The notes under the pieces are model-generated. The model worked only from the letters and a program-made list of their open reading frames with translations, did not search any database and was not told where the DNA came from. Made by a program: the position numbers and the translations under genes. DNA of 40,942 nucleotides from a virus: the IMG/VR virus record IMGVR_UViG_3300045988_044441; one strand, given 5' to 3'. Below, piece after piece: positions 1-40,942 of the stretch. The first letter of the stretch is position 1. Each line of letters begins with the position of its first letter.

Positions 1-55
1 AATCCGCATAAACACTGGATTTTCTTAAATAGTGGACTAGACGGGAGTCGAACCC
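1..55. repeat. Left copy of the 55-bp terminal direct repeat (att core, or assembly overlap); contains a tRNA 3' fragment at 33..55 on the minus strand
   Basis: aatccgcataaacactggattttcttaaatagtggactagacgggagtcgaaccc is identical to 40888..40942. The next bases (tcata) would give a mismatched T-stem, so this copy is not a full tRNA. Confidence 0.9.
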
Positions 56-98
56 TCATACAAAAGTTATAGAACGGCTTATTTATTGGATTATTAAT

Positions 99-122
99 TT
101 TCGTGTCATCTTTCGTGTCATC
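99..122 (+). repeat. Tandem 12-bp repeat TTTCGTGTCATC x2; putative arm-type integrase binding sites
   Basis: Exact tandem copies at 99..110 and 111..122, 44 nt from the core. The same motif pair recurs at 40769..40791. Confidence 0.55.
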
Positions 123-125
123 TAA

Positions 126-665
126 CTATAGCTTGTCCAAAAATTCTTTCTTCCACTTCTTATCATCTACCCAGTATGCCGGACAAGCTTTTCCAGTTAC
201 ATCAAAGTGCCGGACAACGTGTGCCTTATCGATGTTATATTTCTTCATAAGTTTTTTCGTGAGTGTAACAGCATTCTGAATCGTTACTGCTGACGCTCCA
301 GCTTTTCCGTCCTTTACAGTATCGCACAACTCGATGTTGATTGAGTTGGCATTTGTGCAAAGTCCATACTTTTTTCCACCGCCTGTCTTCCCACAGTTCG
401 GATATTTTTTCCCACCAACGGACCAAGCAATGTTTTTAAGCGGCACCGACTTCGTGTAAGAATCATCATCGACGAAATAATGTGCGCTGGCTTTGACCAC
501 ATTATTATGGAAGTATTTCGCATTTGCTTCATCTGTATCGCCGTCATTGGCAGTGTAATGGATAACGATGTACTTGATGGATTTTAAACTTCTCTTATTT
601 CCATAGTTTTTCGGATTCGCAAACAACTGCTTTGCAATTGCTTTGATTGCTTTTGTAATTGCCAT
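126..665 (-). CDS. Endolysin, N-acetylmuramoyl-L-alanine amidase (Amidase_2/PGRP type), with no obvious cell-wall-binding domain
   Basis: Motifs IVIHYTAND, SAHYFVDD, INIELCD, VVRHFDVTGKACP. Last gene of the lysis cassette. Confidence 0.85.
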   Translation of the reverse strand: MAITKAIKAIAKQLFANPKNYGNKRSLKSIKYIVIHYTANDGDTDEANAKYFHNNVVKASAHYFVDDDSYTKSVPLKNIAWSVGGKKYPNCGKTGGGKKYGLCTNANSINIELCDTVKDGKAGASAVTIQNAVTLTKKLMKKYNIDKAHVVRHFDVTGKACPAYWVDDKKWKKEFLDKL

Positions 666-666
666 G

Positions 667-891
667 CTATTCCTCCTTAACTTCCGGGATGCCGGCTACA
701 CTGGTGAGCAATGATACCACGCCTGATACAATTGCAGATGATACAACCAGTTTCCAATCCACGGACGATACTACAGCGGCGGTACCAATCACTGCAACAG
801 CAGTTTGTGCCATTGTCTTAACGGCACGGATGCCGGCAGCCTTAAACCATTTAACAGTGTCTACGTTTGCTTTAAATACACAATTCTTCAT
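667..891 (-). CDS. Putative holin
   Basis: Small protein with hydrophobic segments (AVAVIGTAAVVSSV, VVSSAIVSGVVSLLTSVAG) lying between the XhlA-like gene and the amidase. Start taken at the Met at 891 (GAGG upstream); the ORF is open to 930. Confidence 0.65.
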   Translation of the reverse strand: MKNCVFKANVDTVKWFKAAGIRAVKTMAQTAVAVIGTAAVVSSVDWKLVVSSAIVSGVVSLLTSVAGIPEVKEE

Positions 892-910
892 ATTAAATAC
901 CTCTTCTTTC

Positions 911-1252
911 TTATTTGATATATTGAGCAATCATCGAAACCAAACCAATAGCAAGAGCCGTGGAAATTGTGCTGATGATTGCAGTTATAGCGACTGACTT
1001 ATATTTTTTAACATCTTCTGCCGGTGCGCGTTCCATAACATCGACGCGAGCATCCATGCTATCAATCTTCTCATCCAAGGCGCACACATTCTCGTTAGTA
1101 TGCTTTACTTCCTCGACCAACTGCACCATCGTTTCACTCATTGTATGTATCTCCTCAACAATTGGTTCTAGTTTATCGATTCTGTGTGTATTCGATTTAG
1201 CACGCGCTTCAACTCTGGTAAGCCGACGCTCGTTATAAGTTTTAGACCACAT
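911..1252 (-). CDS. XhlA-like lysis-associated membrane protein
   Basis: Coiled-coil N-terminus plus a C-terminal transmembrane segment (AITAIISTISTALAIGLVSMIA). Positioned upstream of the holin, as in PBSX-type lysis cassettes. RBS GGAAGGAG. Confidence 0.6.
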   Translation of the reverse strand: MWSKTYNERRLTRVEARAKSNTHRIDKLEPIVEEIHTMSETMVQLVEEVKHTNENVCALDEKIDSMDARVDVMERAPAEDVKKYKSVAITAIISTISTALAIGLVSMIAQYIK

Positions 1253-1283
1253 GATTTCACTCCTTCCGAAGTTTCCTAACTAT

Positions 1284-1316
1284 ATTGTAATGGATGCCAA
1301 GATTGATTTTGTACCA
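1284..1316 (-). promoter_or_regulatory. Late-promoter-like element A (TGGTACAAA-N18-TACAAT) upstream of the lysis cassette
   Basis: On the minus strand, TGGTACAAA is at 1316..1308, followed by an 18-nt spacer and TACAAT at 1289..1284. It lies directly downstream of the terminator at 1317..1345. Confidence 0.55.
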
Positions 1317-1345
1317 ATTTAAAAGGGGCATCCAAAGATGCCCCT
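1317..1345 (-). terminator. Rho-independent terminator ending the tail-fibre operon
   Basis: Minus strand AGGGGCATC-tttg-GATGCCCCT (9-bp stem) followed by TTTTAAATT. Confidence 0.75.
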
Positions 1346-1464
1346 TACGCTGTCTGCTCTGCCTTTTCAATTTCTGCTCGCACCTTTTCGCGCCATCTCT
1401 CCGGTACATCATCAATTGTCATTTTCTTGTCTACCAAGATTCTGCGCACATAAAACTTAACCAT
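1345..1464 (-). CDS. Small conserved phage protein (39 aa) following the tail-fibre genes
   Basis: MVKFYVRRILVDKKMTIDDVPERWREKVRAEIEKAEQTA. RBS GTGAGGTG. It resembles the short ...TIDDVP... proteins found after fibre genes in clostridial phages. Not in the ORF track (under 60 aa). Confidence 0.45.
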   Translation of the reverse strand: MVKFYVRRILVDKKMTIDDVPERWREKVRAEIEKAEQTA

Positions 1465-1467
1465 GTC

Positions 1468-1848
1468 TTACACCTCACTTTCTGCGGCAATGCTTGCCAG
1501 TTCTTCGATTGCTTCTGCGTTTGCTTCATGCCCTGCTTTAAGCTCATCAATTGCCTTTTCCATTTCCGTCTTTGTCCGCAGCCTGATAGTAACCGTGTAA
1601 GTTCCATCTTCCTTACCTGCCTCGTCCGTATTCGGTGCGTATGTAAACCCATCACACTTCAGATCGGTATACTTTCCAGATACCTCATCATTGTGTGTAA
1701 ATGCGACTTCCGCAAGGTTGTCTGCAGTAAAAGCATCCGTGATTGCTTTAATTCCATCAAAGTCTTTCGACTGAATCTGAATATTGCCGAGACTCGCTCC
1801 TTCAGCAACCTCGAACTCTGTTTTGTTTTTCAGGATAATTTTGTCCAT
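1468..1848 (-). CDS. Hypothetical tail-fibre-associated protein
   Basis: ORF in operon context after the fibre genes. No motif recognised. Confidence 0.5.
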   Translation of the reverse strand: MDKIILKNKTEFEVAEGASLGNIQIQSKDFDGIKAITDAFTADNLAEVAFTHNDEVSGKYTDLKCDGFTYAPNTDEAGKEDGTYTVTIRLRTKTEMEKAIDELKAGHEANAEAIEELASIAAESEV

Positions 1849-1867
1849 TTTTATTACCTTCCTTTCT

Positions 1868-2728
1868 TTAACCTAAGTGGATAACTAACGGCATATATCT
1901 AATATCAGATAATATCTGACTTGTACGTCCTGTGAATCTAATGGATAGATTCCATACTGATGCACTATTTGACAAATTGCATCGAATTAGTGAACCTTGT
2001 ATATCAATATTCTCTCCATTAAGTGTATTTACATCAACAATAACAATGCTATTAGCAGGTAACGATAATGAGACCGTAAGATTAGTAGCCGTTCCTGCAG
2101 GATACTTTATGTTTTTGACCCTATAGCCGCCATTGCCTATATCCCAATCGGTTTGTACACTTATTACATCGGAACCATTGTTGACTATACAAAACGGGTT
2201 TCCAGTAAATATGTTTTCGATGCCAAATGATGGTATTTTCTTACTATTTAGACTGCCGTTTAAATCGCTTATCTGCTTTGCAAGCGTACCATCCAGATTC
2301 GGATTAGCTTGTCTAGCGTCTAGCGCATACCCGGTTTCTGTTGTTACCTGGTTATTTACGATACTTTCCGGTTGCAGTGCGCTTCCGATTTTATCCTTTA
2401 GCGTATCCGCCAACTTGATTACATTGTTGACCTGATCCATTGTAAGAGTCGTGCCATCAATGCTTACCTTAAGGGTTCCATCTTCTGCAATCGAAAGTCC
2501 GTCTGCCGGTTTCACAATCCCGGCATCCTCTTTCGTTGCGATTGCACCGGCACCACCCACAATCGACTTCGACCAATATTCCGTATTGCTTGTTGCCGTT
2601 CCTGCAGGCACTTCCTTTTTTGCGAAATAAAGCGTATTGTTATAAGTCACTGCATCCAATCTCTTATATGTAGCATCTGCGCTCCAATCGCCTTTTGGCA
2701 CGATTGCTACTCTTCCTGCTATAGCCAT
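1868..2728 (-). CDS. Tail fibre / receptor-binding protein
   Basis: The N-terminus (GRVAIVPKGDWSADATYKRLDAVTYNNTLYFAKK...YW) is typical of phage fibre N-domains. Position is distal in the tail module. Confidence 0.6.
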   Translation of the reverse strand: MAIAGRVAIVPKGDWSADATYKRLDAVTYNNTLYFAKKEVPAGTATSNTEYWSKSIVGGAGAIATKEDAGIVKPADGLSIAEDGTLKVSIDGTTLTMDQVNNVIKLADTLKDKIGSALQPESIVNNQVTTETGYALDARQANPNLDGTLAKQISDLNGSLNSKKIPSFGIENIFTGNPFCIVNNGSDVISVQTDWDIGNGGYRVKNIKYPAGTATNLTVSLSLPANSIVIVDVNTLNGENIDIQGSLIRCNLSNSASVWNLSIRFTGRTSQILSDIRYMPLVIHLG

Positions 2729-2729
2729 T

Positions 2730-3458
2730 CTAAGCCACCTCCCAATTTAAGTTTCCGTCATTATCAACGGTAAACACATCCGCTGTGTTATCTGTATAGA
2801 TCAGCTCGCCGTCCTCATTCACATCAAATGTTGCCAGATGAGCTTTTTTATCAATGTTATCGCTGTATTCCTTGGCCTTATCCGCATACTCTTTGGATAG
2901 ATTAGCTTGTACCGTGGATTCCTTTTCTGACGCATCCGCAGCGGATGCTGATGCTTTCGCTTTTTCGGCTTCAACTTTAACATCTGCCAAGAAGTTCGGC
3001 TGCAGCATATCTTCCGTAATGGAACCATTCTTAACGATAGCCTTGACCTTGCCACCCGTAATCTCGAATGCAATCGTATCAGAATCTAAGAACTCATACT
3101 CTGTAATCAAGGATGATAAATCCACGTTCTGCACCGTGCCATCGTCAAGCGCGATTACTAATTGTTGTGTCTGCGGATTGTATGTGAAGTTGACCGCCAA
3201 CTTTTCCAACTTGGTATCAATCACGGCTCGTGAACCATTCATCTTAACGACCGTCAGCACTCCCATAGGTTCATTCCAAAGGATTTCCTTTACAAGTTCA
3301 TTCGCCTTGACAAGATCGACTTTTGCCGCGTCCATAGCAACTATACGATCATCCAGATTGTCAACTGCCAAGTCCATCTTGTTAAGATTAGATTCATTTA
3401 CCGCTGTTTTTTCGCTGGGAAGATTCTCCCAATTGATGCGGCTATATATTTTCTGCAT
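2730..3458 (-). CDS. Tail fibre protein
   Basis: The N-terminus (INWENLPSEKTAVNESNLNKMD) is a common fibre N-terminal motif. It also has an A/E/K-rich coiled segment. Confidence 0.55.
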   Translation of the reverse strand: MQKIYSRINWENLPSEKTAVNESNLNKMDLAVDNLDDRIVAMDAAKVDLVKANELVKEILWNEPMGVLTVVKMNGSRAVIDTKLEKLAVNFTYNPQTQQLVIALDDGTVQNVDLSSLITEYEFLDSDTIAFEITGGKVKAIVKNGSITEDMLQPNFLADVKVEAEKAKASASAADASEKESTVQANLSKEYADKAKEYSDNIDKKAHLATFDVNEDGELIYTDNTADVFTVDNDGNLNWEVA

Positions 3459-5715
3459 GGCTCACACTCCTTTCTAACACGGATAATCGTTGTTCAAAGT
3501 CTTTCATCTGTTCACTCAAATTTTTGTTTTCTCGCTTTAACTCTTCGATTTCCTTTTGCTGATTTTGAATCATCTGAATGTGCATTGCATGGAGATTTTC
3601 CTTGTCGATTTTCCATGTCTTTGAATCTCCGTGAATTGCTTTTTCATCCTCTTCGGCATCTTCTTTTAGTACAAGTCCGCTATCGGACAATCCGGCATCC
3701 TGCAAAATCTTCTCTAAATCCTGCGCAATTAAACCAAACTGTAAGCCTGTGTGTTGCGTGATATATCCGGATTTCCATGTATACTCAACCGGTCGCATTG
3801 CCATATAAACGCTTTTAATATCCCTTAATGATTGTATATTATTTTTCAGCCTTTTATCGGAACTCGGAATAGAAATCAAAAGACCCTCGATATCTATGGT
3901 ACTTTCCCTTGAACCAAAATCAGACACTTTCTTAAAATGTCTAGGCGAATACTTGGTTGTAGAGCTATCATTAAGTGTATAGTCTACATCTGTAAAATAC
4001 CCACTTGGCAATTCGCTTTTGGTTGCGTAGTCACTCAGCGAATCGTCAACATAACTTTCGGTTGCCAAGGATTCCGAGTTTGAATCCGTTACAGTGTCTA
4101 GGTCAATGCGTATGTTTTGCAGCATGGGTCTGCCCCTTCCGTCAAGCCCGATAATTGCAATATCATCGCCAAGTGCTGTTGAATCAAAATCCAGTGAATC
4201 CACGATGGTCACTTTTCCATATTCATCAAGCCGGAAATTCGTGGAATCAATGGTTAGCGTGTTTGACTTAAAGTTTATCTGTCCGGATTCAATGTTTACA
4301 TTTTCCGGGCTCATGGCAAACTTGCTTCGAATTTCATCTTCCTCGACCTTTCTGCTCACTTCCATCTGAATAGAATCGGCGGTTTCTTTAAACGAAGATT
4401 CCAATTTGCCCTCTGCATCTGTAGCACGCTTTGCTTCTGTAGCAATCAATTCATCCGTCTGTTCGAATCTCGTAGAGGTATTTTTTTCTAAGTCCCCATA
4501 CTCTGATAACAGATGATCGGCAGTTTCCTCCAGAGTATGTGTTCGTCTCTTTAATAACTCGACCGTTTCACGCGTGGTTTGGTTCTGCACGGCATGTTTT
4601 TCTGTTCCTGTAGACAAGATCGCGTCACGCTTGCTTTGCACACCAGTAAGGGTTCGCTGCAGAATATAAGACTCCACAATCTCCCGGCTCGTATTAAACC
4701 GGATTGGATCTCCCAACTCTAAACACGGATTCCCCACACATTCGCTGCTCTTTATCGGAGTGTATGCTGCCTGTGCAATTACCGGCAGCAGATTATTCGC
4801 AATCTGCTTCATTTCAGCCCCAGTCTTGTCGCTTATAAGGAAGTTGCCGGAAATAACATAATTGTTTCCAGATGTTCCCACAATAGCCCCAGCAGTAGAA
4901 TCATCTGCCCGAATCTCCAACTGTGTTATTGCTTGGCTTTGGAACGCTTCATAGTCAAATGTGATATAATGCCCAGTCATACTTTCAGTGTTTGCATCCG
5001 ATGGAAAGAGATCTTCCCGTGGATACAGATCTTCTGCCGGATACAATGCAGATGTAATCGCCTTTAAAATCACATACTCAAATCTGCCGCCTCTCCCGAT
5101 ATTGCCAAATGCCCCGTTGATCTCACAAATCGCTTCGATGATTGTCTTGCCGCTTATCGTAGCTTCTGCAGTCACACTGGAATCATCGGACTGTGTAGTT
5201 ACCAGCGTTTTGTTTACTGTCATGGAATCGTTGACAAGGCTTGTCTCTTTCTGTTCGATGCCGAGATGCATAAAAAAACTGTCACGAAACTGTTTAAGGG
5301 TCATTGGAAATGTCAATCCATCATACCAGCTTTTCACATCTGCGTTGATTATGTCATACATGGCATCATAGGCAACGATCTGCCGCTTGGTACGATCAGC
5401 GGTCGGGGTATCAGACTGTACCGTATATGTGCCATACACAAACGGATCATTCTCATTCCCTTCCAGAGTTTCCGTCACACGTAGCTTCATGCCTTTTGTG
5501 GCAATTGGTACCTCACGTCCGGTAAAAGAAATCTGGTTCGGCAAGCAAGAACCGAATTTCAGTTCCGTGCCGTCATTCAGAGTTTCGGTCAATGTGAATG
5601 TGTCCTGCTCTCTCGTGGAGTTGTCAATCACATGCTTTGTTCCGATTACTTCTATATTAAGTTGCTTATCAATTGAGCTTGCATAATAAAGCTCCTTGTT
5701 TTTACCACTTATCAT
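3442..5715 (-). CDS. Tail-associated (Tal-like) tip or fibre protein with a C-terminal Peptidase_S74 intramolecular-chaperone domain
   Basis: 757 aa, located downstream of the tape measure and distal tail genes. The C-terminus (SDKRLKNNI...PVEYTWK...GLIAQDLEKI) matches the auto-cleaving chaperone motif, followed by a coiled coil. Confidence 0.7.
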   Translation of the reverse strand: MISGKNKELYYASSIDKQLNIEVIGTKHVIDNSTREQDTFTLTETLNDGTELKFGSCLPNQISFTGREVPIATKGMKLRVTETLEGNENDPFVYGTYTVQSDTPTADRTKRQIVAYDAMYDIINADVKSWYDGLTFPMTLKQFRDSFFMHLGIEQKETSLVNDSMTVNKTLVTTQSDDSSVTAEATISGKTIIEAICEINGAFGNIGRGGRFEYVILKAITSALYPAEDLYPREDLFPSDANTESMTGHYITFDYEAFQSQAITQLEIRADDSTAGAIVGTSGNNYVISGNFLISDKTGAEMKQIANNLLPVIAQAAYTPIKSSECVGNPCLELGDPIRFNTSREIVESYILQRTLTGVQSKRDAILSTGTEKHAVQNQTTRETVELLKRRTHTLEETADHLLSEYGDLEKNTSTRFEQTDELIATEAKRATDAEGKLESSFKETADSIQMEVSRKVEEDEIRSKFAMSPENVNIESGQINFKSNTLTIDSTNFRLDEYGKVTIVDSLDFDSTALGDDIAIIGLDGRGRPMLQNIRIDLDTVTDSNSESLATESYVDDSLSDYATKSELPSGYFTDVDYTLNDSSTTKYSPRHFKKVSDFGSRESTIDIEGLLISIPSSDKRLKNNIQSLRDIKSVYMAMRPVEYTWKSGYITQHTGLQFGLIAQDLEKILQDAGLSDSGLVLKEDAEEDEKAIHGDSKTWKIDKENLHAMHIQMIQNQQKEIEELKRENKNLSEQMKDFEQRLSVLERSVSHAENI

Positions 5716-6131
5716 AAAATCGCACCGCCATATCCGATAAAAGCTATTCGCCAGCCATCATATTCGATCTTCTTTTCATCTGCATACGCCACAATGGGTG
5801 TAAGATCAGGCACATAACAGTGCATCGTCACATACCGCATAATCTCCGGACACCAAACTGTCACCAGGCACTTTTTCTCCCGCCGCTGTTCCACATACTG
5901 GCTGTTTATGTTTTTCATAAACGCATCAAATTTCTTTTCATCCATTTCCGGTGTCTGCCACTCCGCTTTAATCACTTGATTTTTCAGGGCGGTTCTATGT
6001 AATACCCCATTATCGTCGTTGTAGGAATCCTTGTCCTGCCCCAGGAGAGGGGACTGAAATGTGCTGGCCAGTATACAGTCAAATGGGACTGTATAATTCC
6101 CGACTTTAATTAAATAACCGCCGTATCCCAT
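5712..6131 (-). CDS. Tail component (in the distal-tail-protein position, but short)
   Basis: 139 aa, immediately downstream of the tape measure gene. Assigned by synteny only. Confidence 0.4.
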   Translation of the reverse strand: MGYGGYLIKVGNYTVPFDCILASTFQSPLLGQDKDSYNDDNGVLHRTALKNQVIKAEWQTPEMDEKKFDAFMKNINSQYVEQRREKKCLVTVWCPEIMRYVTMHCYVPDLTPIVAYADEKKIEYDGWRIAFIGYGGAIL

Positions 6132-6143
6132 TCAATCCACCTC

Positions 6144-9100
6144 CTAAAATAAAAATGCTGGGTTTCCGGTTGCCCGGTAGTATTCATTGGCTTTTTGCTG
6201 CGTCACACGGAAGATTCCATTCGGATCTCCTTCCACTTTAAACAGAACATTTACATTCTGGTTCCCGGTTGCCATTACGGATCGTACCGCACGCGCAACT
6301 CCATCCGATACAGATGCCACAATCTGGTCATTGTTCATAACGGACGTATGTCCTGCAATTGTTCCGACAAGCTCCGGTCCTGCTTCACGCGCGATAAAAA
6401 GCTGTCCTGCCGGTGCGTTCTCAGTTCCGACTGCATAATGTGCTATGTTATGCCACATTCCACCGGTATAGATGCCGCCGCCAGCTTTCTTAGATGGTTT
6501 TTTCTTCGATGAAGAATTATCATTTCCAATTCCAAGCCAGTTCTTAAAACTGCTCCATCCATCTTTTATCAACTGGATTCCAACTTTTACCGTGGTTCCC
6601 ACAAAGCTGTTTATTGATTTCCAACCGCTCTTATATAATTTCACGGCTACTTTATCCAGCTTTCCTACATACTTATTTAAGGTAGTCCAGCCATCCTTTT
6701 TCAGTCCAAAGCCTTTTTTACCAATTTCTCCAACAAACTTAGATACTGTAGTCCAGCCTTTTTTTGCAAGAGAAAATGTTTTTTTACCGATCTCTCCAAC
6801 AAATTTTGATACTGTAGTCCAGCCTTTTTTTGCAAGAGAAAAAGCTTTCGCCCCTATTTCTCCGACAAATTTCTTTAATGTAGTCCAGCCTTTTTTTATC
6901 AAAGAAATCGCAACATTTACTACAGATTTTGCACCATTAAATCCTTTTTGGATTAACTTAAGAGCTTCCTTTGCCAGCTTCGAAAAGCTAAATGATTTTA
7001 TCTTTTCTTTCCAACCATCAATTACACCAAGGAAAATATTTGCTCCGAGTGGTTTCATTTTTTTCGCAGGAGAATGGATACCGAATGCATCTTTTATTCC
7101 ATTAACAACCCAATTAAAGAAATCAACAAACGGTTCTGCAATGGCTGCAATAGCTCCGGCAAATCCATCCATAATGCCCTCAAAGATATAGCTTCCCATA
7201 TCCATTATGTCTTTCCGGTTTCCATCAAATGCCGTTTCAAAATTTTTCTTCATTTCCGAGAAGAATCCGCCAGCTTCATCAAAATTAAACACATTTTCGA
7301 GAATATCGCTCATTTTAATGTGTTTTAATTTAAAGGAAATGTTATCAAATACAGCCGAAATCGGAATGGATAATTTCATTTCTTTTCCGTCCCACCCTTT
7401 AGATTTTCCGAACGGAGCCATAATCTTTTTTGGCAAATCTTTTATCCACTTAATAATCTTTGACGGAATATCATTTTCATCTAAAAACTTTAATACGGTA
7501 AAAGTAACTGTCATTACTCCTATAGCAAGAGCAGCATCTTTAAGTGTCAAATTTAAACCATTGTCCTTGAAGTAATCGCTTACAGATTTCTTCAAGGATT
7601 TACCCATTGATTTTCCAAATTTATTTATAGCTGCAGCCCCAAGAATTGTGGCTATGCTTTTAGAACTTAACGAACTAAGGAATGTACTCAATCCGTTAAA
7701 AATGTCTTTCCAACTTAGTCCACTGAAAAATCCAATCACAAACTGCCAGAATCCATCAACCCATCCGTTTATTGCTTCTGCACATTGCTTCCACTTGAAT
7801 TCACGAAAGAATTCATTGAATCCATGAGCCATATTTTTCCCAAATGTCTTGAATTTAAATTTATCAGTAAATCCTTTTGATGCAAAAATTGCTGTATTCA
7901 ACGACTTTGCGATAACGTCTGCGGTTGCTGTAAATACACTATTTCCTTTTTTATCCTCTGAGAATAATCCATTTAGAAATTCTGCAAAATCTTTTCCGAA
8001 ATTTTCAGCTTTCGTGTAAATTTTATCCCACGGAATTTTCCCTATGGTATCTGTGATTTCCTGCCTTATAGTCTCTCCAAGGCCTTCCCAATCTCCGGAT
8101 TTAATTGCTTCTCTGATTTTGTCCGCAAGATCAGCAATATTCTGGTCAATTGGCACCTCTTCATACAGATCGCCTACTCCACCGCCGCCACCGGAACCAC
8201 CAGAACCACCGGAGCCACCAGAGCCGGAATCTTTATTGGAATCTATTACATTCAGCTCATTAAACGATTGTAGCTGTCCTTTTAATTTTTTCGCCGCCTT
8301 CGTAGCCTTATCTGCTTTCGAGGCGGCTGCATCAAGTCCAGCTGCATAATTCTTCGTTTGGGTAGTGGCTTTCGTCCAAGTCTTTTTTCCTGTCAATGCT
8401 GATATAAACTGGTTTACCTTATTGATTGCAGCTGTAAGCATATTTATAAGGTATGTGAGTGCCGGTCCGACTGCACTGATAATCGGAGCGGCTAACGCCC
8501 CGAATGCATTTTTAAGAATTGCTACCGCGCTCACAAGAGCCGACATTTTTGCATTCACATCGCTGGAATACCTTGCCATGTTCTGGGTACCGTCTTTTAC
8601 GGCAGAAATCATGGCATTCCATCCTTGGGTTATCCAGTTAAATACAAACAAGGAAAGCGCAACTCCTTTAATCCTGGACGCGAAGGTACTTACCAAACCG
8701 CTTGCTTTTCTGGTTTTTCCCGAAAAATTGTCAAGCCAGTTTCCAGTGTTCTTTCCTGCGCTCTTGGCACTGCCGGAAACCTTATTCTCTTTCGCAGCCA
8801 ATTCTTCTTGTCTGCGCGCAAGTGTTTTCATCTGGTCATTCGTCTCGTGCAACTGGTTTTCCATCTTCTTATAGGCATCAGTTGCGCGGATTGCGCCCTT
8901 ATCCAGATATGCCGTACCTTCTTTTGCCATTTTTGACTGGTATTTTTCAGCGGCTCGAATATCGGCTCCAACCTCTTCAATTTTACGATCAAGCGAATCC
9001 CATGCTGCACCAGATGTTTTTCCGCGTGCAATCATTTCCTGCTGCCGCTGTAATAGTTTATCAAATTCAGCAGTGGATCTATGTAACGCATCTGTAATAT

Positions 9101-9275
9101 TCTTATATTCCTCTGTGGGAATCTTCTGGTTTTCCATCTGCCGCATCTTTTCGGTAAGATCTGCCGCTTTCTTGGCAGCCTTGGAAATTTGGTTCTCCAA
9201 ACGTAGCATCTGGCTGGATGCGTTTTTCGTATCAATTTGTGTGTTTATTCTTATGCTGCCATCATAATCTGCCAT
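6144..9275 (-). CDS. Tail tape measure protein
   Basis: 1043 aa, the largest tail gene. It has a coiled-coil N-terminus, a hydrophobic middle, a GSGGSGGSGG linker, and six 22-aa tandem repeats (..KKGWTTVSKFVGEIGKK..). Confidence 0.9.
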   Translation of the reverse strand: MADYDGSIRINTQIDTKNASSQMLRLENQISKAAKKAADLTEKMRQMENQKIPTEEYKNITDALHRSTAEFDKLLQRQQEMIARGKTSGAAWDSLDRKIEEVGADIRAAEKYQSKMAKEGTAYLDKGAIRATDAYKKMENQLHETNDQMKTLARRQEELAAKENKVSGSAKSAGKNTGNWLDNFSGKTRKASGLVSTFASRIKGVALSLFVFNWITQGWNAMISAVKDGTQNMARYSSDVNAKMSALVSAVAILKNAFGALAAPIISAVGPALTYLINMLTAAINKVNQFISALTGKKTWTKATTQTKNYAAGLDAAASKADKATKAAKKLKGQLQSFNELNVIDSNKDSGSGGSGGSGGSGGGGGVGDLYEEVPIDQNIADLADKIREAIKSGDWEGLGETIRQEITDTIGKIPWDKIYTKAENFGKDFAEFLNGLFSEDKKGNSVFTATADVIAKSLNTAIFASKGFTDKFKFKTFGKNMAHGFNEFFREFKWKQCAEAINGWVDGFWQFVIGFFSGLSWKDIFNGLSTFLSSLSSKSIATILGAAAINKFGKSMGKSLKKSVSDYFKDNGLNLTLKDAALAIGVMTVTFTVLKFLDENDIPSKIIKWIKDLPKKIMAPFGKSKGWDGKEMKLSIPISAVFDNISFKLKHIKMSDILENVFNFDEAGGFFSEMKKNFETAFDGNRKDIMDMGSYIFEGIMDGFAGAIAAIAEPFVDFFNWVVNGIKDAFGIHSPAKKMKPLGANIFLGVIDGWKEKIKSFSFSKLAKEALKLIQKGFNGAKSVVNVAISLIKKGWTTLKKFVGEIGAKAFSLAKKGWTTVSKFVGEIGKKTFSLAKKGWTTVSKFVGEIGKKGFGLKKDGWTTLNKYVGKLDKVAVKLYKSGWKSINSFVGTTVKVGIQLIKDGWSSFKNWLGIGNDNSSSKKKPSKKAGGGIYTGGMWHNIAHYAVGTENAPAGQLFIAREAGPELVGTIAGHTSVMNNDQIVASVSDGVARAVRSVMATGNQNVNVLFKVEGDPNGIFRVTQQKANEYYRATGNPAFLF
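6510..6910 (-). repeat. About six tandem 66-bp (22-aa) coding repeats inside the tape measure gene
   Basis: gtagtccagcc recurs at 6748, 6814 and 6880 (66-nt period). Peptide units: ISLIKKGWTTLKKFVGEIGAKA / FSLAKKGWTTVSKFVGEIGKKT / ... Confidence 0.85.
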
Positions 9276-9283
9276 CCGCTCAC

Positions 9284-9901
9284 CTACTTTCTGCCGCGAA
9301 TTTCTGCAATCATGTTATCATAATCGTCAATTTTGGCTTTTTCTTCTGCTGTGTACTCTCTCTTTTCTTCCGGCTGATCCAATGCATAGATCTTCTGTGC
9401 CTTGCGCAATGCCTTGCGATATTCTGCCGATGTATTGTTGTCCGGCTTCTCTTGTCGCTTCGATACCACCTGTAAAAAGCTGGATAGCTTATACGGCATA
9501 TTCCAAAGCAGACCGCAGAACATCCACCAGTGCATATCCGTGGTAGCAAGATCAACTCCGTAGATCTGCCGGAAATCAGCATAGATGCGCCATTGGTCAA
9601 CATCGTAGTCAACCACGCGTGTCTTGTCCCCGTCCGGGTCCGGGTTATCATGGAACCATCCGGAAAGGAACCACTCTACACATTCGCCAAGATCCTGTCC
9701 CTGTGGATGATCCCGAAGATACTCTTCCCCGTTCTCATCCGCATCTGCAAACATGAGCCACACGAACATATCGCTTTTCTCGTAATCCGTCAGTGCGCAA
9801 TCATATTTTGCCTGCAGCATCTGGATGCCAATCGTAAAATCTGTATTCACTTTGTACCCGTGCCACTCTTCTGGCAGATCATCAAGAAAAACATTATTCA
9901 T
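9284..9901 (-). CDS. Gp15-like tail assembly protein (second chaperone position)
   Basis: Lies between the tail chaperone and the tape measure. Trp-rich acidic protein resembling the Phage_Gp15 family. Confidence 0.5.
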   Translation of the reverse strand: MNNVFLDDLPEEWHGYKVNTDFTIGIQMLQAKYDCALTDYEKSDMFVWLMFADADENGEEYLRDHPQGQDLGECVEWFLSGWFHDNPDPDGDKTRVVDYDVDQWRIYADFRQIYGVDLATTDMHWWMFCGLLWNMPYKLSSFLQVVSKRQEKPDNNTSAEYRKALRKAQKIYALDQPEEKREYTAEEKAKIDDYDNMIAEIRGRK

Positions 9902-10466
9902 TCTTCTTTGCGTCCTTATGTTCCTGAATTAACTGGTTTTTGCTCTTGTTGTGTCTGTTTCTCCGTGCTTTACGGTTCGGAGAATACTTCCTGTGGATTG
10001 CTTCTGTTCTCGTCTTAAACAATTCGTTCATCACCGGCATTACAGTGTTCACGAAATCTACCAGAGCATCTTCATCCGGCACGAAATTCTCATTCAGTTC
10101 ATAGCACTCATGGAAAACATTTTTAATGGTATCTTTTCCAAACAGTGCATCAATTTCCCGAATCATTCCTTCCAGAATACCAATGTGCATGTTCGAAGCA
10201 TCCACGATAATATTCGTTTTCACATCGTCCGGAAGATCATCAAACTCTTTATGTTCGTATTCCTTGTACTTTTCTTTGTAGACTGCAATCTTATCCTCGC
10301 CGGAATTGACTACATCTTCCAGATTATTGGCCAGCTCCACAAATCTCTTTACTGTGGCCGCATCCGCCGTATTGATCAAAAGTGTTGTGATATGGTTCCC
10401 GTCCACGTCATTCACTTCGATTTTCTTAATTCCATTATCAAAAGAAATATTTTTAATATCTGCCAT
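9894..10466 (-). CDS. Tail assembly chaperone (by position)
   Basis: Acidic 190-aa ORF directly after the major tail gene. RBS AGAGAGGA. Confidence 0.5.
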   Translation of the reverse strand: MADIKNISFDNGIKKIEVNDVDGNHITTLLINTADAATVKRFVELANNLEDVVNSGEDKIAVYKEKYKEYEHKEFDDLPDDVKTNIIVDASNMHIGILEGMIREIDALFGKDTIKNVFHECYELNENFVPDEDALVDFVNTVMPVMNELFKTRTEAIHRKYSPNRKARRNRHNKSKNQLIQEHKDAKKNE

Positions 10467-10488
10467 AAATTACCATCCTCTCTTAATC

Positions 10489-10517
10489 CGGGGCGCGAAA
10501 GAGAGGTACGCACCCCG
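10489..10517 (-). promoter_or_regulatory. GC-rich stem-loop after the major tail gene (attenuator or mRNA stabiliser)
   Basis: Minus strand CGGGGTGCG-N11-CGCGCCCCG, a 9-bp stem with one G-U pair and no U-tract. Confidence 0.45.
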
Positions 10518-10546
10518 AATATGTTAATTTTAATTAACACCTATTT

Positions 10547-11041
10547 TTAATCAGCATCCTTTTTCTTCCAAGTGAAAGAGCCATCCGGACCGATAGTGAT
10601 TGTTCCAAGCTCCGGATCTCCATTCCCGTTGATCTGGATCGAGGATGTATGTGCATCCCCTCCGGCGCCACCGGTACTGGACGGGCACACCGTCACAGGA
10701 AACCGCATACAATCACCTGTTCCACCTGTAATATCTGTCTTGTAGAAACGGTAATAATTTGTATTGCACTTCTCACCAGTAGGCAGAGTTTTAAAAAGCG
10801 TGTCAATACATTTCTGCATCTCATCAGACAGATATTCACGGGATGGCGTCATGGAGAGCGCATATCCCTTTACCGTGTTAGATGCATTTTTCATGTTTAC
10901 ATACTGTTTAGATTCTGTGTTAGGTCCCAGATCTTCTGTGATCTCTGTGAATCCATCGCCCATCTCCGCAATTTTCTCTGCAGAGCCTGTAAGCGTTCCG
11001 ATGTCTAATAAGGACACCATGTTGGTACGATCTAATGCCAT
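10547..11041 (-). CDS. Major tail protein (by position)
   Basis: 164 aa. First gene after the head-tail connector genes and followed by a stem-loop. Confidence 0.55.
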   Translation of the reverse strand: MALDRTNMVSLLDIGTLTGSAEKIAEMGDGFTEITEDLGPNTESKQYVNMKNASNTVKGYALSMTPSREYLSDEMQKCIDTLFKTLPTGEKCNTNYYRFYKTDITGGTGDCMRFPVTVCPSSTGGAGGDAHTSSIQINGNGDPELGTITIGPDGSFTWKKKDAD

Positions 11042-11056
11042 GTATATTTCCTCCTG

Positions 11057-11515
11057 TTATTTTTTAAAAAAGTATATAAGTTGCATATTTACGCCGTATC
11101 CCATCTGCTTTTCATCCCGCATGATTGGCAGGACTACAGATGTACGGGTAATTTCCTGTAATGTCATGTGTGGATCAGCAAATTCAATCCCGGTATCTTC
11201 CAGCCATTTGCTCAAATTCTCCAGAACCATCTGTGCATCAATGGATGTTTTGTTGCTTGTTGGAGAACTGCGGTATACAATTTGGAATGGCATCTGTGCT
11301 GTATAGCTGCCACTCACATATTTCTTTATGTACCGCGCACCGGACAGTGGGTAAATTCCGATGGAAGTATCAACACTGATACTGTTCCACTTCACGTTTT
11401 TATTGCTTGCCTTAAACGTCTTGGGAAAGTTCGGATACTGCAAAATCAGATCCAGCACCGCATTCTGCGCACTTTCCGCGTCTTTTATGGTAAGTTTCTC
11501 TATCTCTTCCATCAC
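11057..11515 (-). CDS. Head-tail joining / tail completion protein
   Basis: Synteny between the coat and major tail genes. Translationally coupled to the upstream gene. Confidence 0.5.
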   Translation of the reverse strand: MMEEIEKLTIKDAESAQNAVLDLILQYPNFPKTFKASNKNVKWNSISVDTSIGIYPLSGARYIKKYVSGSYTAQMPFQIVYRSSPTSNKTSIDAQMVLENLSKWLEDTGIEFADPHMTLQEITRTSVVLPIMRDEKQMGYGVNMQLIYFFKK

Positions 11516-11946
11516 ACACCTCCAACCTCAAAATGCGGCATCACATACTCATATTTATCAACTGTTGTCACCTTGTATACAGAATCCAGATTGTCGTGCG
11601 CCCATTCGTAAATGCCGGAATCAGGAATCTCCAAGTCCATATGATCGCCATTGATGAAAAAATCATCTGTCGGGTGGAACGTGATATAGTTTGGCTTTTC
11701 ATCGTCCGGAAGAGCATCCCACGCTTTCGGCTCCATGTATGGTTTAGGTATCTTCCCCAAGTCAACAAAAAGCTTTACTGCATCCGCGCTATCCATGCCG
11801 CTCTTGGTTACATTCGCGCCCTTGGTTTCCACAAGGTTCACATTCTCCAATAAGGTCAGATAGCACTTCTCTTCCTCGGTGTCCGGATCGCAGAAGTAGT
11901 TAAACAGCGTCACCGTGTCGTTGTAAAACAATCCAAGTCCCATCAC
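11512..11946 (-). CDS. Head completion / minor capsid protein
   Basis: Synteny. 4-nt overlaps with both neighbouring genes. Confidence 0.5.
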   Translation of the reverse strand: MMGLGLFYNDTVTLFNYFCDPDTEEEKCYLTLLENVNLVETKGANVTKSGMDSADAVKLFVDLGKIPKPYMEPKAWDALPDDEKPNYITFHPTDDFFINGDHMDLEIPDSGIYEWAHDNLDSVYKVTTVDKYEYVMPHFEVGGV

Positions 11947-12350
11947 TCCACCCCCGCATAAAGCAATCCCGTGCCGGACAGATACTCACATACCGTGTCG
12001 TAGCACAACCGGTTCTGTGCCACCTTATCTCCCAGCACCTTATCAACAAGTGTCTCGTTGCTTCCAAAGCTGATAGACTGACCGCCGGAGGACATCGACT
12101 TGACGTTGCCATTCTTAGGATCATTCGCATGAGCCGTCTTGTAGTCGATCTGATAGAGCAGATCTGCAAGCGCACACGTAGCTTTCTGAATCTGCTCGTC
12201 AAATTCTTCCTTTGCAGTATCATCAATATGCCTGTAGGTCAGCTGATCCAACTTATCGGCGGCTCGGTCTTCCCACTTGGGGAAAAGGGATTCCTTGATA
12301 GAATCCCCATAGTATTTTTCTTTGTAGAAGTCATATGTGGTATATCCCAT
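11943..12350 (-). CDS. Head-tail connector protein
   Basis: Start refined to the Met at 12350 (RBS AAGGAAAGGGG). The upstream part of the ORF overlaps the coat gene. Confidence 0.5.
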   Translation of the reverse strand: MGYTTYDFYKEKYYGDSIKESLFPKWEDRAADKLDQLTYRHIDDTAKEEFDEQIQKATCALADLLYQIDYKTAHANDPKNGNVKSMSSGGQSISFGSNETLVDKVLGDKVAQNRLCYDTVCEYLSGTGLLYAGVE

Positions 12351-12366
12351 CAGAAATCCCCTTTCC

Positions 12367-13458
12367 TTATGAAAAGTCAACAAGCAGGTTCTCGTTGAGT
12401 TCCTTGATGCCGTAAATGATATCAAAAGAGATCTTGTCCTGCTTATGGTCAGAGTCGTAATCGAATACAACACGAACACCCAAGCCATCGGCAGATGCAA
12501 TGTAAGCGTTCTTGTTGCCCATCGGCAGTTCAAGGTTACGTGTTACAAGTGCAAGACCATTTCTGTGGAATCCAAGAGCGTGTGCCTTGCTTACGACAAA
12601 CGCGTCTGTTTCAGCTACAGTTTCCGGAATGTTCTGATCCACTTTTACAGTTCCAGCACCACCGGAAAGTGTCACATTGTCGGTAACAGTATACAGATAT
12701 CCATTAACAATCAGCTGATCTCCCTTGTTAATGGTTGCGGTTTCTGCCTTTCCAGAAGATACTGTGAACTGAGTGGCATCCTTGGTTCCTGCTACTTTGT
12801 ATGAAGTAGCTGTTCCTGCCTTATCATTCTGATTTTCCGGGCAGTTCTGCGACATGAAAGTTTCGCAGGTGTAAACCTTGCCAATTTCAGACTCTTTCAA
12901 GGCAATAGAATCGCCCTTGTAGCACTGTTTTGCGAAATTGTCCAGTGTGTTGTACAGGTACAGAATAGTCGGCGGAAGGACTAATCGTCTGTCTGTACGT
13001 GGGGCTTTTGCCTGATCCAGTGCTTTACCTACGCCTGCGATATCCGTAATGGCCGGTGTCTTAGATACAGTTGCTTTCTTTCCAGCCTTAGAAATGCCTA
13101 CTGCCAGAAGATCCGCATCAATCTGTTGTGCCATAGCCTGCATTGCTGGTGTTATCACCTGCTCAGAGAAGTTTTTAATGTCTAATGTCATTTCTTTAGA
13201 CCCAACATTGACCGTGATATCTCTGAATCGGTCCATCTTAACGGTTACAGAACCCTCTGTAATGTCCTGCGCTTCTGTCTGTCCCGTAAAGTTCTTAGCC
13301 ACAAACGTAGCCGGTTTTCGTACAGTGATGGTATCTCCAACCTTTACAAACTCACTGGAATAATCTCTATGTACAAGATTCGCCATTGTAAGGTTGCTCT
13401 GCAGTACCATCAATGCTTCATTTGCAATAATCTGCGGTGTTAAAATTTCGTTTGCCAT
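12367..13458 (-). CDS. Major capsid protein (P22-coat-like)
   Basis: Start at 13458 (MANEILTPQIIANEAL..., RBS GAGGAGG). The N-terminal motif ...VHRDYSSEFVKVGDTITVRKP is typical of the P22 coat family. Follows the scaffold gene. Confidence 0.8.
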   Translation of the reverse strand: MANEILTPQIIANEALMVLQSNLTMANLVHRDYSSEFVKVGDTITVRKPATFVAKNFTGQTEAQDITEGSVTVKMDRFRDITVNVGSKEMTLDIKNFSEQVITPAMQAMAQQIDADLLAVGISKAGKKATVSKTPAITDIAGVGKALDQAKAPRTDRRLVLPPTILYLYNTLDNFAKQCYKGDSIALKESEIGKVYTCETFMSQNCPENQNDKAGTATSYKVAGTKDATQFTVSSGKAETATINKGDQLIVNGYLYTVTDNVTLSGGAGTVKVDQNIPETVAETDAFVVSKAHALGFHRNGLALVTRNLELPMGNKNAYIASADGLGVRVVFDYDSDHKQDKISFDIIYGIKELNENLLVDFS

Positions 13459-13477
13459 AATATTCCTCCTCAAAAAA

Positions 13478-14089
13478 TTATTGATTCTGCTCACGCCACT
13501 TCTTGTACGTAGCAAAATCCATCTTATTCGGATCACCAGTAATCGGCTCGGTATGAGTGCCGCTTCCCATCGGTGTAGTAAATGTTGCCTGATTCTGATC
13601 GCTCTGCCGGCTCTGCTCGTCAATAAATGCGCCTGCATCATTCTTTTTTGCTTCATCCAGCAAATCATTAAAACCGATCAGTTTCCCATCCTTCACCGTC
13701 ACGCTTGCTGCAATGTCTGCCATAACAGCTTTCTTTGCAGATTCAGAAGAAAATTTAATATCCTTGAAAGCCTTTTCCAACAAATCGTTTTTATCGCGCT
13801 CGGCAATTTTGGCATTGAAATCTTTTTCTGCCTGTTCCGCTTTTCTTTTCCACTCGTCACGATCTTTCGTGATTTCGTCAAAATCTTTGCCCTCGAACCC
13901 TTTCAAGGTGTCCTCCGCGGTATCTGCGCGCTTTTTGTAGTTGTCACGCTCGGTTTCAACTTTCGAGATCTTCTTATCAAGTTCCTGCTTGGAATACAAT
14001 TCCTCACCAATACTCTTCTTGATAGATTCCTTCTGTTCGTCCGTGATCTCAAACCCAATTTTTTCCAACTCGCTGATAATCTTTACCAT
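13478..14089 (-). CDS. Scaffolding protein
   Basis: K/E-rich coiled-coil 203-aa protein directly upstream of the coat gene. Confidence 0.75.
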   Translation of the reverse strand: MVKIISELEKIGFEITDEQKESIKKSIGEELYSKQELDKKISKVETERDNYKKRADTAEDTLKGFEGKDFDEITKDRDEWKRKAEQAEKDFNAKIAERDKNDLLEKAFKDIKFSSESAKKAVMADIAASVTVKDGKLIGFNDLLDEAKKNDAGAFIDEQSRQSDQNQATFTTPMGSGTHTEPITGDPNKMDFATYKKWREQNQ

Positions 14090-14166
14090 GTCTCTTACCT
14101 CTCTCTTTCCAAGTTGTTGCTCCGGTCAGTCCGGCACAAGTGAGTTGCTATTTACTCCATAGCTGG

Positions 14167-14207
14167 CAAAAAACAAATAAAAAGGCACGCCCAAAACAGG
14201 ACGTGCC
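14167..14207 (-). terminator. Rho-independent terminator in the leader upstream of the scaffold gene
   Basis: Minus strand GGCACG-N12-CGTGCC followed by TTTTTATTTGTTTTTT. Confidence 0.7.
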
Positions 14208-14287
14208 ATATCGGTCATCCTATAATTGTTGTAGGGTAGCGAACAGATTCCTACTCTCCGTCCGGTGCTTATTTATTTGTTAAATTT

Positions 14288-14320
14288 ATTGTAACACAGG
14301 ATTATAAAAGATTTGTACCA
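14288..14320 (-). promoter_or_regulatory. Late-promoter-like element B (TGGTACAAA-N18-TACAAT)
   Basis: The plus-strand complement of the motif (tttgtacca) is at 14312..14320; attgta is at 14288..14293; the spacer is 18 nt. Confidence 0.55.
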
Positions 14321-14329
14321 ATTTTGACA

Positions 14330-14361
14330 CGCAAAAAGCGCCTGTATTTCAAGACGCTTTT
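14330..14361 (-). terminator. Weak terminator-like hairpin
   Basis: Minus strand AAAAGCG-N14-CGCTTTT followed by TGCG. The stem is AT-rich. Confidence 0.3.
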
Positions 14362-14394
14362 AACGAGTTTATGAATAAAAAGGAGGTTTAGCAG

Positions 14395-14481
14395 ATGACC
14401 AATGAGAAGAAATCCATCTGTATTATTATCATACATCATATCCGACTTGGATTTGTACCAAACTCTCAATTATCTCTTTGA
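14395..14481 (+). CDS. Questionable 28-codon ORF with a consensus Shine-Dalgarno sequence, on the opposite strand
   Basis: AAGGAGG lies 7 nt upstream of the ATG. Peptide MTNEKKSICIIIIHHIRLGFVPNSQLSL. No convincing promoter. Overlaps the 3' end of the 14466..14669 gene. Confidence 0.2.
   Translation: MTNEKKSICIIIIHHIRLGFVPNSQLSL
14428..14460 (-). promoter_or_regulatory. Late-promoter-like element D (TGGTACAAA-N18-TATGAT)
   Basis: The plus-strand complement of the motif (tttgtacca) is at 14452..14460; atcata is at 14428..14433; the spacer is 18 nt. Confidence 0.45.
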
Positions 14482-14669
14482 ATTCTATCATAAATCAGTT
14501 GCAATTCCCTGCCGGTATTACTCGGCTCATCCTCATGCTCCAGAATATCGTCGATAATCAAGTCATCTATCATCTCCAAAATATCTGTGACGCTTTTAAC
14601 AGATAACATTTCATGTATATTCAGGATATATTTTTCTAATGTCTCTATATCTTTTTTTGCAATATTCAT
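14466..14669 (-). CDS. Small acidic protein; putative immunity protein for the MuF C-terminal toxin domain
   Basis: 67 aa, D/E-rich (DDLIIDDILEHEDE). Starts 5 nt after the MuF stop codon. Confidence 0.45.
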   Translation of the reverse strand: MNIAKKDIETLEKYILNIHEMLSVKSVTDILEMIDDLIIDDILEHEDEPSNTGRELQLIYDRIQRDN

Positions 14670-14673
14670 AATA

Positions 14674-16371
14674 TCATTTCTCCCTGTGATGTGGATTTAC
14701 CTGAATCAAAGTCATAGTAACCGGATTGATTGTTACTTCTGCATTTTTGTATATAAATTTCTGACTTGCCGACGTCCCGGAATATCTCACCGGTCTAATT
14801 TCTGCTTCTGGTGATGTAAGTGCCTTTACAACATCATCCACTGTAATGCCATTTCTCCGCTGTTCAACAGATCCAATAACCCTATCTATACAATGAAGGG
14901 ATCTTCTTTTTAATTTTATACCATTTGAAGTAGTAAGTCCAACACATTTATCCTGTAATTCCATAGCTGTCTTTCGGTACATGCCATAATCTGCCAATGG
15001 TGACACATCGCCCCTCTTTACGGCCTCTGAATAATGAGTAAATAATTTCTTTTCCGACCGATCTGACATTATCCTCGTGAATTCCGATTTGCTAACCATA
15101 TTCTTACCAAGATTTGCTTCATACGATGCATACTGTTCATTCTTGTATGCCGTCGCTCTGCCGTTTGCCTTTGCCGCCTGCGGCTTCTTGAATCCGGCAA
15201 CCTTAACACGATCATACTGTCTCTGTAAGCCATTCTCCGCACAGAATACGCCATATGCACGGTTCTGATCACGAAGCCTTGAAGATAACTTATCATAATC
15301 GCTCTGCAGATTCAGATCATCCGGAAATGCTTTCATCTCCTGTTCCTTCATAAGAAGCTGGCGTTTGGTCTTTCTGATTGCCCGCTCCATCGCTCTCTGT
15401 CTCTGCTGCAGATCGTACAGTTCTTGGCTCTCATGGATATCTATCTTCGGATTGCCGTTTTCATCCACATATGGATTGCGCAAGGACTTGTGCCACGGTT
15501 TATGCGAATGTCGGCAATTATACCCGTGCAATCCCAGAGGATTAACCACATGTCCCTCTCCGGTCTGCAGATCTATATCATACCCGGTAGATTCAAGTAG
15601 ATTCGCTGTATCCGGATCAGCACCGCGAATCTTGTATACTTTCCCCTGCCACCAATCATGTGACTGCAATCCTGTAGGGTTGATCTTGTCATGCCGGGCG
15701 CCCATATGCGCGGACACCAGAACATATTCTGCCCCAGCTTCCACAATATACTTATTCGTAACCTGTGCAGCTGTCTGGTTCATGGATGTTACAATGCAAC
15801 ATCGCACGGCTGCTTCCAACGATCTCCGGGAACCGGTTGGATAATCCACACGCATACCGTTTTCTGCATACCGATCTAACACCTCACAGATTGCACTACT
15901 GTAGGACTGCAACCCACTTGCCACACGAAAATCCACTTCGTTCAGAAGATTCAGCAGATCCCGTTGCGATTGGTCTATGGTTGTGTTTGTAAGATTGCTC
16001 AACTCTCCGAATGTTTTCATCATCTCCGCATTCATGGCAGCGATCACCATGTTATTCTGCAGTGGCGGCTGCACATCTGCCAGTCGTTCAAGTACACCCT
16101 TATCGTCCGAAAACGAAGTAAGCACACTCTCTCGTAGCAACCGGCGCACTTCATTCCGGCTCTTGCCCGTCAACTCCGAAATGCGTTTTACAATCTCCTG
16201 TCGGTGCAATCCCATCTGTTGCAGTTTCCACAGTTCGCGGTCTGCGGTTCCGGATAGGCTCTCTGATTCCACCAGGCGCATGGCAATGTCCTGCAGAATC
16301 CAATCTTCCAACTCCTGGTACATCTCTATTAACTTGTCAGATTTTCCATAAAAGTAATCTGGTGTAAGCAT
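14674..16371 (-). CDS. MuF / SPP1 gp7-like minor head protein with a C-terminal toxin-like extension
   Basis: MuF-type core (...GYNCRHSHKPW). It is followed by a coiled linker and a roughly 110-aa C-terminal domain (SLHCIDRVIGSVEQRRNGITVDDVVKAL...VTINPVTMTLIQVNP) resembling DUF4258/RelE-fold toxins. Confidence 0.7.
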   Translation of the reverse strand: MLTPDYFYGKSDKLIEMYQELEDWILQDIAMRLVESESLSGTADRELWKLQQMGLHRQEIVKRISELTGKSRNEVRRLLRESVLTSFSDDKGVLERLADVQPPLQNNMVIAAMNAEMMKTFGELSNLTNTTIDQSQRDLLNLLNEVDFRVASGLQSYSSAICEVLDRYAENGMRVDYPTGSRRSLEAAVRCCIVTSMNQTAAQVTNKYIVEAGAEYVLVSAHMGARHDKINPTGLQSHDWWQGKVYKIRGADPDTANLLESTGYDIDLQTGEGHVVNPLGLHGYNCRHSHKPWHKSLRNPYVDENGNPKIDIHESQELYDLQQRQRAMERAIRKTKRQLLMKEQEMKAFPDDLNLQSDYDKLSSRLRDQNRAYGVFCAENGLQRQYDRVKVAGFKKPQAAKANGRATAYKNEQYASYEANLGKNMVSKSEFTRIMSDRSEKKLFTHYSEAVKRGDVSPLADYGMYRKTAMELQDKCVGLTTSNGIKLKRRSLHCIDRVIGSVEQRRNGITVDDVVKALTSPEAEIRPVRYSGTSASQKFIYKNAEVTINPVTMTLIQVNPHHREK

Positions 16372-16782
16372 CTATCCTTTTCCTGCCTCTCGTTTTACCA
16401 GTTCAAGCCATTGTTTTCCGTGTGTTTCCTTCGCCCGCTCGAACCAATGGTCTGTAGTTCCAGGAGTATGTTGTACAAGTGGCATCCCTGTAGGGTACTT
16501 CCGTTCTCCCTTATTCGCAAAAGATCGGCCGTCTTCCGTGAGGTACAGCTCCCCCATATACTGGTAATGTGCATATGGGGTATTCCATGCCACCTGTCCG
16601 CCATATATTCCATCTGGATAATTTGCCGATCCACGCAAGGCTCCCTGCGCCATTGGTATGTACTCGTCACAGTCTGCAACCACCTGCATATTCAACAGTT
16701 TCTGTGCATTCCGTATATTATTATCTATTCTTTTGGTGTCTATGTGGATATCTGCGCATCCCACAGTTTGGTTATACTGCAT
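16372..16782 (-). CDS. Minor capsid protein
   Basis: Start refined to 16782 (MQYNQT..., RBS GAGGAA). The motif NTPYAHYQYMGE...TTDHWFERAK resembles minor capsid families. Confidence 0.5.
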   Translation of the reverse strand: MQYNQTVGCADIHIDTKRIDNNIRNAQKLLNMQVVADCDEYIPMAQGALRGSANYPDGIYGGQVAWNTPYAHYQYMGELYLTEDGRSFANKGERKYPTGMPLVQHTPGTTDHWFERAKETHGKQWLELVKREAGKG

Positions 16783-16784
16783 GT

Positions 16785-18236
16785 CTATTCCTCGTTGAAT
16801 AATCCTTTTTCTTGTGATCCGCTTGCTTCTGCAACAGCCGCCTTTGCATCTTCCTCTGAATACCCTTCGAATCTGACCAAATACTGCCACTTTGGAATGT
16901 ATCCGGAGTTGGCGAGTGTGAGGTTTCTCATTCTGTCCTCTTCCTCATTGTATGTAATGTCCCCGAAGTCATACTGTGGCTCATAATCACCAACCGGTGC
17001 AAGACCGTACAAATCCGCAAATACAGATTGCGCATAGAACAAATCATCAAGGCAGTCCTGCATTGCATCCCGTACGTCTTTAATGAGCTGAATAGTACGT
17101 CTATCATCTGACTCCACCTGTGTTGCTGTTATCATTCCTGTTTTTTCATCTATAACAAAATAACCGTTTGAGAATCCACACTTTACTCCGGTAAGGGATA
17201 GCTGCTGATTGATTCCACTTTTTCTTACATCTGTATTGAGCTGAGGATTGACTTCGTGGTATGTTTCTTCCGCGTCCATCCCGGACATTGCTCTAAAAAA
17301 CTTAGGCAGCTTCACTTTTTGTCTTACAGTCACGCCCTTTTCATCCCTGTATGCCGGCTTCTGTACCAACCGATCGTCCACCATTACTAATCGCCTGCTG
17401 TCGAAAATTTCTTCTGCATTCCGGCTGTATGCTATATCCAAATCTTTTAACTCCTCGATAGCATCTGCAAATGCTGATAATCCAAGCGGGCTTTTTGGAT
17501 CCACATCATTTGTAGATGGCATCCGGAACAGTCCAAACAGCATCGAGTCAATCTGGTCTCCGCTCTTCTTTGTTATATGCACATCCGGCTGCAAAGCAGA
17601 CCACTTTGTCATGGTCAGATCAACAGGTTTTCCAAGTTCCCCGGAATTTTCCGACACAAATGCTCTATTCGAGATGGAATAAAACGTTTTATCTGTATAC
17701 TTCTCTTCATCTGTCATACGTACCTTTGCATTAAAGAATCTGTGATATTCCAGCTTAGTGTAATGCTCTTTGCCCTCCTGGTAATCATCTTGGAATACAA
17801 TACCGGTTATATTGTGGTTTCCATCTAGCTCTGTGATCTCAAATCGGTCTGGCGTTACAATGTCCACACCAACACCATTCGGTTTAAGAATGACCGTTCC
17901 ACATTCACACATGGTGCCAGTCCACTCCCGGATATGATCATGTACAGATTTCTCCCAGAACTGTGTCATATACTCTTTCCTTGTTCCATCAAACGTCACA
18001 TCTATAGCAAGCGTAGCAAGGCGTGCGATTTCCTCACACACAAACTTTGCAAATTTAATTGTCCTGATACCCTCTTCTGGGTCTACCCAATCCGGCTCTC
18101 CTTTATAGATCAGCATCCAATTCTGTATTGCTTTCTGCATATCACCGGATGTAATACCAGTCACATGGAATTGGTCCTGCATCTCTGATTGGAACATTCT
18201 ACTCACTAATCCTTTAATTGCTGCTAATAATCCCAT
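16785..18236 (-). CDS. Portal protein (SPP1 gp6-like)
   Basis: 483 aa, immediately downstream of terL and upstream of the MuF gene. Confidence 0.8.
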   Translation of the reverse strand: MGLLAAIKGLVSRMFQSEMQDQFHVTGITSGDMQKAIQNWMLIYKGEPDWVDPEEGIRTIKFAKFVCEEIARLATLAIDVTFDGTRKEYMTQFWEKSVHDHIREWTGTMCECGTVILKPNGVGVDIVTPDRFEITELDGNHNITGIVFQDDYQEGKEHYTKLEYHRFFNAKVRMTDEEKYTDKTFYSISNRAFVSENSGELGKPVDLTMTKWSALQPDVHITKKSGDQIDSMLFGLFRMPSTNDVDPKSPLGLSAFADAIEELKDLDIAYSRNAEEIFDSRRLVMVDDRLVQKPAYRDEKGVTVRQKVKLPKFFRAMSGMDAEETYHEVNPQLNTDVRKSGINQQLSLTGVKCGFSNGYFVIDEKTGMITATQVESDDRRTIQLIKDVRDAMQDCLDDLFYAQSVFADLYGLAPVGDYEPQYDFGDITYNEEEDRMRNLTLANSGYIPKWQYLVRFEGYSEEDAKAAVAEASGSQEKGLFNEE

Positions 18237-18247
18237 ATTTCACCGCC

Positions 18248-19591
18248 TTATATAAGTCCTCTGTTATATCTGCGCGCTACTGTATAAATAAAATATCTGA
18301 TAAGATCCATGTGGTGATCGTATTCCTTAATCACTCGATCCTCTCCTACTGCCTTTTCATCCCATGCATACGCGCCAAACTCTTTCTGTGTCTCGGTGCA
18401 GCTCTCATGTATCTGGAGCATACCGAGATTCAAATACTTCGTTACCTCTTGGATTCCATTCAACACATCATTATTTCCATCTGTGCAGGTAAACTCTCCA
18501 TACTTCCGGATTGTTGCTTTCATGGCTGCGGCTGACGGATCAATGACAATGGAAGTGATCGGGAAATCTCCCGCCACCTCTTGGATCATCTTGTAATATG
18601 CCTCGTTGTCAATCGTCACTCCGGTTTCCCTTCCAGAATAATGTCCCTCCCGGAGCATCCGTACCCTGCCGCTGTTCTGTAATTCCATAAGTCCTACTGC
18701 GAATGGGTTCATGGTTCCGTAATCGATAGCAATGTAATAGGATGCTTGTGGACTGTATGTATACTCTCCGTGAAAAATGTTCTTTTCCTTATCGAACATA
18801 CCATATACAAGTCCCTCGGCTATCACCCACAGTCCAAGGATAAAACGGTCATAGAACACACCGCTATACATTGCCCTATATCTTTCCTTAATCCTCTCCG
18901 ACAGGGATAAATTATCATCCATTGTAAAATGAAGATAAATCAGTTTCTTTTCATCAGCCTTATCTATCCAATTCAGTTTGAACCAATGGCTAGGAGAATC
19001 CGGGTTACAGTTAAACCAAAACTTAGAACCATCTACAGAGCATCGTCCAGTTGCCTGATTGACAAATGACTCCGGCATCAGCGCAACTTCATCGAAGAAC
19101 ATTCCGGCAAGCGTGATACCCTGAATCAGATCCTGCGACCGCTCATCCTTACCACCAAATATGTAAAAGAAGTTGACTGTATCGCCTTTGCTGATTTCAG
19201 CCATATTGTCAGATCTATGATCTGTCACCTTATAACCACGACTCCGGAGCATCAGTTTCAACCAGAACAGCACATTTCGTCGGAATGATCCGATTGTCTT
19301 TCCTGCCATGCCGAGATTCTGCATATTAAATGTACTCATCGCCCACAGAACAAAACTTAACGACATGCACAATGTCTTACCGCTTCGGATTGCACCATCT
19401 GCTATGATTCCATCCTTATCTTTAACCGGTGAATCTTCACACCACCAAGTAAGAACTTGCTTTTGTTTCTTTGAAAATGGCTTAAACGTAAATCCGTTCT
19501 GCTTATACTTCTGCTTCATCCGGATAGCATTCTTCATTACATTTTCTTTTAGTTTACGCACCCGCCGGTCAAAATCTGTCCAATCAATCAT
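18248..19591 (-). CDS. terL: Terminase large subunit (PBSX/XtmB-like)
   Basis: Walker A motif DGAIRSGKT. 447 aa, follows terS, with a nuclease-type C-terminus. Confidence 0.88.
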   Translation of the reverse strand: MIDWTDFDRRVRKLKENVMKNAIRMKQKYKQNGFTFKPFSKKQKQVLTWWCEDSPVKDKDGIIADGAIRSGKTLCMSLSFVLWAMSTFNMQNLGMAGKTIGSFRRNVLFWLKLMLRSRGYKVTDHRSDNMAEISKGDTVNFFYIFGGKDERSQDLIQGITLAGMFFDEVALMPESFVNQATGRCSVDGSKFWFNCNPDSPSHWFKLNWIDKADEKKLIYLHFTMDDNLSLSERIKERYRAMYSGVFYDRFILGLWVIAEGLVYGMFDKEKNIFHGEYTYSPQASYYIAIDYGTMNPFAVGLMELQNSGRVRMLREGHYSGRETGVTIDNEAYYKMIQEVAGDFPITSIVIDPSAAAMKATIRKYGEFTCTDGNNDVLNGIQEVTKYLNLGMLQIHESCTETQKEFGAYAWDEKAVGEDRVIKEYDHHMDLIRYFIYTVARRYNRGLI

Positions 19592-20429
19592 CCGACCACG
19601 CTTTCTTTGCTGTGTCGTTCAGAGCATCCAAGAAGTTGTCCTGCTCCGGTGCATCCTCTGTAGCATCCTTGGTCTGCATCTCCAATTTAATCAATTCAAG
19701 TTCAAGTTTACGCTGGTCAAATTCTTTCCGGTGCTTATCAGATGGATTCATTTCAAAGAATTTTGTCAGCCAGTCTATGGCTTTCTGCGCATCCTTTAAT
19801 TTTACAGATACGCCATCTTTCCCACGTTTAACCTCTTGGAGCAGTTGTGTATCTGTATCTTTCGATTCTTTCAGGTCAACTGTACTGACCATATACTCAA
19901 TCCCCGTCTCTGGATCCTCAATCTCTTTCTGCCCAAACGACATATAGTTGCCAATATCTGCAAAAGCAATACGCATCTGTAGTTCCACAATATCATCAGT
20001 TCCAGCAACTATCTGTTGACGCTTGATCTCTTTCAATCGCTCTATTTCTGCTCGAACCTTTGGCTTTCTTAGACTTTTACTTCCCTCAACCATTGCAGTC
20101 TCGTAACTACACCCATAAGCATTCAAATAGCTTTGGGTTGCATTGAACGTCCTACTGTAATATATGCAGAACATCTGTTGTTCCGGTGTAAGTCCATAAT
20201 TCTGTAATGTTTCTTTCGTGCCATCATCTATAGGTGCTGCCATCTTGTGTGCACCCTTACCTTTTTGTGTGCACACCTTTTTACTTTTGTGTGCACCCTC
20301 TTCTCTGTTCCACCCATACCGTTTCTTCCAGCTTTTAACAGTGTTGATAGTGGTTCCGTACTTCTCTGCTATATCTTTGTACTTCATACCGCCCATGTAG
20401 TCCTGTTCTGCTCTCTCATAATTCTCCAC
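19584..20429 (-). CDS. terS: Terminase small subunit with an N-terminal HTH
   Basis: MKYKDIAEKYGTTINTVKSWKKRYGW, then LTPEQQMFCIYY...NATQSYLNAYG (Terminase_2-like). Likely GTG start at 20429 with RBS AGAGGTGA. Confidence 0.8.
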   Translation of the reverse strand: MENYERAEQDYMGGMKYKDIAEKYGTTINTVKSWKKRYGWNREEGAHKSKKVCTQKGKGAHKMAAPIDDGTKETLQNYGLTPEQQMFCIYYSRTFNATQSYLNAYGCSYETAMVEGSKSLRKPKVRAEIERLKEIKRQQIVAGTDDIVELQMRIAFADIGNYMSFGQKEIEDPETGIEYMVSTVDLKESKDTDTQLLQEVKRGKDGVSVKLKDAQKAIDWLTKFFEMNPSDKHRKEFDQRKLELELIKLEMQTKDATEDAPEQDNFLDALNDTAKKAWSDD

Positions 20430-20478
20430 TATCTCACCTCTTCTCTGCCAAATGGTACATTTCTAACCTCATACCATA

Positions 20479-20511
20479 ATTATAAAACAGTATTTCAGAG
20501 AATTTGTACCA
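20479..20511 (-). promoter_or_regulatory. Late-promoter-like element C (TGGTACAAA-N18-TATAAT) upstream of terS
   Basis: The plus-strand complement of the motif (tttgtacca) is at 20503..20511; attata is at 20479..20484; the spacer is 18 nt. It lies 12 nt downstream of the terminator at 20523..20548. Confidence 0.6.
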
Positions 20512-20522
20512 TTTTAGGGCAT

Positions 20523-20548
20523 GAAAAAAGAGAGGCACTATCCTCTCT
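20523..20548 (-). terminator. Rho-independent terminator separating the AT-rich block from the late operon
   Basis: Minus strand AGAGAGG-atagtg-CCTCTCT followed by TTTTTTC. Confidence 0.75.
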
Positions 20549-20555
20549 ATTAATC

Positions 20556-21176
20556 TCATTGAATTTGTAGTACTAATGGGAGAAGCACCTTTCCAACGTC
20601 AATTCCTTTATCTGCAATCCATTTAATAATCGACTTTGCGTTTTCCCATTTCTTAGTTTTTCTTTCATCTGACTTCACTATATTTTCTAATTCTTGTATC
20701 TTCAATAATATCTCCTCTACCTCAAAATCCGGTAATGCCGTCATATTTTCAACCGTTTCTCTTGCCATCTCAAAAGACATATTCATCTCTACCGAATTAG
20801 AATTTGTGTTATTATTATTAATTGTAATTCCAGACGCATCCTGACTATATATGTTTACATATTCCATAGCTTTAAAGAGTTCCAACTTCTCGATCATAGT
20901 TTTGATGTTCTCCAAACACTTTTCTCCAGTATCATCATAGAATAAATCATGCAATCCGCCATCAAAACCTGATATTATAGCATTGTACTTTGATTTTAAT
21001 CTTCGATGAATTTCTTTTCCTGCACGAACATCATGTTTCTCTATAATTTCTTTTCCAATTGCGATATCTTGATCTATTATCTTTTTAAATTCATCCTTCA
21101 TATTCCCACCATCTCCCCAATTTTTACTTGTAATTCCATTATAATCACAAGCATATAATCTTTCAACCACATCCAT
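20556..21176 (-). CDS. Hypothetical protein encoded by an AT-rich gene (moron-like)
   Basis: 206 aa. N-rich low-complexity centre (NNNNTNSN) and an amphipathic/hydrophobic C-terminus (GIDVGKVLLPLVLQIQ). A sampled 60-nt line counts about 28% GC. Confidence 0.55.
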   Translation of the reverse strand: MDVVERLYACDYNGITSKNWGDGGNMKDEFKKIIDQDIAIGKEIIEKHDVRAGKEIHRRLKSKYNAIISGFDGGLHDLFYDDTGEKCLENIKTMIEKLELFKAMEYVNIYSQDASGITINNNNTNSNSVEMNMSFEMARETVENMTALPDFEVEEILLKIQELENIVKSDERKTKKWENAKSIIKWIADKGIDVGKVLLPLVLQIQ

Positions 21177-21183
21177 TTCAATT

Positions 21184-21495
21184 TTACCACACCATCTTCA
21201 TTTGTCCGTTCTGCTCCTCTTCGATCCGCCCTAACCTCTGCTTAATGATCCGCTGTACGATCCTGCGGCGGCGGTAGAAACAATTTCGAGATATTGGAAG
21301 AATGCCGTGGTGTGCTTCCATAAGATCGTAGCTTGTACCCTTAACAATGGATTCTTCCAGATAGTCCGCAATAAATGCATCTACACTCTGGCAAATTTCG
21401 TATATTTCTTTTTCATCCAAGTACATTCCCCCTTTCAAATTTTGCGCAAAAAAATACCAACCATCGAATATTGACGGTTGGTAACTGCTATACAT
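21184..21495 (-). CDS. Small sigma region-4 / ArpU-RinA-like putative late transcription regulator
   Basis: C-terminal ...LPISRNCFYRRRRIVQRIIKQRLG resembles the HTH of phage late activators. Position is just upstream of the packaging genes. Start is uncertain (21495 or 21426). Confidence 0.4.
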   Translation of the reverse strand: MYSSYQPSIFDGWYFFAQNLKGGMYLDEKEIYEICQSVDAFIADYLEESIVKGTSYDLMEAHHGILPISRNCFYRRRRIVQRIIKQRLGRIEEEQNGQMKMVW

Positions 21496-22030
21496 TTATT
21501 TCCACTCTGATCTGGTCTATGCATTTCTGGATATTGTTTAAAACATTTATACAACTAGGTTCTACGCTATCTTCCATATTAGCATCACTATGGATAGAAA
21601 TTGCAAGATTATTAAGAATTTCCCCGTTTTCTAATGTATTTAGGCAAATCTTACATAATTCTTCACTTAAATACAGTGAGTATAAATTGTACTCATTTCT
21701 AAATTTCTGATTTGAAGCAAGTGGTGCAAATTCACTGGCATCTGCACTTTCCTTATATTCGTTTCCACCATCGATGAAAAGTTCAAAATATGACTTATAT
21801 TCCAAAATAGCTGCATACATATTTTGATATGCAATAATTTTTTCATCTAGCAATCGCATAGTCTTTTCTTGTTTAAATCTTCTTTTTTCTCTCCTACTTT
21901 CTATAATAGCACCAACGATAAATGTAATTATTGAAACACAAGCTGTAAATATTCCAATAATTATTTCGCCACTGGTTCCAGCTGGTTCTGTTATTGTTAT
22001 ATTCATACTTACTGTACTACCTTTCGTCAT
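21488..22030 (-). CDS. Membrane-anchored hypothetical protein encoded by an AT-rich gene
   Basis: N-terminal transmembrane segment IIIGIFTACVSIITFIVGAII followed by RREKRRFKQ. Alternative start at 22006. Confidence 0.55.
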   Translation of the reverse strand: MTKGSTVSMNITITEPAGTSGEIIIGIFTACVSIITFIVGAIIESRREKRRFKQEKTMRLLDEKIIAYQNMYAAILEYKSYFELFIDGGNEYKESADASEFAPLASNQKFRNEYNLYSLYLSEELCKICLNTLENGEILNNLAISIHSDANMEDSVEPSCINVLNNIQKCIDQIRVEINV

Positions 22031-22041
22031 TATTTTATATA

Positions 22042-22070
22042 ATCATATCACTCCAACCACCAATATTCAA
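22042..22070 (-). promoter_or_regulatory. Sigma-A-type promoter (TTGAAT-17-TATGAT) driving the AT-rich block
   Basis: The complement of the -35 (attcaa) is at 22065..22070; the complement of the -10 (atcata) is at 22042..22047. Confidence 0.45.
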
Positions 22071-22121
22071 TTATCAAGGTTCTCTTCACTTTTAGCAATT
22101 CACAAACGCGAATTTGCTTAT

Positions 22122-22310
22122 TTACTCTACATTTATCGTTTCTTCGAATGTTACACTTTTCAGCTTTCCAATTCTCATGAGTTCTTTAGTATGCTCCTCA
22201 CACAGCTTAAATTTTTTTCTCTTACCTCCTGCCTTAAGTTCAATATCAAAATCATATTTTTTTCTGCACCCTTTACAAGAGCAAAATTCTAATATACTTT
22301 TAATCTTCAT
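22122..22310 (-). CDS. Small Cys-containing hypothetical protein
   Basis: Start at the Met at 22310 (RBS GGAGGG). Contains CSCKGC...C. Confidence 0.5.
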   Translation of the reverse strand: MKIKSILEFCSCKGCRKKYDFDIELKAGGKRKKFKLCEEHTKELMRIGKLKSVTFEETINVE

Positions 22311-22312
22311 AT

Positions 22313-22588
22313 CTATCCCTCCACTTCTGACTGCAGCCATTTAACCAGGCACTGTTTGCATAACTCATCCGGTATCAGTTCCCCGCTGTCCATTATATCT
22401 GTGCACTCATCTGTACTTTTACAGAATGGAATTACCTTACATAGTTCCTTGTTCTCAAGTTCGAACATTTTCTCTGCCAGCTCTTCATCACTCATGGAAC
22501 GGATGCGGTCAGCGTTTGTTTTTGTTTTCCCGCATTCGCACTGTTCTTTTATGTATCCGCATTTATCACAGTATTTCTGATTCGCCAT
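22313..22588 (-). CDS. Small zinc-ribbon-like hypothetical protein
   Basis: Start at 22588 (MANQKYCDKCGY..CEC). RBS GAAGGGAG. Confidence 0.5.
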   Translation of the reverse strand: MANQKYCDKCGYIKEQCECGKTKTNADRIRSMSDEELAEKMFELENKELCKVIPFCKSTDECTDIMDSGELIPDELCKQCLVKWLQSEVEG

Positions 22589-22593
22589 TCTTC

Positions 22594-22947
22594 TCAATCT
22601 CCCTTCGGCTGATATGGCTCTGGTAGCGGTTGCCATGCGATAACATTCAACTTGCTCCACCCATCTGTAAAATCTTTTCCGTTCCAAAATGCTCTAAATG
22701 AATACTCTTCTCCACAATCAACAAGGTACAATTCCAATGGTTTACTGTCAAACACGGGATTTTCTTTCGGTTGTGGTGGAAGTTCTACGCTGCATGGAAT
22801 CCAACCATTGTTGTACTCGGCGGCAATTTGTTCCATGATATCTTTCAGCTCACTCTCCGCCACGGCTCTTGTCAAAGGAGCATATCCGCAAGCTTCCGTC
22901 GCAGCAATCATAATTCTTTGTTTTATCTTCTCAAATACTTCCTGCAT
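22594..22947 (-). CDS. DUF551-like phage protein
   Basis: GWIPCSVELPP ... IAWQPLPEPYQP. Start at 22947 with RBS GGGAGGAG. Confidence 0.6.
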   Translation of the reverse strand: MQEVFEKIKQRIMIAATEACGYAPLTRAVAESELKDIMEQIAAEYNNGWIPCSVELPPQPKENPVFDSKPLELYLVDCGEEYSFRAFWNGKDFTDGWSKLNVIAWQPLPEPYQPKGD

Positions 22948-22949
22948 GT

Positions 22950-23369
22950 CTACTCCTCCCTGATTCCCGAATATCTCTCCAAGCAATCTTTTAAAGCGTA
23001 TATAATCGTATAATCAAGAATATTGATTTCTTTCGGCTTATTGGCTTTCCTGTATTCGAGCTTAAAAATCTCGCTCTGCAAAGCACTTGACAGTTTCAGC
23101 GGCTCAAGAGGATTGTTTATATCATCAATCCATTGTTTTTCGTACTTCTGCTTCATTTCCATTGATTCTCGCAGTTCTTCAACAGTTCCGAGTTCTCTGT
23201 ACTGTTGGATTTCTTCGAGTGCTTTGATTGCTATGTCAATAGAATCAACACATGTTTGAAAATGTGAGAAGTCCCGTCCATCACTTTTCAGTCTTTCAAC
23301 CTCTCTAGCTGACCCTTGCCTGTGTTTTATTAAATCTTTCATTGCTTCATTCTCATTCATCTGCTCCAC
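22950..23369 (-). CDS. Hypothetical early protein
   Basis: Contains ALEEIQQYRELGTVEEL, a motif shared with the 30915..31268 product. Confidence 0.5.
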   Translation of the reverse strand: MEQMNENEAMKDLIKHRQGSAREVERLKSDGRDFSHFQTCVDSIDIAIKALEEIQQYRELGTVEELRESMEMKQKYEKQWIDDINNPLEPLKLSSALQSEIFKLEYRKANKPKEINILDYTIIYALKDCLERYSGIREE

Positions 23370-23670
23370 CTCGCTTTACAATCTCTACTGCATCCTGCAA
23401 CCATAATATACCTTCTTGCTGATGGTATTCTTCGCAGTACACTTTTGATATATCTTCCAACTGCTCCACAATCCGTTCCATAGGCTTGCGGGTGTTCCAA
23501 CTTTCAATGCTTTCCTCTTTTGTGCAATCTTCTGCGGTTCCATCCTCTAATTCATGTGCGAATGTTATTCCTGCACCGCAGGTATCACAGCAGAACATAT
23601 AAAAATCATCTTCATCCAGTTTTATTTCTCCACCGCAGAACGGACACGGCAAAAGTTTTACATCACTCAT
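23353..23670 (-). CDS. Lar-family (restriction-alleviation-like) zinc-ribbon protein with a C-terminal extension
   Basis: LLPCPFCGG...CDTCG...ESWNTRKP, then VEQLE...AVEIVKRGGADE, which is homologous to the 30525..30770 product. Confidence 0.6.
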   Translation of the reverse strand: MSDVKLLPCPFCGGEIKLDEDDFYMFCCDTCGAGITFAHELEDGTAEDCTKEESIESWNTRKPMERIVEQLEDISKVYCEEYHQQEGILWLQDAVEIVKRGGADE

Positions 23671-23828
23671 TTTCTTCCTCCATTCTCCTCAATGCTTCAT
23701 AACACATAACCTCGGCTTGCACTTCTTCTTGGGAATATCCCTTGCCCTGCGGATATAGTGCATTTCGCATATTTGCCAATTCGTTCATATTGCTACTGAT
23801 TATTCTCCATACTTCAAGTGGTTTCATT
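23664..23828 (-). CDS. Small hypothetical protein (54 aa)
   Basis: ATGA overlap with the upstream gene and a 7-nt overlap with the downstream gene. Not in the ORF track. Confidence 0.4.
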
Positions 23829-24237
23829 CTGTACCTCTCAATTCTTCCAGTTTCTTCTCTGCTTCTTCACGAGTGAGGAATATGGTTTTGCCAATTTCCG
23901 ATTCCGCAAATTTCCCAGTTATGGCACCACCGCAACTTCGGTAATGCAAAACAATTTCATCTCCGTAATCGCAATCGTCATCATCTTCATCATCGTTCAG
24001 ATTTTTATAAGAAAATCCAGTAACCTCATAAGGACAAGTCGTTCCGAAATCATTACTCCAAAGTGTGCTCCCCACCTTGCATGGCAGTTTCAGAAGCAAT
24101 CCATGTTCCTCTGCATCTTCGTAATCTGCCAACTTTTGAAGCACATTATGTCTGTTATTTTCCCATTTAACGGGTTCTCCGCTTGGTGTGTTATAGATAG
24201 CCGTTCCATTATGCGACCTTTTTGTTAATCTATCCAT
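23824..24237 (-). CDS. Hypothetical early protein (KLADYED-motif family)
   Basis: MDRLTKR...LQKLADYEDAEE, plus an acidic run DDEDDDD. Confidence 0.5.
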   Translation of the reverse strand: MDRLTKRSHNGTAIYNTPSGEPVKWENNRHNVLQKLADYEDAEEHGLLLKLPCKVGSTLWSNDFGTTCPYEVTGFSYKNLNDDEDDDDCDYGDEIVLHYRSCGGAITGKFAESEIGKTIFLTREEAEKKLEELRGTE

Positions 24238-24247
24238 GCTCTACCTC

Positions 24248-25612
24248 CTACGCAAACCGGAGCTGTCCGGTCTGTTCCTCGTCAATTCTCATGTTCGGTG
24301 TCCGGGACCCGACTTTCAGATACGGACAGTTTGCAGCTACAAGCTTCTGAGCCATGATTGGCACCACGCTGTTCCCGATTCTTGCCACCTGCTTTGCAAT
24401 CGGATAAGGCTTACCGGTATAATCATGGTCAATGATGTAATCTGCCGGAAAGCCCTGCATCAACTTCAGTTCTTCCGGTTTTAGCATCCGAAGAAATATA
24501 TCTTTCAGAATATACTTTTCACCTTGTATATCCGTTACCACATTCACAAGACCGAATCTGTCTTTTGTGGTGATTGTCGCAAGCGGCTCACGGAGTTCCT
24601 GACCGCAACCAGTTCCGTAATATTTGATTAAATAGGCAGATATCAATCCAAAGTGTCCAGGACTTGTAGTAATTGTGTGAAGTGGTTCATCGCATCCCTG
24701 GCCGATACCGGTTTTATAGAATTTGGTAATAAATGCCGTTACGAGGCCATATCTGTTGCTGGTGTCAATCGTTTTGATTGGCTCATCCAGTAACTGTCCA
24801 CGGGAATCTCCTGCTTTCTGCTCTCCGTGGTACTGAATCAAAAATGCAACCGCCTCTTTGTTTCTGACTATGTACGGATTCGGGTTGTTGACAACGTATT
24901 TCACATATCCATTTGCAATTCTTTTCATTGTTGCATCTGCCAGAGGCTTAGGTCTGTCAAATATGGACTTTCCCAGGTCTGACCAGTCAATATAATCTCC
25001 ACACTCTCTCCATTTCCTTAATTCAGTTTTTCCATATTTAGGAACTGGCCATCTGATATCCTTCCCATCTCTCCTGAAGATCGCATACCAGCGTTTTCTT
25101 GTAGTCGGTGCTCCGTAGTCAGCAGCTACCAGCTCCCTGCTATCAAATATATATCCCAGCGATTTCATGGCCGTGATAAATTTCTTATAGTCCTCTCCCC
25201 TACGCTCCGGTATAGGATGTCCATTCTCATCAAGAGGACCCCATTGCTGTATTTCTTCCACATTCTCCATGATAATCACATCCGGCAGGATTGCTTTGGC
25301 ATGTTTATATACAGCCCACGGGAGGATTCTCAGTCCTTTCTCCCGTGGTTTTCCACCTTTTGCCTTGGAATGGCTTGTACAGTCCGGGCTTGCCCACATC
25401 AGTGCTACATGCCGGCCTTTTACATATTTCTGCAAATCGACTTTGAAGATATCCTCTGTCAGATGCAGCGTATCCGGGTGGTTTGTCTTGTGCATCAATA
25501 TGGCATCCGGGTCGTGATTGATTGCGATATCAACCGGCCGCCCAAGAGCCATCTCAATTCCCACACTCGCCCCACCGCCGCCAGCGAAGCAATCGATAAT
25601 TAAATCTTTCAT
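24248..25612 (-). CDS. DNA (cytosine-5)-methyltransferase
   Basis: Motif I DCFAGGGG, motif IV SPDCTSHS, ENV, QGFP, GNSVVP. Confidence 0.88.
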   Translation of the reverse strand: MKDLIIDCFAGGGGASVGIEMALGRPVDIAINHDPDAILMHKTNHPDTLHLTEDIFKVDLQKYVKGRHVALMWASPDCTSHSKAKGGKPREKGLRILPWAVYKHAKAILPDVIIMENVEEIQQWGPLDENGHPIPERRGEDYKKFITAMKSLGYIFDSRELVAADYGAPTTRKRWYAIFRRDGKDIRWPVPKYGKTELRKWRECGDYIDWSDLGKSIFDRPKPLADATMKRIANGYVKYVVNNPNPYIVRNKEAVAFLIQYHGEQKAGDSRGQLLDEPIKTIDTSNRYGLVTAFITKFYKTGIGQGCDEPLHTITTSPGHFGLISAYLIKYYGTGCGQELREPLATITTKDRFGLVNVVTDIQGEKYILKDIFLRMLKPEELKLMQGFPADYIIDHDYTGKPYPIAKQVARIGNSVVPIMAQKLVAANCPYLKVGSRTPNMRIDEEQTGQLRFA

Positions 25613-28131
25613 GGCAGCACCTCCGGCATGAAATCAAACAATGTCGGCTCGTCAACTTCATTCTCTGCAGCCTGCAGATATCCGACGCCATCCCGGAAAT
25701 AATCTGGGTTTAGCTCACATCCTTTGCCGTTCCGGTGCATCTTAATCGCCGTCATTGGTACCGTCATCAGACCACCAAACGGATCATAGACCGTATCACC
25801 CTCATTGCTATATCTGTTGATGATTCTCTCCACGATATCCAACTGTAACGGGCATACGTGCATCTGAGCGCGTCTGCGGCTCTGCGTGGTGTTAAGGGTA
25901 CGCATCCGATTGATATCATCCCACACTTCCAACTGATTCCACGATCCCGGTGCAACTACCATAAATGTTGCCGGGAGCTTCCCGTCCTTGTCCAGATCTT
26001 CCGCAAGTTTCACATGATCCTCATAGTTATATACATTGCCGCGGCTGTATTCCCTGTACACCTGCTGTAAACTGTCCACAGGAAACTCTTTCAGTTCTTC
26101 CTTGCTGATCAGTCGGTTTCCTGACGATCTCCAGTAACCATGTGCATCAATCTGCCATTGTGCCCGGGTGTAATCCTCTTTGGATTTCTTGACCGGATCA
26201 TCCGCGTATGCCGTAGATCTATCTGTCGGCAACTTCCGGAAAAGCAGGATATATTCCGGGCATCCTACACCCATCTTTGAACCATCCTTACACTGTTCTG
26301 TCCATCCAAGGCGGTATGTCTGGTTATTCTCACGGACAACATCAGTCACGACAGTAATCATACCGAAATACTGGAATCCGTGTTTCATGTAATGTGCAAT
26401 GCAAAGCGCATGAAATGGTTCGATTGTAGGCATCCCGGTACCAGTCGCATTTCCGAACAGTACGCGATCTTTGACATGGATTGCAGCCACACGACCCGGC
26501 TTCAGGACTCGGAGCAGTTCCGGTGTGAGAAAATCCATCTGTTCAAAGAACCGGTCCGTGTTCTGGTTATGCCCGAAATCGTTATAATTTGCGCTGTATT
26601 CGTAATGGTTGCCGAATGGGATCGAGGTATGTATCAGATCAATACTGTTTGTCTCCATTGCCCGGGTTTCCTCTACACAATCCCCATATACCGCTTCATA
26701 ATGGTTTCCCCTAACCGTTCTTTCTTCTCTGCTGCCTTCCACGCCCATCTTCCTTTCTAACCGCCGTGTCTTATTCTCTGAATTAAGTCCATACCTCTTC
26801 ACAATCTCTATCATTTTTGCAACCATGTGATTGTGATTCTTCCATTTTTCCAGCAACGCTTCCTTGATCTGCCGCTCATTTTCCATATAGATAATGTCAA
26901 TCACGACCGGCTCTTTCTGTAAAAATCTGTAACACCGGTGTACTGCTTGGATGAAATCATTAAACTCATAATCAATTCCGAGAAATATCTCCCTGTGGCA
27001 ATATCTCTGAAAGTTACATCCGGATCCGGACAATGATTTCTTCGTTGCAAACAACTTTGTCCGTCCATTCGAAAAATCAATTACCCTCTGCTCGCGCAGG
27101 TCATAATCCATCGATCCGTAGATATCCACCACTTCCGGCAGCACTTTCTTGATCGCATGCCGTTCATTCTCCAGATCGTGCCACAACAAGAAATGATCAT
27201 CCGGCGATTCTTCCACAATCCTTTTCATTTCTGTTGCACGGCGGTCAATGCTTTCTCTTTTAACTGCCGCAGCTTCTTTCAATCCCTCGGCAGCTTCCTG
27301 AAATAACTGCATCTGGCCGTCCCGATCTGCAGTATCGCCATAATGCACCGGCAATTCATGCCATCTTACTTCAAGCGGCGGCAGATCATATCCCTCATCG
27401 GAATATACCGGATTGAGATCTGAAGGTTTCGTGATAAAAAGTGCCCAACTGCTTACCCACATCCAAAATTCATCTTCCATGTTTGGATATAAGGTCAGAT
27501 TGTTTGCTTTGGTGCTGTCTCTCTGGAAGAACCGCGTCAATGCCTGCCCGGTATCCATCACTTCCAAATATCCGGCATAATGGATCAGCTCTTTGTATTT
27601 GTTTGGTGATGGTGTAGCCGTGGCTACCAGCTTATACGGAACATTTTTAAATTTATCTAAAAACGTCTGATAAGTTTTACTTCCGAAACTTCTTAAAACA
27701 CTGGCTTCGTCGAGTGATGTTGCTGCAAAGTAATCTGGCCGGATATCCCCATCCCGTACACGCTCATAATTTGTTAATACAATCTGGCTTGTGCTCTGCT
27801 CCACCTCTTCCATCGTCCGGCAATACTCCGGTTTCTCATATCCAAGCACTTCCACCGCATCATGCGTGAACTCCTGCTTTACTCCAAGCGGCAACACGAT
27901 CAATGCACGGCCACCGCTGTACTCCGCTGCCAAGTGGCAAAACTCAATCTCCTGCACGGTCTTTCCAAGCCCGAAACTTTCAAACAGTGCACGCCTACCG
28001 CCTTTCAGCGCCCACACCACAGCATCCCTCTGATGCGGTTTCAATACCTTATTGACTTTTTCCAGATCCACAATAAATCCGCTTTCTGTCGCAAGTTCAA
28101 TCTTTGTTTCTAAAAATTCTTTATATGTCAT
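25609..28131 (-). CDS. SNF2/DEAD-like helicase fused to an N6/N4 DNA methyltransferase (beta-class order, motif IV before motif I)
   Basis: Helicase motif I FGLGKT, motif II SLDEAS, and a helicase-C region. Methyltransferase motif IV TSIPF and C-terminal motif I DPFGGLMT. Confidence 0.8.
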   Translation of the reverse strand: MTYKEFLETKIELATESGFIVDLEKVNKVLKPHQRDAVVWALKGGRRALFESFGLGKTVQEIEFCHLAAEYSGGRALIVLPLGVKQEFTHDAVEVLGYEKPEYCRTMEEVEQSTSQIVLTNYERVRDGDIRPDYFAATSLDEASVLRSFGSKTYQTFLDKFKNVPYKLVATATPSPNKYKELIHYAGYLEVMDTGQALTRFFQRDSTKANNLTLYPNMEDEFWMWVSSWALFITKPSDLNPVYSDEGYDLPPLEVRWHELPVHYGDTADRDGQMQLFQEAAEGLKEAAAVKRESIDRRATEMKRIVEESPDDHFLLWHDLENERHAIKKVLPEVVDIYGSMDYDLREQRVIDFSNGRTKLFATKKSLSGSGCNFQRYCHREIFLGIDYEFNDFIQAVHRCYRFLQKEPVVIDIIYMENERQIKEALLEKWKNHNHMVAKMIEIVKRYGLNSENKTRRLERKMGVEGSREERTVRGNHYEAVYGDCVEETRAMETNSIDLIHTSIPFGNHYEYSANYNDFGHNQNTDRFFEQMDFLTPELLRVLKPGRVAAIHVKDRVLFGNATGTGMPTIEPFHALCIAHYMKHGFQYFGMITVVTDVVRENNQTYRLGWTEQCKDGSKMGVGCPEYILLFRKLPTDRSTAYADDPVKKSKEDYTRAQWQIDAHGYWRSSGNRLISKEELKEFPVDSLQQVYREYSRGNVYNYEDHVKLAEDLDKDGKLPATFMVVAPGSWNQLEVWDDINRMRTLNTTQSRRRAQMHVCPLQLDIVERIINRYSNEGDTVYDPFGGLMTVPMTAIKMHRNGKGCELNPDYFRDGVGYLQAAENEVDEPTLFDFMPEVLP

Positions 28132-28185
28132 TTTTCAAAAGGAACCCGATATATCGTTACCCCGGCCGGAGGTTCGGCTCCTTTC

Positions 28186-28214
28186 TTGCATTTTTGAATG
28201 CTTTGTTTTAAAAT
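28186..28214 (+). promoter_or_regulatory. Near-consensus sigma-A promoter on the plus strand (TTGCAT-17-TAAAAT)
   Basis: -35 at 28186..28191, 17-nt spacer, -10 at 28209..28214. It points against the surrounding operon. Confidence 0.5.
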
Positions 28215-28342
28215 GTCCTTGTCTTTATGATAAGCAGGCGGGTAAAACCGTTTGGGGGAAGGGAATTCGGTTGGCAGTCATAAAATTCATCGCGACTTTA
28301 ATAATTGCACTTTGTGCTTTTAGCACGGAAACGGAGGATACT

Positions 28343-28447
28343 ATGGCAACACAAATTCCAACCACACAAACAAGTAACACCTTGGTCAGCACAACTGCCG
28401 ACCGCCCTTCTACTTATCCTAAAGACTTTTATTTCATGCTCAAGTAG
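28343..28447 (+). CDS. Candidate 34-aa ORF with a strong Shine-Dalgarno sequence, convergent with the PP-loop gene
   Basis: GGAGGA lies 5 nt upstream of the ATG. Peptide MATQIPTTQTSNTLVSTTADRPSTYPKDFYFMLK. About 125 nt downstream of the plus-strand promoter. Confidence 0.3.
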   Translation: MATQIPTTQTSNTLVSTTADRPSTYPKDFYFMLK

Positions 28448-29175
28448 CACATAATTCCACACTCCGGCATAATCTCTGTATTCATGTCTCCCCGATCGGG
28501 ATCTAATTCATCCAGATATACCGGACCGTTTTTGTCTTTCAACATGGAGTGTCCGACTTCTCTTTCCAACTTCGCCCGGCTTGCAAAGACTTCTGGGAAA
28601 TCTTTTCTGATTCTATTCCAGTAACCCATACCACCTTTTACGCATCCGATACAATTATTATTTGGATAACCAAGGTCATACATCAAAGGTCGGGCAAATG
28701 CAAAAGTCCGTTCAAACAGTCCATGCACTTCTTCTTTTGATAAATTCTTTTCTATCAGCGGAAATTCATGTGCAGCCTGCGGATTGGCTTCTATCGTCCG
28801 ATCGGCTCTGTCCCTTTCCTTAAGGTCGAAGCCCCAAACATACGTGATCTCATAGTCCGCATGTTCAGCTTCCCACTCTTTACGGATTCGCTTTTTCAGC
28901 CAATTAGTACATGGTGCAAATCCGTTAGCCGAATTTTTAAAACCACCAAACACCCTTACGCAATCTTCTACATTTCGATATTCCGTTGATCGTAGCACTG
29001 TGATTTTCTTCCCGATTGCTTTTTCGCAATCTTTAATAAATCTCATGCTGTCTGGATGTTGGTCTGCAATGTCAATGTAAATCCATTCGTCTACATCTCC
29101 AGCAAGATATCCAGCCATAAAACTTGATATTCCTGCGCTTACCCAACATACTTTTAATCTTTTCATGACAACCAC
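28429..29175 (-). CDS. PP-loop / PAPS-reductase-like (adenine nucleotide alpha-hydrolase superfamily) protein
   Basis: N-terminal VCWVSAGISS (a degenerate SGGxDS PP-motif) and C-terminal NNCIGCVKGG. The ATG at 29166 is the likely start. Confidence 0.45.
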   Translation of the reverse strand: MVVMKRLKVCWVSAGISSFMAGYLAGDVDEWIYIDIADQHPDSMRFIKDCEKAIGKKITVLRSTEYRNVEDCVRVFGGFKNSANGFAPCTNWLKKRIRKEWEAEHADYEITYVWGFDLKERDRADRTIEANPQAAHEFPLIEKNLSKEEVHGLFERTFAFARPLMYDLGYPNNNCIGCVKGGMGYWNRIRKDFPEVFASRAKLEREVGHSMLKDKNGPVYLDELDPDRGDMNTEIMPECGIMCYLSMK

Positions 29176-29313
29176 TTAACAGATTGCTCTGTGTCCGTGG
29201 ATAAGGAATTACGGCTCCCAATAGTGCCATACGACACCGCTAATTAAATTCCTTTTGTTCTCGCCTTTCTTCACCTTTAGGCGGTCAACCTTGGTCTACC
29301 AAGGCTTCTGTCA

Positions 29314-29607
29314 TTACTCCTTTCTCATTCCATCTGTTTTTAAAATTTCATCTAAACAAGCATTCCAACCAAATCTATACGACGGGACAGGCTTACCCGG
29401 CTGCGGGTACTTCCCACACACTTCCATCTTCTCCGGCAGTTCCCGGAGCGGACACCAATCTGGTCTATCTTCAATCAGGTCGATATCCCTTGCCGTTTCC
29501 ATTGCTTGACAAGTCTCCGTGTCGCTTTCCTCGTCACAATACATAAAATTGCATCCGAAGCACGATTCCGGCATATTCATTACCAATACTGCTTTAGGCA
29601 TTTTCAT
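29314..29607 (-). CDS. Cys-rich hypothetical early protein
   Basis: ORF in operon context, with a 14-nt overlap with the upstream gene. Confidence 0.5.
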   Translation of the reverse strand: MKMPKAVLVMNMPESCFGCNFMYCDEESDTETCQAMETARDIDLIEDRPDWCPLRELPEKMEVCGKYPQPGKPVPSYRFGWNACLDEILKTDGMRKE

Positions 29608-29887
29608 TCCCCCTTAATTCGTCAAGGCTTTCCTGCAATTCTTTGTAATAATTGATTTGGTCTGTGAAATGATTATCTAACGCATCAATCATTTCTTCTT
29701 TCACATCTTCCAGAGATTCTGCCTGTAAAAAATCCATGTGCCCATCAATGACAGACTGCCATCCAATTTCTTCACCACAATATACAATGCTTCCTATGAC
29801 GAGATCTCCGTAATAGGCAACTACATCAATTTGTTTCTTCCAGTCTTCCTGCTCTGGTTCGACTTCTTTCCATTCAAGTTCAGTCAT
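29594..29887 (-). CDS. Hypothetical acidic early protein
   Basis: ORF in operon context, with a 4-nt overlap with the upstream HNH gene. Confidence 0.5.
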   Translation of the reverse strand: MTELEWKEVEPEQEDWKKQIDVVAYYGDLVIGSIVYCGEEIGWQSVIDGHMDFLQAESLEDVKEEMIDALDNHFTDQINYYKELQESLDELRGNENA

Positions 29888-30183
29888 ACCTCACACTCCT
29901 TCCGGCTTCTCGCACCCACCTTTCTCCGCGTCTCTGCCCTGTGTTTTGCATCATACTTGTTATGGCATTTCTGGCACAACGCTCTAAGATTGCTATAATC
30001 GCAATTTTCCGGTGTATGGTCTAAATGCGCTATTGTTAGGACAACTTTTGAGCCATTTTCACGGATAGCATAATTTTCAATTCCACAAAATTCACATTTG
30101 TTATCTGCCCGCTTGAGAATGTCTTTTCTGATATCCTTCCAATTTGCCGGATATCTTTTCTTATTTTCTGGCTTGATTGGCAT
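29884..30183 (-). CDS. HNH endonuclease (small)
   Basis: Start refined to MPIKPENKK. Motifs CEFCG...IAHLDH...CQKCHNKYD. Confidence 0.7.
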   Translation of the reverse strand: MPIKPENKKRYPANWKDIRKDILKRADNKCEFCGIENYAIRENGSKVVLTIAHLDHTPENCDYSNLRALCQKCHNKYDAKHRAETRRKVGARSRKECEV

Positions 30184-30544
30184 CCTCTTCACCCACCTTC
30201 TCAAAATAGAACTGTATCGGTTCTCTGTTTTCCTGCACCATGCCATACCGCAGAGCAATGTTGTATGTACACACATCTCTTTTCAGCCGGTCTGGTATTT
30301 TTTGCAGCTCTTTTCTAAAGTCCTCTAAGTCCATCGTTGACTTATACCGATTGCACGAACCACAGGACGGCATAAGATTTTTGATATCATGCACGTCTAT
30401 TTCTGTGTATTCATAATTTCTAAGGCAATGTAAATGGTCTACGTTAAAGCCTTTCTCCGGTATTTCACAGCCACAATAAGCGCAATGCCCATTATATTTC
30501 GCATACACCTGTTTCCTTACGGATTTAGGAATCGGTTTTCGCAT
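30161..30544 (-). CDS. HNH endonuclease
   Basis: CAYCG...VDHLH...N...CGSCNRYK. Confidence 0.75.
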   Translation of the reverse strand: MRKPIPKSVRKQVYAKYNGHCAYCGCEIPEKGFNVDHLHCLRNYEYTEIDVHDIKNLMPSCGSCNRYKSTMDLEDFRKELQKIPDRLKRDVCTYNIALRYGMVQENREPIQFYFEKVGEEDANQARK

Positions 30545-30770
30545 CTACTCCACCGCCTTTCACAATCTCGATTGCATGTTCATAACTTCTTGCTTTCTCT
30601 TTTCCCAAATTACTGTCGTATGCATTCTCCCAAAACTTTCTCTCATTCTCCAACTGCTCCACAACCTTATCCAGGTCATAGGCGGTCGGTGTGCATTTTG
30701 CCGCAATCACAACTGGATCATTCTCAACTCTGCCCTTTATCAGTTCGTCTTCGCCAATCAATCGTCCCAT
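30525..30770 (-). CDS. Hypothetical protein homologous to the C-terminal extension of the 23353..23670 Lar-like protein
   Basis: Start at 30770 with RBS AGGAGGG. VVEQLENE...AIEIVKGGGVD. Confidence 0.5.
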   Translation of the reverse strand: MGRLIGEDELIKGRVENDPVVIAAKCTPTAYDLDKVVEQLENERKFWENAYDSNLGKEKARSYEHAIEIVKGGGVDAKTDS

Positions 30771-30912
30771 TGTTCGCCCTCCTGTTCCATGCTTCCTTCG
30801 CTTCTTCCTGTGCATCCATCTTGTTAGCGAAATCTTCAATTTTCACATACGGACCAGCACCGCCACATTTGCCGCATATAATCTTGTATCCTTTGGTTCC
30901 CATTTTTCTCAC
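30724..30912 (-). CDS. Lar-family (restriction-alleviation-like) small zinc-ribbon protein
   Basis: CGKCGG...EEAKEAWNRRA. Confidence 0.55.
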   Translation of the reverse strand: MRKMGTKGYKIICGKCGGAGPYVKIEDFANKMDAQEEAKEAWNRRANNGTIDWRRRTDKGQS

Positions 30913-30914
30913 GC

Positions 30915-31268
30915 CTACTCTACGATCATGGCAACCACAAAACGGGCATGGTTTAATTTCTTCGCTCGTTCCCCATCCCCTCCTTCCAACGCATTGTATA
31001 AGCGCAAGTATGTTTCAAAATCGTTCGGGTTCATTTTGTCCGAAAGAAAATCCAAGAAATCCTTATTCCGCATGCATTCTTCCGGTGTGCCGATTACGCG
31101 GTACTGCTTTAACTCTTCCAACCACTCCGCAAGTTGTATATGCTCCTCGGCACATTTTTTACACTGTGTCGGATAATAATGTGCATCTTTATCATAATGA
31201 TTTTCGTACTCAGCCATCCTGCGCTTTGCAACTTCTCTTGCGTGTGCTATTGCTTCATCAATCGTCAT
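30915..31268 (-). CDS. Hypothetical early protein
   Basis: Contains WLEELKQYRVIGTPEEC. In operon context. Confidence 0.5.
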   Translation of the reverse strand: MTIDEAIAHAREVAKRRMAEYENHYDKDAHYYPTQCKKCAEEHIQLAEWLEELKQYRVIGTPEECMRNKDFLDFLSDKMNPNDFETYLRLYNALEGGDGERAKKLNHARFVVAMIVE

Positions 31269-31270
31269 GG

Positions 31271-31750
31271 CTACACCTCCAACAGTTCCGGATTGTCAAC
31301 AACTTCCATTTCGCATGTCTTTACATATTCCTCTGTAAGTGGCATTGGAAAGCAGAACGGCTCACACTTGCTTAGCGCATCTGTTGGAACAACCTCATAA
31401 TGCCAACCAATAACACGGTCAATAACTTCCAGTGTTTCTGCGTTGATTAAATTAAATTCTCCAAAAACGGCTTTTACAAGGTCTTCCGAGTTTCCATGAC
31501 ACATCAAAATGTCATTCTCCCAGATCAACTTGCCGTTCTTATCCTTAAATCCGGTGCATTGGCAGATTGTATCTCTGTCCACTTCATATCCGACAATCTT
31601 GCATTCGTGTTCTAAGTATGGGCTAAATTTTATTTCTTGCCCTATAAGACAATGATTTTCTCCGTCAAGTAATGCTCCTTGCACCCATTCCCCATTATCA
31701 AGTCTCTTTGCCCTGAATAAATATCTATCTTCCATCATTTCTCCTTTCAT
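31271..31750 (-). CDS. YopX-family protein
   Basis: YLFRAKRLDNGEWVQG ... QCTGFKDKNGKLIWENDIL. Confidence 0.7.
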   Translation of the reverse strand: MKGEMMEDRYLFRAKRLDNGEWVQGALLDGENHCLIGQEIKFSPYLEHECKIVGYEVDRDTICQCTGFKDKNGKLIWENDILMCHGNSEDLVKAVFGEFNLINAETLEVIDRVIGWHYEVVPTDALSKCEPFCFPMPLTEEYVKTCEMEVVDNPELLEV

Positions 31751-31850
31751 TCATCTTTTTCAGTTCTTCGCTGATATCTTTTAGGTCGCAATCAATATTA
31801 ACCAGCCGACCCCATATAAATATGGTTGATAATGCAAGCAAAACTCCCAT
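31725..31850 (-). CDS. Small membrane peptide (41 aa)
   Basis: RBS GTGAGGA. Hydrophobic GVLLALSTIFIWG. Not in the ORF track. Confidence 0.35.
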   Translation of the reverse strand: MGVLLALSTIFIWGRLVNIDCDLKDISEELKKMNERRNDGR

Positions 31851-31852
31851 TT

Positions 31853-31945
31853 CTACACATCCTCACTTTCCGCAAGCTTGGCAATTCTATTTCCAGAACA
31901 CGCCATGTCTAAAATCTCTTTCGCATATTTTTCTTTATTCAACAT
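31853..31945 (-). CDS. Small hypothetical peptide (30 aa)
   Basis: RBS GGAGG 8 nt upstream. Fills an operon gap. Confidence 0.35.
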   Translation of the reverse strand: MLNKEKYAKEILDMACSGNRIAKLAESEDV

Positions 31946-31947
31946 CT

Positions 31948-32544
31948 TTAAACCTCCAAATCACACACAAACTTAATCTCATCAGCTAACGTTTCAGCTA
32001 TCATCGGCACGGCCAACTGGAACTGCTTGTAATTAGCCAATGTGTCGATGTAGTCAATAAACTTGTCCGTGAACTGCTGTAACTGCTTCACAGACAGCTT
32101 AAATTCCTTTTTCAGAATCGTAAGCGTGAGCGCGAAATAGTTAAACAACGATGCACTGGAAAGCCTGTATGCTTCACGCTCGATACAGAAACCTTTCTTT
32201 GCATACAGGTTCATTAACTGTCTCTGTGGAATTTTTCCGACTTCTTCTTTGATGTCGATTCCGTATTTGCTTTTCAGATAAACAGCCAAGTCCTTGCCAT
32301 TTTCCCCACCGGATGCCGCTTCATCTAAGTAGGATTTCAAAAAATCCTGCAACCGGATGATTCTTGCCTGTCCGAACCCAAATTTGTCATGAAGAACAAT
32401 ATAACCAATTGCCACGAAATCCTTGTAAGATTTTGTTACAACCTTATCAGCATTGCGCTTTTCAAAATCGTTCCGGCCGATGATCTTCGTATCCTGCTTC
32501 GTGAAAAATGTTGGCTTTTTCTTCCGTTTTAATGCATTACTCAT
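31948..32544 (-). CDS. Hypothetical replication-module protein
   Basis: Start refined to 32544 (MSNALKRKKK, RBS AGGAGA). Confidence 0.55.
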   Translation of the reverse strand: MSNALKRKKKPTFFTKQDTKIIGRNDFEKRNADKVVTKSYKDFVAIGYIVLHDKFGFGQARIIRLQDFLKSYLDEAASGGENGKDLAVYLKSKYGIDIKEEVGKIPQRQLMNLYAKKGFCIEREAYRLSSASLFNYFALTLTILKKEFKLSVKQLQQFTDKFIDYIDTLANYKQFQLAVPMIAETLADEIKFVCDLEV

Positions 32545-32584
32545 TTCTTTGATTTCTCCTTTCTGGTATCTCGCCACTTTCTCA

Positions 32585-33427
32585 TTACCCATCCAAAAGC
32601 TTTTGCAGCATATCTTCCTGGTGCTGCTCTGCGATATGATCCCGCACGCTTTCTTCCGGGAATGCGATCTGGTAGGTTCGCTCCTTGATCCGGTTCGTGA
32701 TGCGGTCATCATACTGCAGCGTTTCCAGAGATTCATTACTTGTGAAAATCGTCACTTTCCGGTTTATATAACGCTCATTGATGATCTGGTACAGCTTGTC
32801 ATTGATCCAGTCTGCCGGCCGTTCCACTCCGAAATCATCAATGACCAGGATATCTGTGGTGCAGAGTTCATCCAGCAAACGGCTCTCACTGTATTCCGCG
32901 TCCCGCCGCCATGTATTCTTGATTTCCTGCAGGATGGTCAGTGATACCGCAAATTTGACTGCATAGCTTTTCATCAGCTCGTTTGCAATCCCTGCCGCAA
33001 TCCTTGTTTTCCCACTGCCCTTTGTCCGGGACCAGATAAACAGTCCCATCCCCTGCTCCCTCTGGTTCTCAAAATCCCCGAGGTACGCTTTTATGATCCG
33101 GCAGGCATCCGACACTTTCTTCCTGCTGTCCCGCTCCCGGTACACATCCATCCGAAATGTTTTCAGTTCCATTCCCCTAAATGCTTCCGGGATATCCGCA
33201 AACCGCAGCCGCCGCAACATGATCGCACGCTCCCGGCACTTACACGGCACGGCTGTTTCAATACCGTCCTTTTCGGTCAGAATCCATTCGCTGCCCTTGC
33301 AGACGGGGCACACATCAGAACCCTTCGAAACATCCGGAACATCCGCGTTCTTCAAGCAGTTCGTTGAGCGATTTTTCACGCGCTCCAGTATTCCGTTGAT
33401 CATGTTTTTCATCTGCTGGTCCATCAT
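32585..33427 (-). CDS. DnaC/IstB-like AAA+ helicase loader
   Basis: Walker A SRTKGSGKT, Walker B ILVIDDFG, and an N-terminal CPVC...CKC zinc motif. RBS GGAAGGAG. Confidence 0.8.
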   Translation of the reverse strand: MMDQQMKNMINGILERVKNRSTNCLKNADVPDVSKGSDVCPVCKGSEWILTEKDGIETAVPCKCRERAIMLRRLRFADIPEAFRGMELKTFRMDVYRERDSRKKVSDACRIIKAYLGDFENQREQGMGLFIWSRTKGSGKTRIAAGIANELMKSYAVKFAVSLTILQEIKNTWRRDAEYSESRLLDELCTTDILVIDDFGVERPADWINDKLYQIINERYINRKVTIFTSNESLETLQYDDRITNRIKERTYQIAFPEESVRDHIAEQHQEDMLQKLLDG

Positions 33428-34088
33428 CCACTCCTTCCAGGTATTGCATAAACAGGTTTTCTTTCAAAAAGTTCTCCGGGTTCTTGATGTACCGGGCTGG
33501 TGTCTTTTTCCGCTGGCAGGCAATAGCATAATTCTCTGCCGCTGCAATCAGGCCAGCTTCCGACACTCCGGCATCAACCGCATTGCAGTATTCCGTCTCT
33601 GCCAGATAACCAGTGCAGGTTTTCGGATAGGCTGCGGCAAAATCTGCAAACCGTTCCACGGGGGATATAGGGGGTGTGTTTCTTTCCTTCTTCCCTTCTT
33701 TCTTTTCTTCTATTGTTGTCGTTTGAATGTCGTTAGAATGTCGGTTGCCTGTCGGTTGCCTGTCATTTTGCTTGTCGGTTGTCTGGTACAAATCGTACTT
33801 AACCACTGTAAATACAGTAAATTTGTTTGTCGTTTTGCTTGTCACTTCGCCTGTCTTTTTCAGATGTGAAATTGCGGTGCGGATTTCGCGCTCCGTAAGC
33901 CCTGTTTCGCCCGACAGCTTCCCGATGGATGAGACAAACGATCCACGTGGAACCGTTGTCCCTTTGAAATTTCCATCCTTCCAGTTGGCTTTCAGAAGCA
34001 TATGGATAAACAGCCGGGTTGTATTGATATCTGTGTACCATTCCCATTCCAGTAGCCCGCGGCTCAGCTTTATGTAGTTGCCATCCAA
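33315..34088 (-). CDS. Replication initiator / replisome organiser (DnaD-like)
   Basis: N-terminal YIKLSRGLLEWEWYTD...RLFIHMLLKANW...GETGLTEREIRTAISHLKKTGEV winged-helix pattern. Confidence 0.65.
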   Translation of the reverse strand: MDGNYIKLSRGLLEWEWYTDINTTRLFIHMLLKANWKDGNFKGTTVPRGSFVSSIGKLSGETGLTEREIRTAISHLKKTGEVTSKTTNKFTVFTVVKYDLYQTTDKQNDRQPTGNRHSNDIQTTTIEEKKEGKKERNTPPISPVERFADFAAAYPKTCTGYLAETEYCNAVDAGVSEAGLIAAAENYAIACQRKKTPARYIKNPENFLKENLFMQYLEGVDDGPADEKHDQRNTGAREKSLNELLEERGCSGCFEGF

Positions 34089-34138
34089 TCACTCCACCTC
34101 CCGAATCAGCACTTCTCGCCACCTTTCAAATGTCATTT

Positions 34139-34768
34139 TCATTCCGCCTTCATAACAATTCCATACACCTTATACATCTGCCGGAACCGGATCACTCCCA
34201 TCTGGTGAGCAATCGTATGGTGCTCCCTGCACAGGCAGATCTTCTTATAACCCGAATCATCCACCTTCCGGCGGTTATTTCCCATACCGATTGCATCTTC
34301 ATGATGGATTTCCCCATCCTTGCCGCAGATGGCACACTTTTTATGCATTAGGCAGTAATACAGATACCGCCCGATATCATCCGTCCGGTCAATCGCATTG
34401 TCTGAAAGTGGGATTCCCCACTCTAAAGCAAATTCCAAGATCGTATTGATAAACTCCCGCGCGGTATCCATCGAACAGTTAGAAAGGCTGAAATAAGGAT
34501 CTCCTGTACGGATCATATGCTCATACTTCATCCGTTCCTTCATTTCTTCCGGTGGATAGCCTGTCCAGTCTGCAATATCCCGGATCGTTGCATATGCTTT
34601 CTTCCTCTGCTCCGCAGAGATATGCCGCCCATCATCAAAGCGGATCTCTGCATTCTTGATCTTCTTTCTCTGGAGCAGACCACCAAGTTTCATTCCCGGA
34701 ACGGAAACAACAAGATCTGTTCCATCACTGTTTTCCCGGTACTGCTTCACATCTACCATCGTATACAT
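34139..34768 (-). CDS. Putative HNH nuclease (HNHc_6-like), recombination-associated
   Basis: C-terminal CAICG...IHHEDAIG...CREHHTIAH. Directly follows the annealing protein gene. Confidence 0.6.
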   Translation of the reverse strand: MYTMVDVKQYRENSDGTDLVVSVPGMKLGGLLQRKKIKNAEIRFDDGRHISAEQRKKAYATIRDIADWTGYPPEEMKERMKYEHMIRTGDPYFSLSNCSMDTAREFINTILEFALEWGIPLSDNAIDRTDDIGRYLYYCLMHKKCAICGKDGEIHHEDAIGMGNNRRKVDDSGYKKICLCREHHTIAHQMGVIRFRQMYKVYGIVMKAE

Positions 34769-35388
34769 CAGTCATCACCATACTTCGATTTCAGACTGTT
34801 CAGCATTGTACCAACATCTTCCGCTGATAAGCTGTCCCAAGTCTTTCCGTTGCTCGTGATCCAGTATTCAAGATTCACCTTATGTTTGAGGCACAGGTCT
34901 TTCAGTATCTTAATATTTGCCGGGCTCGGCTTCTCCTCATTCTTCGGAATAATGTTGTTAAAAGGCTGCATTTCTTCTTTTAGCCACAGGTTAAATCCAA
35001 GCCCCGTATGAATTGCCACGCACTTTACAAAAGACCGGCACATACTGTTCCACACTCTCTGCTGGCTCATGGAATTATCCTTGACCGGATTGGAGCCATT
35101 CATCACCGGCGACTGCATTTCATACTCATTTTCATCAATTACAACCTTAATTCGTGTCTCATAACATCGATTTGTATTTCCTTTGCTATCTGTGAAATCT
35201 TTTGATACCATGCGCAAAGAGCTTCCCGTTCCCACATCCGGAATCGGCACCCAGTAAACTTTCTTTGCACCATTCTCATGCAGCAGATCAATACATTTCG
35301 CCCAATTAAGATACGTCATTCCATCCCGTTCCTGGCAATATGGAGTTACGTCAATTTTGCGCATTTCTTCCCACGATTTAAGTGCCAT
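34768..35388 (-). CDS. Rad52-like single-strand annealing protein (Sak/DUF1071 type)
   Basis: TYLNWAKCIDLL ... VKCVAIHTGLGFNLW pattern. Confidence 0.6.
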   Translation of the reverse strand: MALKSWEEMRKIDVTPYCQERDGMTYLNWAKCIDLLHENGAKKVYWVPIPDVGTGSSLRMVSKDFTDSKGNTNRCYETRIKVVIDENEYEMQSPVMNGSNPVKDNSMSQQRVWNSMCRSFVKCVAIHTGLGFNLWLKEEMQPFNNIIPKNEEKPSPANIKILKDLCLKHKVNLEYWITSNGKTWDSLSAEDVGTMLNSLKSKYGDD

Positions 35389-35545
35389 ACATCATATCCT
35401 CCAACTTCATTTCCATCTGTCCATCCCTGCCACTTCTATATGCTGCAAGGATGTTTTTATTGTTCTCCTTTTTCTTTTCCAGGCAGTCACATGATTCACC
35501 CGGATCAAGATGTGCCCCACAATAGGGGCAGGGTCTGTAATACAT
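35378..35545 (-). CDS. Small zinc-ribbon protein
   Basis: Start MYYRPCPYCGAHL..CDC. RBS GGAAGGTGG. Confidence 0.45.
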   Translation of the reverse strand: MYYRPCPYCGAHLDPGESCDCLEKKKENNKNILAAYRSGRDGQMEMKLEDMMYGT

Positions 35546-35730
35546 CACACCACCTTCCGGAAACATGAAACCATACAATCTTCACAGTAGATTTCTCCGC
35601 CAACGTCATAACAATAATCATCCTGAATATGATCACCGCAGCAGACACACACCGGCCGTTGTTCCAGCCATTTGTCCTGCTCATCCTCATGCATCCGGAA
35701 GAAATCATAATTATCCTGGATCGTTTCCAT
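35545..35730 (-). CDS. Small Cys-rich protein
   Basis: Start METIQDNYDFF. RBS GGAAGGAG. CVCCG...CEDC. Confidence 0.45.
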   Translation of the reverse strand: METIQDNYDFFRMHEDEQDKWLEQRPVCVCCGDHIQDDYCYDVGGEIYCEDCMVSCFRKVV

Positions 35731-35980
35731 TATCGGCTCCTTCCTGCAGCAGATCATAAATTGCCTTTGCTTCACCTTTTTGCAGCAGGTCATAGATCCA
35801 GTCCGCTGTCTCATCATCCTGTCCGTCTATCAGTGCCGCATAGATCTGCTCCATCGGCTCGTCCATAAGCGGACACGCTGCTTCGGTGTAAATAAATGAT
35901 CCTGCATTGTTCAGAATCTTTTCTGCGTCCTTGCAGTGCAAATACGCACTTACAAGCGATTCGATTTGACGTAAATTCAT
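35711..35980 (-). CDS. Hypothetical early protein
   Basis: Start assumed at MNLRQIESL. The RBS is weak. Confidence 0.4.
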   Translation of the reverse strand: MNLRQIESLVSAYLHCKDAEKILNNAGSFIYTEAACPLMDEPMEQIYAALIDGQDDETADWIYDLLQKGEAKAIYDLLQEGADNGNDPG

Positions 35981-36079
35981 ATTTTTCACTTGCACATTAA
36001 ATATATTTCTTGTAAAATAAAGGCATAGCATTTTTAATGCTTATTTTTCTTTTGTTTTCCGAGAGAAACAACCCCCCAA

Positions 36080-36244
36080 TTAGATGGAATCATTGCTTTG
36101 GTCGGCTGATTCCATCTTTTTTATTTCCACATCCAACACTTCCTTGAAATCCCCATCATTTTTCTTTTCCTTTCGCGGGTACGTGAGATTCGAAGCTTTA
36201 TTCGGATATTGCGGATACATACGCTTTATTCCACTGATGTGCAT
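36080..36244 (-). CDS. Small hypothetical protein (54 aa)
   Basis: Start at 36244 with RBS AAGGAGA. Confidence 0.4.
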   Translation of the reverse strand: MHISGIKRMYPQYPNKASNLTYPRKEKKNDGDFKEVLDVEIKKMESADQSNDSI

Positions 36245-36254
36245 TTTTCTCCTT

Positions 36255-36461
36255 TCAACTTGCTTTCCGGAGCTTCTGTATACAGTGCTCGGTTTCCTTC
36301 CGCTCTCTTTCCACTCTCTCGAGTGTGTATGCCACATGTGCGATCACCGCGCCAGCAATTACCATTCCTGCGGCAATTATCCAGCCAACTCCCTTCGAGT
36401 CCATAGCCATTGCGCCAAGCGCCATAACTACAATTCCGATTTTAAATGTTCTTTCTTTCAT
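36255..36461 (-). CDS. Small membrane protein
   Basis: Two hydrophobic segments (IGIVVMALGAMAM and WIIAAGMVIAGAVIAHV). Confidence 0.5.
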   Translation of the reverse strand: MKERTFKIGIVVMALGAMAMDSKGVGWIIAAGMVIAGAVIAHVAYTLERVERERKETEHCIQKLRKAS

Positions 36462-36470
36462 GTCCTGCTC

Positions 36471-36719
36471 CTATTCCGGGATGTTCCGAAACTCCACTGT
36501 GATCTTCAATCCAAGATCATCAGCCAGACGGAAAAAGTTCTCGACATTCATTCTTTCCGGCTTTCTGATCCAGTTTTGGATTGTTTTCTCCGTGACACCA
36601 TACTTCGGTGCAAGGTCTGCCGGATCTTTACTTTGTTGCGCCTGTCCGCCCGCCATCATTCCACGAACATATGCCATTTTCTTCTTTGTGGTGCTCTGCG
36701 CAAGATTCGTTTTTGGCAT
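36471..36719 (-). CDS. HTH DNA-binding early protein
   Basis: LAPKYGVTEKTIQNWIRKPE. Confidence 0.5.
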   Translation of the reverse strand: MPKTNLAQSTTKKKMAYVRGMMAGGQAQQSKDPADLAPKYGVTEKTIQNWIRKPERMNVENFFRLADDLGLKITVEFRNIPE

Positions 36720-36777
36720 TTTCTCACGCTCCTTTCTGTTGTCCGTTTTATTGGACGCACAATGCTATACCCTGCTC

Positions 36778-36954
36778 TTAGGTACGAATTGTTTTTCGCT
36801 CATTCTCAAACATTGCCAAGTCATCCTCAGAAATTCTGTATTCTCTGCCGAGCTTGATTGCATTGAGTTTCTTCTGGCGAATCCAATCCCATACCGTAAT
36901 GACTTTTACCTTGTATCTCTCTGCAACTTCGTCACAAGTGTACATTTTCGACAA
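36778..36954 (-). CDS. Small MerR/excisionase-type HTH protein; first early gene (Cro-like position)
   Basis: MYTCDEVAERYKVKVITVWDWIRQKKLNAIKLGREYRI. TTG start at 36954 lies 6 nt after AGGAGGG; alternative ATG at 36945. Divergent from the repressor gene. Not in the ORF track. Confidence 0.6.
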   Translation of the reverse strand: MSKMYTCDEVAERYKVKVITVWDWIRQKKLNAIKLGREYRISEDDLAMFENERKTIRT

Positions 36955-36989
36955 AAATATCCCTCCTTTTTGTATGGATTTTATACTTG

Positions 36990-37093
36990 TGTTTACTTCG
37001 GTATAGTGATATAGTTTAATAAAACGAATTATACTTATATCTCAAACGAAGTATTTGTTTGAAACCGAACTTTACGTGGCTGTTTACTTCGGT
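36990..37093. promoter_or_regulatory. Operator-like repeats in the immunity switch region
   Basis: TGTTTACTTCGGT occurs at 36990..37002 and 37081..37093. Palindrome CAAACgaagtatttGTTTG is at 37043..37061. Related CTTCGTTT at 37128..37135 lies inside the early promoter. Confidence 0.5.
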
Positions 37094-37111
37094 TCAATTA
37101 AGTATGTCTAA

Positions 37112-37140
37112 ACTATAGCATTGCTTGCTTCGTTTGTCAA
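37112..37140 (-). promoter_or_regulatory. Early lytic promoter (TTGACA-17-TATAGT)
   Basis: The complement of the -35 (tgtcaa) is at 37135..37140; the complement of the -10 (actata) is at 37112..37117. Confidence 0.6.
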
Positions 37141-37195
37141 CAAGTATTTACTACGTTTTTGCAAAAGTATTGTTTTTGTGAAAGGTGAATATATT

Positions 37196-37630
37196 ATGTA
37201 TGACAATTTTATGCAATTATTACAACTGCGTGGGATAAGCGCATATAAATTCTGCAAAGATACAGGAGTATCACAATCTACAATAAGTACGTGGAAGAAA
37301 AAGGGCTCTAGGTGTGGCATTGATTTAGCTGAAATAATTGCAAAATATTTTGATGTAAGCATTGACTTTGTTATGTATGGTAATGAAGGTGAAAATGTAA
37401 ATTCTCAAACAAATGCATCTCTTACGCCCAAAGACGAACGAGACATTGCCAAAGACATGGAAAACATGCGTAACAAATTATTAAATGAATCTGCTGGTCC
37501 ACTATCCTATGATGGAGAACCGATACCAAAAGATGATGCCGAGCTGCTGCTGGGGCAAATAGAATTGATGATGCGCAAATTAAAACCGATCAATAAAGAA
37601 AAATATAATCCTAACAAAAACAAAAAGTAG
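37196..37630 (+). CDS. XRE-family (CI-like) repressor
   Basis: LRGISAYKFCKDTGVSQSTISTWKKKGS HTH. Start at 37196 with RBS AAAGGTGA. Confidence 0.8.
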   Translation: MYDNFMQLLQLRGISAYKFCKDTGVSQSTISTWKKKGSRCGIDLAEIIAKYFDVSIDFVMYGNEGENVNSQTNASLTPKDERDIAKDMENMRNKLLNESAGPLSYDGEPIPKDDAELLLGQIELMMRKLKPINKEKYNPNKNKK

Positions 37631-37641
37631 GTGTTACATAA

Positions 37642-38079
37642 TTGAGAAAAGACATAAAACAGTTAGTCAATTATTATGTAAGAAAATTTAATACCAGAAA
37701 TCCATATGATCTTGCAAAAAGCCTAAATGTAGAGGTTCAAATTGGAGAGCTTGGCAGTCGCGCTGGATGTTATATGTTCCTAAAAAACCATAAATGCGTA
37801 TTTCTGAACGAAGATCTGGAAGAAAATGAAATGCGGCTCGTAATGGCTCATGAGCTTGCACACTCGATTATGCACAGGAAAGAGAATTGTTACTTTATAA
37901 GAAACAAAACTTTGCTGCTCACATCCAAGATGGAAATTGAAGCAAATACATTCACCGCTGAGCTACTTATACCGGACGAATTGATTTTAGAAAATCCAGG
38001 CATATCGGCAGATCAGATAGCAAGAATCGCTGGATATGATAAAAAAATCATGAATTTTAAAAATAAAATCTTGATTTAG
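37642..38079 (+). CDS. ImmA/IrrE-family metallopeptidase (anti-repressor protease)
   Basis: HELAHSIMH zinc motif. Immediately downstream of the XRE repressor. TTG start. Confidence 0.8.
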   Translation: MRKDIKQLVNYYVRKFNTRNPYDLAKSLNVEVQIGELGSRAGCYMFLKNHKCVFLNEDLEENEMRLVMAHELAHSIMHRKENCYFIRNKTLLLTSKMEIEANTFTAELLIPDELILENPGISADQIARIAGYDKKIMNFKNKILI

Positions 38080-38090
38080 GGAGAGCAATT

Positions 38091-39275
38091 ATGTTTTTTG
38101 ATAAAATCTTGAATTTTTTCAAAATAGAGAATCTATACAAAGAATCTGATTTTAGAGACTCTCATTTTCAATCAAATAACATTAAGTGTGATAATACTGC
38201 TCATCAAACAGAAAATTATATTGGTCCTGCCTCAACTCATGAGCATGTTATGGAAATACTGTCTTACTGGAGTCAACATCAATATCAAAAAGTTAATTAT
38301 AATTACTATCGAGAAGCTTCTTCTTCTGAAAAACAAGAATATGCTCTGATAGATATATTATCCTGTTTTTCAAAAGGGGCTCGCAATTTACATAGCTTTT
38401 CGCAAAACAGGTTGCATGATCTCGGTATTATCAATTTTGACTCCTATACTCAGTTCTTGATTTCAGAAAAATATATTATGCGGGCGGATATAATAAATAC
38501 ACTTATTGCAAAATATAATTCTCAAGAATTAAAAACAATAGCCGAAAGTGTAGGCGTAAAAAAGACTGGTAATAAATCCGAATTGGCGCAACGAATTGCA
38601 AATGAGCTTTCTTCTTCTGAGGTAAATAGAATACTCAGTGAAAATCCATTATATATTCTTTCTGAAAAGGGGCATTCTTACCTTGCAGTAAATGAAGATT
38701 ATGTGCCACTACATAAATATTTATATTTGATTTCACTCGCAGAATTTAATGATAACAGAATACCTAATGGCGGACGATACCACAGGAACTTTTATGACAC
38801 AATGTTTCAGATTTTAACAAATAGGAAGTTCTTTTTTGAACGCCATAGGGACTTCGAAGATGTTGGTTCAATATCTTTACAACTATACAATATGCTAATT
38901 GAAGAATCAAAGAAAACAACCAACAATGTTCCTGCCGATGTTATATTAACTAACTACGTTGAAAATTTGTATATACAAACGTGTTTTTGTTTTCACGCAT
39001 ATAGCTCGTTGGAGCATGGCGTTTTCCCCAGTTCTTACAACAGTTATATTGTTCCAAAGTCAAATAAAGATATCGAAAAATTAGCAAGCCAAGAACCTTA
39101 TATAAATTATGAATTGTTATTTATCAATAAACCTCCAAGTTTCTTTACATATAGCGAATTCAAACAATACATCCACGAAATGTTATCTGGTCAAATGTTT
39201 GATGGGCAGAAATGGGATTTAAAAATTCAAAATAGAGTAAGGGAATTTGACAATATGATTAAAGGAGAATACTAA
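38091..39275 (+). CDS. Hypothetical 394-aa protein with a central SAP-like motif (AT-rich gene)
   Basis: ELKTIAESVGVKKTGNKSELAQRIANEL. No catalytic motif recognised. A sampled 60-nt line counts about 23% GC. Confidence 0.6.
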   Translation: MFFDKILNFFKIENLYKESDFRDSHFQSNNIKCDNTAHQTENYIGPASTHEHVMEILSYWSQHQYQKVNYNYYREASSSEKQEYALIDILSCFSKGARNLHSFSQNRLHDLGIINFDSYTQFLISEKYIMRADIINTLIAKYNSQELKTIAESVGVKKTGNKSELAQRIANELSSSEVNRILSENPLYILSEKGHSYLAVNEDYVPLHKYLYLISLAEFNDNRIPNGGRYHRNFYDTMFQILTNRKFFFERHRDFEDVGSISLQLYNMLIEESKKTTNNVPADVILTNYVENLYIQTCFCFHAYSSLEHGVFPSSYNSYIVPKSNKDIEKLASQEPYINYELLFINKPPSFFTYSEFKQYIHEMLSGQMFDGQKWDLKIQNRVREFDNMIKGEY

Positions 39276-39276
39276 T

Positions 39277-39618
39277 ATGGCACTATTCAAATGTCCAGAA
39301 TGTGGAGACTTAATTAGTACTGAAACTATTCACTGCCCCAAATGTGGATATGACGTGCATACATATATGGAAGAAAACGGGGATAAAATTCAGTGCAATC
39401 ATTGTTGGAAATTAAATACTCCAGGATCAACGCGCTGCATATATTGTGGAAATAATCTACAATATTCAAATACAGTGCGTCAAGGACTTCCAAAAGATGA
39501 AATGAAACAGGAAAAAGTAGAGGAGCATGAAAGAAAGACTCTTCCACTGATTATAACCGTTGTTATAATTGTTTTATTATTGCTCTGCTTAGTACCAAAA
39601 GTTTTTGTAATTGTATAA
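39277..39618 (+). CDS. Double zinc-ribbon protein with a C-terminal transmembrane anchor
   Basis: CPECG..CPKCG and CNHC..CIYCG, then LPLIITVVIIVLLLLCLVPKVFVIV. The start is 1 nt after the upstream stop codon. Confidence 0.6.
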   Translation: MALFKCPECGDLISTETIHCPKCGYDVHTYMEENGDKIQCNHCWKLNTPGSTRCIYCGNNLQYSNTVRQGLPKDEMKQEKVEEHERKTLPLIITVVIIVLLLLCLVPKVFVIV

Positions 39619-39703
39619 TAAAAACCGCCCCGGTGCTGGAACACCAGAGCGGCAAACGTGCTCCGAAGATACACGCCGTGAACAAGCATATTGTATCATC
39701 AGG

Positions 39704-39746
39704 AGCGCGATAAATCAACTACCGCGCTATTTTTGCGCCTATTTTT
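39704..39746 (+). terminator. Terminator-like hairpin between the accessory cassette and int
   Basis: AGCGCG-N13-CGCGCT followed by ATTTTTGCGCCTATTTTT. Confidence 0.4.
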
Positions 39747-39760
39747 AGGAGGAATGACAC

Positions 39761-40768
39761 ATGAATGCAAGAAAATTACCATCCGGATCTTGGAGAGCAC
39801 GGCTCTTTCTGGGCGAGGATGAACAGGGGAAGAAACACTACAAGTCATTTACAGCAGCAACCAAGCGTGAAGCAGAACGGCTGGCACTGAATTATGCCGA
39901 AGAACGCGCCACACCGGACAGAATCACATTCAAAGATGCCCTTGCCAGATACATAGAATCCAAATCCAATGTGCTCTCTCCGTCCACCCTGCGCGGTTAC
40001 CGGCAGATGGAAAAATATTACGATCCAATCAAAGATATGGATGTATCAGAAATTGACCAGAACACAGTTGTTGGCTTTATAAATGAATTTGCGGGGAAAC
40101 ATTCGCCCAAGACCGTTCGAAACGCATACAGCCTACTTTGTGCGGTCATACGCCTGCAAATACCGGATGCATCATTTCGTGTTACTATGCCCCAAAAAGA
40201 AATCTTACAATACTATATTCCAAAGGACGAAGAACTGCAATCATTGCTTTCCTATACCAAAACAGCAAACTATGATCTATACGTTGCAATTCTTCTTGCA
40301 TCTATTGGAACATTACGAAGATCAGAAGTGTGTGGATTATATGCAGATGACATACAAGGAAATACGGTGCATGTTCATCAAACAATGGTAAAGAATCAAA
40401 ATTATAAATGGGTACTAAAATCAGTTGCCAAAAATAGTACATCTGATCGTTATGTTGAATATCCAGATAAAGTCATTAAAGAACTTCCTGTTTCCGGCAA
40501 AATCTGCAATCTTAACCCGGATATGATTACGCATGATTTCGGACGCACGATAAAAAAACTTGGATTGCCACATTTTCGTTTCCATGATCTGCGTCACTAT
40601 GCAGCCACAATCATGCACGCAATGGGTGTACCAGAAGCATACATCATGGAGCGTGGAGGTTGGAAAACCAACACTGTTCTGAATCAGGTATACCGCGGTA
40701 CCAGATCGGATTTTTCAAAAAAATATTCCGATCAGGCAAACGGATATTTTGAAAACCATCTTCTTTGA
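39761..40768 (+). CDS. int: Tyrosine recombinase / phage integrase
   Basis: TLRRSEV (Arg I), HDLRH (H-x-x-R) and a late Tyr in LNQVYRG. RBS AGGAGGA. Adjacent to the att core. Confidence 0.9.
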   Translation: MNARKLPSGSWRARLFLGEDEQGKKHYKSFTAATKREAERLALNYAEERATPDRITFKDALARYIESKSNVLSPSTLRGYRQMEKYYDPIKDMDVSEIDQNTVVGFINEFAGKHSPKTVRNAYSLLCAVIRLQIPDASFRVTMPQKEILQYYIPKDEELQSLLSYTKTANYDLYVAILLASIGTLRRSEVCGLYADDIQGNTVHVHQTMVKNQNYKWVLKSVAKNSTSDRYVEYPDKVIKELPVSGKICNLNPDMITHDFGRTIKKLGLPHFRFHDLRHYAATIMHAMGVPEAYIMERGGWKTNTVLNQVYRGTRSDFSKKYSDQANGYFENHLL

Positions 40769-40791
40769 TTCGTGTCATCTTTCATGTCATC
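40769..40791 (+). repeat. Tandem TTCGTGTCATC / TTTCATGTCATC; putative arm-type integrase binding sites
   Basis: Starts immediately after the int stop codon, 97 nt from the core. Same orientation and motif as 99..122. Confidence 0.55.
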
Positions 40792-40857
40792 CACTTTGTT
40801 TTTTTGATTTCAAAATAAGACTTCTTGTTTCTCATTTGGAAATATAAAAAGTCACAA

Positions 40858-40910
40858 AAAATCCAGTGTTCTCAACGTTTTCTTCCGAATCCGCATAAAC
40901 ACTGGATTTT
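40858..40910. repeat. 13-bp perfect inverted repeat (AAAATCCAGTGTT ... AACACTGGATTTT) straddling the edge of the 55-bp core
   Basis: Arms at 40858..40870 and 40898..40910 with a 27-nt loop. On the minus strand the stem is followed by TTTTTTG, so it could terminate the tRNA transcript. Alternatively it could be core-type integrase sites. Confidence 0.5.
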
Positions 40911-40942
40911 CTTAAATAGTGGACTAGACGGGAGTCGAACCC
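40888..40942. repeat. Right copy of the 55-bp terminal direct repeat
   Basis: Exact 55/55 identity with 1..55, checked by eye. Confidence 0.9.
40920..40942 (-). tRNA. Partial tRNA: 3' portion only (part of T-stem, T-loop, 3' acceptor strand, discriminator); the gene would continue beyond the window
   Basis: Minus strand reads GGGTTCGACTCCCGTCTAGTCCA: T-loop TTCGACT, T-stem 3' strand CCCGT, acceptor CTAGTCC, discriminator A. No encoded CCA. Isotype cannot be determined. Confidence 0.6.

Follow-up and report, generated by a model that had tools for sequence, protein, structure and literature searches.

What do the two genes lying between the metalloprotease gene and the integrase gene of this prophage encode, do they operate as a pair, and is there reason to regard either of them as a factor of phage exclusion or defence, as an earlier note on this DNA had suggested? 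The window, i.e. the whole stretch of 40,942 nt that was analyzed, is a complete prophage (≈40.9 kb) of Roseburia faecis type which is integrated in the tmRNA gene. Its att core consists of 23 nt that are repeated exactly at positions 33-55 and 40920-40942, and at one related locus (L010) int is adjoined by a full tmRNA gene and smpB. The lysogeny operon starts with a repressor gene (Table 1), the product of which matches phrog_8 and phrog_4 (transcriptional regulator/repressor) and for which the longest ORF would start from a TTG at 37121, the gene callers on identical contigs having taken the 144-aa form (L010). It is followed by immA, encoding a metalloprotease with PADLOC-DB matches to capP (3e-15) and RmrA-type M78 domains, and then by the two genes of interest, here designated X and Y. 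Both are located on the strand of the repressor and immA genes, directly after these and before int, in keeping with the layout given in the earlier note. The intergenic gaps (all on the + strand) amount to 11 nt between repressor and immA, 11 nt between immA and X, and a single nucleotide between X and Y, the TAA stop codon of X (39273-39275) being followed by the ATG of Y at 39277, exactly as had been reported, with the RBS AAAGGAGAA situated inside the end of X. Terminator-like sites were searched for on the + strand of the repressor-to-Y interval and none was found. Strand and spacing suggest that repressor, immA, X and Y are co-transcribed.

Table 1. Features of the prophage referred to in the text, with positions in the window.
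Feature	Position	Strand	Evidence
att repeat, being the 3' end of the tmRNA gene	40888..40942, second copy 1-55		Rfam tmRNA 3' end; both ends read directly
CI/ImmR-type HTH repressor, first gene of the lysogeny operon	37196..37630	+	Pfam HTH_3 29 bits, Phage_CI_repr 25 bits
ImmA/IrrE-type metalloprotease, left anchor of the cargo slot	37642..38079	+	Peptidase_M78 62.3 bits; phrog_87 metallo-protease
X, 394 aa, ATG start, SAP-domain protein	38091..39275	+	ORF and family searches
SAP motif of X, aa 142-181	38514..38633	+	PF18953 26.4 bits, PF02037 20.4 bits
Most conserved block of X, SLAEFNDNR...RNFYD, aa 215-236	38733..38798	+	Invariant alignment columns, lowest column entropy
Upstream flank of the Y module, with RBS AAAGGAGAA, overlapping the last codons of X	39245..39276	+	DNA homology to Y loci that lack X
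Y, 113 aa, ATG start, tail-anchored double zinc-ribbon membrane protein	39277..39618	+	Zn_ribbon_3, DZR
GC-rich hairpin directly 3' of Y, 13-bp stem	39625..39652		Terminator-like site, folding
Tyrosine integrase with its own RBS	39761..40768	+	Phage_integrase 55.6 bits

The base composition of the two genes had been described as foreign to the phage. X has a GC content of 31.1% and Y one of 34.2%, the two together reaching 31.8% against 43.1% for the remaining prophage, and since segments of equal size elsewhere in the prophage (standard deviation 3.2%) reach a minimum of 33.2%, X and Y constitute the lowest-GC 1.5 kb of the whole stretch. To this extent the description was correct, but the contrast on which it had been based (23-30% versus 45-55%) was exaggerated. 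Moreover, the neighbouring repressor (35.2%) and immA (34.7%) genes are likewise AT-rich, and the low GC content is therefore a property of the whole lysogeny operon rather than of X and Y alone. The hairpins that had been noted after the two genes, ahead of the separate RBS of int, were recovered: folding of the region 39612-39762 generated a minimum free energy of -42.2 kcal/mol (z = -2.84 versus shuffled sequences), with two further stems being located between the GC-rich hairpin of Table 1 and the int RBS. The former, when read on the + strand, is preceded by an A-run and is not followed by a T-run. It is kept, with differences at the base of the stem, behind Y homologues at loci L038 and L043, and is part of a segment of ≈90 nt (39615-39706) which is also present at two loci without Y (L020 and L062). 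This segment constitutes the right anchor of a slot that accommodates cargo genes.

The earlier note had presented X and Y as a two-gene cassette, and the corresponding functional reading would be that of an obligate two-component system for exclusion or abortive infection, with X as the cytoplasmic DNA sensor and Y as the effector in the membrane, similarly to RexA/RexB. Such a reading would be in line with the single-nucleotide spacing and internal RBS, with the position of both genes in the operon of the repressor, with the membrane proteins that are often encoded behind relatives of X (zinc-ribbon/TM proteins in six and lipoproteins in four of ≈15 contexts), and with the fusion of some of these relatives to TM anchors. 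Nevertheless, when other prophages were compared, a Y-family gene was found beside X solely in prophages of the present type, the X of which is at least 99% identical. The two genes are not conserved as a pair, each of them occurring without the other, an outcome that the earlier note had itself listed as refuting its proposal. In none of the other X subfamilies was a Y-family gene seen; the gene downstream codes for a lipoprotein or a different zinc-ribbon/TM protein, or there is no such gene (X being partnerless at L007, L015, L020, L029 and L034/35), while homologues of Y (58-71% identical) are located, in the absence of X, behind a DUF4352 protein, an Mrr_cat nuclease or ImmA. The close spacing, in turn, is explained by an upstream flank of 16-32 nt which travels with Y, as DNA homology to Y loci devoid of X starts at position 39245 (L043) or 39261 (L038). 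Furthermore, Y contains a single TM helix with practically no ectodomain, and neither X nor Y matched any family of PADLOC-DB v2 when hits up to E = 1 were taken into account, which agrees with the initial observation that the pair resembled no named defence family. The distribution data largely refute the two-component reading, which we consider very improbable, and X and Y are two unrelated accessory genes sharing a slot rather than a conserved two-gene system. The case serves as a caution that close spacing of adjacent moron genes need not mean a functional pair.

Y contains two zinc ribbons with four CxxC pairs (Zn_ribbon_3 38.3 bits; DZR 32.6 bits) and a single C-terminal hydrophobic helix at approximately aa 88-110, the chain terminating some 3-6 residues later, which corresponds to the content previously ascribed to it. 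Its homologues form seven clusters with 46 invariant columns at the level of identity stated above. Database names for Y are 'zinc ribbon domain-containing protein [Roseburia faecis]' and, in IMG, 'YvbJ'; its PHROG matches (phrog_9700 at 4e-10, and phrog_6586) are generic zinc-ribbon matches, and its score against NF053815 (TcaA) is 36.5 bits with a cut-off of 550 bits, only the ribbon and TM parts being aligned. Y is an independent cargo gene which, on moving, takes along an RBS flank and a terminator hairpin of its own, and which closes the operon segment before int. A role for Y in exclusion or modulation at the level of the membrane is a guess.

Next, the interval downstream of immA was surveyed in 80 IMG/VR loci whose ImmA is 73-99% identical to that of the window, 68 of which have at least 1 kb of downstream sequence. 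X was present in three of these 68 sibling prophages, the remaining 65 carrying unrelated cargo or none, and the first gene after immA belongs to one of at least 23 families (X and 22 or more others), with six loci being without any such gene. The cargo includes matches to PD-Lambda-1 (6e-83), PDC-M24A (1e-70) and PDC-S48 DEDDh (2e-32), as well as a PtuA/AriA/GajA-like ATPase (1e-20), a TM-HNH nuclease and HSDR_N. In siblings with an ImmA of 73-88% identity, validated or candidate defence genes occupy exactly the place of X, and Abi_2, RhuM and Mrr_cat were found in the slot beside homologues of Y. The slot, bordered to its left by immA and to its right by the hairpin segment, both of them conserved anchors, is a genuine hotspot for lysogeny-operon cargo and defence genes, as had been claimed. 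Being anchored, and containing the validated PD-Lambda-1 next to many uncharacterized genes, the immA-int interval is therefore a practical place for the discovery of genes for defence and lysogeny control in gut Firmicutes. Uncharacterized surface or membrane proteins are frequent among the neighbours in the slot.

By sequence, X belongs to a large, unnamed and uncharacterized SAP-domain family (744 representatives; 33 clusters of close homologues) which is found in temperate phages of Clostridia and Bacilli. Among 24 contexts examined, 22 place the family within lysogeny operons of temperate phages from Firmicutes, the exceptions being P0139, which adjoins a portal gene, and P0178, for which the context is ambiguous. 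In the distinct metagenomic contexts (≈15 of ≈15) X is located between the repressor gene, with or without immA, and int; the same arrangement is seen in Streptococcus phage Javan617, in three Latilactobacillus phages, and for the remote members P0101 and P0071. This prophage abounds in metagenomes from the human gut, exactly the same X protein being encoded on 681 contigs and in 1308 blocks of the collection. Comparison of X, of Y and of the entire 4-kb region, as DNA and as protein, with 50,697 annotated phage records returned no match; a search of the literature on SAP domains together with prophages, anti-phage functions or lysogeny modules retrieved no study of the X family, and a paper on a Clostridium clostridioforme prophage does not mention it. 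A candidate role of X as RDF/excisionase was rejected, given that X goes with the expression of the repressor (by probable co-transcription) and that the family accompanies both tyrosine and serine recombinases.

In most contexts a Peptidase_M78 gene immediately precedes X at a distance of ≈10-20 nt, and X could on this account be supposed to serve the ImmA protease as a cofactor, activator or substrate adaptor dedicated to it. However, apart from its rarity among prophages with a close ImmA homologue (3/68), X is also found behind self-cleaving S24 LexA-like repressors (L014, L029 and L052) and a plain HTH repressor, and in TMW 1.46 P2 and L055 another gene is inserted between immA and X. The identities are similarly decoupled, the stretch sharing 86% of ImmA and 56% of X with L020, as compared to 34% of ImmA and 57% of X with L001, and an identical immA-X-Y block with L017 in the presence of a repressor that is 68% identical. 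These values show a phylogeny of X that is decoupled from both ImmA and repressor, with no co-variation of X and ImmA. On such distribution data X as an ImmA cofactor or as a third ImmR-ImmA component was rejected, and we consider it the least probable of the explanations discussed here.

X comprises a conserved N-terminal helix (aa 1-16), a disordered linker (aa 17-48), a helical or winged-helix-like domain (aa 49-133), the SAP motif and an all-alpha C-terminal domain (aa 204-394). The SAP motif had been named as the only recognizable part of X, and this was borne out by the searches: X attains the score given in Table 1 over aa 144-181 with SAP_new25 (PF18953), the cut-off of which is 26.3 bits, the profile of the family matches the SAP domain of PDB entry 2rno (E 2.7e-5), and relatives of X exceed the cut-off of PF02037 (P0053 at 38.3, P0139 at 36.6 and P0126 at 34.7 bits). 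The SAP residues K148, G160, K162 and R168 are conserved among 121 remote relatives, which also retain E218, K/R223, F234 and D236. A Pfam search recognized SAP as the sole domain, with no catalytic domain and no nuclease match, searches of PADLOC, PHROGs and NCBIfam gave zero matches, and a PDB sequence search recovered the SAP motif alone. The AF2 model of X (pLDDT 85.7 overall and 91.4 for the C-terminal domain) is all-alpha, which leaves no place for VRR_nuc or any other alpha/beta nuclease domain. In this model the C-terminal domain is predicted to be novel and helical-repeat-like, with a conserved polar patch formed by E218, K/R223, D236 and E272; when used in isolation as a Foldseek query against the PDB it found no significant match, the best hit (E 0.31) being generic helical-repeat noise. 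With full-length X the best PDB match was FAN1 (9eo1_A, E 2.6e-3, probability 0.99, ≈317 aligned columns, TM-score 0.24). X as a FAN1-like nuclease was rejected on account of this TM-score, the missing VRR_nuc domain and the all-alpha model.

As regards charge and cellular location, X as a whole is an acidic protein (pI 6.0, net charge -8), so that strong binding to DNA is not assured, the SAP segment alone being mildly basic. For the N-terminal helix a no more than moderate hydrophobic moment was calculated (0.27-0.40), and this helix could therefore be a protein-docking motif instead of a membrane anchor. Relatives of X have repeatedly swapped or supplemented their ends with transmembrane anchors, these being predicted at the N or C end in 23 of 178 family members (13%), TM2 domains included; in the relative at L014 a TM segment takes the place of the N-terminal helix.

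The reading that we tentatively favour, while giving it slightly less than even odds, is that X, one of two independent cargo genes in the slot, is a non-enzymatic, membrane-proximal factor of superinfection exclusion or defence. X would be produced in the lysogen along with the repressor, would be located at the inner face of the membrane, and would contact DNA by means of its SAP motif and a phage or host partner by means of its helical domain, in this way disturbing incoming foreign DNA. Membrane localization and DNA binding are putative, and a protective function is suggested by location and architecture, X being a reasonable candidate for defence. It may be observed against exclusion that a binder without an effector is unusual for a stand-alone defence protein. 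A bolder version of the same reading, which we hold to be distinctly unlikely, would have the whole X family act as non-enzymatic SAP DNA binders which are fastened to the inner face of the membrane through an amphipathic helix, through a TM or TM2 anchor, or through a partner. Entering DNA would there be monitored or obstructed, whether it was delivered by a superinfecting phage or taken up in a transformation that could cure the prophage. If true, this would define a new mechanistic class, widespread in human-gut Lachnospiraceae and in streptococcal and lactobacillal phages, would make the X family the SAP analogue of the transmembrane-HIRAN protein ThaL, and would link exclusion to protection against chromosomal curing.

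The main rival to the exclusion reading sees in X, and perhaps in Y as well, a co-regulator of lysogeny which would tune prophage activation, for example by reporting the status of DNA or envelope to the repressor/ImmA switch. The family keeps its position across Clostridia and Bacilli, unlike sporadic defence cargo, which also fits a regulatory role specific to lysogeny; this position right after the repressor unit is invariant from Roseburia to Streptococcus and Latilactobacillus, X has no effector domain, and there is a precedent in szaL and spaL, which alter prophage activation in pneumococcal ImmAR prophages (PMC12637031). On the other hand, the 65 of 68 prophages with a close ImmA that are devoid of X include some in which bona fide defence genes are the cargo, the phylogeny of X is decoupled from ImmA and repressor specificity, and X is found beside M78, short M78-like, S24 and plain HTH repressors. 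This variety of repressors and proteases makes a specific molecular partnership with the switch unlikely. The co-regulator role as such is rated as rather unlikely. In a further explanation X and/or Y would be lysogenic-conversion genes (envelope physiology, DNA uptake), or selfish passengers without a selectable role, as could be argued from the many surface or membrane proteins among the slot neighbours and from the resemblance of Y to just the N-terminal stub of longer TcaA/YvbJ-type proteins; the conservation of Y in its invariant columns, the strongly conserved motifs of X across all representatives of the family and the abundance of the exact X protein argue against it, and we judge it to be improbable.

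Whichever of exclusion or induction control applies, X is the most interesting uncharacterized protein of the slot, belonging to a large, deeply conserved family of novel predicted fold which has no enzymatic domain and is tied to lysogeny operons, in a field where tractable phage-host biology of Roseburia and other Lachnospiraceae is scarce. Should X exclude phages, a new binder-type mechanism would be implied; should it tune induction, it would be an addition to a recently recognized class of lysogeny co-regulators.

Superinfection-exclusion genes carried as cargo of the lysogeny module in Gram-positive phages include sie2009 of lactococcal P335 phages, ltp of Streptococcus thermophilus phage TP-J34 and orf203 of Sfi21. 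X and Y resemble this type of cargo in lying between repressor/metalloprotease and int on the strand of the repressor, in being AT-rich, and in being swapped for unrelated genes in sibling phages. They share neither sequence nor fold with Sie2009/Ltp, PD-Lambda-1 or the PDC candidates, and X itself, unlike the Sie2009/Ltp type, is no membrane protein or lipoprotein, and no nuclease or ATPase, TM anchors being present in Y and in the relatives of X mentioned above. Two-component exclusion systems co-transcribed with the repressor are represented by the gp30/31 type of mycobacteriophage Sbash and by lambda RexA/RexB. The likeness here is that of a putatively DNA-binding cytoplasmic protein (X) followed by a small membrane protein (Y) in the repressor operon, whereas X and Y differ from RexA/RexB by not being conserved as a pair, by the absence of homology, and by the single TM helix of Y in place of a multi-pass channel. 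The fold match with FAN1, a structure-specific nuclease composed of SAP, TPR and VRR_nuc, extends over the SAP and helical parts of X, which does not possess the VRR_nuc (PD-(D/E)xK) domain. Y shares the N-terminal zinc ribbon and TM segment with TcaA/YvbJ, phrog_9700 and phrog_6586, but is without the ectodomain of TcaA/YvbJ, in accordance with a score that is far under the cut-off. A final comparison, by position and architecture only, concerns the variable genes of the regulator-to-int interval in pneumococcal prophages, where szaL and spaL, located between immA and int, encode surface zinc proteins that alter MMC- and CSP-induced activation, their demonstrated effect being induction control and not exclusion (PMC12637031). 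At the equivalent place of a C1-type prophage, thaL encodes a transmembrane HIRAN DNA-binding protein (PMC12637031). The domains of these proteins (HIRAN or metalloprotein) differ from the SAP motif of X and the zinc ribbon of Y, while the combination of a membrane anchor with a DNA-binding domain in ThaL (PMC12637031) parallels that of the TM-anchored X relatives with their SAP domain.

Both ends of the window consist of an identical 55 nt sequence which includes the 3' end of the tmRNA gene, and the window is therefore a complete prophage of ~40.9 kb, extending from att repeat to att repeat and integrated in ssrA. Identical longer contigs carry the full tmRNA gene and smpB after the integrase, and the host is given by the sources as Roseburia faecis. 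The same 23 nt att core is found in L043, a different element containing a homologue of Y, the zinc-ribbon/transmembrane (TM) protein. Nearly all phage genes are located on the minus strand, with a plus-strand lysogeny operon at the right end. Among the minus-strand genes, a methyltransferase, a helicase/methyltransferase fusion and a PAPS-reductase-like protein look like phage anti-restriction or DNA-modification functions, while a second low-GC island (31-35% GC) inside the late/early region may represent another moron island, because its three ORFs returned no PHROG match.

Coordinates of the features in the window and in related loci (L-numbers)
Feature	Sequence	Coordinates	Strand
att repeats	window	1-55; 40888-40942	
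Second low-GC island	window	20500-22700	
ORFs of this island	window	20556-21176; 21488-22030; 22313-22687	minus
DNA methyltransferase	window	24248-25612	minus
SNF2-type helicase/methyltransferase fusion, 840 aa	window	25609-28131	minus
PAPS-reductase-like protein	window	28429-29175	minus
Sigma-70-like promoter match	window	37112-37140	minus
HTH repressor	window	37196-37630	plus
ImmA (Peptidase_M78)	window	37642-38079	plus
X, SAP-motif protein, 394 aa	window	38091-39275	plus
Y, 113 aa	window	39277-39618	plus
Right-anchor segment	window	39615-39706	
Right-anchor segment	L020	6267-6361	
Right-anchor segment	L062	5820-5914	
Tyrosine integrase	window	39761-40768	plus
Short M78-like gene between repressor and X	L021	4384-4632	
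Short M78-like gene between repressor and X	L025	3780-3998	
Short M78-like gene between repressor and X	L027	3634-3888	
Short M78-like gene between repressor and X	L034	3632-3877	
HSDR_N-like protein and remote X relative	L055	1996-4360	
HSDR_N-like protein and remote X relative	L056	2905-5269	
Distant X-family member	L054	177-1721	

As described in the earlier note, X and Y lie directly downstream of the repressor and ImmA genes and on the same strand. The gaps measure 11 nt (repressor to immA), 11 nt (immA to X) and 1 nt (X to Y); the ribosome binding site (RBS) of Y is located within the 3' end of X, and no terminator-like site was found on the plus strand inside the operon. The hairpins placed ahead of the int RBS were likewise recovered, as a 13 bp GC-rich stem 3' of Y and two further stems. 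X and Y together represent the lowest-GC stretch of 1528 nt (31.8%, versus 43.1% for the rest of the window), although the contrast had been overstated, and the repressor gene and immA are AT-rich too (~35% GC). The best sigma-70-like promoter match of the region (TTGACA-17-TATAGT with TG, 11/12) points leftward and falls within the longest repressor ORF (TTG at 37121), which supports the ATG at 37196 as the probable repressor start, the match then marking a divergent switch region.

The proposal that X and Y constitute a two-gene exclusion or defence module did not hold. Y, correctly recognised as a double zinc ribbon protein with a TM helix at its C-terminus, belongs to a small family (seven clusters) that adjoins X only in at least 99% identical copies of this phage, and its homologues without X (58-71% identical) come after a Zn-ribbon/DUF4352 protein, an Mrr_cat nuclease or ImmA itself. 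DNA homology to these X-less loci begins 16-32 nt upstream of the Y ATG and continues through the hairpin, and the tight X-Y spacing is therefore a property of the portable flank of Y. When co-occurrence was checked in other prophages, the next gene in other X subfamilies encoded a lipoprotein, another zinc-ribbon/TM protein, or was absent. X is thus not the partner of Y, and an obligate two-component system formed by both is improbable given this distribution. Y itself is a minimal example of the widespread zinc-ribbon/TM architecture.

The association with ImmA was assessed in 80 IMG/VR loci encoding an ImmA 73-99% identical to that of the window, the neighbour count being limited to the 68 that extend 1 kb or more past immA. 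The first gene 3' of ImmA belonged to 23 families including X and was absent in six loci, X being present in just three of the 68, and X identity showed no correspondence with ImmA or repressor identity. X is not a partner of ImmA, and its acting as an ImmA cofactor, a model disfavoured by this distribution, is very improbable indeed.

X itself had no match in PADLOC, PHROGs or NCBIfam, in agreement with the earlier statement that the pair could not be matched to a named defence family, nor among annotated phage records. A word-indexed search returned 33 clusters of exclusively unnamed metagenomic proteins, and an exhaustive profile search 744 representatives at E < 1e-3 (209 of them below 1e-10), among which SAP, the motif previously noted in X, is the only recurring Pfam domain. 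In the alignment, the N-terminal helix (MFFDKILxFFKIENL) and the core, including the SAP basic residues K148, K162 and R168, are conserved, the block SLAEFNDxR...RNFYD is nearly invariant, and the linker is variable and disordered. The AlphaFold2 model is confident and all-alpha (pLDDT 85.7 for the full protein, 91.4 for the C-terminal domain alone). Among PDB structures, the SAP-TPR portion of FAN1 ranks first, at a TM-score of just 0.24 and with the difference that X is without the nuclease domain; the C-terminal domain alone retrieved nothing beyond generic helical repeats in the fold search, and BFVD matches were solely unnamed gut-phage 'SAP domain' proteins. These fold and domain results make X (acidic overall, pI 6.0) a non-enzymatic protein combining a DNA-binding-type unit with a novel helical domain. 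TM anchors, some of them TM2 domains, are predicted at either end in 23 of 178 sampled family members, and in L014 the N-terminal helix is replaced by a TM segment, which suggests that the family acts at the membrane. The X family is undescribed, large and structurally novel.

Across ~15 distinct metagenomic contexts, X is always on the repressor strand, between the repressor unit, which it directly follows, and an integrase of the tyrosine or serine type. This unit comprises full-length M78, a short M78-like protein, an S24 LexA-like repressor (two contexts) or an HTH repressor alone (one context). The short HExxH family (72-86 aa; weak Peptidase_M78 match, 20 bits) replacing full-length ImmA may be a minimal or degenerate ImmA. 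Remote relatives in Streptococcus phage Javan617, in three inducible Latilactobacillus phages and the remote members P0101 and P0071 keep the same position, the fit is not obvious for two others, and overall 22 of 24 contexts place the family in a lysogeny operon. On the short contig L054, no recognisable lysogeny operon surrounds the X-family gene, a distant member whose product has a TM2 domain at its C-terminus; a phage portal gene lies two genes further downstream. In L055 and L056, a remote relative with two N-terminal TM helices shares one lysogeny operon with an upstream HSDR_N nuclease-like protein of 354 aa, and could represent an X-family protein combined with an effector.

The slot between immA and int, occupied here by X and Y, is a classical hotspot for defence and cargo genes. 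Representatives of the other cargo found in it gave matches to defence genes, either known or candidate, namely PD-Lambda-1 (6e-83), PDC-M24A (1e-70), PDC-S48 DEDDh exonuclease (2e-32), a PtuA/AriA/GajA-like ATPase, a TM-HNH nuclease and HSDR_N, and Abi_2, RhuM and Mrr_cat occur next to Y homologues. Its anchors are conserved, with immA on the left and, on the right, a hairpin-containing segment of ~90 nt just upstream of int, which is 79-81% conserved in Y-less prophages with different cargo and looks like the right-hand recombination anchor. Many sibling prophages (L058-L137; ImmA 73-99% identical) have a two-slot layout after immA, with a cytoplasmic cargo gene (300-530 aa), followed by a gene for a small TM protein or lipoprotein (160-270 aa) and by int; the majority of these cargo genes are unannotated.

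This hotspot is the strongest support for the defence part of the earlier proposal, and it amounts to no more than guilt by location. Our leading reading, held tentatively at somewhat less than an even chance, is that X serves in exclusion or defence: produced along with the repressor and located close to the membrane, it would contact DNA via SAP and a partner via its helical domain, thereby interfering with incoming DNA. Y would be cargo in its own right, a gene for a small membrane protein. The locus is a candidate worthwhile for experiments, with a clear set of tests, and neither a demonstrated system nor a two-gene module. The main rival, rather unlikely, is that X may be a lysogeny co-regulator: variable genes at the equivalent position in pneumococcal prophages, szaL and spaL, modulate activation, and the product of thaL at that position is a DNA-binding (HIRAN) protein with a transmembrane anchor (PMC12637031). 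As a kind of feature, accessory cargo within the lysogeny operon of a prophage is well known.
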